Below, piece by piece: positions 1 through 64,000 of a stretch of DNA of 64,000 nt. Position 1 is the first letter of the stretch; the number at the start of each line of letters is the position of its first letter. The notes under the pieces were generated by a model, which did not search any database, had not been told where the DNA came from, and saw nothing but the letters and a program-made list of their open reading frames with translations. Source of the DNA: Mobula hypostoma (lineage: Eukaryota); NCBI RefSeq assembly GCF_963921235.1, contig NC_086097.1, forward strand, positions 24,554,001-24,618,000, read 5' to 3'. The translations under genes were made by a program, and so were the position numbers.

Positions 1-1846
1 GTTAACCCCTTCATTCCTGGCATCATCCTTGTGAACCTCCTCTAGACTCTCTCCAATGACAATGCATTTTTTCTGATATATGGGGCCCAAAACTGTTGAC
101 AATACTCCAAGTGCAGCCTGACTAGTGTCTTGTAAAGCCTGAGCATTAGCTCCTTGCTTTTATATTCTACTATATAAGAACATATGAAATAGGAACAGGA
201 GTAGGCCATCTGGCCTGTCGAGCCTGCTCTACCATTCAATAAGATCATGGCTGATCTGGCCATGGACTCATCTCCACCTACCTGCCTTTCCCCCATAACC
301 CTAATTCCCCTACCATGCAAAAATCTATCTAACCTTGTCTTAAATATATTTACTGAGATTGCCTTCACTGCTTTATTGGGCAGAGAATTCCACAGATTCA
401 CCACTCTCTGGGAAAAGCAGTTCCTCCTCATCTCTATCCTAAATTTACGCCCCCCCCCCCAAATTTTGAGACTATGTCCCCTAGCTCTAGCCTCACCTAC
501 CAGTGTAATAAATGCCAACATTGTATTTGCTGCCTTTACCACAGACTCAACCTGTAAATTAAACCTCTGATGTTTGAATCTTCTCCTCATTTAGATAACA
601 GCCCACACTATTGTTCCTTTTACCAAAATGAATGATCAGGATCAGAGAAACAGAATTAGAGTTTTCAATAGGAAGCTTAATATTTGCTTGAAAGAGAATA
701 ATATATGATAGAGCCTACCAGGAGGCAGGTAGATATGATGGGGTTCTTCAACAATTCTGACATGTCCAATCCCTCACTGGAACCATAAGACCATAAGATA
801 TAGGAGCTGAATGAGGGCATTTGGCCCATCGTGTCTGCTCTGCCATTTCATCATGGCTGATCCTATTATCCTCTCAGCTCCAAACTCCTGCCTTCTCCCC
901 GTATCTCTTCATGCCCTGATCAAGAGTCTATCAACCTTGACTTTAAATATACATAAATACCTGGCCTCCACAACTGCCCGTGGCAATGAATTCCACAGAT
1001 TTACCACACTCTGGCTAAAGAAATTCCTCCTCATCTCCATTCTAAAAGGACAGCCCTCTATTCTGAGGCTGTATCCTCTGATTTAGACTCTTCCACAATA
1101 GCAAACGTTCTCTCCGCCAAGGCCTTTCACCATTCGGTAGGTTTCAATGATGTCACACCAACACAGACCTCTGTGGAACACCACTAGTCACCAGCAGCCA
1201 GCAAGAAAAGGTTCTCTCTATTTCCACTGTTTGCCTCCTGAGCCACAGCTTTACCCATGTCAGAATCTTTCCTGTAATACCATGGGCTCATAGCTTGTTA
1301 AGCAGCCTCATGTGTAGCACCTTGTCAAAGGCCCTCTAAAAATCCAAATACAGAACATCAACCAATTATCCTCTGTCAATCCTGCTTGTTACTTCTTCAA
1401 AGAATTCCAACAGACTTGTCAAACAAGATTTTCCCTTGAAGAAAGCATGCTGACTACAGCCTATTTTATAATGGGCCTCCAAGTACCCTGAGGTTTCATC
1501 CTTCATAATTGATTCCAACATCTTCCCAACCACTGAGGTCAGACTAACTGGCCTATAACTTCCTTTCTTCTATCTCTCTCCCTTCTTGAAGAGTGCAGTG
1601 ATATTTGCAATTTTCCAGTCTTCCAGAACCATTCCAGAATCTAGTGATACTTGAAAGATCATTACTAATATCTCCACGATCTCTTCAGCTACTCTTTCAG
1701 AACTCTGGGGTGTACACCATCTGGTTCTGGTGACTTACCTATTTTCAGTCTCCCAAGAACCTTTTCTCTAGTTATGGAAACTTCACACACTTCATGCTCC
1801 CTGACACCTGGAACTTCCACCATACTGCTAGTGTCTTCCACAGTGA
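1..1846 (-). mobile_element. Cluster of CR1 LINE fragments (ORF2 RT/C-terminal pieces and two 3' ends)
   Basis: ORF 42-590 carries CR1 C-terminal motifs (RGHSLK, FSQRVVNLWNSLP, LYKTLVRLHLEYC.QFWAP). Microsatellite 3' tails at ~172 (ataagaac) and ~783 (ccataaga)n. Internally deleted and nested. Confidence 0.9.
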
Positions 1847-2099
1847 AGACTAGTATTCATTGGATTTATATTGGTATTGGATTATCGAGATTAATTTGCC
1901 ACCTGGGATTTCTCCAGGTGCTCTGGTTTCCCTCCACAGTCCAAAGACGTACTGGTTGGTAGGTTAATTGGGCTTTGTAAATTGTTGTGTGATTAGGCTG
2001 GGATTAAATTGGGGGATTGCTGGGCAGCGCAGTTCAAGTGCCTGGAAGGGCCTGTTCTGCACTGTATCTCAATAAAAAAAACTATAAAATAAAAGTAAA

Positions 2100-2880
2100 A
2101 TTTGATTATCATTCAAGCATACATGAATATAGCAAAACAAAGCAATATTCCTCCAGAGACACGGTGCAATAGCATTATAAATAGCACATAGAACAAATAG
2201 CACAAATGGATACAATTTCAGAAAAGCATACAGTCACGAAGAAAATAATAGTATATCCCAATTCCCCGAGTGGCATGACTGTAGTCCTGGTCCAGCTTGT
2301 TCTTCCACTAAGTGAACACTAGAGGGCAGCACTGAGTGAATGCCAGAAGGATGCACCGACTGAACACTGGAGGGCAGCACTGAGAGGACACTGGATGGCA
2401 ACAGATTGGAGGGGCCAGGCACCAAGCCAGTCCAGATTCCAGTGTACCCTGCAGAGGCTCTCCCAGACGGCCTCGGTGTCTCTCCACCTGGATGGCAGCA
2501 ACAGGCAAGCCTGCAGCTTTGGCATAGTCCTCGCCATAACGGAGGCAACGCAGCTCCACCTCCATTGGTCTTGCCAATGCACCAGTGAACCAGACCAGCA
2601 GTATTCTAGATTATCAATGTCAAACAGGGTCTTGTGATCCCAATGAAAATGCCCATGACACCACGACACAACAGTACACACAAATCCAGGTGACGATGCA
2701 CCGATGGTACTCAAGAAGTCCAGCTCATCTCCATTGAGCAACTCACCGATGAGATACTTGATACTCGTAGTATCCAGCAGTGACTTGCAATCGTAAAAAA
2801 GACACGCAGGATGAGCGAGTACGCCTTTGACTGGACCCAGATTGACCACTGCGTCTGAGCACGCCACCATCTTACCAGAG
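2100..2880 (-). mobile_element. Probable non-autonomous LINE-derived element with an internal degenerate 24-bp tandem repeat
   Basis: Minus strand starts AAGATGGTGGCG (~2873) and ends in a LINE-like 3' tail near 2100. Repeats of gtgaacactRgagggcagcactga at 2311-2400. Confidence 0.45.
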
Positions 2881-3446
2881 TTGTCACATGCACCAAGATA
2901 CAGAGAAAGGCTTGTGGTGCACACTGTTTATAGAGGTCAATGCATTACACAGTGCATCGAGCTAGAATAAAGTAAAACGATAACAATGCAGAACAGAGTG
3001 CAACAGCTACAGAGGAAGTGCACTGTTGAATAGAGTAAAGTACGCACTGTCCCGTCCCACCCCATATTTCCACAGCAGGGGCCACAGTGTTGGGTAGGAA
3101 TTGGAATCGGAATTGCTCTATTGTTGTCCATTATACCGAGGTGAGTGAAGAGCTTCCCTTGCTTACTGGGCATACAGGTCAATGCAATACGCAATGCATT
3201 GAGGTAGTGCAAGGTAAAACACTACAGAATCCAGAACAAAGTGTAAAAGCAACCAAACAAAGTGTTGTGCAGGTAACTGATGAAGTGCAAGATCATAACA
3301 AGGTAGACTGCGAGGCCAAGAGACCATCTTATTGTATAACAGGTCTGTTCAGCAGTCTAATAGCAGGGGGATAGAAGCTGTCTTTCAGCCTGGCCCACAC
3401 AGTTGGAATATGTTGTGAATGCACAACGTTATGAGGTGAGAACATA

Positions 3447-5049
3447 CACTGCCTATAAAAAGTATTCACCCCCACCCTTGGATTTATTGTGTTACAACAT
3501 TGATTTAAAACACTGGATTTAATTTGGCTTTTTTGACACAGATGAACAGAACAAAACTCTTTCGTGCCAAAGTAAAAAGAGATCTCTGCAAAGTTATCTA
3601 AATTAATTACAAATATAAAACACAAAACCATTGATTGCAGAAGTATTCACCCCCTTCAAATCAGTATTTAGTAGATGCACCTTCGGTAGCAACTACAGCC
3701 TTGAGTCTGTGTGGATAGCGCTCTATCAGCTTTGCACATCTGGACACGGCAATTTTCCTCCCATTCTTCTCTACAAAACTGCTCAAGCTCTGTCAGATTG
3801 TATAGGGATCATGAGTGAACAGCCCTTTTCAAGTCCATCTACAATTTCTCAATTGGATTGAGGTCTAGACTCTGACTTGGCCACTCCAGGACATTAACTT
3901 TGTTGTTTTAAGGCATTGCTGTGTAGCTCTGGCTTTATGCTTGAGGTCATCGTCTTGCTGGAAAACAAATTTTCTCCCAAGTCTCAGTTCTCTTGCAGAC
4001 TGCATCAGGTTTTCCTCCAGGATCTCCCCATATTTTGCTGCATTCCTTTTACCTTCGACCTTCGCAAGCCTTCTAGGACCTGCTGCAGTGAAGCATCCCC
4101 ACAGCATGATGCAGCCACCACCATGATTCATGGTACGGATGGTGTGGTTTTGATAATGTGTGGTGTTCAGCTTATGCCAAACATAACATTTAGTTTGATG
4201 GCCAAAAAGCTCAATTTTGGTTTCATCAGACCATAGAACCTTCTTCCAGCTGACTTCAGAAGCTCCCACATGCCTTCTGGCAAACTCTAGCTGTGATTTC
4301 GTGTGAGTTTTTTTCAACAGTGGCTTTCTTTTTGCCGTTCTCCCATAAAGCTGCGGCTGGTGAGGCATCTAGACAACAGTTGTGTGCGCAGTCTCTCCCA
4401 TCTCAGCCACGGAAGCTTGTAACTCCTCCAGAGTTGTCATAGGTCTCTTGGTGGCCTCCCTCAATAGTCCCCTTCGAGCACGGTCACTTAGTTTTTGAGG
4501 ACGACCTGCTCTAGGCAGATTTACAGCTGAGCCATATTCTTTCCATTTCCTGATGATTGACTTAACTGTGCTCCAAGGGATATTCAGTGACCTGGAAATG
4601 TTCTTGTATCCGTCTCCTGACTTGTGCTTTTCAATAACATTTTTACAGAGTTGCTTGGAGTCTTCTTTTGTCTCCATGATGTTGTTTTTGCTAGGATACT
4701 GACTCACCAGCAGTTGAGCCTTCCAGATACAGGTGTATTTTTACTACAATCATTTGAAACACCTTGACTGCACACAGTGATCTCCATTTAACTAATTATG
4801 TGACTTCTAAAAAGCAATTGGCTACACCAGTGATTATTTGGTGTATCATATTAAGGAGGGGGGGTGAATACTTATGCAATCAATTACTTATGTTTTAAAA
4901 TTGTAATTAATTTAGATCACTTTCTAGAGATCTGTTTACACTTTCACATAAAAAGTTTTTTTCTGTTGATCAGTGTCAAAAAAGCCAAATTAAATCCACT
5001 GTAATTCAATACTGTAAAAAATAAAACTACGGTACCTTTATAGGCACTG
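3447..5049 (-). mobile_element. Tc1/mariner DNA transposon, Passport-like IR/DR type, full length but decayed
   Basis: TA target duplication at 3445-3446 and 5050-5051. Termini cactgcctataaaa / tttataggcactg. ~200-bp imperfect TIRs containing the internal direct repeat aagtattcacccc. Transposase remnants inside. Confidence 0.95.
3661..4677 (-). pseudogene. Tc1-family DDE transposase pseudogene
   Basis: ATG at 4677 (METKEDSKQL..KSIIRKWKEYG..GRP), then WKKVLWSDETKIELFG, HGGG.IMLWGCF, FQQD.D.KH and C-terminal GASTKY-stop at 3661. Split by a stop and frameshifts (ORFs 4369-4707 and 3865-4368). Confidence 0.93.
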
Positions 5050-5167
5050 TACGCACTGAGCCACAGCTGACACAAGACTTGTCCACTCACTCTGAGCTCA
5101 CTCAAAGCCAATCTGCCAATCCCAATTGTGGAAATATGCCATCTGACCCAATTCAGTGTTCGTATTT

Positions 5168-7174
5168 ATAGAAACATAGAAAATAGGTGCAGGAGTAGGC
5201 CATTCGGCCCTTCGAGCCTGCACTGCCATTTATTATGATCATGGCTGATCATCCAACTCAGAACACTGCCCCAGCCTTCCCTCCATACCCCCTGATCCCC
5301 GTAGCCACAAGGGCCATATCTAACTCCCTCTTAAATATAGCCAATGAACTGGCCTCAACTGTTTCCTGTGGCAGAGAATTCCACAGATTCACCACTCTCT
5401 GTGTGAAGAGGTTTTTCCTAATCTCAGTCCTAAAAGGCTTCCCCTTTATCCTCAAACTGTGACCCCTTGATCTGGACTTCCCCAACATCGGGAACAATCT
5501 TCCTGCATCTAGCCTGCCCAATCCCTTTAGGATTTTATACGTTTCAATCAGATCCCCCCTCAATCTTCTAAATTCCAATGAGTACAAGCCCAGTTCATCC
5601 AGTCTTTCTTCATATGAAAGTCCTGCCATCCCAGGAATCAATCTGGTGAACCTTCTTTGTACTCCCTCTATGGCAAGGATGTCTTTCCTCAGATTAGGGG
5701 ACCAAAACTGCACACAATACTCCAGGTATGGTCTCACCAAGGCCTTGTACAACTGCAGTAGTACCTCCCTGCTCCTGTACTTGAATCCTCTCGCTATAAA
5801 TGCCAGCATATCATTCGCCTTTTTCACCGCCTGCTGTACCTGCATGCCCACTTTCAATGACTGGTGTATAATGACACCCAGGTCTCGTTGCACCTCCCCT
5901 TTTCCTAATCGGCCACCATTCAGATAACAATCTGTTTTCCTATTTTTGCCACCAAAGTGGATAACTTCACATTTATCCACATTAAATTGCATCTGCCATG
6001 AATTTGCCCACTCACCCAACCTATCCAAGTCACCCTGCATCCTCTTAGCATCCTCCTCACAGCTAACACTGCCACCCAGCTTCGTGTCATCCGCAAACTT
6101 GGAGATGCTGCATTTAATTCCCTCATCCAAGTCATTAATATATATTGTAAACAACTGGGGTCCCAGCACTGAGCCTTGCGGTACCCCACTAGTCACCGCC
6201 TGCCATTCTGAAAAGGTCCCGTTTATTCCCACTCTTTGCTTCCTATCTGCTAACCAATTCTCCATCCACATCAATACCTTACCCCCAATACCGTGTGCTT
6301 TAAGTTTGCACACTAGTCTCCTGTGTGGGACCTTGTCAAAAGCCTTTTGAAAATCCAAATATACCACATCCACTGGTTCTCCCCTATCCACTCTACTAGT
6401 TACATCCTCAAAAAATTCTATGAGATTCGTCAGACATGATTTTCCTTTCACAAATTCATGCTGACTTTGTCCAATGATTTCACCGCTTTCCAAATGTGCT
6501 GTTATCACATCTTTGATAACTGACTCCAGCAGTTTCCCCACCACCGACGATAGGCTAAACGGTCTATAATTTCCCGGTTTCTCTCTCCCTCCTTTTTTAA
6601 AAAGTGGGGATACATTAGCCACCGTCCAATCCTCAGGAACTAGTCCAGAATCTAACGAGTTTTGAAAAATTATCACTAATGCATCCACTATTTCTTGGGC
6701 TACTTCCTTAAGCACTCTAGGATGCAGACCATCTGGCCCTGGGGATTTATCTGCCTTCAATCCCTTCAATTTACCTAACACCACTTCCCTACTAACATGT
6801 ATTTCGCTCAGTTCCTCCATCTCACTGGACCCTCTGTCCCCTACTATTTCTGGAAGATTATTTATGTCCTCCTTAGTGAAGACAGAACCAAAGTAATTAT
6901 TCAATTGGTCTGCCATGTCCTTGCTCCCCATAATCAATTCACCTGTTTCTGTCTGTAGGGGACCTACATTTGTCTTTACCAGTCTTTTCCTTTTTACATA
7001 TTTATAAAAGCTTTTACAGTCAGTTTTTATGTTCCCTGCCAGTTTTCTCTCATAATCTTTTTTCCCCTTCCTAATTAAGCCCTTTGTCCTCCTCTGCTGA
7101 ACTCTGAATTTCTCCCAGTCCTCAGGTGAGCCACTTTCTCTGGCTAATTTGTATGCTTCTTCTTTGGAATTGAT
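5168..7174 (-). mobile_element. Young 5'-truncated CR1 LINE with an uninterrupted ORF2 RT region
   Basis: 559-aa ORF 5258-6937 (frame stays open up to ~7174) with KSPGPDG, YLDFQKAFDKVPH, GVPQGSVLGP, KFADDTKL and CR1 C-terminal motifs. (atagaaac)n 3' tail at ~5168. Endonuclease domain absent. Confidence 0.97.
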
Positions 7175-7489
7175 CAGATTCAGGCTTATTTATCACACCT
7201 CCATGTAAACATGCAATGAGATGTGTTGTTGGCTTTAAACACCAACACAACTTAATGCTGTGCTGGGGACAGAAGCAAGTGTCACCACACATTCCAGTGC
7301 CAGTATGGCATGGGCCACAATGCCCTGCAGAATCACACAGAGCACAACAAATCAGAACACAAGCAACAAAACAATCACAGCAAAAGAAGCCTCTTTCCTC
7401 CCTTCCTTCCATTTGCCCACTCACACACACACACACAGAGTCCTCCAACTCCAGGAAGACTGCCAGTCTCCAATCTCCAGGCTTTAGCC

Positions 7490-8312
7490 AAAGGGTTCAA
7501 AGGTCCAATTTAATGTTAGAGAAATGTATACATTACACATCCTGAAATGCTTTTTCTTCGCAAACAACCACGAAAATAGAGAAGTGCCCCAAAGAATGTA
7601 CGACAGTTAAACGTAAGAACCCCAAAGTCCCCCCCAGCTTCCCTCCCTCCTACGCATATGCAGCACCAAGCAACAATCCCCCCTCCCCCCCCAGCAAAAA
7701 AAAAGCAAGTATCGGCAGCCGCCACCGAGCACTCAAGGGTGAGCAAAGCAACAGCAAAGACACAGACTTGCAGTTACTTCAGAGACTTTGCGTTTCACCC
7801 GGCATTCGACATACCACAGGCTCTCTCTCTCCCTAATAACACAGAAGGAGGTGTCTCCATTTTCCCAGTGAGCAGGGAGACATAGTAAACAACTCGCTGG
7901 TTTATGATGTTGAAAGTCCAGTACGTCACTTTTTTCGAGCCCTGTGCCTGAAGATCGCAAAGATCCCGGGTCTTCGGGCCCACAGCAGTAGATTTTCTGA
8001 CTCCCCCGACGACACACGGGTCTCCTGCCATGACACCGACCCTCGATCTACCCGTCTCCGGAGCTCCAAGATCTTAGGCTTCCAAATCTGAGCTGGACAC
8101 TCAGGCCGAACCCTTGGCGTGCTGATAAACACCAGCCCTGAAACCCTGAGAATGGGTCCCGTTCCCACAAAGAACCAAAATCACTGTGTAACTCCAGGTC
8201 AGGGTCTTCAAAAGAACCCTGAAAGGGAAAAATAAAGATACTAAAGGTGGAAATCGGGATGTTTTTGAAGATGCAAGCAAAGGGGTTGCCATTTAGCACC
8301 ATCTTAACTTGG
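7490..8312 (-). mobile_element. Probable non-autonomous LINE-derived element
   Basis: Minus strand begins AAGATGGTGCT (~8306), has a CpG-rich body and no long ORF, and ends in a short (ttgaacct)-type tail near 7490. Confidence 0.45.
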
Positions 8313-8574
8313 CTCTGCCTCCCCGAAGGGGTTACCTTACCAGGCTATTCTTTTCTGTGATGGTTATGGAATGTGTTCAGTCTCTAATATAGATATTTCA
8401 GCAGCAATTCTGTCTTCCAGAGCTGAGGAGGTGCTATTGTGGGTTGGGCGGGGGGGGGGGGAATACTGTTTATCAGTCACAACTCTGTACTGAGGCCCTA
8501 CGGGTCTCCCGGGTACATCGGGGGAGTTGTCACTAGTGTGTCAAACAATATTTACAGTATATCGCAAGGGAAAA

Positions 8575-9230
8575 CCTGAATGTTAGGGCACTGAGGAGTG
8601 CAGTAGAACAGAGGGATCTGGGAATCAGATCCATAATTCCTTGAAAGTTAGTGTCACTGGTAGTTTCATAAAGAGAGCTTTTGGAACATTGGCCTCGTAA
8701 GTCAAAGAACAGAGTGCAGGATTTGGGATGTTATGTTGAAAATGTTTAAGACATTGGTGGGGGCTTATTAGGAATATTATGTACAGCTCTGGTCACCTAT
8801 CTACAGGAAAGATGTAAGTAAGATTGAAAGAGTGCAGTTAAAATTAACAAGGATGTTGTTGGGACTTGAGAATGAAGGGAGATTAGGGAGAGGTATACAG
8901 GATTATGAGGTGTATAGATAGGGTAAATGCAAACAGGCTTTTTCCACAGAGAGTGGGTGTGTCTGGGATGGAGGTTATGGGTTAAGTGTGAAAGGTGAAT
9001 TATTTAAGGGGAACCTGAGGAGGAACTTTTTCACTCAGAGGGTGGTGAGAGCTGCCAACGGAAGTGGTGGATGTGGATTTGATTGCAACATTAAAGAGAA
9101 CTTTAGACAGGTACATGGATGGGAGGGGTATGGGGGGCTACGGACTGGGTGCAGGTCGATGGGACGAGGCAGAATAATAGTTTAGCATGGACTAGATAGA
9201 CTAGGAGGCCCATTTCTGTGCCGTAATGCA
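8575..9230 (+). mobile_element. Decayed CR1 LINE 3' fragment
   Basis: gaacagagggatctggg..., NFFTQRVV motif (ORF 8988-9185) and a CR1-type 3' UTR. Confidence 0.85.
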
Positions 9231-11929
9231 GAATGGCTGTATTAAAAACCTAATTTTCTGGTCTTCCTTAGAGTGCTTTTTGTGAAACGTCTCTGTGAAG
9301 AAAGAGGTTACTCTGTTTCCCCACTTCAAATGACCTACAAAGCATCTTGAGATGTTTCACAGGCAGTGTAGCACTTTGCAGAGTCCTGTGGCTGTAATAA
9401 TGCTTATTCACTCCTCCCTTTTTAAAACCAGCCTTTCTGAGAACTCCCTTTGAAAAGCCGAAAGGAAATGGCCGAGGATAATTCCTGCTCTAACAAATGA
9501 AGATGTAATGATGGCGATGAGCACACTCAGCCTCTCTCAGCAGGATCAGGCGGCTAACAATCATGGCTCCACAGCAACTGCAGCTGTGACCGGGAGCTTC
9601 CCACAGGGAGACTGGAAGCTGCCGATGGCATCCAGAGCCCACAATGCTCATCAGTGTCAGACACTGCCGACTTTGTACAGAACCAGAGGGGAAACGCTTT
9701 CAAAGGGACCTTTCCTTCTGAAACAGACACCACAGGCTACAATCGTTTGTGGAACCTGTTTCTGTTCATGATATATTTGGAAACGTTGGGAGTATCAAAG
9801 GGAGAGGGAGGATCCTTCGTTGCACGATGGCCCCCATTTCCGGTTGGGTGCTGAATGCAATCCCCATCAAGTTAAAGTTGATTCTTGTGGACATATTCAA
9901 GGTACAACTGCCATGAAGATTAGCCACAGCAGAACAGTAAAGTGTATAAACTTCAATTAATATAAGTTAGACATAACTAACACAACAAAGAAAGAAATAC
10001 AGTGACGCAGAGGACACCCGGTCAGACCAGGGTATGAAGGGTGAGGTGCCAATGCAGGTGGATTGAGTGATCTCACTTGAACAAGGAATATATAACCAAA
10101 GCATAGTCGCGCAGTGGTTCACGTAATGCTATATATTGCCAGTGGTCGGGGTTCAAATCCCACTACTGTCTGTACGGAGGTTGTACAATCTCCCTGTGAC
10201 CACGTGGGTTTCCTCCAGGTGCTCCTCCTCCTGCCCACATTCCAAAGGTGTGTGGGTCAGGGCGGGAGAGTTGTGGGCATGCTGTGTTGGTGCCAGAAGC
10301 ATGGCGACACTAGCGGGCTGCCCCCAGCACGTCCTCAGACTGCAAATGACGCGTTTCGCTGGATGTTTTGATGTACGTGTGACATATAGAGCTAAATGTT
10401 CTTATCTTTAAAATCTGCTGGAGAAAAATCAGAACCAGGACTAATACCACTGACGTAAATTGTGAAATCTGTTGTTTAATGGCAGCAGTATAGCACAGTG
10501 CATAAAAACAAGCTGTAAGCTGTAATAAGAAACACAAATATAATTAAATGAGTTGTGCAGATAGAGAACAATATAGTGAGGTAATGCACAGGTAGTGAAC
10601 ATTGTCTGTTCAGAAATCTGATGGCGGAAAGGAAGAACTGTTGGCTTTCATCAACTGATCTATGCAATTAGGCAATTCACTTCACAGCTCTTAATTAACC
10701 AAAGCGTGCACTCTGTTGTTCGTGCACAAATATCTGTGTAACTATGCTGACCCTGGGCCAACAACTTAAAACATGAATTCTACTGTTCGCTCTGTACCAA
10801 TACTTGCTCAGAGCACTTCTCCAGTTTATAGCACTGAAATAGGGGATCTCCCACTGGTCAGGTAATTGATCTTCTTCTCCCAGCCCCCATATGCGGCTCT
10901 TCGTTGCGATAGTTGGTCTCCAGAGCTTGCGATACTCTGCATTCAAAGCCCGTTGTTCTTATCAGTTCAAAGGTTGTGTTTCGATCTGATTGGATCTGGC
11001 CTATCTGGTGAACATATGTCAGCTTCCCGTTGGCTCTGGTCCAAGCCAGCAATATTTTATCGTCCGTCTCGCAGGTAACAACTTGTAATAAATGTCTCCT
11101 CGCTCTGAATCAGAGCAGTCCAGCCAGTTACAAGGCTCAGGTTACTCAGGTCAGACACAGACCCCACTCTCCATAAACCTGCATGTTCGATCTTTCCAAA
11201 GGTTCAAAGGTTCATTTTGTTGTCTAACTATGCATGTACAATACAACTCTGATATTCACCTTCTCCAGATAGCCATGAAATGCAGAAGTACCATGGAAGT
11301 TGTTGAAAGAAAAGAACTCTTCACAAATAACTTACTTTGAAATTAGTTCAACAGAATTTCAGGAGCATCATGTCCACTTTAAAGCACTTTGATACAAGAC
11401 AGCTCATAAAATAAAGGTTACAGGGCAGCTTCACAAAAAGGTAGGCTCCATTCCTTAAACTGCATGACAACAACAAAGACAATTGATTTGTCTATTACCA
11501 TTGTTCTTGATCCATTCAACCTCAATGTTTTCAGTTTCTTCATGGCCACCAGAAGTTGTCTGTAACACATTGACTGTGCCTTGCTTTACACTCCTGTGCC
11601 ACCTCCTTAATGGCAGCAATGAGAAGAGGGCATGTCCCAGGTGATGGAGTCCTTAACGATGGATGCCAGCTTCTTGAGACATCACCTTTTGAAGATGTAC
11701 TCGATGCTGGGGAGGCGAGTGCCCATTGCAGCTTTTTCTGGTCCTGTGGACTGATACAACCAGTCAGAATGCTCTCCACAGCACATCTGTAGAAATTTGC
11801 TCAACAAGCTTGATATGTCACTCCTGTTATACCCACGCATTGTTGATACCTGTAGGTGCTTGAACATTGGGATAACAAGGTCAGGGTCAGCCCAGAGGAA
11901 CAGATTGTTGGGTCTGGAGATAGAATGGA

Positions 11930-12150
11930 GTGCCAGAGTAGCGTAATGGTTAGCATGAAGCTATTACAACTTGGGGTGTCGGAGTTAGGAATTCAATTCC
12001 GACCGCCATCTGTAAGAAGTTTGTACATTCTTCCCGTGAGTGTGTGGGTTTCCTCCAGGTGCTCTGGTTTCCTCCCACCATTAAAAGACATACCAATTAG
12101 TAGGTTCATTGGTCATTGTAAATTTTCCTGTGATTAAGCTAAAGTTAAAT
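11930..12150 (+). mobile_element. tRNA-derived V-SINE/HE1-like SINE (representative copy)
   Basis: B-box-like ttcaattcc followed by the conserved core gtgggtttcctccaggtgctctggtttcctccca. Related copies at ~1900-2075, 10110-10410, 32845-33100, 38180-38475 (-), 44020-44340, 46100-46360 and 53400-53620. Confidence 0.75.
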
Positions 12151-13514
12151 AGGTGGCAACAAGGATTTTATTGTCAATTTACAGTGGTGAAGTTATCAAC
12201 TGCCTTTTCCAAACCACAAGCACAAACTACCTGCACAAAATTCTCCATTTCAAGGGATCCTGAAGGGAGAGCAGGCTGGAATGAAGATTGACAATAATGT
12301 GTTGTGACAATAGGACTTAATCCATAAAATTCATATTGTCTATTGATGATCAGTAATCTACTTTGAAATAGCCTAGTGTAGCAGGTTTTTTAAATAGTGC
12401 ACAGACACATCGCTTTCCCAGCAAGGGACTGCTCGGTGAAATGGCTTTACATCTGTAAAGCTTATGGCAAAGGATAAAACTCATCTCTGAGCACTTTCTC
12501 TATCTGATGCATGATATAATCTATCTGCAAAACGTAGACTACTCCATAATTACAGCAGTGAAATGCTAGATTGATCCGAGCAGAATCAATTCAGATTAAA
12601 TTACTTACAAAACAGAAATACTGTACACTCAGCCGGGACTTTGCCTATAAATAACCCAGTCTTGTACAGAATGATACCTCCAGGCTGCTTGCTCTCTGCT
12701 GAAAGCCTCACTTGCACGTAACACACATTCCCACAGAGCCCACTGAATTTAATCTGGAGGACATCCTGACCATCCCTTCGACCATCAGGCTCCTGGATAA
12801 CTTCACTCACTTCAACTCTGAACAGATTTCACAGCCTGTAACAACACCATAAGACCATAAGACATCGGAGCAGGATTAGGTCATCTGGCCCATTGAGTCT
12901 GCTCCGTCATGCAATCATGGCTGATCCTTTTTTCTATCTCTTTCTCAACTCCAGTTCCCGACCTTCTCCCCGTAACCTTTGATGCCATGTCCAATCGAGA
13001 ACCTATCAATCTCTGCCTTAAGCACACATAACATGCTGGAGGAACTCAGCAGGCCAGGCAGCATCTCTGGAAAAGAGTACAGTCGACGTTTCGGGCCAAA
13101 ACCATGGCAGGACAGTTTCCAGGTTTCAGCCTGAAATGTCAACACTACTCTTTTGACTTCTAGCACCTGCAGATTTTCTCTTGTTTGTGATTGGATCCAC
13201 AACCTATAGATTCACTTTCAAGGACATTACAACTCATGTTCTCCGTATGTATGTATGTATGTATTTATTTATTTATTTATTGGCACTGCTTGTCTTCTTT
13301 TGCACATTGGTTGTCAGTTTTTCATTGATTCTATTATATTTCTCTGTTGTACTATGAAAGAAGATCAATTTAAGGTAACATACACATACTTTGAGAATAA
13401 ATTTACTTTGAACTTTGAATTTATGATCATATGTATTATTATCTTTTTATTTGGCTTACTCTAGCCCCAGGTACTCATACTTGCTTCTTTCAAACTTAAT
13501 TCATATATTCATCT

Positions 13515-13872
13515 ATAGAATGGGTGGTGGGATGGAGATAAAAGGAGGTCCTTCCCTCCACTAGCCTTCAGGCCCCCCCTTGGGCAAGGTGTAGCACCTG
13601 CTTAGCCTCTCCCCCGATCAGGGCCACATGAAGCCATGATGGATGGTCGTACAAGCAGCTGGTGCAGATCACAAGTCCTGGTTATGCGACCACTGATGCC
13701 AAGCAGACAATCTCTGAAGAGTACTGATAATGGCTGGGATCATCTGTCTTGTAAAGACACTGCCAAGAAAAAGGCAATGGCAAACCACTTCTGTAGAATT
13801 TGCAATGAACAATCATGGACATAGATCATAATCATCCACGTCGTACGACACAGCACATAATGATGATGATGA
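13515..13872 (+). mobile_element. Short interspersed element with an (ATG)n tail, probably RTE-related
   Basis: Three related copies: here, 32240-32760 (-, split by a CR1 3' end) and 38820-39595 (-, split by a MITE). Shared core ccttgggcaaggtgtagcacctgcttagcc. Confidence 0.6.
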
Positions 13873-16769
13873 ATATATTGAAAACATTTGACACACTCAT
13901 ACAGCAATCCTGGAAAGAGAGACAGAGAATATTACAGCACAGAACAGGCCCCTTGGCCCATCATGTTATGCAGACCTTTTAACCAACTCTAAGATCAATC
14001 TATCTTTTCCCTCCCATATAGACCTCTATTTCTTCTCTCATCCATGTGACATTGAATGGTTCAAGCCAAAGAAGTTTCATGTGAAGTATTAAATCTGTTT
14101 CTTTTTCCAAAGCTGCGGCCAGACCTGCCGTCTCCAAATTTATTTCGGATTTCTAGCATCTGCAGATTTTTGAGTTTTATGCAAAACAAAATAATCCCAT
14201 GTTATATTACATTTTTTGTACCATTCATACGAAGTTAATCTGTTTACAGCCCCATTGGAACAATGGTGTGGAAACGGTCAATGAACATTATCTGTAAGAT
14301 GTCAAGCAATGAAATCCCAGACAAAATACCTGAATAACTTTCAGTGCATTGCAGACTGTCCATATTAGGGCTGGGGAAAGGAAAGATTGGTCATAGAATC
14401 ACAGAGCACTACAGCACAGAAACAGGCCCTTCAGCCCAACTCATCCATGGCAAACTGCTATACCGCCTGGTCCAATTGGCCTGCAGCTGGACTGTAGCTC
14501 TCCATACCTCTCCCAATCATGTACTTATCCAATATTCTCAAAAGTATTGATCAGCAGATATTTGTGGGAGTTGGGAGGGGGTGTTGTTTGGTGAAGTGGA
14601 AGATGTTGGGTAGGCAGAGGGTCTACAGTCACAAGCAGTTGCCATACCAAGCCATTATGCATCAAGTTAGGACACTTTCTATGGAGCATCCATAAAAATT
14701 GCTAAGGATAAACAGGAACATACCAAATTTCTTCAGCTTCCTGAGGAGGCATTGGTGAGCTTTCTTGGCCATGATATCGACATGGCTGGGCCACGACAGG
14801 TTATTGGCGATGTTCAGTCCTAGAAACTTGGAGCTCTCTGCCTTATCCTCCTCAGTATCATTGATGCAAACCAGACCACGTGCACCACCCCACTTCCTGA
14901 AGTCGATGAACAGCTCTTTATTGCTGACATCGAGGGAAAGGTTGCTGTCCTGACTCCATGAAGAGGTTGCCAGTGGAAGGGTTGGATGCGGCGGGGGGGG
15001 GGGGCCACATGTGGTGGGGAAGCAGCACATCAGAGAGTGGATCAGAAAGCCAGAAGCAGAGGTGTTGAGAGGAAGGGGAATGTGGAATTATTTCTTAGTT
15101 CATTTAGATGCTTCAAAAGTACATTTCTTAAAAGGAAATTGCAGGCTGCAGATTGCAGCAATTTGTAGCTCAAAACAAGTATATCTCAGAGCTGCCCCTG
15201 AAACATCGCCATTGCCTTAGGTCCTACACCACCAGGTTCAGGAACAATTATTAAGCTTCAAGCATCAAACTCCTGAACCAGAGTGGATAACTTCACTCAC
15301 CTCAACACTGAGCAGATTCCACAACCTATGGACTCACAGTCATGGACTGTATAGCTCATATTCTCAGTATTATTTACTTACTATTTGATTATTTTTTTTT
15401 AATTGTATAGTTTATCTTCTTTTGCATGATTGTTGTCAGTTTTGTTTGTGTGTAGTTTTTCATTGATCCTATTGTATTTCTCTGCTCTGTGTGAATGCCT
15501 GCAAGAAAATAAATCTCAGGGTACAGTGACATATACTTATATTGATAATAAACTTACTTTGACGTTGAAACTTGAAAGCAATGTCTGGGATAAAGGTTGG
15601 GATTGGTATCTCTGAATGGGTGTGGGACTGGATAATCTCTCAAGGGACGGAGAGTACCAGCTGGATCGGTATTGGAGGAAGATGGAAGAGCCCCTTCCTG
15701 CTCCTTGATTGGTGCTACTGCAGAGTAGTTAGCCCATGGCACTGCTCCTGCAGAGTGAGATACATTCTCCCTGCGTTCCAGCTGTTGCTGGTGTTTACTG
15801 ACTTGCCCAATAGACAAGATCCTCAATCACTTTTATTCTATTAGCCATGGGGTAGAACCTCTGTTCAAAAATCTCTGGGAACTGAACTTAAATAAACCAC
15901 GATAGCTCTGTTTACAACTCACCGCTGTGTGGTTCCAACAGCTTCTCTTCATGTATCTCGCGCATGCTTGTCACAGTGGATTTGAAGATAATGGCGCATG
16001 GCTGCAGATCGTGGTTGTGCTGTCGGTGTGAGAAGAGATGATGCAGATTGGAACAGTGCAGATTAGAAATCAGTCCTCGTAGATGCCCAGGATCACCCAT
16101 ACGTTGGGGAGAGGTTTGCTGGCAGTGGCAGAGGCTGCCTATTGCCCACAAGGTCAGGAAACTCAATAGGCTGAAGGACGAAGAGTGATCTTATTGAAGG
16201 GGGGAACAGTAGGGTAGATGTTGAGAAGTCTTCGGTGGTGGATGATTAAGATGGTGATTACCAATCAGTTCCTCTTGCTCACATTTCCCTGTAACAAGTT
16301 CTACAAGTTCTACCAGCAACCCCCCAATTGTAACCCTTGCCCACTTATTTGGGGCAATTTACAGTGGCCAATTAACCCACTGACCCTGCATGGATACTGG
16401 AGCTCAGGAGACAGTTCAAAGGAGATGTGTGGGGCAAGTTATTTTTACACACAGTAAGTCTTGGGTGTAAATGCGCTGCAAGGGTGTTAGGCCTTTCGCC
16501 TGACTTCAGCGATTGGGAAGATGATACAGTCCATTGTTAGGGATGAGGTTTCAGGGAACTTGGAGACAGACAATACAATAGGCAGGTCAACATGGTTTCC
16601 ACAAAGGGAAACCTTGCCAGACAAATCTGTTGTAATTCCTTGAGGAAAGACAAAGGAGTGTCAGTGGATGTTTTTTACTTGAATTTTCATAAGGTGCTGC
16701 ATATGAGGCTGTTAAAGATGTTAAGCACCTATGGTCTTACAGGAAAGATACTAGCATGGGAAGAAATAA

Positions 16770-17683
16770 GAAAAATCTGCAGATGCTGAAAATCTAAGCT
16801 ACACACACACAGAATGCTAGAGGAACTCAGCAGGCCAGGCAACATCTATGGAAAATACTATAGTCGACATTTTGGGCCGGGACTCTTCACCAGGACTGGA
16901 GAAAGAAGTTGAGGAGTCAGAGTTAGGAGGTGAGTGGAGGGGAGGAGGAAACACAAGGTGAAAGGTGAAACCAGGAGGGGGGAGGGGTGAAGTAAAGAGC
17001 TGGGAAGTTGATAGGTGAAAGAGGTACAGGGCTGGAAAGAACAGAAGGCAATGGAAGAAAGAAAAGGGAGAGAAGCACCAGAGGGAGGTGATGGACAGAC
17101 AAGGAGATAAGGTGAGAAAGGGAAAAGGAGATGGGGAATAGTGAAGGTGGCGGGGGGGGGGCCATTACCAGAAATTTGAGAAATTGATGTTCATGCCATC
17201 AGGTAGGAGGCTACCCAGACGAAATATAAGGTGTTTCTCCTCCAACCTGAGTGTGTCCTCATTGCGACAGTAGAGGAAGCCATGGACTGACATGTCAGAA
17301 TAGGAGTGGAAAGTGGAATTAAAATCGGTGGCCACCTGGAGATCCTGCTTTTTCTGGCGGATGGATCTTAGGTGCTTGTCTCCCAATCCATGTCGGGGCT
17401 CACCGATATACAGGAGACCACACTGAGAACACCAGATATAGTAGATGACCCCAACAGACTCACAGGTGAAGTGTCGCCTCACTTGGAAAGACTGTTTGGG
17501 GCCCTGAATGGTCATGAGAGTGGAGGTATAGGGGCAGGTGTAGCACTTGCTCCACTTGCAAGGATAAGACCAGGAGGGAGATCAGTGGGAAGGGATGAAT
17601 GGACAAGGGAGTCGCGTAGGGAGCGATCCTTGCGGAAAGCAAAAAGTGTGGGGGGGAGGGAAAGATGTGTTTGGTGGTGGTAG
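16770..17683 (-). mobile_element. Penelope-like element 3' fragment (GIY-YIG endonuclease plus terminal repeat)
   Basis: ORF 17165-17515 FTCESVGVIYYIWCSQCGLLYIGE...HLRSI...RLEEKHLIFRLGSLLPDGMNINF is a Penelope GIY-YIG domain. It is followed by a pyrimidine-rich UTR and the short terminal repeat with a degenerate hammerhead motif (16861-16900). Confidence 0.9.
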
Positions 17684-19358
17684 ATGTTCTCTCTGTGTGT
17701 CGAGAGAGGGATAATGTTCTTTGAAGAGTAGAAAGTATGAAGAAGAGATTTTAATATTATTCAACAAAATGGTAAGGTGTCATAAAATCAATATATAGAG
17801 AAAATGTTTTATTTGGTGAAGGAATAGACTCTTTTTTAAAATTCGATCATTTGTGGAGTATGTACATTTTTGCTAGCATTTACTGCCTATCCCAAATAAT
17901 CCTTTACTCATTGGCTTGTGGTGAGGAAAAGGTTAAGATTCAATCCAGAGACATGCACAGGCCAGACCAAGGAAAAATCAAATTGTCATAAGTTACAATA
18001 AAAAATGATAGTTAGATACAACAGACAGATAGATAGAAAGATAGATAGTGTTAAAGAGGAATTCGAGGTAGTGTTCATGGACCATTCAGAAATCTGATAG
18101 AAGAGGGGAAGGTGCTGTTCCTAAAATATTGAGAGTGCATCTCCAGGCTCCTGTAGCTTCTTGCTGATGTTAAAAATGTGAAAATATTATGTTCTGAATG
18201 TTAGGGGCCTTTAGTTACGGATGTTGCTTTCTGGAGGCACCACCTCTTGACGATGTCCTCAGTGGTGGGGAGCCTTGCGCCCCCTAATGGAACTGGCTGA
18301 GACTACACCCCTTGGCAGCACCTTGCGATCCTAGGCTTGGAGCCTCCATAGCAGCCAGCGATGCAACCAGTCAGTATGCTCCCCATCATACACCTGAAGA
18401 AATTTGCAAGGCTCTTTGGTGACATGCTGTACGAGTTAAGGAGAGATCCTTCTTTGAGGTAGTGTGCTTGTCACAGATACCCATCTGCATCAGTTACCAT
18501 GAGTCACCAGGTCCACACTCTGCCCTACCTTGTCCATTTAAATGATCTTCCAGCTCTTTCTTAAATGCGAGAGTGTTTACCTCCACCACCTCCTCAGGCA
18601 ATGTGTTCCAGATACCAACCACCCACCGGGTGAAAAAAATTGTTCTCATTCCTTTTGCATAAGATATGGGAGCAGAATTAGGCCATTTGTCCCATTAAGT
18701 CTGCTCCACCATTCCATCATGTCTGATTTATTATCTCTCAACCCCATTCTTCAGCCTTCTCCCTATAACCTTTGATGCCCTTAATAATCAAGAACCTATC
18801 AACCTCCTCTTTAAATACTGTATACCCAATGGCTTGGTCTCCACAGCCGGCTGTAGCAATGAATTCCACAGATTCACCGCCCTCTTGCTGAAGAAATTGC
18901 TTCTCATCTCTATTCTAAAGAAACATCCTTCTATTCTGAGGCTATGCCCTCTGGTCTCAGACTCTATTATCTTCTGTCTGGTTCATTCAAGTCTTAATGT
19001 TAGGAGATCTGACACCTGGGAGAAATTCAAAGGAGATGGAGCATTTTTTTACATAGAGAGTGTTGGGTTACTGGAATGCACTGCCAGGGTTGGTAGAGGA
19101 TGCATATAAAATAAAGACATTTAAAAAGGCTCTTGAGATAGGCACATGAATACTTTACTTTATTGTCGCCAAACAATTGATACTAGAGCATACAATCATC
19201 ACAGCGATATTTGATTCTGCGAATATGTAGGGAATGTTGTGATATAGACATTACTACTAAAATATTAGTTTCTTTATTGATGTATTTACTGGTTTAAGGA
19301 TCTGTTCCTGAGCTGTACTGTTCTATGTTCTGCACATGATCCAAACCCAGTCCAATTG

Positions 19359-22300
19359 TGTTCTGTTTTGTAACTTCAAAACATGAAACTAATCCAAAGG
19401 AAGACACATCTGTGATTCTAACTTCGTTATGCGAGGTGTGCACATATGTTGTGGTAGTGTGATGACATAACACTATTCACATATCTTTGCATTTAAGCTT
19501 AATGAATTATTTAGACAGCAAAGAATGATTAATCAATGTATTTAAAATAGTACTCAAATATTAAATCACAACACTCCTCCCTGCTTAGCTATAAACTCCA
19601 ACTCAATACTGAATGCATCTCAACTATATACACAGTATACTACATAATACAACTACTCTATAGACATCCACAGCGCAGCAACTTTTAAATTGTCCCATTC
19701 AGGCTTAAAGATTTCATTGCTATGGAGGCTTTCTTACTCTTGTGAGATAATGTCTTTCCTGAAAAGAGAGCTAACTGCTCAGCAGGTGACACTCGTGGCT
19801 GTGAAACAATCTCAGGTTCTGGGGCCTCCTCCATGATGGTTGTAGGAGTTGATTCTGAAACTGCAGGAAGTGGTTCTGACAGCTCTGGACACCTTTCTTC
19901 TCTAACAGTGGACTCTGCCCTCCTCAACTGATCGATGTGTTGCCTCCATCTGACATCAGACATCAGGTGCAGTATCTACTGTGTAGGAGAGTGGTCCTGT
20001 TCTGCCCTTAATCCAGACATCCCACCTCTCCCAGAAGTTCCGGGAGTCTCCCGCATATAAATAGTGGCTCCCTGATGCCCACAAATTATATACAATATCA
20101 CGGAAATCAATTTTTTTGAGAACGAGAGAGAGAGAACAAGAGAGAGTGACCACAAGAGAGAGAGCGAGAGCAAGCAAGCGAGAGCGCAAGAGACCACGAG
20201 AGAGAGAGGAGAGCGCGAGAGAGAGAGAGCGCGCGAGCAAGAGAGAGAGCGAGAGCGACCACGAGAGAGAGAGAGCATGCCATGGCAGAGTGTTCCAAAA
20301 AAAGAAAATATAAAACGTACGACACCCTAGGCTACCCTAAAGTGTACCCCTGCCTAATAGGGGTCAAAAATAATGACAGTGTTTCTCGCTGCACTGTTTG
20401 CAACAGTGACTTTTCTATTGCCCATAGTGGGTTAAGGCTGTAAAAGACATGTTGAGTTTAACAGGTGTCATTCGTTCATTAGCATAGCTAACGTTATTTA
20501 AACTACCTGGCTAGCTGCTAAGGAGCTACTCTATTGCAGACATCCCACCTCTCCCAGAAGTTCCAGGAGTCTCCCGCAAATTGATGGTGCTACCTCCCTG
20601 AAATGAGTTTTTGCAGGGTAGGATGTCTGTTAATCTCTCCAAACCCTCACCTGGACTGCTTGTTGAGGAATGAAACAACAAACCTCCTTGTTTGAGGAGC
20701 CTTCAGTTAGTCTCAGCTGTTTGTCCTGCATTCTCCTTCTGAGATTGGGTTGAGGAGATCCAAGTGGGAAGGCAAGGAAACAACACAGGAGCAGCACAGC
20801 TGGTGAGCTCTCGGTTGTGGAGTGTGCTGCATTGCGATATGCAAGGAGGAAATCGGCGAGCTTCTGATTCAGTGTCAGTGTCGTGTGTTCTGCTGATATT
20901 GCTCACAGTGCATTCTTTAGACTGTGGATAAACTTTACACGGAGCCATTTATAGCTGAGTGCTACGGTGCTGATGTAATCTGTCTTATTCCATCCATTTT
21001 TAGAAATGACTAAAACTGTTCCTCCCCAAACTGTGGCCCATTATCAATGACTTTAGTGTTCTGGAACCCTAGTCCTTACATAAAGGCACTCAACACATCG
21101 AGAGTGTGCGGTACTGTAGTGGAGACTATTGGGAACACTTCTGGTCACTTTGTAGCTGCATCCACTACTACCAAGAAGTTTGTGCCCATGAACAAAATCA
21201 GCAAGATCCTCATGAATCCTATGCCAGGGCAATGCCGGGCATTCTCATGGATGGAAAGATGCTGCTCTTGGCATCTTCAGGATATGTTGGCATACCAACA
21301 CGTCCTGAAGATGTGCCTCTCGATCTGCTGGTCTATCCCGGGCCATCAGACAAAGCTATGAGCCAACACTTTCATTTTAACCGGCATTGTAGCTTCTCCA
21401 ACACTTTGGCTCTCAGCTTGAGTGTACAACACTCATTCTGTCAAGGGCAATTCACTTCAGCACTGGTAAAAAACAAAAGGCCGAACTGGAGTTCCTGCTG
21501 CCCATTCCAGCCATTCTGAGAGGCCGTGTAGACCCGAGTGGGGTCTCTTCTGGTTTCCCTTTGGATCACCTCTGCCATGATAAGGAGACTTCAGGTTTGC
21601 ATTAGGGAGAATAGAATGTCAAGAGAAGCATCAATTTTTGTAAATTTTTCCGGTACAGTATTTCCTTTCCCAAAGGTAAATTGGACAACCCAGCAGCATT
21701 TCCATGATTAGTCATCCTCGTGAATTCAATCTTGTAATAGTGTCCCGCAAGAAACAGAGCGCATCTCTGCATTCGTGCTGCTGCCGGTAGTGGAACACCC
21801 CTCTGCGGATTGAAAGTAGACATCAGTGGTAGATGATTAGTGACGAGGGTAAACTCTCTCTCCCGTGTAAGTACTGTTTGAAAGGTTTTACACCCCAAAC
21901 CAGACTCAAAGCTTCTCTGTCGATCTGTGCTTAATTTGTCCCTGCAGCGATAAGAAAGCGTAATGCAAAGGCTATGGGACATTCACTTCCATCACTCATA
22001 ACATGTGACATGACTGCACCTACACCATAAAGAGAGGCGTCACAAGCAAGCTTTGCTGGACCACATGGATCATAATGTGTGAGTTCCATGTCTGATGTCA
22101 CCATTTCCTTTACCCTTTTGAAAGCTACCTCACATTGCTCTGTCCATTGCCATTCCTTCCCGGTCTGTAGTAATGAGATCGAGGGGTAAAGCACAGTGGC
22201 CAGGTTTTGCAGGAACCTGTTATGGCAGTTGACAAATCCTATAAGGAACCGCAATTGTGACACATCTTTTGACCATGGGTCATCCACCACAGCTTGAATT

Positions 22301-24712
22301 TTCTCAGCACACATTTTTGTTAAACTTGTGTGTCAATAGTGTGACCACAGTAAGTTGATGCTTGGTTTAGAGAATTCACACTTGTGGCACCCTGCTCTGA
22401 GCCCATAATATTATAATCTTTTAAAAACTGTCTTGAGGTATTGGAGGTATTACTTATCACCCTTATTGGTAACAATGATGTCATCCAGGTAACACTGAGT
22501 GCTGGGCAGCCTTGCATCACCTGGATTTTAGCTCTGTACCAGAATGCAGGTGCAGGTTTTACTTCAAAAATAAGCCTATTATAGTGACAAAGCCGTGTGT
22601 GTGTGCTTATGGTGAGAAACACTTTGGCCTCTTCTTCCATCTCCATCTATAGAATGGCCTCAGCTCAGTACATTTTGCAGAAGTGTTTCTCTTCAGAAAG
22701 TTTCACACAGGTATCCTCTATCCAGAGCAGAGGGTATTGATCTACTTCCAATACTGGGTTAATGTTGATCTTAAAATCACCACAGACTCTGAGAGACTCA
22801 TTTTGCTTGGCTACTGGGACCCCTGGCATTGCCCATGGGCTCCACTCAACCTTACAAAGAACTCCTTCAGCCTCCATGCGATCTAGCTCACTGGCTACTT
22901 TATCACGGATGGTATGAGAAACTGGACAGACTTTGTAAAACTTAAGGTGTGACACTTTCAGTTAGCACTATTTTACTTTTGATACGTTTGAGCTTTCCAA
23001 TGCCATTCTTGTACACTGCCGTGGCATCATCTTAATACACTTTCAGATGGCTTCATTGCAGAAGATGTGACATTCAAGTAGTAGATGGATCTCCAGTCAA
23101 GTTGTAATTGTCTCAGCCAGTCCCATCCCCACAACGCTGGTCTTCCTCTTTTTTACTACATACAAGCTCAATGTGGCTTGTTGGTCATTGTATTTCACCG
23201 TTATGAATGACATTCCCACAGTAGATATCTTTTCTCCAGTATAAGTTCTTAGCTGGAAATTTGCAGGCTTCAGTTTAGTATCTTTGAAGTGCTGTTCAAA
23301 CTCATTTTTTGGAATGATTGGAACAGCTGGACTAGTGTCCAACAGCATATTAATTAATTTGTTGTTCACTTCTGGTGTAAGCTATATTCCTTGCTTATTG
23401 TTAGTTTTCACATTGTAAATCTCAAAGTTATTCAGTCCTGTAACACTCTCATCACGATCAGATTTGTCATCGACAGCGTGCAGATCAGTACACTTTTTGA
23501 TACTGTAGTTTGAACTTCTATCTTTTTCTCTTCTCTGTGCAATCCATTTTATTTTTGTCTGCCCTGCGTGCTCTTTGTATGTGTATTATTTTAAAGTATT
23601 TTCTGCAAGTTTTTCCTTTAATCCTGCATTGGTCAAGTGTATGTGAGCCCCTGCCACAACAGTGGCACAATTTGATCAGCCAAGCCGGTTTCTGCTTAGA
23701 AGTTGCAATTTTTTTTCACTTTCACTTTCATTCCTGACTGCAACTCAGTTGCATCTGTGTCTGCTGTTTCCATTGATACAACAATTTCAACTGCTCTTTT
23801 AAATGTAAGTCTTGCATCAAGTGGGAGTCATTTTTGAATGCTTTCTTTAAGGTTCCACAATCTACCCAAGCTCCCAGTGCATATTTAAGCCTATTAATGA
23901 GCTAACAATCCTCAGACAATCTCTTCAATTCAGCCATGTCTCTAAAATGAACTCCCCATCCTTTCGATTCTGCTTATGAAACTTAAAACTGTTCTGCAAT
24001 CAACAATGGCTTTGGTTCCAAGTGCTCCTGCATTACTTTCGCAATATTAACAAAGCTCATTTCTGCAGGTTTGGTTGGAGCAGTTTAACTTCAAAGCAAG
24101 TTGTATGCATTTACGCCCAATGCACTTAGCAAAATTGGTATTTGTTTCTCACTGGCTATTTCATTTACTTTAAAATACTGTTGAATTAGCTCAGTATAAA
24201 TGAGCCAGTTACCCACTGTGTAATCAAACCCCCATCAATCTTTCTGACGTAGCCAGCCCTTTCTGATTTTTTAATTTATGATTATTATCACCGGATACTC
24301 ACTGTTTATGAACCCCAAATTCTTCCAATTCCTGTATTTTTGTTTTAACACAATTGTCTCTGCACACGCTGCACTGTTTTTTACTCACCATTCCTCAGTG
24401 TTTTTTTAAAAATTGAACAGGTCAGTAACCATATCAGATTTGTTTTAGAAGTACCTTGTTGCCACTGTTATGTTTTGCAACTTCAAAACATTAAACAAAT
24501 TCAAGGGAAGACACAGCAGGCCATGATGTGAGTCAAAATTTGTTCTTTACTTAAAGTGGGGTGTATGCATATCACGTGGTAATGTGAGACATATGCAATT
24601 TGCATGTTTTTGCACATAACCATAATGAATTATATAAACAACAAAGAATATTGCATCCAACAATATATTAACCAGAGTACTCAAATATTACTGAAATATT
24701 AAATGCACAACA
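19359..24712 (-). mobile_element. Gypsy (Ty3/Metaviridae) LTR retrotransposon, complete architecture but decayed
   Basis: LTRs 19359-19573 and 24466-24712 (TG...CA). 5-bp TSD AATTG at 19354-19358 and 24713-24717. PBS TGGCAACAAGG next to the 5' LTR, PPT AAGCAGGGAGGAG at 19574-19586. Gag CCHC knuckles (~23680-23560), protease LLDTS, RT (WAMPGVPVAK..RVCGDFK), RNase H (LACDAS.YGVGAV) and integrase in Gypsy order, broken by many stops and frameshifts. Confidence 0.95.
20014..20629. mobile_element. Non-autonomous TIR DNA transposon inserted in the Gypsy integrase tail
   Basis: TIRs cagacatcccacc / gggtaggatgtctg. 6-bp TSD TTAATC at 20008-20013 and 20630-20635. Internal GA-rich microsatellite at ~20118-20275. 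Removing the insert restores the Gypsy frame GEIKGRTGPLSYTV. Confidence 0.9.
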
Positions 24713-26339
24713 AATTGGTTTTACTCTTGTTTCACTCAATACATCGTCATCATCATCGATAACCTGTGACTAAATGACTATACCAAGGGACCACAATCTG
24801 AGCAAGGGTTGAGGAACCTCTGAGTGAGAAAACAAATTAACTTTCCTTCAGAGAAAACAGAACCACTTGTATCTCTGTAATGCCTCCTGAAGCCCAAATC
24901 CCACTACAACCAACGCTGTACTTTTCCAATTTGTTCTGCGGGTAACACTACTGTATATCCACTCGGTGCATAGCAAGATTCCATGGACAGCAAATCCATC
25001 TTGATTGATTATCCACTTTCTTTCAGCAATGTTGGGTGAGCGATAAATGTGCACAAGCACATCCCCTGCTCGCTTTGGGATCTTTCACTTCCTACAGAGA
25101 TAGCAGATGTAGGCACAATTCAACATCAAATCTGCCTCAGAGCCCCTCAGGAGGTTCCCACGGATCTGCACTTACCAAATGAGTTCCTTCTCCTGGGCTT
25201 GGAATATGAGAGGGGAACATAGAAAATGGAACACTACAGCACAGTACAGACTCTTCAACCCACAATGTTGAGCCGATCTTTTAACCTACTCTAAGATCAA
25301 CTTAACCCTTTCCTCTCACACAGCTTTCCATGTGCCAATCTAAGAGTTCCTTCAGGCTGCACAGTAACATATCGGTCAGCGCAATCACTTTACAGCACCA
25401 GCGATCCACAATCGAGGTTCAATTCCCAGTTTCATCCAGTTCCCTCTCACTTTCCAAACATGTACAGTTAGAGTTGGGGTTAGTAAGTTGGGGGCATGCT
25501 GTGTTGGCAACACATGCTGGCTGCCCCCAGCACAATTCTCGCTAGTTTGATTACAGACTCAAAGGGCTTAATTCTGCTCCTATGTCTTGTGGTCTTAAAT
25601 GTCCCTAATGTATCTGCCTCTACCACTACCCCTGGGAGCATGTTCCATGCACCTGCCACTCTCTGTAAAAAAAATAATCCACCTCTGACATCCCCTCTAT
25701 ACTTTCCTCCAATCACCGTAAAATTATGCCCCTCATATTAACCTTATGAGAGAGGAAGAGAAAAGTCTTGATGAAGGGTCTCGGCCTGAAATGTTGACTC
25801 TTTATTCCTTTCTATAGATTCTGCCCGACCTGCTGAATTCTTGCAACGTTTTGCAAATGGATTTCCAGCATCTGCAGAATCTCTGTGTTATAATATTTCC
25901 CATTCCAAGTTAATTTGATTCACCAATCCCATTAAAGCTCCACACCTGTGACCGGAAATGTCTACAGCCTGTTGATCTGGGTCTCTCGATTTCTTGCAGC
26001 AAAGGAGACTGAGGAGGGAGCCTGACTGAGAGATGCAAAGACTATGAGAGATGTAGATCATAAAAATCTTTTCATGCTATCCGAGACAAGAGGGCACAGG
26101 TATAAAGTGAAGAGTGAGAGGTTTAGAGGGGATCTGAGGGAGGACTTACCTTTGACACCAGCCCTCCCCCCAATACTTTCCTCAATCACCTGAGAATTTA
26201 TTTTTGCACAGAGGGAAAATGCATTCTAGAACACACTGCCTGAGAAGATGCTGGGGGCGAGACACTCATGATGTTTTCTGTCACAGTCTGGATGAGCACC
26301 TGAATCAGCAAGGCAGGGTAGGCTATCGGCTTGGTACTG

Positions 26340-26340
26340 G

Positions 26341-26385
<45 letters not shown>
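26340..26385. repeat. (TG)n microsatellite
   Basis: Direct reading. Similar tracts at 28867-28906 (TG then AG) and 37862-37899. Confidence 0.95.
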
Positions 26386-26387
<2 letters not shown>

Positions 26388-27271
26388 TTGCCCCCAGCAA
26401 TGGTGTACACTGGCCTGAGAAGTCCACTGATCAGTTGCCCACATATTAAATCATTAAGATCATAAGGTAGGGTTTGCAACCATCATGAAGGATCCTCATT
26501 ATTCAGGTCATGCCCTCTACTCATTACTGCAGAGGGGAAGAAGCTGTTCCTAAAAGATTGAATGTGCATCGTCAGGCTGCTATACCCCCTCCCTGATGGT
26601 AGTAATTACAAGAGGGTATAACCTTGATGGTGAAGTCCCTTAATAAGCAGGCTGCCTTCTTGAAGCACCCTTCTTGAAGATGCCCTCAGTGGTGGGGAGG
26701 ATTACGCCCGTGATGGAGCTGGCTGAGTTTTCAACCCTCTGCAGTCTCTTGTGAGGCTGGGATTGGTACCCCCGTACCAGGCTGTGATATAACCAGTCAG
26801 AATGCTCTCCATGGTACATCTGCAGAAATTGTCTGGAGTGTTTGGTCACAAAGTAAAGCCCCAGTGGCAGCTCTGCCCTTATCTGTTAGTAAGGCAATGC
26901 GACAAGTCAACTGATCCTCAGCTCAAAGCTTGGCCCTCAATATGCCTGAAGACCAAATGGTTCCAATGGTACAAAAACCTCACCTAGTGCTCAGGAAAGG
27001 AAGAATATTGGGTGTAAAATAGTTTTTTTTATTATCACATGTACCAAGATACAATGAAAAGTTTGGTTTGCAGACTGTTCATACAGATCATGTTATTGTG
27101 GCATGCATTGAGGTAGTACAAGGTAAAGCATATCAGAATAAAATGTAACAGCCACGGGGGAAGTGCAGTGCAGGTAGGCAATAAGGTGCAAGAACCTATC
27201 AAGGTAGATTATGAGGTCAAGAGTCCTATCAGATTGTGCCAGGAAACCATTCACTAAATGTTGTGCACAAT

Positions 27272-27320
27272 CGCCACCCAGTGGCGTTTGCTGGAACTAC
27301 AGGCAAGTGCCCCCTGCTGG
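27272..27320 (-). promoter_or_regulatory. Two tandem CTCF-like motifs
   Basis: Minus strand reads CCAGCAGGGGGCAC (27307-27320) and CCACTGGGTGGCG (27272-27284), the latter preceded by a CTGTAGTT upstream-type motif. Unique, non-TE context. Confidence 0.65.
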
Positions 27321-27719
27321 AAAGGTGTGAAGTTCCCAAACGTCATGGATTGGAATTAGGCCATAAGATATCGATCGTGTAGAAATTGAATCTACCTTTA
27401 CTGCCCTTACCTATAGAGAATACACAGTCACTTAGCTTAAAGGAAGCCAGAGCTGCAGAGTGGAAGGGGAGGTTGCACAAGCTAGATTTGTATTCCTTGG
27501 AATCATCCAGACAAGTGATAATTTGATGTAAATTTCTCAAGTGCTGGGTCAGCAAATTTGTGGATAACACCAAGATCGGGGGTGGAGTGAACAGTGAGGA
27601 AGACCATTAAAATTTCAGTGGCAAACTAGAGAAAACCTGTAGATGCTGGAAATCCAACAACACACACAAAATGCTGGAGGAACTCAGCAGGCCAGGCAGC
27701 ATCAATGGAAAGTGTAAGC

Positions 27720-27755
27720 AGTCAACATTTCGGGCCAAGACCCTTCTTCAGGACT
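27720..27755 (-). ncRNA. Minimal type I hammerhead ribozyme motif in a Penelope-derived repeat
   Basis: Minus strand: AGUC-CUGAAGA-AGGG ucuugg CCC-GAAA-UGUU-GACU. Intact CUGANGA and GAAA boxes, stem II GGG/CCC, stem I AGUC/GACU, vestigial stem III. Confidence 0.7.
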
Positions 27756-28866
27756 CCAAATGTGCAGTGGGATCTGGACCAGCTGGAAAAGTGGGTTGAA
27801 AGATCGCAATGGAATTTAATGCAGACAAGTGTGTGGTGTTGGACTTTGGGAGGACAAACTATGTTAGGACTTACACGGTTAATGGTAGGGCACAGAGCAG
27901 TGTGGTAGAACAGAGGGATCTGGGAATACAGATCCATAATTCATTGAAAGTGGTGTCATGTGCAGATAGGGTTGTAATGAAAGCTTTTGGCACACGTCTT
28001 CATAAATTAGGGTTGGGAATACATGAGTTGAGATGTTATGTTGAAGTTGTATCACATGTGTGTTTGCGTGCACATGTCCATGTGTCCATGTATTTGAACA
28101 ATTGCTGTGTCAGTGACCCAGATTCAGACCTGACCTCTGGCACTGTCTGGAGTTTACAAATGTACCTGTCACAACAGGGGCTTCCACCCACGTCCCAAAA
28201 TTGTACAGGTTAAAGTTACTTGGCCATTGTAAATTGTCCCTAGTGTGTCGATGAGTGGGATAAACTGGGAGGAATTTGTGGGAATGTGGGAAGAATAGAA
28301 TGGGAATAGTTAGGGCTAAAACTAAAATAGCTAACATCAAATGGCTAATACAAGGGGGCATAATTGTAAGGTGATTGGTGGAACGTATGGGAGGGATGTT
28401 AGGGGTAACTTCTTCACATAGAGAGTGGTGGACGTATGGGATCTCTGACAGAGGTAGAGCATTAGGGTGAGTTAAGAAACTCTTATATGGTGATACAAAA
28501 GTTAAATGTCAGAGGCTTAGATTTACCTTAATACATTAAAAAGACAAGCACAACATTATGGGCCGAAGGGCCTTTACTCTACTGTGATGTTCTATGAAAA
28601 TGGTCAGAATGAAGTCAGTGGGTCAAAGGATCTGTTTCTGCACTGTGTCTGTATGTATCTAACATTAGGTTATTTGTCACATGTACATCAAAACAGTGAA
28701 ATTTGTCACTTGCGTCAACAACCAAGACCGTCCGGGGAGGTGCCTGGGCAGCCCGCATGAGTCACCATAGCTTTCCACATGGATATCTGTGTCATACCTT
28801 TGCATCTGCCTGTCCTTGCAAGTGTGTCTATATGTACCTTTGTGTGAAAATGAATCTGGGGTACGG

Positions 28867-28908
<42 letters not shown>

Positions 28909-29986
28909 GAGGGGGGATGGAAGAGAGTGAAAGAGAGAGTGATGAATAGACAGACGGAGAAAGAGAAGAGAGAGAGAGAGAGAGATAGGTGGTTGGGGGA
29001 GGGAGGCAGACTATCCTTACATCCAAAGGCATGATACAGATAACCTTGTACCTTGCAAGCTAAACACAATTACTGCTATCACTAAACAAAATCACATTCT
29101 CTTCAGTCATTTCCCTGCCGATCCACAGAGCTTTCAGAGTCTGCTGTAGGTTTAATACACAGATAAAAGGCAACATGGAGCGATAAAGCCTGCTTTTTCT
29201 GCCTACAGGTGTTGTCTTGTGATATTAAACCAAATAACTCATGAATCAATGTAGACTGACAAGACATATTGGAAGATTCCCCACTCACACTTCCATCAAG
29301 CCAACCAGGACATGCTTCACCCTGAAAGCACACTCTTCTGAAGCTTCTGTCTTCTGCCCGAATGTCTTTTGAAAGTCGACCTGCAAGGACTAACTCTCCT
29401 CCCGGGGAAAGTTTCCTTCTTGTACAATTTTTCCCTTCGCTTTAGAAGGTGATGGAATAGTCTTTAACAACTAGGGCCAAGAATTAAATAGAAAGGCTTC
29501 CCTCCATCAGCTTTCAACAACCTCAGTTCACGTGTAGCCAGCGTGTGTGAAGCACTTTCTGGGGTGGAAGCTTGACAATCAATTTCTACACAGCAAGGTT
29601 TCACGGGTGAAGAATGAATCTGCTTTTACAGAGTCATAGTGTCAAACAGCATGGAATCAAAGTCAGAATCATGCTTATTATCACTGACAGAGACTCAGTG
29701 GCCACTGTATTAGGTACACCTCGTTAATGCAAATGCCTAATCAGCCAATCACGTGGCAACAACTTGACGCATAAAAGCATGCAGACATGGTCAAGAGGTT
29801 CTGTTGTTGTTCAGACCGAACATCAGAATGGGGAAGAAATGTGATCCAAGTGACTCTGACTGTGAACTGATTGTTCGTGCCAGATGAGGTGGTTTGAGTA
29901 TCTCAGAAACTGCCGATCCCCTCAGATTTTCAAACACGACGTTCTCTAGAGTTTAAAATAATGGTGTGAGAAACAAAAATACATCC

Positions 29987-31417
29987 TATTTTCTCAAGGA
30001 AGTTACCAGGAATGTTGATGAAGGCAAGGCAATGGATAATGTTACAGAGAGGTTAGCAAGGCCTTTGATAAGGTCCTGTATGGGGGGGTTGGTCAAGAAG
30101 GTTCAATCGCTTGGCATTCAAAATGTGGTAGAAAGTTGGATTAGACAGTGGCTTCGTGGAAAAATCCAGGGAGTGGTTGTTGATGATTGCTTCTCTGACA
30201 GGAGGCCTGTGCCTCGTGGTATGCTACAGGGATTTGTGCTGGGTCTGTTGTTGTTTATCATCCATGTCAATGATCTGGATGATAATGTGGTAAACTGATT
30301 CAGCAAATTTGTGGATGACTCCAAGATTGAGGGTGTAGTGGGTGGTGAGAAAGACCATCAAAGCTTCCAGCAGGATCTGTACCAGCTGGAAAAATGGGAA
30401 AGGGAAGATGCAATTTAATGCAGACAAGTGTGATTTGGGAGATCTTACACGGTGATCAGTACGGTAATGAGGAGTACCGAAGAGCAGAGGGATCTGGGAA
30501 TACAGGTTCATAATTCCTTGAAAGTAGCATCACAGGTAGATCGGGTCATAGAACATTTGGCACATTGGCCTTGATAAATCAATGTTTTGAGTACAAGAGT
30601 TGGGATGTTATGTTGAAATTGTGTAAGACATTGGTGAGACTGAATTTGGAGTAGTTTGGCCAGTTTTGTTCACCTACCACTAGGAAAGATGTAAATAAGA
30701 TTGAAAGAGTGCAGAGAAAATTCACAAGAATGTTGCTGGGACCTCAGGAGCAGACTTATTGGAAAGGTTGAATAGGTTAGGACTTTATTGCCTAGAACAT
30801 AGAACACCGAGGGGTGATTTGATAGTGGTGTACAAATTTGATAGTGGTGGAACATGTAGAGCAGGACAAGGCACAGAAGATGTCCTGGTCCTAGTCCCTA
30901 GTTCCAGCCAACACGACTCTGTCTTGCCACTGGATCCAGATGGGAATTGGGAAGAGAGAGTGAGGCTGACGCTGCGCAACTCTCCCTCACTTAAATCCAA
31001 ATCACGTGCTAGTGTCGACACCATCAAAATGGTGTCGAGGTCCTCATTGATGTCAACGATGGACGAACACACATGAATTTATGAGGGGTATAGACAGGAT
31101 AAATGCAAACAGGCTTCTTCCACTGAGACTGGGTTAGACTACAGTTAGAGGTCATGGGTTAAGGGTGAAAGGTGAAATGTCTAAGGCGAGCATGAGGCGG
31201 AACCTCTTCACTCAGAGGATGGTGAGAGTGCAACAAGCTGTCAGCGCAAGTGGTGGATGCGGGGTCGAAGAAAAATTTGCATAGGTACATGGATAGGAAG
31301 GGTAGGGAAGGCTATGGTCCACGTGCAGGTCAATGGGACTAGGAAGATGGATGGTTTGGCACAGACTTGATAGGCTGAAGGGCCTGTTTCTGTGCTGTAA
31401 TTCTCTATGACTCTATG
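29987..31417 (+). mobile_element. Decayed 5'-truncated CR1 LINE inside the Tc1 element
   Basis: RT remnants (ORF 29966-30298), (ctctatga)2 3' tail, 6-bp TSD ACATCC at 29981-29986 and 31418-31423. Confidence 0.9.
30840..31075 (+). mobile_element. RTE-clade LINE 3' end fragment inserted in the CR1
   Basis: Interrupts the CR1 tacaaattt/atgagggg sequence, with AATTT on both sides. Contains gtcttgccactgga...gtgaggctga...ctcacttaaatccaa, which resembles RTE-1-type 3' UTRs, and a 10-bp stem-loop at 31015-31038. Confidence 0.55.
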
Positions 31418-33521
31418 ACATCCAGTGAGCAGTAGTTCTGGGGCAAAAATGCCTTGTTAATGAGAGAGGTCAGACAAAACTGGCCAGACAGGTTCAAGCT
31501 GACAGAATGATGCGGGTAACTCAAATAATCACACATTTCAAAAGCGGTGTGTAGAAGAGCATCTCTGAACACACAACACATCGACCCTTAAAGTGAAGGG
31601 GCTCCAGCAGCAGAAAGCAAATCCTCAGTGGTCACTGTTTTCCAAGTCCAGGGCGTACCTAATAAAATGGCCACTGAATATATATTGTGAAATTAGCTTT
31701 TTTGTGGTAGCAGTACAATGCAAGGCATGAAAATTACTGTGAGTTTCAATAACAAATAAATGAATAAATGAATAAATAACTAGTGCAGCGGTGGAATAGT
31801 GAGGTAGTGTTCAGTGGTTAATGGACCGTTCAGAAATCCGATGGTACAGGGGGAAGAAGCTGTTCCTAAGATGCTGAGCGAGGGTCTTCAGCATCCTCTC
31901 CCTCCTCCCCGAAGGCAGTCATGGGAAGAGGTCATGCGCCAAGTGGTGAGGGTCCTTAATGACGGATGTCGACCTCTTGAGCGTCGTCCGTTGATGATGC
32001 GGAGGCTTGTACCTGTGGTGGAGCTGGGACCATAACCCTCCCTTCCCTTTAGCCAAACTTGCCCATGCCGACCAAGATGTCTGTCTGAGTTAGTCCGGTT
32101 GGCCACTGGTTCCCCTGTTCCCAGAATCAGAATCGGATCAGATTAATTATCTTGATATCTGTTGAAAAATCGGTTGTTTTACTGCAGCAGTACAGTGCAA
32201 GACAGAAATGTTGCAAATATCAATAACAAGTGGCAATTTTTTGTCATTGCTGCCTTCTGGGGAGTGTCTTTACAAAATGAGTGACCCCAGCCTTTATCAA
32301 CACTCTTCAGGGATTGTCTGCCTGGTGTCAGTGCCCGCGTAACCAGGACTTGTGATAGAAACATAGAAAATAGGTGCAGGAGTAGGCCATTTGGCCCTTC
32401 GAGCCTGCACCGCCATTTATTATGATCATGGCTGATCATCCAACTCAGAACCCTGCCCCAGCCTTCCCTCCATACCCCCTGATCCCCGTAGCCACAAGGG
32501 CCATATCTAACTCCCTCTTAAATATAGCCAATGAACTGGCCTCAACTGTTTCCTGTGGCAGAGAATTCCACAGATTCACCACTCTCTGTGTGAAGAAGTT
32601 TCTCCTGATCTCCATCCACCACCTGCTCCCATGGCTTCACACGACCCTCTTGGAGGGGACGGGCAAAGCGGGTGCTACGCCTTGCACAAGGGTGACCTGC
32701 AGGCTAGCAGGGCAGGCTAGAAGGGTCTTGCACCTCCTTTGGTAGAGACACACCTGTACCTTCACTGCTCCACTCCCCTGGGAAAAGGTCTGTGGCCTTC
32801 TACCATATCAATGTCCCCGATGGTTTTATAAACCTCTATGTGGCAGTGCCACAGCAGCATAGCGATTAGCATGACGCTGTTACAGCTTGTGGCATTTGGG
32901 GTTCCGAGTTCAATTCCGGCGCTGTTCTGTTAGGAATCTCTGTACATCCTCCCCATTGAATGAGCGGGTTTTCTCTGCGTCCTCCAGTTTCCTCAGTCAT
33001 TGTAAATTGCCCCATGATAGTTCGGATTAATCGGGTTTATCACGGGTTGCTGGAGCAACATGGCGTGAAGGGCCAGACGGGCCTACTACACACTGTATTC
33101 TTAAATTCATGTCCACCCTCAGCCTCCGACAAATCCAGTTCTTATCACTCGAGCTTCTCCATATAATTCAAGCCCTCCAAACCCAGGAGCATCCTGGTGA
33201 ATCTGTTCTCTGCCCTTTCCAGTTTAATTACCTCTTTCCTCAAGCTGGGAAACCAGAACTACACACAGCGCAAGTGTGATCCCCAGCACAACCTCAGTAT
33301 AGTAACACTATGTCCACTTTGACCAATGAGCTCTGTTTAATTTTATTTTGTTTCTTCCTTGTATAATTTAAGATTTTTCTTGCGGATATTGTGCCTGTAG
33401 TGCTCTGTGCCATTGAAAGGAAGTTTTTAATTGCACTTGTGCATATGACAATAAACTCAAATTATCATCAGAATAACTTACTGGAGGGTGTATTGGAGAC
33501 AGGTCAGTAGAGGATCTCTAT

Positions 33522-34803
33522 AACCATATAACCATATAACAATTACAGCACGGAAACAGGCCATCTCGGCCCTTCTAGTCCGTGCTGAACTCTTACTCTC
33601 ACCTAGTCCCACCGACCTGCACTCAGCCCATAACCCTCCATGCCTTTCCTGTCCATATAGCTGTCCAATTTAACTTTAAACAACAACATCGAACCTGCCT
33701 CAACCACTTCTGCTGGAAGCTCGTTCCACACAGCCACCACTCTCTGAGTAAAGAAGTTCCCCCTCATGTTACCCCTAAACTTTTGCCCTTTAACTCTCAA
33801 CTCTTGTCTTCTTGTTTGAATCTCACCCACTCTCAATGGAAAAAGCCTATCCACGTCAACTCTATCTATCCCCCTCATAATTTTAAATACCTCTATCAAG
33901 TCCCCCCTCAACCTTCTACGTTCCAAAGAATAAGACCCAACTTGTTCAACCTTTCTCTGTAACTTAGGTGATGAAATCCAGGTAACATTCTAGTAAATCT
34001 TCTCTGTACTCTCTCTATTTTGTTGACACCTTTCCTATAATTCGGTGACCAAAACTGTACACAATACTCCAAATTTGGCTTCACCAATGCCTTGTACAAT
34101 TTCAACATGACATACCAACTGCTATACTCAATGCTCTGATTTGTAAAGGCCAGCATACCAAAAGATTTCTTCACCACCCTATCCACATGAGATTTCACCT
34201 TCAGGGAACCAAGCACCATTATTCCTAGATCCCTCTGTTCTACAGCATTCTTCAATGCCCTACCATTTACCATGTATGTCCTATTTTGATTAGTCCTACC
34301 AAAATGTAGCACCTCAAATTTATCAGCATTAAACTCCATCTGCCATCTTTCAGCCCACTCTTCTAACTGGCCTAAATCTCTCTGCAAGCTTTGAAAACCT
34401 ACTTCATTATCCACAACTCCACCTATCTTAGTATCATCTGCATACTTACTAATCCAATTTACCACCCCATCATCCAGATCATTATTGTATATGACAAATA
34501 ACATTAGACCCAGTACAGATCCCTGAGGCACACCACTAGTCACCGGCCTCCAATGTAACAAACAGTTTATCCACCACCACTCTCTGGCATCTCCCATCCA
34601 ACCACCGCTGAATCCATTTTACTACTTCAATATTAATACCTAACGATTGAACCTTCCTAACCAACCTTCCGTGTGGGACCTTGTCAAAGGCCTTACTGAA
34701 GTCCATATAGACGACATCCACCGCTTTACCCTCGTCAACTTTCCTAGTAACCTCTTCAAAAAATTCAGTAAGATTTGTTAAACATGATCTTCCACGCACA
34801 AAT
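33522..34803 (-). mobile_element. CR1 LINE 3' part (RT and C-terminus, two frameshifts)
   Basis: ORFs 34536-34799, 33908-34597 and 33603-33926 give consecutive RT segments (YMDFSKAFDKVPH, GVPQGSVLG, KYADDTKI). (taaccata)n tail at ~33522. Confidence 0.95.
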
Positions 34804-34959
34804 CTCTAGACTGATTGAAGTTTTGAAGATTAGCTTTATTTGTCACATATAGATTGAAGTATCAAAACATATAGTGAAATGCATTGTTTGCATCAAGTCA
34901 AATCAGTGAGGATTGTGCTGGGCAGCCTACAAGTGTCATCGCGTTTCTGACACCTGACC

Positions 34960-35995
34960 AGATTCATTTCCAATACCAGATCAATTGATTACAGCCTCTC
35001 CTTTAGTTGACTTATCTACATATTGCGTCAGGAAATTTTCCTGAACACACCTAACAAACTCAACCCCATCCAAACCACTTGCGCTGAGGAGATGCCAGTC
35101 AATTTTAGGAAAATTAAAATCATCCATCACCACAACCCTATTATTATTGCACCATTCCAGAATCTGCCTCCCTATCTGCTCTTTGATCTCTCTATTACTA
35201 TTGCAGGGGGGTCTATAAAAACACCCAGTACAGTTATTACCCCCATCCTGTTTCTGACTACCACCCACACTGACTCAGTAGATAATACCTCCATAACTTC
35301 TTCCTTTTCTGCAGCCGTGACACCACCTTGATTAGCAATGCCACACCCCCACCTCTTCTGCCACCTCCCTGTGCTTTTTGAAACATCTAATTTCTGACAG
35401 ACTCAGCAGCCATTCCTGTCCCTAAGACATCCGAGTCTCTGTAATGGCCACAACATCATAGTTCCATGTATTGATCCACGCTCCAACTTCATTCGCTTCC
35501 TTGCATTAAAATACACATCTCAAATCATCTAGCTGAGTACATCTTTGCTCTATCATTTACCTATCCCTCCTCACAAACTCCCTGCAAGCTGTCTCGACTT
35601 GTATGCCAACTGCCCCATCCTCTGACTCTTCATTTTGGTTCCCACCCCCATTGCAAATCTAGTTTAAACCCTCCCCAACAGCATTAGTGAACCTCCCTTC
35701 CAGGATATTGGTTCCCCTCCAGTTCAAGTGCAACCTGTACAGGTCACCCCTTTCCCAGAAAATGTTCCAATGATCCCAGGACTTGAAACCCTGCCCCCTT
35801 CACCATCTGTCAGCCACTCATTAATCTGTGCTATCTTCCTGTTCCAACCTTCCCTACCTCATGGCACCGGGGGTAATCCGGAGATTACCACCTTGGAGGT
35901 CCTGCTATTCATCCTCCTTCTTATCTCCCTAAACTTACTACACAGGGCCTCTACCCCTATCCTGCCTCTGTCATTGGTACCAATATGTACCACGG
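34960..35995 (-). mobile_element. CR1 LINE internal fragment: ORF1 esterase end plus ORF2 AP-endonuclease
   Basis: VVHIGTND SGNH/esterase-like motif near 35990. FYRPP and VVVMDDFNFPKIDW...FLTQYV APE motifs in ORF 34981-35268. Confidence 0.85.
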
Positions 35996-37859
35996 CTAAG
36001 CTCAACCTAACCAATCTATCGTCACTGCTGTAAGAGATGGTCTGGGCAAGGAACTAACTAAGCCAAGCATACAGCTGCACTTGTGTCCCTACTGATTACA
36101 GCTGCAGTTTAATGTTATTTGCAGATTGCTGTAAAATATTTTCTTTAAAGTTCATTCCTGGCAAATAGGCAGCATGTAATGAAAGGCAACTGAGGTACCA
36201 GGGGATCAAGTGACGTCTAAAGCCATGAAGGGAAGAGGCAAACATTTATCACTGTCATTTGAACCAGTACGCGGGCTGTGTCCTTGAAGGCCAATCTATA
36301 TATACAGCACAGGTGCAGTTTCTGGTTTTATTCCCTGCAATGATGTTTAGTGGGTTAGAAGTTGGAGATAGTCATCGAGTCCTAGAGCCACACAGCAGAG
36401 AAACAGGACCTTAAACTCACCATTCTGACCCTCAAGTACTTATCTATACAAGTATCATAAATCATCATCAGATTTATGAATGGACAATGAACCCATGAAC
36501 ACTGCCTCAACACTCTGTTATTTTTATGCTCTCTTTTTGCACTACATATTAAATATTTAATTTAATTTATTTTGTATATAATGGCCAGCACTTGGTCCAT
36601 ACACATCTGTTCCTTGCATTTATTAAGTCGCATTGAGTTCCAGATATGGGAAGTTATGTTAAACACAAAAGATTCTGCAGATGCTGGAAATCCAGAGCAA
36701 CACACACAAAATGGAGGAGGAACTCCGCAGGTCGGGCAGCATCTATGGAAATGAATAAACAACACTTCAAGCCAAGACCCTTCCTCAGGACTGGAAAGGA
36801 AGGGGGAAGACACCAGAGTAAAAACTTGAGGGGAGGGGAAGGAGGGCTAGATAGAAGGTGATAGGTGAAGCCGGGTGGGGGGAAAAGGTAAAGGGCTGGT
36901 GAACAAGGAGTCTGATAGAAGAAGTGAGTGGACCATGGAAGAAAGGGAAGGAGGAAGGGTCCGGGGGAGGTGATAGGCAGGTGAGGAGAAGCGGTAAGAG
37001 ACCAGCGTGAGGAATAGAAGAGCTGGTTATGTTGCAGCTTTATAAAGCTGTACTTGAGCTGCCTCTGGAGTATTACATTGAATTGTGGACACCCCATCAT
37101 AGGAAGAATGGGGAATCTTTGGGAGAGTGCAGTTAAAGTTTACCTGGATTCAAGGGTGTGTTGGACAAACTTGGGTCGTTTTCTTTGAAGCAACAGAGGA
37201 TGCTGCCTGACCTGCTGAGTCCCTCCAGCATTGTGTGTGTGATGCTCCAGATCTCTATCATCTACAAAATCTCTCGTGTCTCCAGAGAAACACAGGTTAG
37301 TTTTAAGCTGAGGAGAAGATGGGAGATGGATAGATTTGACAATGGTGAGGCCAAGTTGCCATGGGGATAATTTGCAGAGATCACCTGGTTGATGAGTTAA
37401 TGGGATCAAATTGAGAATGAGAAGGCAGACAAAAGGAGTCTGAAAGTTGTGAAGTGCACGGTAAGTACAGGCTGTGCTAATGGAGGGAGACCTGCTGGGC
37501 CATTTCGAACATGCAGCATCTCCACCGTTTTGATTTTCAGTTTTTTACAGTGTGTGTGACTGAGAGACCGTGTGCAGTCACATGCAGTTTGTGTATATGT
37601 GTGTGTATATTCCCTTATGTTTATGATTAAAGATTAACAATTAACTTTGTCACATGTACATCGAAACATCTAAACAGACAGTGAAATGGGTCGTTTTGCA
37701 TCATCTGAGGATTGTACTGGGGACAGCACACAAGTTTTGTTATCCTTCTGCCACAGTCATAGCATGCCCATAACTTACTAGCCCTAACCAGTGCACTTTG
37801 AAATGTGAAAGGATCCCACAAAGCACGGGACTACCTGTGTGTGGTCTTGTGTCTGTGTG

Positions 37860-37901
<42 letters not shown>

Positions 37902-38932
37902 TGACACCCCTGACTACTCCTCCCGGTCTCTCAGTCAGCAGACTGTTGGTGTCTGAGCTGGCTGTGCTCCCCCTGCCGACGCAGAGCACGTGGGACGTCC
38001 CACTCCGGAGATTTGAGTTTAATATCTCAGCTGATATTCCGCAACTCCACTTTTGAATGCCAACTTTTATGCCAAATTGAATAGCACTTACCACCCTGTG
38101 TAAAACAAAACCTCTGATATCCCCCCAATACTTTCCTCTAATACCTTAAAATAATGCCTTTGCTTTTTATTTTTATATATTTAACAATACAGCACGGAGT
38201 TGCCCCTTCCAGCTCTTCAAGCCAATGCGCCCCAGCAACCCCACAACCCCGATTAGCCCTAACCGAATCATGAGACAATTTGTAATGACCAATTAACCTC
38301 CCCGATATGTCTTCGGACTGTGGGAGGAAACCAGAGCACCTGGGAAAAACCCATGCGTTCAATGCGGACGACCTACAGAGGCTCCTCACAGAACAGTGCC
38401 GGAATTGAACTCTGAACTCCAGAACACGCTGAGCTGTCATAGGAGAGCGTTAGCTGCGGCGCTACCGTGGTGTCCAATTGCCTTGTGTTAGACATTTCCG
38501 GCCGAGGAAGAAGTCTCTGGTTGTTCACTGAATCTCAGCCTTTTATCATCTTGTACACCTCTATCAGGTCACTGCAAGCGTCAGAAACCTGAAACTGGTA
38601 TTGGTACTGGTTTATTATTGTCACATGTTCCCAGATACAGTGAGAAGCTTGGATTGCATACTGTTTATACAGATCAAATCATTACACAGTGCATTCAGCT
38701 ACACCAAGTTAACACAATAACAATGCGGAATAAAGCGTAACAGCCACCAAAAAGTGGAGTGCAAGTATACAAAGATCATAATGAGGTGGATTAAGGAGGG
38801 CAAGTGTGAGGCAGGGAGTGGAAGATGATTATCATTTTGTGCCGTGTCATATGACATGGGTGATCATGGTCTATGACCATGATTGTTCTTGGCAAATTCT
38901 GCAGAAGTGGTTTCCCATTGCCTTCTTTACAA

Positions 38933-39353
38933 CAGTGGTCCCCGACCTCCCGGCCGTGGACCGATACCTGGTCGTGAAGCATGCAGGGGTGCAGTGGTAG
39001 CTGGGATGCACCCAACACATCTTTAAGAAAAAAGCCAAAATAAACAAGCTAATTAATTAGATGAGGAGTGATGTGTGTTTCCTCAGCTTCCCCTTCCTGA
39101 AATATATAATCACTTCCTTGGTCTTACTGATTGGCTGCCCGGCACGTAAATGTTGGTCCAGATCAGAGGCGTTTGCTCATTGCGTCACCTCTGATCTGGG
39201 CCAACATTTACATGCCGGGTGGCACCTAATTAATTAGCTTGTTTATTTTTGCTTTTTTCTTAAAAATGTTCTGTGTGCATCCCAGCTATCACTGCACCAC
39301 AGCATGCTTTGCGGATCGGTATCGTTCCGCGGCCCGAAGGTTGGGGACCACTG
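38933..39353. mobile_element. Foldback hAT-type MITE
   Basis: Termini cagtggtcccc / ggggaccactg. Nearly the whole element is one imperfect inverted repeat. 8-bp TSD ctttacaa/ctttacag (38925-38932, 39354-39361). Inserted in a SINE. Confidence 0.92.
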
Positions 39354-41259
39354 CTTTACAGGATGGGTGACCCCAGCCATTATAAGTACTCTTCAGAGAT
39401 TTTCTGCCTGGTGTCAGTGGTCGCATAACCAGGACTTGTGATATGCACCGGCTGCTTCCTTGGCTTCATGTGGCCCTGATCACGGGAGGGGCTAAGCAGG
39501 TGCTACACCTTGCCCAAGGGTGACCTGACCTGCAGCTAGCTGAAGGAAGCAGTGCCTCACACCTCCTTTGGTAGAGACGTATCTCCACCCCACTGGGTAG
39601 TGATAGGTGGGCCAAAGAAGAGTGAAGGACGGTGAGCAGATTAAAGGAGGAAATGTCGGCAATATTCAACAGGTTGGGCAGTGCCGGAAGGGTGGGAATC
39701 AGAGTTCATGTTTCAGGGCAAGGTTGCAGGGATGGGGTGAACTTTTGTAGTAGGTTAGGGAGAGGTGAGGTTGGAGGGTACAGTCATAGAGCTAAGTTCT
39801 ATCAGGAGTGCAGGGGAGCACAGGGGAAGCCATTCGGGCCCTCAAAGTTATTCTGGCAGGTGCGGCAGATGAAGATAAGGGAACTGGGTATTTTTGTCCT
39901 ACAGAAGTGAGTACCTGAAGGTTACTCAACTACAGAAAACTGTCACACTGCCATCAATAATAGGAGCAAACTAGAAGATGCAAAGCGCTACTTAATAGCT
40001 GTGATTGAAGAGAATAATAAGGTACAGCCTGTCTCCACAAGAGCTGAACAAAGCTCCTGTCGCTCAATGGATTTAAAGTGAGGAGAAGAGAATAAAAGAT
40101 CCAGAATGGGCCTCCAGAATGTAATAAAGTACATACACTAAAAACGAAACACAGAGGCACTGTTAGAAGGAGAGTGCAGAAAACCATTTGTGGTGGGTGT
40201 TTAAGCTGTCCCGTTCTTCATGTCAGGCACCAGCACAGCCAGCCTTTAGAAACAAGCCACAGAGCTCTCTTCAGCTGGTTGGTTGCTATGGCTCCAAAAG
40301 ACCATAAGACGTAGGAGAAGAATTAGACCATTCGGCCTATCTAGGTTGGGTGAGACTAGAACTACAGGTTTGGGATGGAATATGAAATATTTAACGGGAA
40401 CCTGAGGGAGATTTTCTACACTTTGAGGGTGTTGGGAGTGTGGAGTGAGTTGCCAGTGGAAGTTGTAGATGGAGGTTCAATCGTAACAACGAAGAGAAGT
40501 TTGGATAGGAACATGGATGACAGGGGGTGTAGAGGGCCATGATCCAGGCCAGTACAGACTGGATGGACCAAAGGGCCTGTTTCTGCACTGCAGTACTCCT
40601 ATGATGCAGGAGTTGCCCTTTTGTCCCACAATGTTTGTGCTGAGCATGGTGACAAATTAAACTAAACCCCTTCTGCCTGTACAAGATCCATATCCTTCCA
40701 GCTTCTTCCTTTTTCATGTGTCTGTCTGAGAGCCTTTTAAGCACCATTATCGTATCTGCTTCCACCGCCCCTGGCAGCCCATTCCAGGCCCCCAATTCTG
40801 AACAAATCTTGCCTGCTCATCTTATTTAAACGTTTCCCCTCTTATCTTAAATGCATGCCCACCTGTACTTGACATTGTTACCCTGAGGTGACAAAGGTTC
40901 TGATTTTTTTTACCATCTCACATCTCACATAATCTTGTAAAGCCCTATCCGATCTCCCCTCAGCCTCTGCCGCTCCAGAGAAAAGAACCCAGGTTTATTC
41001 AACCTCTCCTTATAGCTTATACCCCCTAATCCAGGCAACATCCTGGTGAACAACTTCTGCACCTTTTTCAAAGCTTCTTCATCCTTCCTGTAATAGGTGG
41101 CTAGAACTGAGAAGGTGTGGTATCCAGCTCTGACAGGCTGCTCAGTCATGAGGGGGACAGGAAACCCCTGATGTGGCAGAGTGATTGGTCTGCATGTGTG
41201 AGCACTGCGTGTTGGGAGCCGCTCCCACAGTGATCATTAACCACATCACCTCTTTAAGG

Positions 41260-41339
41260 CAAGGGTTCCCTACCATTTTTATGTCATGGACCAATGCCAT
41301 TAAGCAAGGGGTCCATGGGCCACAGGTTGGGAACCCCTG
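41260..41339. mobile_element. 80-bp hAT-type mini-MITE
   Basis: TIRs caagggttccc / gggaacccctg. 8-bp TSD ctttaagg/ctctaagg. Confidence 0.8.
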
Positions 41340-41809
41340 CTCTAAGGTGTCTGAAAAGTGGAGGAAGTTAATTGCCAGCCCCTGGGGATTGGCACAGGAA
41401 CCATAGACAAAAAAGATATGCGGGTGCTGGAAACCGTGAGCAGCACACACAAAAGCTAGAGAAACTCAGCAAATCAGACAACATCTATGGAGAGAAATAA
41501 ACAATCAAGGAACCCTTAATCAGGACTATCAGGCAGAGTTGACCTTTTAACCTACTCCACGATCAATCTGACCCATTCCTCCTGCACAGCCCATAACCCT
41601 CCATTTTTCTTTCATTCGGAGTTTCGTAAATGTCTCAATTCTATCAGCCTCTACCACCACCCACACGCCTACCACTCTCTGTGTTAAAAACCCTACCTCA
41701 GACATCTCCACTAAACTTTCCTCCACTCAACTCTGTTATTAGCCATTCCTACCCGAGAAGAAAATGTGCTGGCTGTTACTGTATCTCTACCTTATATTAC
41801 TTTATCTAC

Positions 41810-42870
41810 TAATCAACACGCTCCAAAACCTGGACCTCTGTAACTCCCTCTGCAACCGGATCCTTGACTTCCTCACTAGGAGACCACAAGTCTGTGCGGA
41901 TCAGAAATATCACCTCCTCCTCACTGACAATCAACAATGGTGCACTTCAAGGATGTGTGCTCAGCCTAACGCTCTCGTCTCTCTACACCCATGACTGGGA
42001 GGCTAGGCACAGTTCAAATGCCACCTATAAATTTTCCGATGACACAATTTCAGATGGTGACAAAGAGGCGTATAAGGGTGAGATAGATCAGCTGGTCAAG
42101 TGGTGTCATAACAACAACCTTGCACTCAACATCAGTAAGACCAAGGAAGTGATTATATATTTCAGGAAGGGGAAGCTGAGGGAACACACCAGTCCTCATC
42201 GAGAGATCAGTAGTAGAAAGGGTGAGCAGTTTCAAGTTCCTGGGTATCAACATCTCTGAAGATTTATCCTGGACCCAACATATTGATGCAATTACAAAGA
42301 AGGCATGACAGTGGCTGTATTTCATTAGGAGTCTGCGGAGATTTAGTATGTCACCAGGGACTCTAGCAAGTTTCTATAGATGTACCATAGAGAGCATTCT
42401 AACTGGTTATATCACCATCCGGCATGGAGGGGCCACTGCACGGGGTCAGTAAAAGCTGCAGAAAGTTGCAACCTCAACTAGCCCATCATGGGCACCAGCC
42501 TCCCCAGCATCGAGGTCACCTTCACAAGTCGATACCTCAAAAAGGTGACATCCATCATTGAGCACTCCCATTACCCAGGATGTGCCCCCTCCTCATTGCT
42601 ACAATCAAGGAGGAAATACAAGAACATAACGACACACACTCAACATTTTAGGAACAGCTTCTTCCCCACTGCCATCAGACTTCTGAATGGTCCATGAATT
42701 CATGTACACTACCTCACTTTTTTTCTGTTTTGCTCACTTTTTGCACGTTATTTAACTTTTAACCTCTTTATTTCTTATTGTAGTTTATATACAATATTTT
42801 ATTACATACTACACTGTACTGCTGTCCCAGAACAGCAAATTTCAAGCTAGTGATATTAAACCTGATTCTG
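41810..42870 (+). mobile_element. Rex1/Babar-type LINE 3' fragment (decayed RT)
   Basis: LCNRILDFLT, GALQGCVLSL.L.SLYTHD, KFSDDT, WCHNNNLALNISKTKE and RNSFFPTAIRLLN motifs, with a (tgattc) tail. Related minus-strand fragments at ~11560-11810, 14600-14955, 18040-18430, 26530-26850, 49730-50070 and 60520-61020. Confidence 0.85.
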
Positions 42871-43155
42871 ATCCTTTATGTAATCGTCTCTCACCTCCTT
42901 TGCTCCAAAGAAAATTCAGTCAGCCTTTGCTGAGAAGACATGCTCTCTAATCCAGATAGCATCCTGGTAAACCTTTTCTGCGCTTTCTCTAAAGCTTCCA
43001 CATCCATCCTACAATGATAGGAAAGCAGTGCTGGCTGTCACCCATAACACACTCTATCTACTGAATGCCTCTTATAATCAGATCCATCTCCATTGAGTCA
43101 ACACTCACAACACCTGCAGAAACTCAGCAGGTCGGGCAGCATCCGTGGAAATGAA

Positions 43156-43193
43156 CAGTCAATGTTTCGGGCTGGAAACCTTCATCAGGACTG
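43156..43193 (-). ncRNA. Minimal type I hammerhead ribozyme motif in a Penelope-derived repeat
   Basis: Minus strand: CAGUC-CUGAUGA-AGG uuuccag CCC-GAAA-CAUU-GACUG. Core boxes intact, stem II weakened. Confidence 0.6.
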
Positions 43194-43445
43194 AAGAGGG
43201 AAGGGGCAGAGGCCCTATAAAGAAGGTGGGGGGAGTCACCTATCATCCTCCTTCACTCCAAAAACATAACCCCTAGTTTGCTTAACCTTTCAACAGGGAG
43301 AATCTCTGCCTGTTGACCATGAGCACCAACATTGACAGACTCTTTGCCAAGTTTGCAGGGAGAACCTGTATAATTCGAGCCCATACAACATTGTTATTGT
43401 GCCTTCATGGAAAGTTTCAGACATTAGCAGCATTGGAAGTTCATC

Positions 43446-43538
43446 CAAAAGAACTAAGAGAATGCTTGGGCAATGACAAAAGAACTAAGAGAATACCTGG
43501 GCAATGACAAAAGAACGAAGAGAATACTTGTGCAATGA
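43446..43538. repeat. Minisatellite, 3 x 31 bp
   Basis: Unit caaaagaactaagagaatRcYtgggcaatga at 43446, 43477 and 43508, no spacers. Confidence 0.95.
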
Positions 43539-46500
43539 CTGTTAGACTTCAGAACATACAATGACAAAAGGCAGTGATCAAGTCAGGTCACGTTCATGGA
43601 CAGGATACGGATAGTCATCTGGATTTTAAAACGATTTTCACCCCTGATTTTTCCCACTCTTTCCTAAAACATGATAGAGTGACTATCTCTTCTCCTTCTC
43701 CCCTGCGATAGGGGGAACTGACCGAATTCACTTACTTATTTAGAGGTACAGTGCAGAACAGGCCCCTCCAGCCTGACCAAGCCAAGGTCCTCAAGGGACA
43801 ATCCTTGACTTCTTGATTGACTCCAATGAGTTCCAGCTAATTGAGCTCAAATTGTATCGGTGTTTCTATTGTTAATTCTGAATGAATGGTGTGACCTATC
43901 AGGGACCATGTTACGACTTCTGTTGTGGAAGGAGGTGAGTCTTTAGTCCAGAGAAGGATCAGCTTTGTAGGAAGGCAGATTTTATACATCCTGTGGTGGA
44001 AGAAGGGTGAGGGTGTGGGGGTTGGCACAGTAGCACATCGGTTAGCACAACATTTTACAGTACCAGTGGTGGGGTTCAACTCCAAACTGTGCCTGTAAAG
44101 AGTTTGTACGTTCTCCCCATGACCACTTGGGTTTTCTCCAGGTGCGCCGGCTTCCTCCCATAGTCCAAAAGCATACCGGTTGGTAGGTTAGTTGTTCATT
44201 GTAAATTGTCCCGTGATTAGGCTAAGATTAAATTGGGGGATTGCGAGGCAGTGTGCCAGGAGGTAGGGGTGGGGTTGCATCATGCTGTATCTTTATTTCT
44301 GGGTGGGGTTGCACCGTGCTGTATCCCAATAAATAAATAAATGCCCTCCTTTCTTTCACTGAAGGAAGTGGGTGCTTCCTAAGAGGGTAATTGATAATTG
44401 ATTCATTGTTGTCACATGTACCAAGATACAATGAATAACTTTAAACACAAGAGCCTCTACAGAATCACACACACAAAATGCTGGAGGTACTCAGTAGGTC
44501 AGGCAGCATCTGTGGAGGGGGATAAACGGTCAATGTTTCGGGCAGAGACCCTTCATCGGGACTGGAAAGGAAGGGGGAAGAAGCCAGAGTATGAAAGTGG
44601 GGGTGAACTTGTATGGATGGTACAAAAACTTTGTTTCATATTGATCATTTCAAACACATGACCATTGTGCTTTGTACAAAGGGGAATGAAATGAAAGAGT
44701 GCAGAAGGTAATGTTACGGACAAAGTGAAGTACAGGTAGACAATAAGGTGCCATGATGAGGTATAGTGACAGGTCAAGAGTTAATTTTTATTGTAAAAGT
44801 TGTCCATTCGAGAGCCTTCTAACAGTGGGATAGAAGCTGCTTTGAGCCCAGTGGTGCATGTTTTTAAGCTTTTGCCTGATGGGGGTTGTGGGGAGGAGGT
44901 AGAAGAGAAAATGTCGGGGGTAGGAGGGGTCCTCGATTATGTTGGCTGTTTTACCAAAGCTGATCGTGTTTGGGTCCCTGCGATTGCCTGCTCGAGGGTG
45001 GGAGACAGTGTCAACCATGTCAACAATGCCAGTATCTGGATTGCTGTTTACGTTTAACAGGTAAAATTTGTGCAAGGTGTTTAACAGCAGTGGTTCACAT
45101 GGTGTCACCATTGCCACCTCACTGAGTAATTAACAAGAACTTGATGAAGAGAAATTGACCCTGCAACTGAAGTCAAAGTAGAGGAACTTGAAATTTATAC
45201 AATGGTTTAGCTCCTGGACCATCCTGATTCCAGATGTAAATATTTATGTACTAGAAAATGTAATATGGCATGAGATGCATTATGAAGAATATGACCCCCA
45301 CTGAACCCTTTCCTCCATCCAAATGCCCCTGTTGTACAACAGCAAAGCGTATCCTCCTTGTGTTTCTGTGATCCACAGTCAACAGCATTGTACAAAAAAA
45401 CAGTAATCAATACTGAAAAAAGATCACCGGATTTGTGATCAAGAATACAGTAAACCATGGTATAAATGTTTCTTTTGTTTTATTTCCAGGAAGAAAATGT
45501 CTTGGCTTTTTAAAGCTTTTCCATCTGTAATGCTAATTTGGCTTCATGAGACTCTCATTAGCTTGCAGACTGAGAGTGTTCATCAGAAAAATGACCGTGA
45601 TATCTGTCTTCTGCATCTGATCTGTTTTTTTAAATAAAAGTCTAAGTTATAATGTAAATGAAATCGAATGACTGTGCATGTTCAGTCCATTAAAAATGAC
45701 TAAACATTAAAATAAATTACTCATTCCATACCCTGGGTAAGGCCTTACCTGTCCAGGACAATGGATTATAAAATGTTAATGTCCATATCTCGTGGTCTCA
45801 ATTGTGCCTATGAAGAAGTTAAAGTGTTTTCTTTGACTTTGGATAATTGCTGCTTCCAGGAAAGAATTTCTTTCAATTAATTGTCTTTTTAAAATTATTT
45901 AAATGGTATAATACGTTGTATGGCAAAAAAATTGCACTGTTATTTTCCAAGGAAGAACGTGAGTCATGGTCCCACGGGCAAGCAGTCTGATTGTTGAAAA
46001 GTACATCGAAAAATACAGTGAAATGCATCATTTGCATCAAATCAAATCATCACGGATTGTGCTGGGCAGCCTGCAAGATGTCAGTGACATCTGACATCAC
46101 CTGCAGCACGATAGCATAGAGGTTAGCACAACACTTTACAGCACCAGCAATCAATGATCAGGGTTCAATTCCTGAAGCTGGCTGTGAGGGATTTGTACGT
46201 TCTCCCTGTGACTGCGTAGACTTCTTCCGGGTTTCCTCCCACATTCCAAAGGCTTAGGGGTTAGTAAGTTGTGGACAGGTTCTGTTGCCGCCCGGAAGCG
46301 TGGTGACACCTGGCAGGCTTTCCTCAGCACATCCTTGGCCTATGTTGGTCGCTGATGCATGGCAGGAATCTGAAATGAGGGGTCAGAATTTTAATGTTGC
46401 ACATTTGGTGAACTGAGTACCAGGTCAGTAATCACAGGGTAAGGTGAATGGGATCTGGTGAAAGTTAAAACATGGACAGTGGACCTTTGGACGAGCCTCT

Positions 46501-47279
46501 GGTGATAGAAAATATTCAAAATGAACAAGGCGGGCGGGTGAGGGGGATGAAGTAAGAAGCTGGGAGATGATTGGTGGAAGACTCAAAGGGCTGAAGAAGA
46601 AAGAATCTAATAGGAGAGGGCAGTGGACCATGGAAGAAAGAGGAGAGAGGAGGGGAAGCAAAAGGAGATGATGGGCAAATGGGGAGAAGAGGATAACCAG
46701 AATGCAAAATGGAAAAAGATAGAAGAAGGGAGGAAAGAGATATTATTGGAAGTTAGAACAAAGTGAAAAAACGGTACAGGCCTTCAGCCCACAATGTTAT
46801 GCTGACCTTTTAACCTAATCTAAGATTAATCTAATCCTTCCCTCCCACATAGCCCTCTATTTTTCCTTCATCCATGTCTCCATCTAAGAGTCTGTTACAC
46901 GTCTCTAATGTATTTGCCTAATGAACATTAAAATAGCTGGAGGGACTGATCAGCCAAAGCCCAGCCACATACTTAAGGATGAGATCTTGTCCTCTGCAAC
47001 AAACGGATAGGCTGAGTAACCAGGATGTGATCAAAAGTTTCGAAGCTTTCAGTTCTCCTTCCCATTTACAGTAGAATCTGTTCGAGGATCACCACCAGGT
47101 CACAGGGTCTAAGGAAAATGACAGTGTCAATTTAATGCCATTACAAATCGATATTTTGTAAAATATGCAGAACTATTTAAAAGTGTGTTAACTTGATGCA
47201 GTGATATTACGCATTATAAATCTCAAAAAGCCCTTAAAAACCTGATGTTGACTGGCTTTTATTGATTTCACAACAAACA

Positions 47280-48150
47280 AATTGTAATTAAAATGTAAGA
47301 TGTTCACAACTAACCCTTGACCTTCCAGATTCTTTTCTTTTAAGCTTTCTCTTTAAACTTTAAAGGAAACATTGATAATGAACGCCTGGCGATTGCTAAA
47401 ACGAAAGTCCCCAAAAAATTCAGAGGAATAGTATTTGATGAGTGGCTACAAGAGAAAGGTAATCTCCATTAAAAACTTTAACATTAACACTTTCAATTAT
47501 GTTATATATATTTTTAATAAAGAAAAATCTAAAGCTTGCATTAAAGTCTTGATTGTAAAACAAGTAACTTAAAAATAATCTTTGCTATTGAACAAGCGTC
47601 TTGACTTAATGTAATTTATAACTTGCTTCTGGTAACAACATTTTATATTGATAAATATCTTTATAATTCATCATCATTAAACTGTAGTTAAAGGGACTGT
47701 CAGATTTTTGGCTTTTGTTAAATTATTGCATGAAATTCTAAAAAGGTGAATTATAACATGCATTATACATGATAATTCGTTGGGTGCTGGTAAATTTGCA
47801 GAAAATAAGCTTGTTTCTAAAGTGGATTCTTTACATCCAATTGAAGAACTTAATATTTTATAAGAAACTTCAAAATTAATCTAAATGGAGTGCTTTTTTA
47901 ATATCTATCACCTTTTACCCAAGATCCTAATCATTAAAGTCCCTTTAACGCTGATTGTAAAAGTTAATATGACTCAGGCTTAATATTCAAATTGATGCAT
48001 GCACGGTTATTATATTTACTTTCAACTTCTCTGATGCTTGCTAACCTCTTAGTGTTTGCTTTTAAACTTTTGCCTTGAAATTATGATGTGGAATAAAGTA
48101 AAATTTACATTTGAGTTCAATGACTGCCTTAAAAGTCTTCAAAGGAAACA
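47280..48150 (+). promoter_or_regulatory. Repeat-free AT-rich splicing-regulatory region around the SS4 exon
   Basis: Branch-point/QKI-like ACTAAC at 47309-47314. Dense TTAA/TAAA (UWAA) cluster at 47461-47580, just after the donor. RBFOX motif TGCATG at 47727-47732 and 47996-48001. No recognisable TE, although the surrounding intron is saturated with them. Confidence 0.7.
47366..47458 (+). CDS. Neurexin alternatively spliced site 4 (SS4/AS4) cassette exon, 93 nt
   Basis: Flanked by ...ctttaaactttaaag| and |gtaatc. Phase 1-1 exon translating (G)[30 protein letters not shown](G), alignable to neurexin SS4 inserts (NRXN1 [30 protein letters not shown]; NRXN3 [30 protein letters not shown]). Absent from the ORF track because it is short. 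Paralogue not assignable, so no symbol. Confidence 0.93.
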
Positions 48151-51100
48151 GAGAGGCATTTTGTACAAAGACAAAATCCTGTGAGCAGCACTGAGCTTAC
48201 GCTGTGTGTGCTGGCTAAAGATGATATTCTACAACATGGAATGAAATGACTATCACTGGGTGTGTTCCTATCCTGGAAAGGTTTAATTTCAGTCCAAGGC
48301 CCTTTGTAAAGGTTGGCAAGGTTAGGGTTGACAACTCTGTTGGATGTATCCCTGGTAGCTCAGGACCTAGCCTCCTACCTCTACTCACACTCCATCCACC
48401 AAGGAACCCATCTCCTGCTTTCACGCATAACCATGGCCAATTGGAGAGCCAACAGATATTCAGTTACCTAATAGGATTTCTCATAACCATCATTAGCCCG
48501 AACCTTTTTCCCTTCAATCTGTACTGCTTCTACCATTAATACAAAACACATTGAAATAAAGGTGTCACCATCACATCTCAAGGAGTTGCCATTATATTTT
48601 CACCCCTAGCTTTTCTCCAGTTTCACCTTCAATCCCTGGGCAGTAATTCAATTTGCCGTCTCACCTCAAGGACAACTCTTCCCACAACACTGAATGTGAG
48701 CTCAAGCTCCAAGAGTGGGGCTGGTATTCCGGTCTTGAACTGAGACTGAAGGACACTGGATCATAAAGCCAAGGCCCTCTAGGGAAGCAGTGGATGCAGA
48801 ACTTGGGAAGTTCAATATAACGTGACAAACGTTTATATGGTAGTTTTGTCATAATGTAAATTCAAGGCATTGTGATTTAATGTCAGCAGCAATCTTTTCC
48901 AGACAGTTTTATTTTATACTTTAAATCATGCTCACAATAAATGTTTGCTAATTTTAAAGAAAGGTAGTTTTGCTTTTGTCTTTTTTTATATTTGATTTGT
49001 GACCTGAGCTTTAGTTTCCCCCAACTAAGCATATTGTGGTGGGGGGAAAATATGCTGGAAGAAACATAAAAAAAATGTTAAATTGGTGTAAATTAACTTT
49101 CCACAGGTAAAACATATTTAAATGCAAATGTAGTCCCTGGCGTTGACACTGAGAGCAAATGAGCAATCCCTGACTAAGAGCAGGATGTAAAAATGAGCAA
49201 TTTTAATAAGCTGCTGAACAGATCCTCAGAGAATTCAGCTTTATTACAGATAACTGTTTTATAATTAAAGGATGTGACACACCCTTGTATCTAAAATGTG
49301 TGTAAAGGAAATTAAATGTCAAAGTTTCCAAAAGAACTCATTTTTCTACTAATGATTTCACATTTTTCTTATAACACAGAGGCGTGGAGATGTTGGTCCA
49401 TGCCAACTCTAAAAACAATCCCACCAAAGCTATTCCCCCATATTTCCCCATATAAGTTTTCCTCAGGGTACAACAACCAGCTTACGGGCGGCCTGTACAC
49501 ACGGGCAGGTTGGGATGGATGGATGAGGATAGATTTACCATCTGCTGCAGAGCTGCCGGGTGGGGACTGAAGATTACCATGTACTTTATCTCCACACGAC
49601 CCCACCACCCACCCTGCTGAACCACAACAAGAGGGCTGAGCAGCGCAGCCGTCCGGCAGTTTCTCTTTTTGTGTCCGCTCGCTCTGCTGTCACTGCTGCT
49701 TCTGTGATCCTCTCCCACACACTATCCAGAATCATGTTTACTATCACTGACATTTGTCATGCTATTAGTTGTTTTGTGGCAGGAGTACATTAAAAAGTTA
49801 TTATAAGCAATCTACATATAAAAAAAAGTGCAAAAAGTTAACAAAATACTAAAGTAGTCTTCATGGGTTTATGGAGCATTCAGAAATAAAATGGCAGAGG
49901 GGAAGAAGCTGTTCCTAAAATGTTGAGTGTGTGGCTTTAGGTTCCTTTACCTCTTCCCCGATGGTAATATGAGAAGTATATCCTGGTAGTGAAAATTTTT
50001 ACTGATCGATGCTACCTTCTTGAGGCCTTGCCTTTTGAAGGTGTCCTCGAACGCTGATGCCCATGATGGAATACTGTTCATTCTGACTCATGAACAGTTC
50101 AGATTATGGACAGTTCTCAGAAACTGAGGTCCCTGTCGTACCCTGGGAGGCCATTCTCTCCCTACTGATTCTGCTACACTACACTCACCCCTGCACATAT
50201 ACTAGGTGTAATGACAATAACTGCATAACCTAACCTCTAGCACATAAGACCATAAGACTTCTTTGCCCATTCTCTTAATCTATCCATGTCCGTCTGAAGA
50301 CTCGCAGTTTCCTCAACGCTACCTGCCCCTCTGTCTATCTTTGTATTGTCCTCAAGCTTGGCCACAAAGCCTTCAATTCCATCATCCAGGTCCCATGGGA
50401 GCAGAGTTAGTCCATTTTGCCCACCACTAATCATGGCAGATCTATTACTCTCTCTGATCCCCATTCTCTGGGAAGGGACCAGAGCATCCCGAGAAAACCC
50501 ACAGAACGCAGGGAGAACACGAAAACTCCACATATTTGGGCCCATTATCGAAGAAGAGCTGTGCTGGCATTTGAGAGAGTCCATAGGAGATTCACAAGAA
50601 TGATTCCAGGATTGAAAGTGTTAGCGTATGAGGAGCATTTGATGCCTCTGGGCCCGTACTCCTTGGAGTTTAGAAGAATGACGGGAGATCTCCATAAGAC
50701 CATAAGACAAAGGAGCAGAAGTCAGCCATTTGGCCCATCGAGTCTGCTCTGCCATTCTTATTGAAGTCTATCAAATATTGATTGGCCTAGGTAGAGTGGA
50801 TGTGGAAAAGATGTTTCCTATAATGGGGGAGTCCAGGACCAGAGAGAAGAGCCATTTTCAGAATAGAAGAAAATCCATATGGAATAGGGAGAAGGAGAAA
50901 TTTCTTTAACTAGAGGATAATGAATCTGTGGAATTCATTACCACAGGCATCTGTGGCGGCCAAGTCATTGGGCATATTTAAACTGGAGGTTGACAGTTTC
51001 TTGATTAGTTAGGGCATCAAGGGTTAGAGTGAGAAGGCAGGAGAGTAGGGTTGAGAGGAATAATAAATCAGCCGTGATGGGTTGGCGGAGCAGATTCAAT

Positions 51101-52290
51101 GGGCTGAATGGCCTAATTCTGCTCCTAAATTTTATGATCTTATTGGCAGCACCCGAGATCAAGACTGAACCCTGGTTACCTTGAGGCAACAGATCTAGCT
51201 TCTATGCCACAGCACTGCTCTTAATCAACATCCCTATCATCATCAGTGGATCTTTGACAATTCTCTGAAGAATACCATTTCCACAACAGGAATACTTTTG
51301 GGGCCAGCTCATCCAGGAATCTTGGTCATCATAGACCAGTTAGATCAAAGGGCCTATATCTGTACCGTATTACAATGGCTCTCTGACTGGCTTCCTACCC
51401 CTACCTGTACTGTAGTGTGTAGCTACTCCACCCAGTTTGCCACTTTGCTTTACAAAAACAAGTTTGTTACCAGTACTACATTTCTACATCAAATTATTAC
51501 AAACTACAGCAACAAATAAACTTCTGCTGAGTAATAACTATTACCATTCTGATTTGGGATGCACTAGCTTCCCTGTGGCTCCCGATGTTCTTAGAGCCCC
51601 CCACTCAATGACAGTGGACATTAGAGTTATCAAGTACTACAGCACAGAAGTAGGCCCTTCAGCCCATCTGGTCCATGTTGAACAATATTCTACCTCATCC
51701 CATTGACGTGCACCTTGACCTCTCCCTCCGTACCTCCCCTATCCATGTCCCTTTCCGAACCTCTTTTCAATATTGAAATCGAACCTGACTCCACCACTTC
51801 TACTGGCACCTTGTTCCACACGCTCACCTCCTCTGAGTGAAGAAGATCCCCCTTAGTTTCCTCTTAAACACTTCACCTTTCACCCTTAACCCACGACCTC
51901 TTGTTCTCATCTTACCCAACATCAGTGGAAAGAGCCTGCTTACATTTACCCTATCTATACCCCTCATATTTTTATATACCTCTATCAAATCTCACCTCAT
52001 TCTCCACCGCTCCAGAGAATGAAGTCCCAACCTATTCAACCTTTCCCCATAGCTCAGGTCCTCAAGTCCTGACAACATCCTTGTAAATTTTCTCAGCACT
52101 CTTTCAATCTGTCAGGTAAGTAACCAGAACTGCACACAATACTCCAAATACACCCAGCCTTTCTCTTGAAACGTAACCCCGGGAGATGGGCCAAGATGTT
52201 GGCTTGATTCATCAGGGATTCCTGGAGTAGTGTGGGTACACGGATGAGCAAGGGTCCTTTTCCAACTGGATAATGTTCAGCTCCAAGCCA

Positions 52291-52404
52291 CTGCTTTAGA
52301 AATGAGTGATCAGGCCCCTGCTTTAGAAATGAGTGATCAGGCCCCTGCTTTAAAAATGAAGGATCAGGCCGCTGCTTTAGAAATGAGTGATCAGGTCCCT
52401 GCTT
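52291..52404. repeat. Minisatellite, 4.2 x 27 bp
   Basis: Unit ctgctttagaaatgagtgatcaggccc at 52291, 52318, 52345 and 52372. Confidence 0.95.
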
Positions 52405-54891
52405 CCACCACCACCCCTCCTCCACTGAGCAGACCGAATGCTTCTGTTTTGACCTCCTTCTGAAGCGTGGGAGGCAGCATATCTACATAGTCCGTTATGT
52501 TCCACATCAAATCTCCCAAGAACATTAGTTGTGACAGCCATAATAATGACAACGTGAACATTAACATGTAATTCTCTCAATTCCATTCCTTAGCGTATTT
52601 TATGACATAACAAACTGAAAATGCAAGAGGCGCACATCAGATCAGGCAGCCACTGTAAAGATTTATTTTATTTGTCACATGTACATCAAAACACGCAGTG
52701 AAACGTGTTGTTTTGTGTCAACAACCAACTCGGTCTGAAGACGTACTAGGGGCTGCCCACAAGAGGTGCCACACTTCCAGCACCAACATAGCACGCCCAG
52801 AGCCTACCAACCCCAACCCGTAGGAGGAAACTGGAGCACCCGGAGGAAACGCATGTCGTTTCAAGAGCAAAGTGTGAGCTGTTGGGGGTTCCCACCTGCC
52901 CACTTATTCCTCATTTGGCTTCATGCTCCACCTATCAGATTCCTTCACCTGCAGCCCTTTGGTGCCTCCACCTATCACCTCCATTCTTCCCTCCCCTCCC
53001 AGTCAATCCCTCCTCACCACCATCCACCTATCATCTACTATCTTTTGCCCCACCCCTTCACCTCACTATACAGGTTACCTCCCTCCCACTCTCACAGCCC
53101 AGATGAAGGGTCTCGACTGATATGTTAGTTGTCCATTCCCCTCCACTGATGCAGCCTGACCCGCCGAGTCCCACCAGCAATTTCAGGTTCAGATTTATTT
53201 ATTCCACGTACATCAAGACATTCAGTGAAGTGAGTCTTTTGCGTTAACAACCAGTTTACCCAAGGACGGGCTGAGAGCAGCCCACAAGTGTCACCACATA
53301 TTCCAGGGCCAATACGACATGCCACGGTGGTCAGCACAGTGCAGCTCACAAATACAGAACAAAGCAAGAAGCAGCAGCAACAACAGAGCTGAACAAGACC
53401 GTCTCTACCTGTAAGGAGTTTGTACGTCCTTCCCTTGACCGCGTGGGTTTCCTCCGGGTGCTCCAGTTTCCTCCCACAGTCCAAAGACGGGTTGATAGGT
53501 TATAATTTGCCCGGTGATTAGGCTCCGATTAGATCGAGGGTTGCTGGGTGGCACGGCTGAAAGGGCCTGAAGGACCTATTCTGCACTGTACATCAATAAA
53601 ATTAATTAATAAATAAATAAAAGGCAACAGCAGCAAAATGAGCCCCTTCCCCATCCTCGCTCCCAGAGACACACACACACACACACCAACAAACCCCAAT
53701 CCAGCCAGGAGCTGGAGATAAAGCTGTTCCACTGATGTTAGCAGCTGTGGGCACAGGAATTTGGCGGGGTACATGAAAGAGAGAAAATATTCTTAATCTA
53801 TTCTTGACTGTCACTGTCACCATTGCCCTTCACCAGAGGGGCTGCTGAGTCATACAATATGGAAGCAGGCTATTCGGCCCACACGTCCGTGCCAACCACC
53901 AACACACTTGGTAAACGCTGGCAGTGACTCTGTTTTCACCACTCTGTCCAGGCATGCATTCCAGCTATTCACTATCTTGTGTCTAAAAATAAGTCACCCT
54001 CAAACCCCTTCTGCATCTCTTACCCCTACCTCCTCTGGTTCACTTTTAGTTCACTCCAACAAGGTGGGAGGTTGACCTATCTACACCCCTCATAATTTTA
54101 TACCTTAGTCATGTTAGCTCTCAACTTCTGTCCAGGGACAAGAGAGCCAGTCTTTGTGTGTCTCTGAGATTCTCCGTCCCAGAGAATGCTGAGTAGTGGA
54201 ACAGATACTTTGAACGTAGAACAGTACAGCCCAGAAACAGGCTCTATGGCCCACAATATCAAATTAAAGCAGTCCTCCTCTGTGTGTGATCCATATCCTC
54301 CATTCCCGGTATAATCACATGTTGATCTAACAGCCTTTTAAATGCCACTGTTGAACCTGCATCCATGGCTACCCCTGATAGCCTGTTCCGGACACCTGCC
54401 ATTCCTGTGCAAAAAACACTTGCCCACCCATCCCCTTTAAACATTACATAGAAACATAGAAACATAGAAAATAGGTACAGGAGTAGGCCATTCAGCCCTT
54501 CGAGCCTGCACCGCCATTTATTATGATCATGGCTGATCATCCAACTCAGAACCCCGCCCCAGCCTTCCCTCCATACCCCCTGACCGCTTCACTTTAAATA
54601 CATGCCCTCTGGCACTTGACATTTCTACTCGAGAAAAAAAGATTCTGACTGTACAAGTCATAATTTTAATAAAATCAGTTACCTCTCAGATATCCAAAAG
54701 TTATATTTTCCCTTTATTGAACGCCATGCTTCAAATGAACTAGCTGATTAGAGAAGTTGCATGTTGTCTGAAAGAGGGAATAGACCTTTATGGCGGGCTA
54801 AGATTCCCGTGTGTACAGTATGTGTGAATGAGCGTGCTGTTGGCATTGCGGCCAAATCAGTGAACACGGCATTACCTCTTTCCTTTGGCAG

Positions 54892-55205
54892 GCCGCATGC
54901 TCACCATCTTCAACACCCAGGCCCTGATCACCATCGGGGGGAAGAACAGGAGCCGGCCGTTCCAAGGACAGATGTCTGGTCTTTACTACAACGGCTTGAA
55001 AGTTCTCAACATGGCAGCAGAGAGCCACCCCAATGTCAAGGTCAACGGGACGGTGCGGCTGGTGGGAGACGTATCCTCGGTGATTGTCAACCGGCCGTCA
55101 GTGACCACCTTGCCAGCCGAAATGTCCACCACCATTATGGCGACCACCACTACCATGGCAACCACCACGGCCAGGAAGGTCCGGGGAACAATGAAGGTCA
55201 ACCCG
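54892..55205 (+). CDS. Neurexin constitutive exon: LNS6 (laminin G) C-terminus plus O-glycosylated Thr-rich stalk
   Basis: Acceptor cctctttcctttggcag|, donor CCG|gtaatt. 314 nt, phase 1 start compatible with the SS4 exon, phase 0 end. Translates [60 protein letters not shown]...[29 protein letters not shown], unmistakably neurexin (GRQLTIFN..FQGQ.SGLYY.GLKVL) and closest by eye to NRXN3. Confidence 0.97.
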
Positions 55206-55574
55206 GTAATTTCTCTTCTCCGTACCGAGCTGTCTGTTTTGCTGGGGTGTTTCTCAGCTTTGCTTTGTCAGCAGGAAGATCTCCTGTTCCGACATTTCAG
55301 TTGGAGCCAGAGAAGGCCACTCTGCCCCTTGAGTCTTGAGCCTCCTGCTGACAATCAAATCACTGAGATCAAGGCTGATCAATATATTAATGCCGTTTTC
55401 TCTCTCCTCACAAGCAGTGGATGATTCTGATTCCCACTAATTGGCTGCCTTGCCCATGTTTTAGAACTTCTAATAGCTTTAATAATCTTGAAATCCACGC
55501 GACCTAGCTGTTGGATCTTGGATGCTGTTAGATCTTGAAAAGAGTCCTTGTTTGGCTGTTGTTTTAGGTCAGGG

Positions 55575-56595
55575 TTTATTGAAGTGTTCAAGATTCAAGA
55601 TTCTTCAATGTCATTTCCAGTACACAAGTGTAAAGGGGAATGAAGTAATTGTTAGTCTGGATCTGATGCAGCACAAAAAAAAACACAATAAGATAAAGAA
55701 CACAATAATTAAAAAAACGCTAGGTAAGGTATATATACATAAATTGATTGTATGTGACATAAAGTGACTCTAGGCACAGAAATGTCTGTCCATAAGGTGA
55801 TTCTAACGGGTGATGATAAAGTACTGATGCTGGTTGTGGGTGTAGAGGGGCGGGTTAGTGGGTGGAGGTGTTGATCAGCCTTACTGCTTGGGGGAAGTAA
55901 CTGTTTTTGAGTCTGGTGGTCCTGACATAGTCTCCTGCCTAATGGGAGTGGGACAAACAGCCCATGAACAGGGTGGGTGGGATCCTTCTTGATATTGCTG
56001 CCCTTTCCCTGGCACCTTTCTGTATATTTGGCAGGTAGGCTGGTGCTGGTGATGCGTTGGGCAGATTTGACACCCTGCTGTAGAGCCTCCCTGTGAGCCG
56101 CAGTGCAATTTCCATACCGTGCAGTGATGCAGCTCGTTAGCATGCTCTCCACTGCACATCTGGTATGATGTGCATAATCCATCTCTCTTCCGCCTCCTCA
56201 GAAGTAGAGGTGTTGGCGAGCTTTCTTGATTGTGTAGGTTGTGCTCTAGGACCATGAGAGGTTGTGCGAGATGTTCACGGCCAGGGATTTGAAACTGCTC
56301 ACAGTTTCCACTGCTGTGCCACTGACATAAAGAGGGGTGTGTGTGTGGTGTGAGTTCTCCTGAAGTCAATAATCATCTCCTTTGTCTGGTTGACATTGAG
56401 GAAGAGGTTATTGGCCTGGCACCAGGCTTCGAGCTCTTCCACCTCCTCCCTGAAGGCCATCTTATCATAGTCGTGTCATCGGCAAACTTGACAATGTGAT
56501 TTCTCAGGTGTTTGGCCGTGCAGTCGTGAGTGAGCAGAGTGTACAGCTACGGGCTCAGCTCACAGCTTTTGCTGGGGGGGGCGGGCACCCATGTT
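55575..56595 (-). mobile_element. Rex1/Babar-type LINE 3' fragment
   Basis: KFADDTT near 56480. ORF 55709-56182 (ESMLTSCITARYGNC..LQ..VKSAQRIT..DPTHP). (ttcaaga)n tail at ~55590. Confidence 0.85.
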
Positions 56596-58371
56596 GGGGA
56601 GGGAGAAGCGGCTGTGCATCCTGACTGTCTGAGGTTTGTTGGTTGGGAAGGTTACAAATGGAATGAAATTGAAGTTGATTTATTAGTGCTAAATGAACTA
56701 AAATGCAGTGAAAAGCTTGTCTTGCATGCTGCTTTTACAGATTAATTCATTACTTAGTGCATTAAGGTAGTACAAGGCAAAACAATAACAAAACATAGAA
56801 AAAAAATGTAGCAGCTACACATAAAATGGAGTGTATGTGAACAATAAGGTACAAGGTCATAACAAGGTAGATTGTGAGGTCAAGAGTCCACCTTATTGTA
56901 CTAATCATGCAGTGATAAGGTGTTTGTCCAAACTAAAATGATTGAGCCATATATGCTTCCTGGAGTTTATAAGAATAAGAGACATCTCAATTAATAATGA
57001 AGGACTAACAGCATATCAGGGATTCCTAATCTGAAGTCCATGCACCCCTTGCTTAATGGTATTAGCCCATAGCATAATAAACATTGGGAATCCCTGGCAT
57101 GGATGGTGACAGAATGTTTCCTTAGGCTGTCAAACCTAGAATTACCAGGCATGCTCCCAGAATAAGGGCAGTTGGGCTCTGCAAAGGCAAAGAGTAAATC
57201 TTTGTAATACCCTGATGGCTTTTGGATCATCAAATCTGAGACAGAGTCAACTGTTCAGTACATAAACTGGCCTTTCAGAACACCGAGCCCACACCAGTTA
57301 TCAACCATACATAAACGCTCCTCCCGCTTTATATTCAACACAAGAGGTTCTGCAGATGCTGGAAATCTGGAGCAACAAACACAGCATGCAAAAAGCCCCA
57401 CTGTCTGGGCCATGCTCTCTTCTCGCTGCTGCCATTGGGCAGGAGGTACAAGAACCTTAGGTGCCACACCACCGGGTTCAGGAACAGTTATTAACCTTTA
57501 GTGATGAGGTTCCTGAACCAATGTGGATAACCTCACTCACCTCATCACTGAATTGATTCCACAAGCCAAAGAACTCACTTTCAAGGACTCACGTTCTCAG
57601 TGTTATTTATTTATTATTTTAAATATTTGCGCAGTTTGTCTTCTTTTGCACATAGGTTGTTTGTCAGTCTTTGTGTGTAGTTTTTCATTGATTATATTGT
57701 ATTTCTTTGTTCTATTCTTAATGCCTGCAAGAAAGTGAACCTCAAGGCAGTATATGGTGATATTTTCATGCTTTGATAATAAATTTACCTTGGTCTTTCT
57801 TCAGGAGTCTCCCCACATTTCCATCAACCTCCCACAGCTTCTACCACAAGAGGCAATATGCAGTGGTCAAAGAACCTAGCAACCCTCACGTCTTTGGTAC
57901 GTGGGAGAAAAATGTAGACGATCATGGGGAGAACATGCAAACTCCACACAGGCAGCATCCAAAATCACGATCGTACCTTGGGTCTCCAGTGCAGTGAGTT
58001 AGCAGATCTGCCAATGGTACCACTTAGTGCTGGGTAGATAGAGTGGTACAGAACAAGGGAGAAAGATGAGCCTTGGTTGTTGGATATCAGAACAGGCTCA
58101 GGAAACCTCACAACCTACTCTAGTCAGTCCTGATGAAGAGTCTCAGCCTAAATCCTCTCCATAGATGCTGCCTGACCGACAGAATTCCTCCTGCATTTTG
58201 TACATGTTGCTCTAGATTTCCAGCATCTCAAAGTTCGAAGTTCAAACCACGTTTATTATCAACGTATGTGTACAATACAGTATACAACTTTGAGATATGT
58301 CTCCTTACAGGCAGCCACAAAACAAGAAACCCCAAATAACTTTTTTTTTAAAAAATCCAACAAACACCTAA

Positions 58372-59062
58372 TAAGACCATAAGACCATAAGACAAAGGAG
58401 CAGAAGTCGGCCATTTGGCCCATCGAGTCTGCTCCGCCATTTTATCATGAGCTGATCCATTCTCCCATTTAGTCCCACTTCCCAGCCTTCTCACCATAAC
58501 CTTTGATGCCCTGGCTACACAGATACCTATCAATCTCTGCCTTAAATACACCCAATGACTTGGCCTCCACTGCCGCCTGTGGCAACAAATTCCATAGATT
58601 CACCACCCTCAGGCTAAAAAAATTTCTTCGCATCTCGGTTCTGAATGGGCGCCCTTCAATCCTTAAGTCATGCCCTCTCGTACTAGACTCCCCCATCATG
58701 GGAAACAACTTTGCCACATCCACTCTGTCTATGCTTTTCAACATTCGAAATGTTTCTATGAGGTCTCCCCTCATTCTTCTAAACTCCAAGGAATACAGTC
58801 CAAGAGCGGACAAACGTTCCTCATATGTTAACCCTCTCATTCCCGGAATCATTCTAGTGAATCTCCTCTGTACCATCTCCAACGTCAGCACATCCTTTCT
58901 TAAATAAGGAGACCAAAACTGCCCACAGTACTCCAGGTGAGGTCTCACCAGTGCCTTATAGAGCCGCAACATCACATCCCTGCTGCTATACTCTATTCCT
59001 CTAGAAATGAATGCCAACATTGCATTTGCCTTCTTCACCACTGACTCAACCTGGAGGCTAAC
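58372..59062 (-). mobile_element. Young 5'-truncated CR1 LINE
   Basis: Uninterrupted CR1 ORF2 C-terminus (KKANAMLAFI...LVRPHLEYC.QFWSP...RVVNLWN) and (taagacca)n tail. A ~68-bp 3' tip of the same subfamily lies at ~50691-50758. Confidence 0.95.
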
Positions 59063-59917
59063 GTTCAGAGAGAAAAAAAAACAAATCATGCAGACAATAA
59101 AACCAAACAAGCAACACTCAGAACAAAAGTGAGTCCTCGGACACAAAGCCCAGAGCAAGTCCACAGCCTCAGCCTCCATGCAGTGGAGCGCGAAGCAAAC
59201 GTTGCGGATCTGCTGGATCTCTTATGGGGGAGAAAAATCTTATTCATTTTCGTTAAGAGAATCTTATATGAAATTAAAATGGAGAGCGATGCAGAATCTC
59301 TAGTGTTTACAACCTCGCTCTTGTTCTAATTTGCACTGCCTTCACGCTTCCAACTAAAGGCTAGGTTCAGGAGAACTGCTAATTTCCCTGATTTGAAACC
59401 ATTGTCGAGCAGCCTCTAACCCCTGTTGGATTACTGACAGCTTGTCAACAGCATTGAATGTTGTTAAACTAATAACCCTGCTTCTGCTGCCTGGAATTAA
59501 CTATTACTCTCCCAAGAGAAGGAAAAGCTCAGGGGAGACCTAACTGAAGTCTTAGGCTACAAGTGGCACTGATAGAGGAAGTTGTTGGTGAGCTAGTAAT
59601 ACGAGGATACTGGTTAGTGTAATTAGGTAAAGAAGTAGGAGGGAGGTGAGGGGAATTTTCTTTTTTTTTAATTCAGCAAGTATCCACAATCTGGGATGCA
59701 CTCTCCAATTCCATAATGAATCAAGTTCAGGAAAAGGAATTTGAAGGGGAAAGGGCTGAGGAAAGACCAGCAAACAGTGAATGGTGAAATCAGTCATAGC
59801 ATCACAGAATAATACAGCACAGAAACAGGCCCTTCAGCCCATCTCATCCATGCCAACCAAGGTACCCATCTAAACTGGTCCTATTTAGCTGCATTTGGCC
59901 AATATACTCCTCTAAAC

Positions 59918-59993
59918 CAAGGGTTCCCAACCTCTTATTATGTCATGAAACCCTCTCATTAACTGTGTGGTCCAGCTTGGGAATGAAACACTG
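59918..59993. mobile_element. 76-bp hAT-type mini-MITE, same family as 41260
   Basis: Starts caagggttcccaac. Perfect 8-bp TSD ctctaaac (59910-59917, 59994-60001). Inserted in a CR1 3' end. Confidence 0.8.
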
Positions 59994-61364
59994 CTCTAAA
60001 CCATTCCTATCCACACGCCTGTCAAAGTGTCTTTTAAATGTTGTTACTGTACCTGCCGCAACCAGTTCCTTGGGCAGCTTCTTCCATATATGGACCACCC
60101 TCTGCGTGAAGAAGTTGCCATGTAGGTTCCTATTCAATCTTTCCCCTCCTGCCTTAAACCTACAACCTCTAGCTGTGATTTACCAGCTGACTTCATTTGG
60201 TGTAGAGTTCAACATGGACCTTAAATTCATTTTAATTCAGTGATGGAATGTGGGCAGTGGTCAGGCCAATGTTTAATACCCATCCTTGATCACGCTGGAC
60301 AAAATGGTGGTGCATTTGGATTCAGATCCAGCAACAATAAATGAAGAGGAATAAGTTTCCCTCAGTAGAGTTTGAGACATGGGAGGGGTTAAGAGGGAGA
60401 ACCTGGAAGTGGTAACTTTCCCTTGTGTCTGCTGCTTTGACCCTCTGAGTTACAGAGATCTTGAGATTGGGGAGGTGTTGGAGAGATCTTGTCAAGTTCC
60501 TGCATGCACTTTGTAAAAAAAAGTTCAAAGTAAATTTATCATTGAAGTATGTATAGCTTGAGATTCATTCTCCTGCAGGCATTCAGAGAAGAACAAAGAA
60601 ATACAATGGAATCAATACAAAACTGCACAAAAACAAAGAATGAATAATAACCAATGTGCAAAAAGAAGACAAACTGAGCAAATACAAAAAAAACCTAGGT
60701 AAATAAATAACATTGAGAACATGAGTTGTAGAGCCCTTGAAAGTAAGTCAATAGGTTGTGGAATCGGTTCAGTGTTGAGGTTAGTGAAGTTATCCACGCT
60801 AGCTCAGGAGTTTCATGGATGAAGTGTAATATCTGTTCCTGAACCTGGTGGTGTGTATCCTAAGGCTCTTGTACCTCCTTCCAATGGTAGCAGTGAGAAG
60901 AGAGCATGGCCTGGATGGTGAGGATCCTTGATGATGGATGCTGCTTTCTTGTGGCAGTATGCCTTGTAGATGTGCTCAATGATGGGAAGATCTTTGCCTG
61001 TGACGCACTGGGCTGTACGCTTTTCCATTCTTGGGCATTGGTGAGGGAAAGAAATCCCACACCACAATTAAGTCTTCTCCCAACCTCAGCACCTCTTAAG
61101 CACTGAACTTCTAATAACGTGTCCTTTTACGTGTGGTCACTGTTAAAATAGAGAAGCCTGGCACCTGTTTATTGAACAAGAAATTCCCTTATTTGGCAAT
61201 GTGGTAACATCCAGATCACAAGCTTAAGAGGTTGAAGGAAAAAGGGGGAAGATGTTAAAAGGAGCTGAGGGAAAACTCCCTCACACAAAGTTTGATGATT
61301 ATAAAACAAGCTGCCAGAGGAAGCTATAGAGGTGGGTACAGCTACAACATTTTTATATCTATAT

Positions 61365-62245
61365 TAGTAATCTGGAAAATAATGTTGTAAACTTGATCAG
61401 CAAGTTTGTGGATGACACCCGGAATGGGGTGTGGTAGACAGTGAAGAAGGCTACTACAGCTTGCGCTGGGTTCTGGACCAGCTAGAATTTAATGCGGAAA
61501 AGTCTGAGCTGCTGCATTTTAGTAGGACAAACGAGGGTGGGACTTCACTATGTAAGTATGGTACTGAGGAGTGCCGCAAAACAAAGCAAGATTCATAATT
61601 CCTTGAAAGTGGCGTCACAGGTAGCTAGGGGTTATAAAGAAAGCTTTTCTCACATTAGCCTTCATAAATTATTATGTTGAATACAGGAAAAGAGATGTTA
61701 TATTAAAATTGTGTAAGATGCTGGTGAGACAAAATTTGGAGCATTGTGTGCAGTTCTGGTCACCTGCCTGCATGAAGGATACCAATAAGATTGAAAGAGT
61801 ACAGAGAAAATTTGCAAGGATGTTTGGACTTGAAGACCTGAGTTATAGGGAAAGGTTGAAAAGGTTAAGACTTTATTCCCTGGAGCATAAGAAAATGAGA
61901 GGAGATTTGATAGATGTATGCAAAATTATGAGGGATGCAGATACAGTTAATGCAAACAGGCTTTTTCTGCTGAGGCTGGGAGAGACATGAACTAGAGGTC
62001 ATAGGTTAAGGGTGAAAGGTGACATATTTAAGGGGATCCTGAGAGGGAAGTTTTTCACTCAAGGGGTGGTACAAGTACTGAAAAAGCTGCCAGAAGAAGT
62101 GGTAGATGCAGGTTCGATTTCAACATTTAAGAGAAGTTTGGATGATTAAACGGATGGGCGTTATAGAGGGCCATGTGTGGGCCAATGGGACCAGGCAGAA
62201 TAACAGTTTGGCATGGACAAGATGGACCAAAGGGCCTGCCTATGT
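61365..62245 (+). mobile_element. Decayed CR1 LINE 3' fragment
   Basis: KFVDDT remnant near 61405. ORF 61709-61990 LVRQNLEHCVQFWSP..IERVQRKF..RGDLI. Confidence 0.88.
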
Positions 62246-64000
62246 AGAGTAGTGACCCAAGGGCACTTAGATGGGTACATGGTTAGAAAGTTGGAGAGAT
62301 CTGGGCCAATTGTAGGCAAGTGGATCTAGACTGGATAAACATCACGGTCAGCATGAACAAGCTGGGCCAAAGGGCTTTTCCCTTGAGACTCAGAGTATTC
62401 TCTTACCCCTCACACCCTATCCTTTCTCGTGAGCTTATCCAGCCGCTCCTGGGGAACTGAGTTTTACAATCCAACCATGCTTAATAATTTGTTGTATTGA
62501 TAAGCAGAAGATTCATATTTAAGGCCCTGGTTGTCCAACCCCCTTCCCTATGTTCAGCCTTCAAGACCTGGTTACAGCTTTAACCCACGTATCTATCAGA
62601 TGCCCCTGTGGCAGTTCCCAGGTTTGCTCATTCTTTCCCAATGAATCTAACCACTTTTCCAGCCTTGTTCTTGTAAGTAGAACCTAGAACAGTGCACAGT
62701 GTTGTGTTGATCTATATAAACCAACTCCATGGTCAATCTAATCCTTCCCACCTACTCAGCCTACTGCCCCCCGTGTTAATTACATCCACGCGCCAATCTT
62801 TTTTAAAATGTCCCTATTGTATCAGCCTCTAGCACCACCCCTGGCAGTGCATTCCAGGCACCCACCAGATTCAGATACGGATTTATTTATCACATGTGTA
62901 TTGAAGCATACTTCGGAATACATCGTTTGGGTTAACAATCAGCAACTTGGCTGGAGCCCACGAAGCCACCACACATTGCGGTACCTACGTAGCATGCCTG
63001 ACAAACTTGGTGTAAAAGCTGACCTCTGACTTCTCCCCTCCTCTTTCCTGTGCCCACCTTAAAACGATGTCCTCTGGTATCGGCAGTTTTACTCTTCTCT
63101 TTCTCCAGTGATTTGAGTACTGACAGCTCACTCAGGAGCAAAGTTCTTGGGTGCTATCTCTTCAGTTTAACGTTCTGGAAGTGAGTGAGATCTATGGAAC
63201 GGTTTCCAAGCCATGAAGTTGTATTATTATAACAGTGCCATAAGCACTCTTTTACTGAGAGACAATAAATGTCAGGGGATTTGACAAACATTCTCAGCAT
63301 GACTGCGACCAATCCCAAAATGTATTCAGTATCTCTGGGCTCTTCACAGTGTATATTAAAGCAATAACTCTTCCCAGGCAGCTTGTGGTTTTTGGAGGTT
63401 AGAGATGAAAAAAGGACTCAGTGCGGCTAATGGTGGGGATTCTAGCTTCAGTGGGCCCCTAAAAGCCTAAACATTATAATTAACTGACAAAGTGTGAGGG
63501 GCCTAACTAAGATGGAACACCAAATAGAGCCGTAATGGCACTGAGTGAAGCATCGCTTCAGGTTACGTGTCTGCCAGTCTTCCCAGAACGAATGGTGTTA
63601 CATGCCAGGGTTCATGAATTGCGGTTTTATTGCTTATCACTTTTAGAACATGGAACACAGAATGGAAACAGATACAGACACACTGATCCACATACTTTTG
63701 AATATGGGATACAGAACATAGTACAGGCATTCAGCCCACAAAGTTGTACCAATCCTTTAACGCACTCCAAAATCTATTTACTGTTCACTCCCACATAACC
63801 TTCTATTTTTCTTTCATCCATGTACCTATCCAAGAGTCTCTTAAATGTCTCTGATGTATCTGCCTCTACCTGGATGTACTCACCACTGTCTGTGTAAAGA
63901 ACTTAACTCTGACATCCGCCCCCCACCCCCCCATACTTTCCTCCAGTCACTTTAAGGTTATGCCCCCTGGTATTAGCTATTTCTGGCCTGGGGAATAGAC

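Follow-up and report, generated by a model that had tools for sequence, protein, structure and literature searches.

A 31-residue SS4 insert in the neurexin-3 gene of a batoid ray and its occurrence across sharks and rays

SS4 is the best-studied splice switch of the neurexins and is routinely called a highly conserved exon of 90 bp, or 30 residues; a length of 90 nt and 30 aa is stated in both PMC10363586 and PMC6160412. As reported in PMC6160412, Cbln1 binds only neurexin that carries the S4 insert, and the same insert lowers the affinity for LRRTM2 more than 20-fold and that for neuroligin about 4-fold. That source also describes the insert as conformationally plastic: it is helical in structure 2R1B, forms a beta-strand in 3MW2, and is disordered by NMR. 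With regard to splicing, UWAA-rich elements located immediately downstream of AS4 mediate the repression by T-STAR/SLM2, according to PMC3636136, where the UWAA repeats at AS4 are reported to be conserved in bony vertebrates and human T-STAR is reported to repress the zebrafish Nrxn3 AS4 exon. The arrangement of UWAA is described there as less conserved downstream of Nrxn3 AS4 than downstream of the Nrxn1/2 counterparts. The lamprey AS4 exon is flanked by UWAA repeats as well (PMC3933685).

The stretch of DNA analyzed here (the window) is 64 kb long and corresponds to G000:C1:24554001-24618000 of a ray genome, in which the flanking exon and the paralogs were also sought. On the forward strand, the window contains a 93-nt exon of phase 1-1 at 47366-47458, preceded by AG at 47364-65 and followed by GT at 47459-60. 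The borders read ...ctttaaag/GAAACATTG...CAAGAGAAAG/gtaatc, with the 3' end of the exon being GAGAAAG/gtaatc (slashes mark the borders). The frame is open throughout, and the 31-aa product consists of an initial G followed by 30 aa translated wholly within the exon; the intron splits the first G codon of the insert, such that G comes from the upstream exon and GA from the SS4 exon. The LNS6 exon that precedes the SS4 exon is located 53.2 kb upstream in the same genome (L009); it terminates in phase 1, with ...TAT CCT TCA G/gtgagt at its donor site. The next constitutive exon, encoding the C-terminal half of LNS6 and the start of the stalk, is located at 54892-55205 (+), opens with ag/GC CGC ATG, starts in phase 1 and ends in phase 0; it is the only other neurexin exon within the 64-kb window. 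The SS4 exon thus sits between two exons that code for the halves of the last LNS domain, and its inclusion adds 31 residues to LNS6. Because the phases of the flanking exons match that of the phase 1-1 SS4 exon, both inclusion and skipping preserve the frame. The borders, the open frame and both flanking exons confirm the description of this locus in an earlier note on the same DNA, as a 93-nt phase 1-1 exon coding for 31 aa. A nearby splice site that would restore 90 nt was sought and ruled out: the first 12 nt of the exon contain no AG and the last 12 nt contain no GT.

Several other observations were made in the window and on the paralogous contigs. The introns hold decayed pieces of retroelements at 33908-34618 (-), 34981-35274 (-) and 41813-42259 (+); the Pfam matches comprise two RVT_1 fragments (E 7e-11 and 1.7e-6, the latter just below the cut-off) and one endonuclease fragment (E 7e-6, also just below the cut-off). 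A dinucleotide repeat of the CA/TG type at about 37780-37930 reads HTHTHT... in the frame listing, and the 250-aa frame located at 58469-59221 (-) matched nothing in Pfam. In the C82 paralog, the exon preceding SS4 (G000:C82:342181-342360, L008) has one in-frame TGA within its matched stretch, which could represent the edge of an intron, an error or a genuine defect.

The identity of the exon as SS4 is supported by its sequence and splice sites, by matches to SS4-containing structures, and by identical annotated proteins. The 30-aa translation of the exon had only three matches in the PDB, 3mw3, 3mw2 and 2r1b, with E values from 6e-4 to 1e-3; all three are neurexin chains that contain SS4, and each alignment coincides exactly with the insert, the PDB side having a gap of one residue. 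Judged by this coincidence of chains and position, the match is not due to chance. The product of 54892-55205 matches neurexin LNS6 chains in the PDB (E 6e-25). The SS4 peptide of the window is identical to that of annotated SS4+ proteins named neurexin 3a, and has 14-18 residues identical to the 30-aa inserts of lamprey, teleosts, turtles and the NRXN1/2 type.

The product of the downstream exon is 100% identical to neurexin 3a models. Among the best 120 of 6986 matches in the protein search with this exon, 70 are elasmobranch models named "neurexin 3/3a", at 90-100% identity and with two myliobatiform rays at 100%, and the other 50 are 49 reptile proteins (neurexin 3 or unnamed laminin-G proteins) and one unnamed sturgeon protein. 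In the ray genome itself, an NRXN1-type query matched the exon on C1 at 59%, compared with 74% on C22 and 68% on C82, and the end of the insert, EWLQEK, is of the NRXN3 type rather than the EWLLDK of the NRXN1/2 type. On these sequence comparisons, with the NRXN3 assignment relying on source annotation names and best matches, the exon belongs to the neurexin-3 gene of a batoid ray. Taken as a whole, our analysis indicates that 47366-47458 is very probably the NRXN3 SS4/AS4 cassette exon of the ray, in a 31-aa form fixed in elasmobranchs, and predicted to be repressed by KHDRBS proteins and to operate as the usual ligand switch, with the extra residue probably lying in a linker.

To characterize the spread of the 31-aa form, we classified SS4 in a set of 361 proteins, of which 92 did not have the downstream motif and 46, being fragmentary or irregular models, were left unclassified. 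Among the 135 elasmobranch neurexin-3 proteins, all of which are gene models from genome annotation, with no transcript-derived members listed in the protein clusters, the 31-aa insert is included in 96 and skipped in 39, and no other arrangement occurs; both the included and the skipped form are present among the computational gene models of the same species. The 31-aa inserts fall into four sequence variants, set apart by V/I or A/V exchanges alone and never by more than 2 conservative changes, and represent 15 species: seven batoids (Hemitrygon, two Mobula, Pristis, Narcine, Amblyraja and Leucoraja) and eight sharks (Mustelus, two Chiloscyllium, Cetorhinus, two Scyliorhinus, Heterodontus and Hemiscyllium). 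Two of the models with the 31-aa form, P0036 and P0295, come from non-RefSeq annotation. The complete inserts from outside elasmobranchs have 30 aa in 43 cases, covering the NRXN1 type, the NRXN2 type, turtle NRXN3, teleost nrxn3a and nrxn3b, and lamprey, and 29 aa in 4 cases, all of them gecko-type NRXN3; none has 31 aa. Searches restricted to the insert region returned elasmobranch proteins only (8 and 31), within the reach of an index that requires several exact 5-mers and is silent on distant forms and on holocephalans. As a control from the same genome, the two other neurexin genes, on contigs C22 and C82, have SS4 exons of 90 nt, encoding 30 aa each. Given that 96 of the 135 elasmobranch models have 31 aa and none has another length, and that the paralogous exons of the same genome have 90 nt, the extra codon is specific to NRXN3. 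By the evidence of these models from 15 species, the length of 31 residues is a state of NRXN3 that is fixed across elasmobranchs.

The same observations bear on the possibility that the true exon has 90 nt, or that the extra codon is an error of assembly or annotation. We found nothing positive in favor of such an artifact, which is hardly credible: neither border has another AG or GT within 12 nt, independent assemblies of 15 species and the two non-RefSeq models all show the 31-aa form, and 93 nt is in frame with the flanking exons of the same genome.

The earlier note was correct that the insert is one residue longer than its relatives, having 31 aa against 30 in the NRXN1/2 chains of the PDB, in 43 non-elasmobranch proteins and in the two paralogs of the same genome. 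The novelty of the insert could not be upheld, because the 31-aa form is already the standard annotated SS4+ form of a known paralog, neurexin 3/3a, in 15 shark and ray species, the very outcome that the note had set against its own claim. As for the canonical length of 90 nt and 30 aa that it assumed, this length is typical outside elasmobranchs but not invariant, the gecko NRXN3 models having 29 aa. The ray exon, at 93 nt and 31 aa, likewise departs from the stated length. Our literature search found no paper describing SS4 of neurexins in cartilaginous fishes and, within the literature searched, the length difference appears to be undescribed in print. The 31-aa sequence itself is already in public annotation, and is a modest quirk of the lineage.

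Variation around SS4 was also seen in reptiles. The gecko-type NRXN3 models P0104 and P0166 have an SS4 insert of only 29 aa, so that the length varies in squamates too. In turtle NRXN3 (P0096, P0114, P0115, P0118-P0120), an extra 20-aa segment, DDATPHHHLTSRPVTTTTKI, occurs between the SS4 insert and the next exon; this segment of some turtle NRXN3 isoforms is absent from every elasmobranch model.

The insert combines features of different neurexin types. Its residues 1-11 are in the NRXN1/2 state, except for residue 3, and are close to those of lamprey, and the first 36 exon nt match the paralogs in the same genome at 28-32 positions. The start was altered to ERFQMV or ERYQMA in bony-vertebrate NRXN3, whereas elasmobranch NRXN3 keeps ERLAIA. 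The end, EWLQEK, is common to all NRXN3 orthologs, in contrast to EWLLDK of NRXN1/2. Alignments of the inserts thus bear out the view that an NRXN1/2-like start is joined here to an NRXN3-like end. As judged from these alignments, the mosaic look is that of a retained ancestral start together with an NRXN3-derived end. Recombination between paralogs was considered as the source of the mosaic and rejected, given that the start is ancestral, being found in lamprey and in all three paralogs of the ray genome, and that the end is common to NRXN3 orthologs.

The middle of the insert is remodeled and has one extra codon after the conserved Pro, with KKFR where other forms have YRL or FKY. The extra residue is placed after KKF by HMMER, by MAFFT (proteins) and by pairwise alignment to NRXN1/2. 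The MAFFT nucleotide alignment with the paralogs instead opens the 3-nt gap within GTA TTT, 4 codons downstream of that point, and pairwise alignment to turtle NRXN3 puts it before DEW. The exact position of the indel is therefore ambiguous across alignments, and also in comparison with bony-vertebrate NRXN3. Under the best alignment, the conserved Arg of all 30-aa forms (in G-R-V-V or N-R-P-V) is Ile in the elasmobranch insert. The basic residues K12, K14 and K18 are kept at positions where NRXN3 has K and NRXN1/2 have R, and the net charge of the insert, counted by hand from the aligned sequences, is +2 as compared with +1. The contention of the earlier note that a Lys-rich middle matches neither type therefore holds only in part: the middle is remodeled, but K12, K14 and K18 coincide with K positions of NRXN3, and the net charge is +2 versus +1. 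At the nucleotide level, positions 37-93 of the exon are identical to the paralogs of the same genome at 31-35 of 57 sites, whereas those two are identical to each other at 48 of 54.

To place the insert in a structural context, we used an AlphaFold2 model of the shark NRXN3-beta protein P0035, the insert of which differs from that of the window by one V/I substitution, built with a 72-sequence alignment. The LNS core is predicted with confidence, with pLDDT of 80-96 in 10-residue blocks over residues 81-190. The insert itself is of low confidence (pLDDT 49-58) and is modeled as two helices, at residues 196-207 and 216-224, connected by a linker at 208-215 that holds the KKFRG segment; the candidate indel residue, R213, is non-helical. 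The model hints that the one extra residue could be absorbed in this flexible part. We assume that the insert is functionally equivalent to those of 30 aa. Under this assumption, the 31-aa insert would act as the usual switch, permitting cerebellin binding and weakening the binding of LRRTM and neuroligin, and the extra residue would probably reside in the flexible linker, leaving the logic of the switch unchanged.

An alternative is that the insert specifies a distinct ligand code, in which the more basic, remodeled middle, KKFRGIVF, together with the extra residue would alter the selectivity for partners; this could take the form of a different preference among cerebellin subtypes or of a lineage-specific ligand. 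If this were so, the middle would retune the engagement of NRXN3 with cerebellin/GluD, neuroligin or other partners, and the SS4 switch would have been re-specified at least once in the evolution of vertebrates. In favor of this alternative, the middle is unique to elasmobranchs and nearly invariant in 96 models from 15 species; such near-invariance, apart from V/I exchanges, speaks against the assumed equivalence of function, as it could equally reflect lineage-specific constraint. The replacement of the conserved Arg after Gly/Asn by Ile, with an Arg one position before Gly, and the divergence of nt 37-93 of the exon (31-35 of 57 identical to the paralogs, as against 48 of 54 between the latter) are likewise compatible with altered selectivity, and the review PMC10363586 describes roles of mammalian Nrxn3 SS4+ that are distinct from those of Nrxn1 SS4+. 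Against this alternative, the anchors of the insert are all kept, namely GN.D.ER, the basic residues 12 and 14, Pro16, the basic residue 18 and V..EWL..K. The shift in net charge amounts to only one unit, and an insert that is flexible, as reported in PMC6160412, and of low confidence in AlphaFold2 would easily absorb an extra residue. Furthermore, the number of positions that separate bony-vertebrate NRXN3 from NRXN1 is about as large, and bony-vertebrate NRXN3 still binds the same classes of ligand. On balance, we consider a distinct ligand code unlikely.

With respect to the control of splicing, the intron stretch that includes the 3' splice site (47306-47365, +) is conserved with both paralogs of the same genome, being identical to each at 44 of 60 nt, against 14-19 of 40 in the adjoining 40 nt upstream of 47306. 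The block at 47306-47401 is conserved among all three paralogs (L011 on C22 and L012 on C82), with 44-50 of about 60 intron nt and 28-32 of 36 exon nt identical, compared with 14-20 of 40 nt beyond it on the upstream side; this conservation points to an element for splicing control at the 3' splice site that is ancient and common to the paralogs.

Both introns are rich in UWAA next to the exon. The upstream intron (47116-47365, +) contains 15 UWAA in 250 nt, a count reached by 0.4% of the 250-nt segments, against a background in the whole window of 3.0 on average (SD 2.5) per 250 nt. In the downstream intron, 47459-47718 (+) is, by its UWAA density, a candidate response element for KHDRBS proteins (SLM2/T-STAR, Sam68). 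There are 18 UWAA in 47459-47708, where mononucleotide composition predicts 10.6, and the maximum of the 64-kb window, 19 per 250 nt, is found at 47469-47718, starting 11 nt past the exon. The excess is partly plain AT-richness (18 observed vs 10.6 expected). Both paralogous SS4 exons have 21 UWAA each downstream. Because the cluster matches the element of PMC3636136 in motif and position, we infer from motif density that the exon is under control of the KHDRBS type. As in mammals and zebrafish, KHDRBS/STAR proteins (SLM2/T-STAR, Sam68) would bind the downstream UWAA cluster and repress inclusion in a cell-type-specific manner.

The predominance of models that include the exon (96/135) might be taken to indicate that it is no longer a regulated switch in elasmobranchs and is either constitutive or included as splicing noise. 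This is very improbable, considering that 39/135 models skip the exon, in the same species in which it is included, that the exon still has both its UWAA cluster and the conserved region at the 3' splice site, just as the regulated paralogous exons do, and that the peptide is under strong purifying selection.

The exon described here extends the UWAA-flanked AS4 architecture to cartilaginous fishes. The 31-aa elasmobranch and 29-aa gecko forms show that the SS4 length of NRXN3 is not invariant, with the NRXN1/2 exons of the same ray genome being canonical. The current understanding of neurexins is unchanged by the 31-aa form, which is a naturally occurring variant with which to probe what parts of the insert are important to the recognition of cerebellin, LRRTM and neuroligin.

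Compared with the described systems, the ray exon is the same as SS4 of mammalian NRXN1 and NRXN2 (2R1B, 3MW2, 3MW3) in its position within LNS6 and in its phase. The insert is identical to the N1-type and to both the a and b N2-type inserts at 17-18 of 30 residues, sharing with NRXN1/2 the start G N. D N E R L A I A, except for residue 3, as well as D E W L and the final K, and the downstream intron is UWAA-rich in both. It differs from NRXN1/2 in having 31 rather than 30 aa, K.K rather than R.R at 12 and 14, KKFRGIVF rather than YRL-GRVV, and an end of WLQEK rather than WLLDK. The SS4 exons on C22 and C82 of the same genome have the same AG/GT borders, the same phase and a UWAA-dense downstream intron, but are 90 nt long and encode 30 aa, and the NRXN3 exon has diverged from them over its last 57 nt.

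Bony-vertebrate NRXN3, represented by turtle NRXN3 and teleost nrxn3a and nrxn3b, is the orthologous gene and has in common with the ray the K.K at 12 and 14, K18 and EWLQEK, with 15-17 of 30 residues identical. The ray insert is one residue longer and has ERLAIA in place of ERFQMV/ERYQMA and KKFRGIVF in place of FKYNRPV. Gecko NRXN3 (P0104, P0166), known here from gene models only, also departs from 30 aa with the frame kept; unlike that of the ray, its insert is shorter, at 29 aa, and the indel lies in the N-terminal part.
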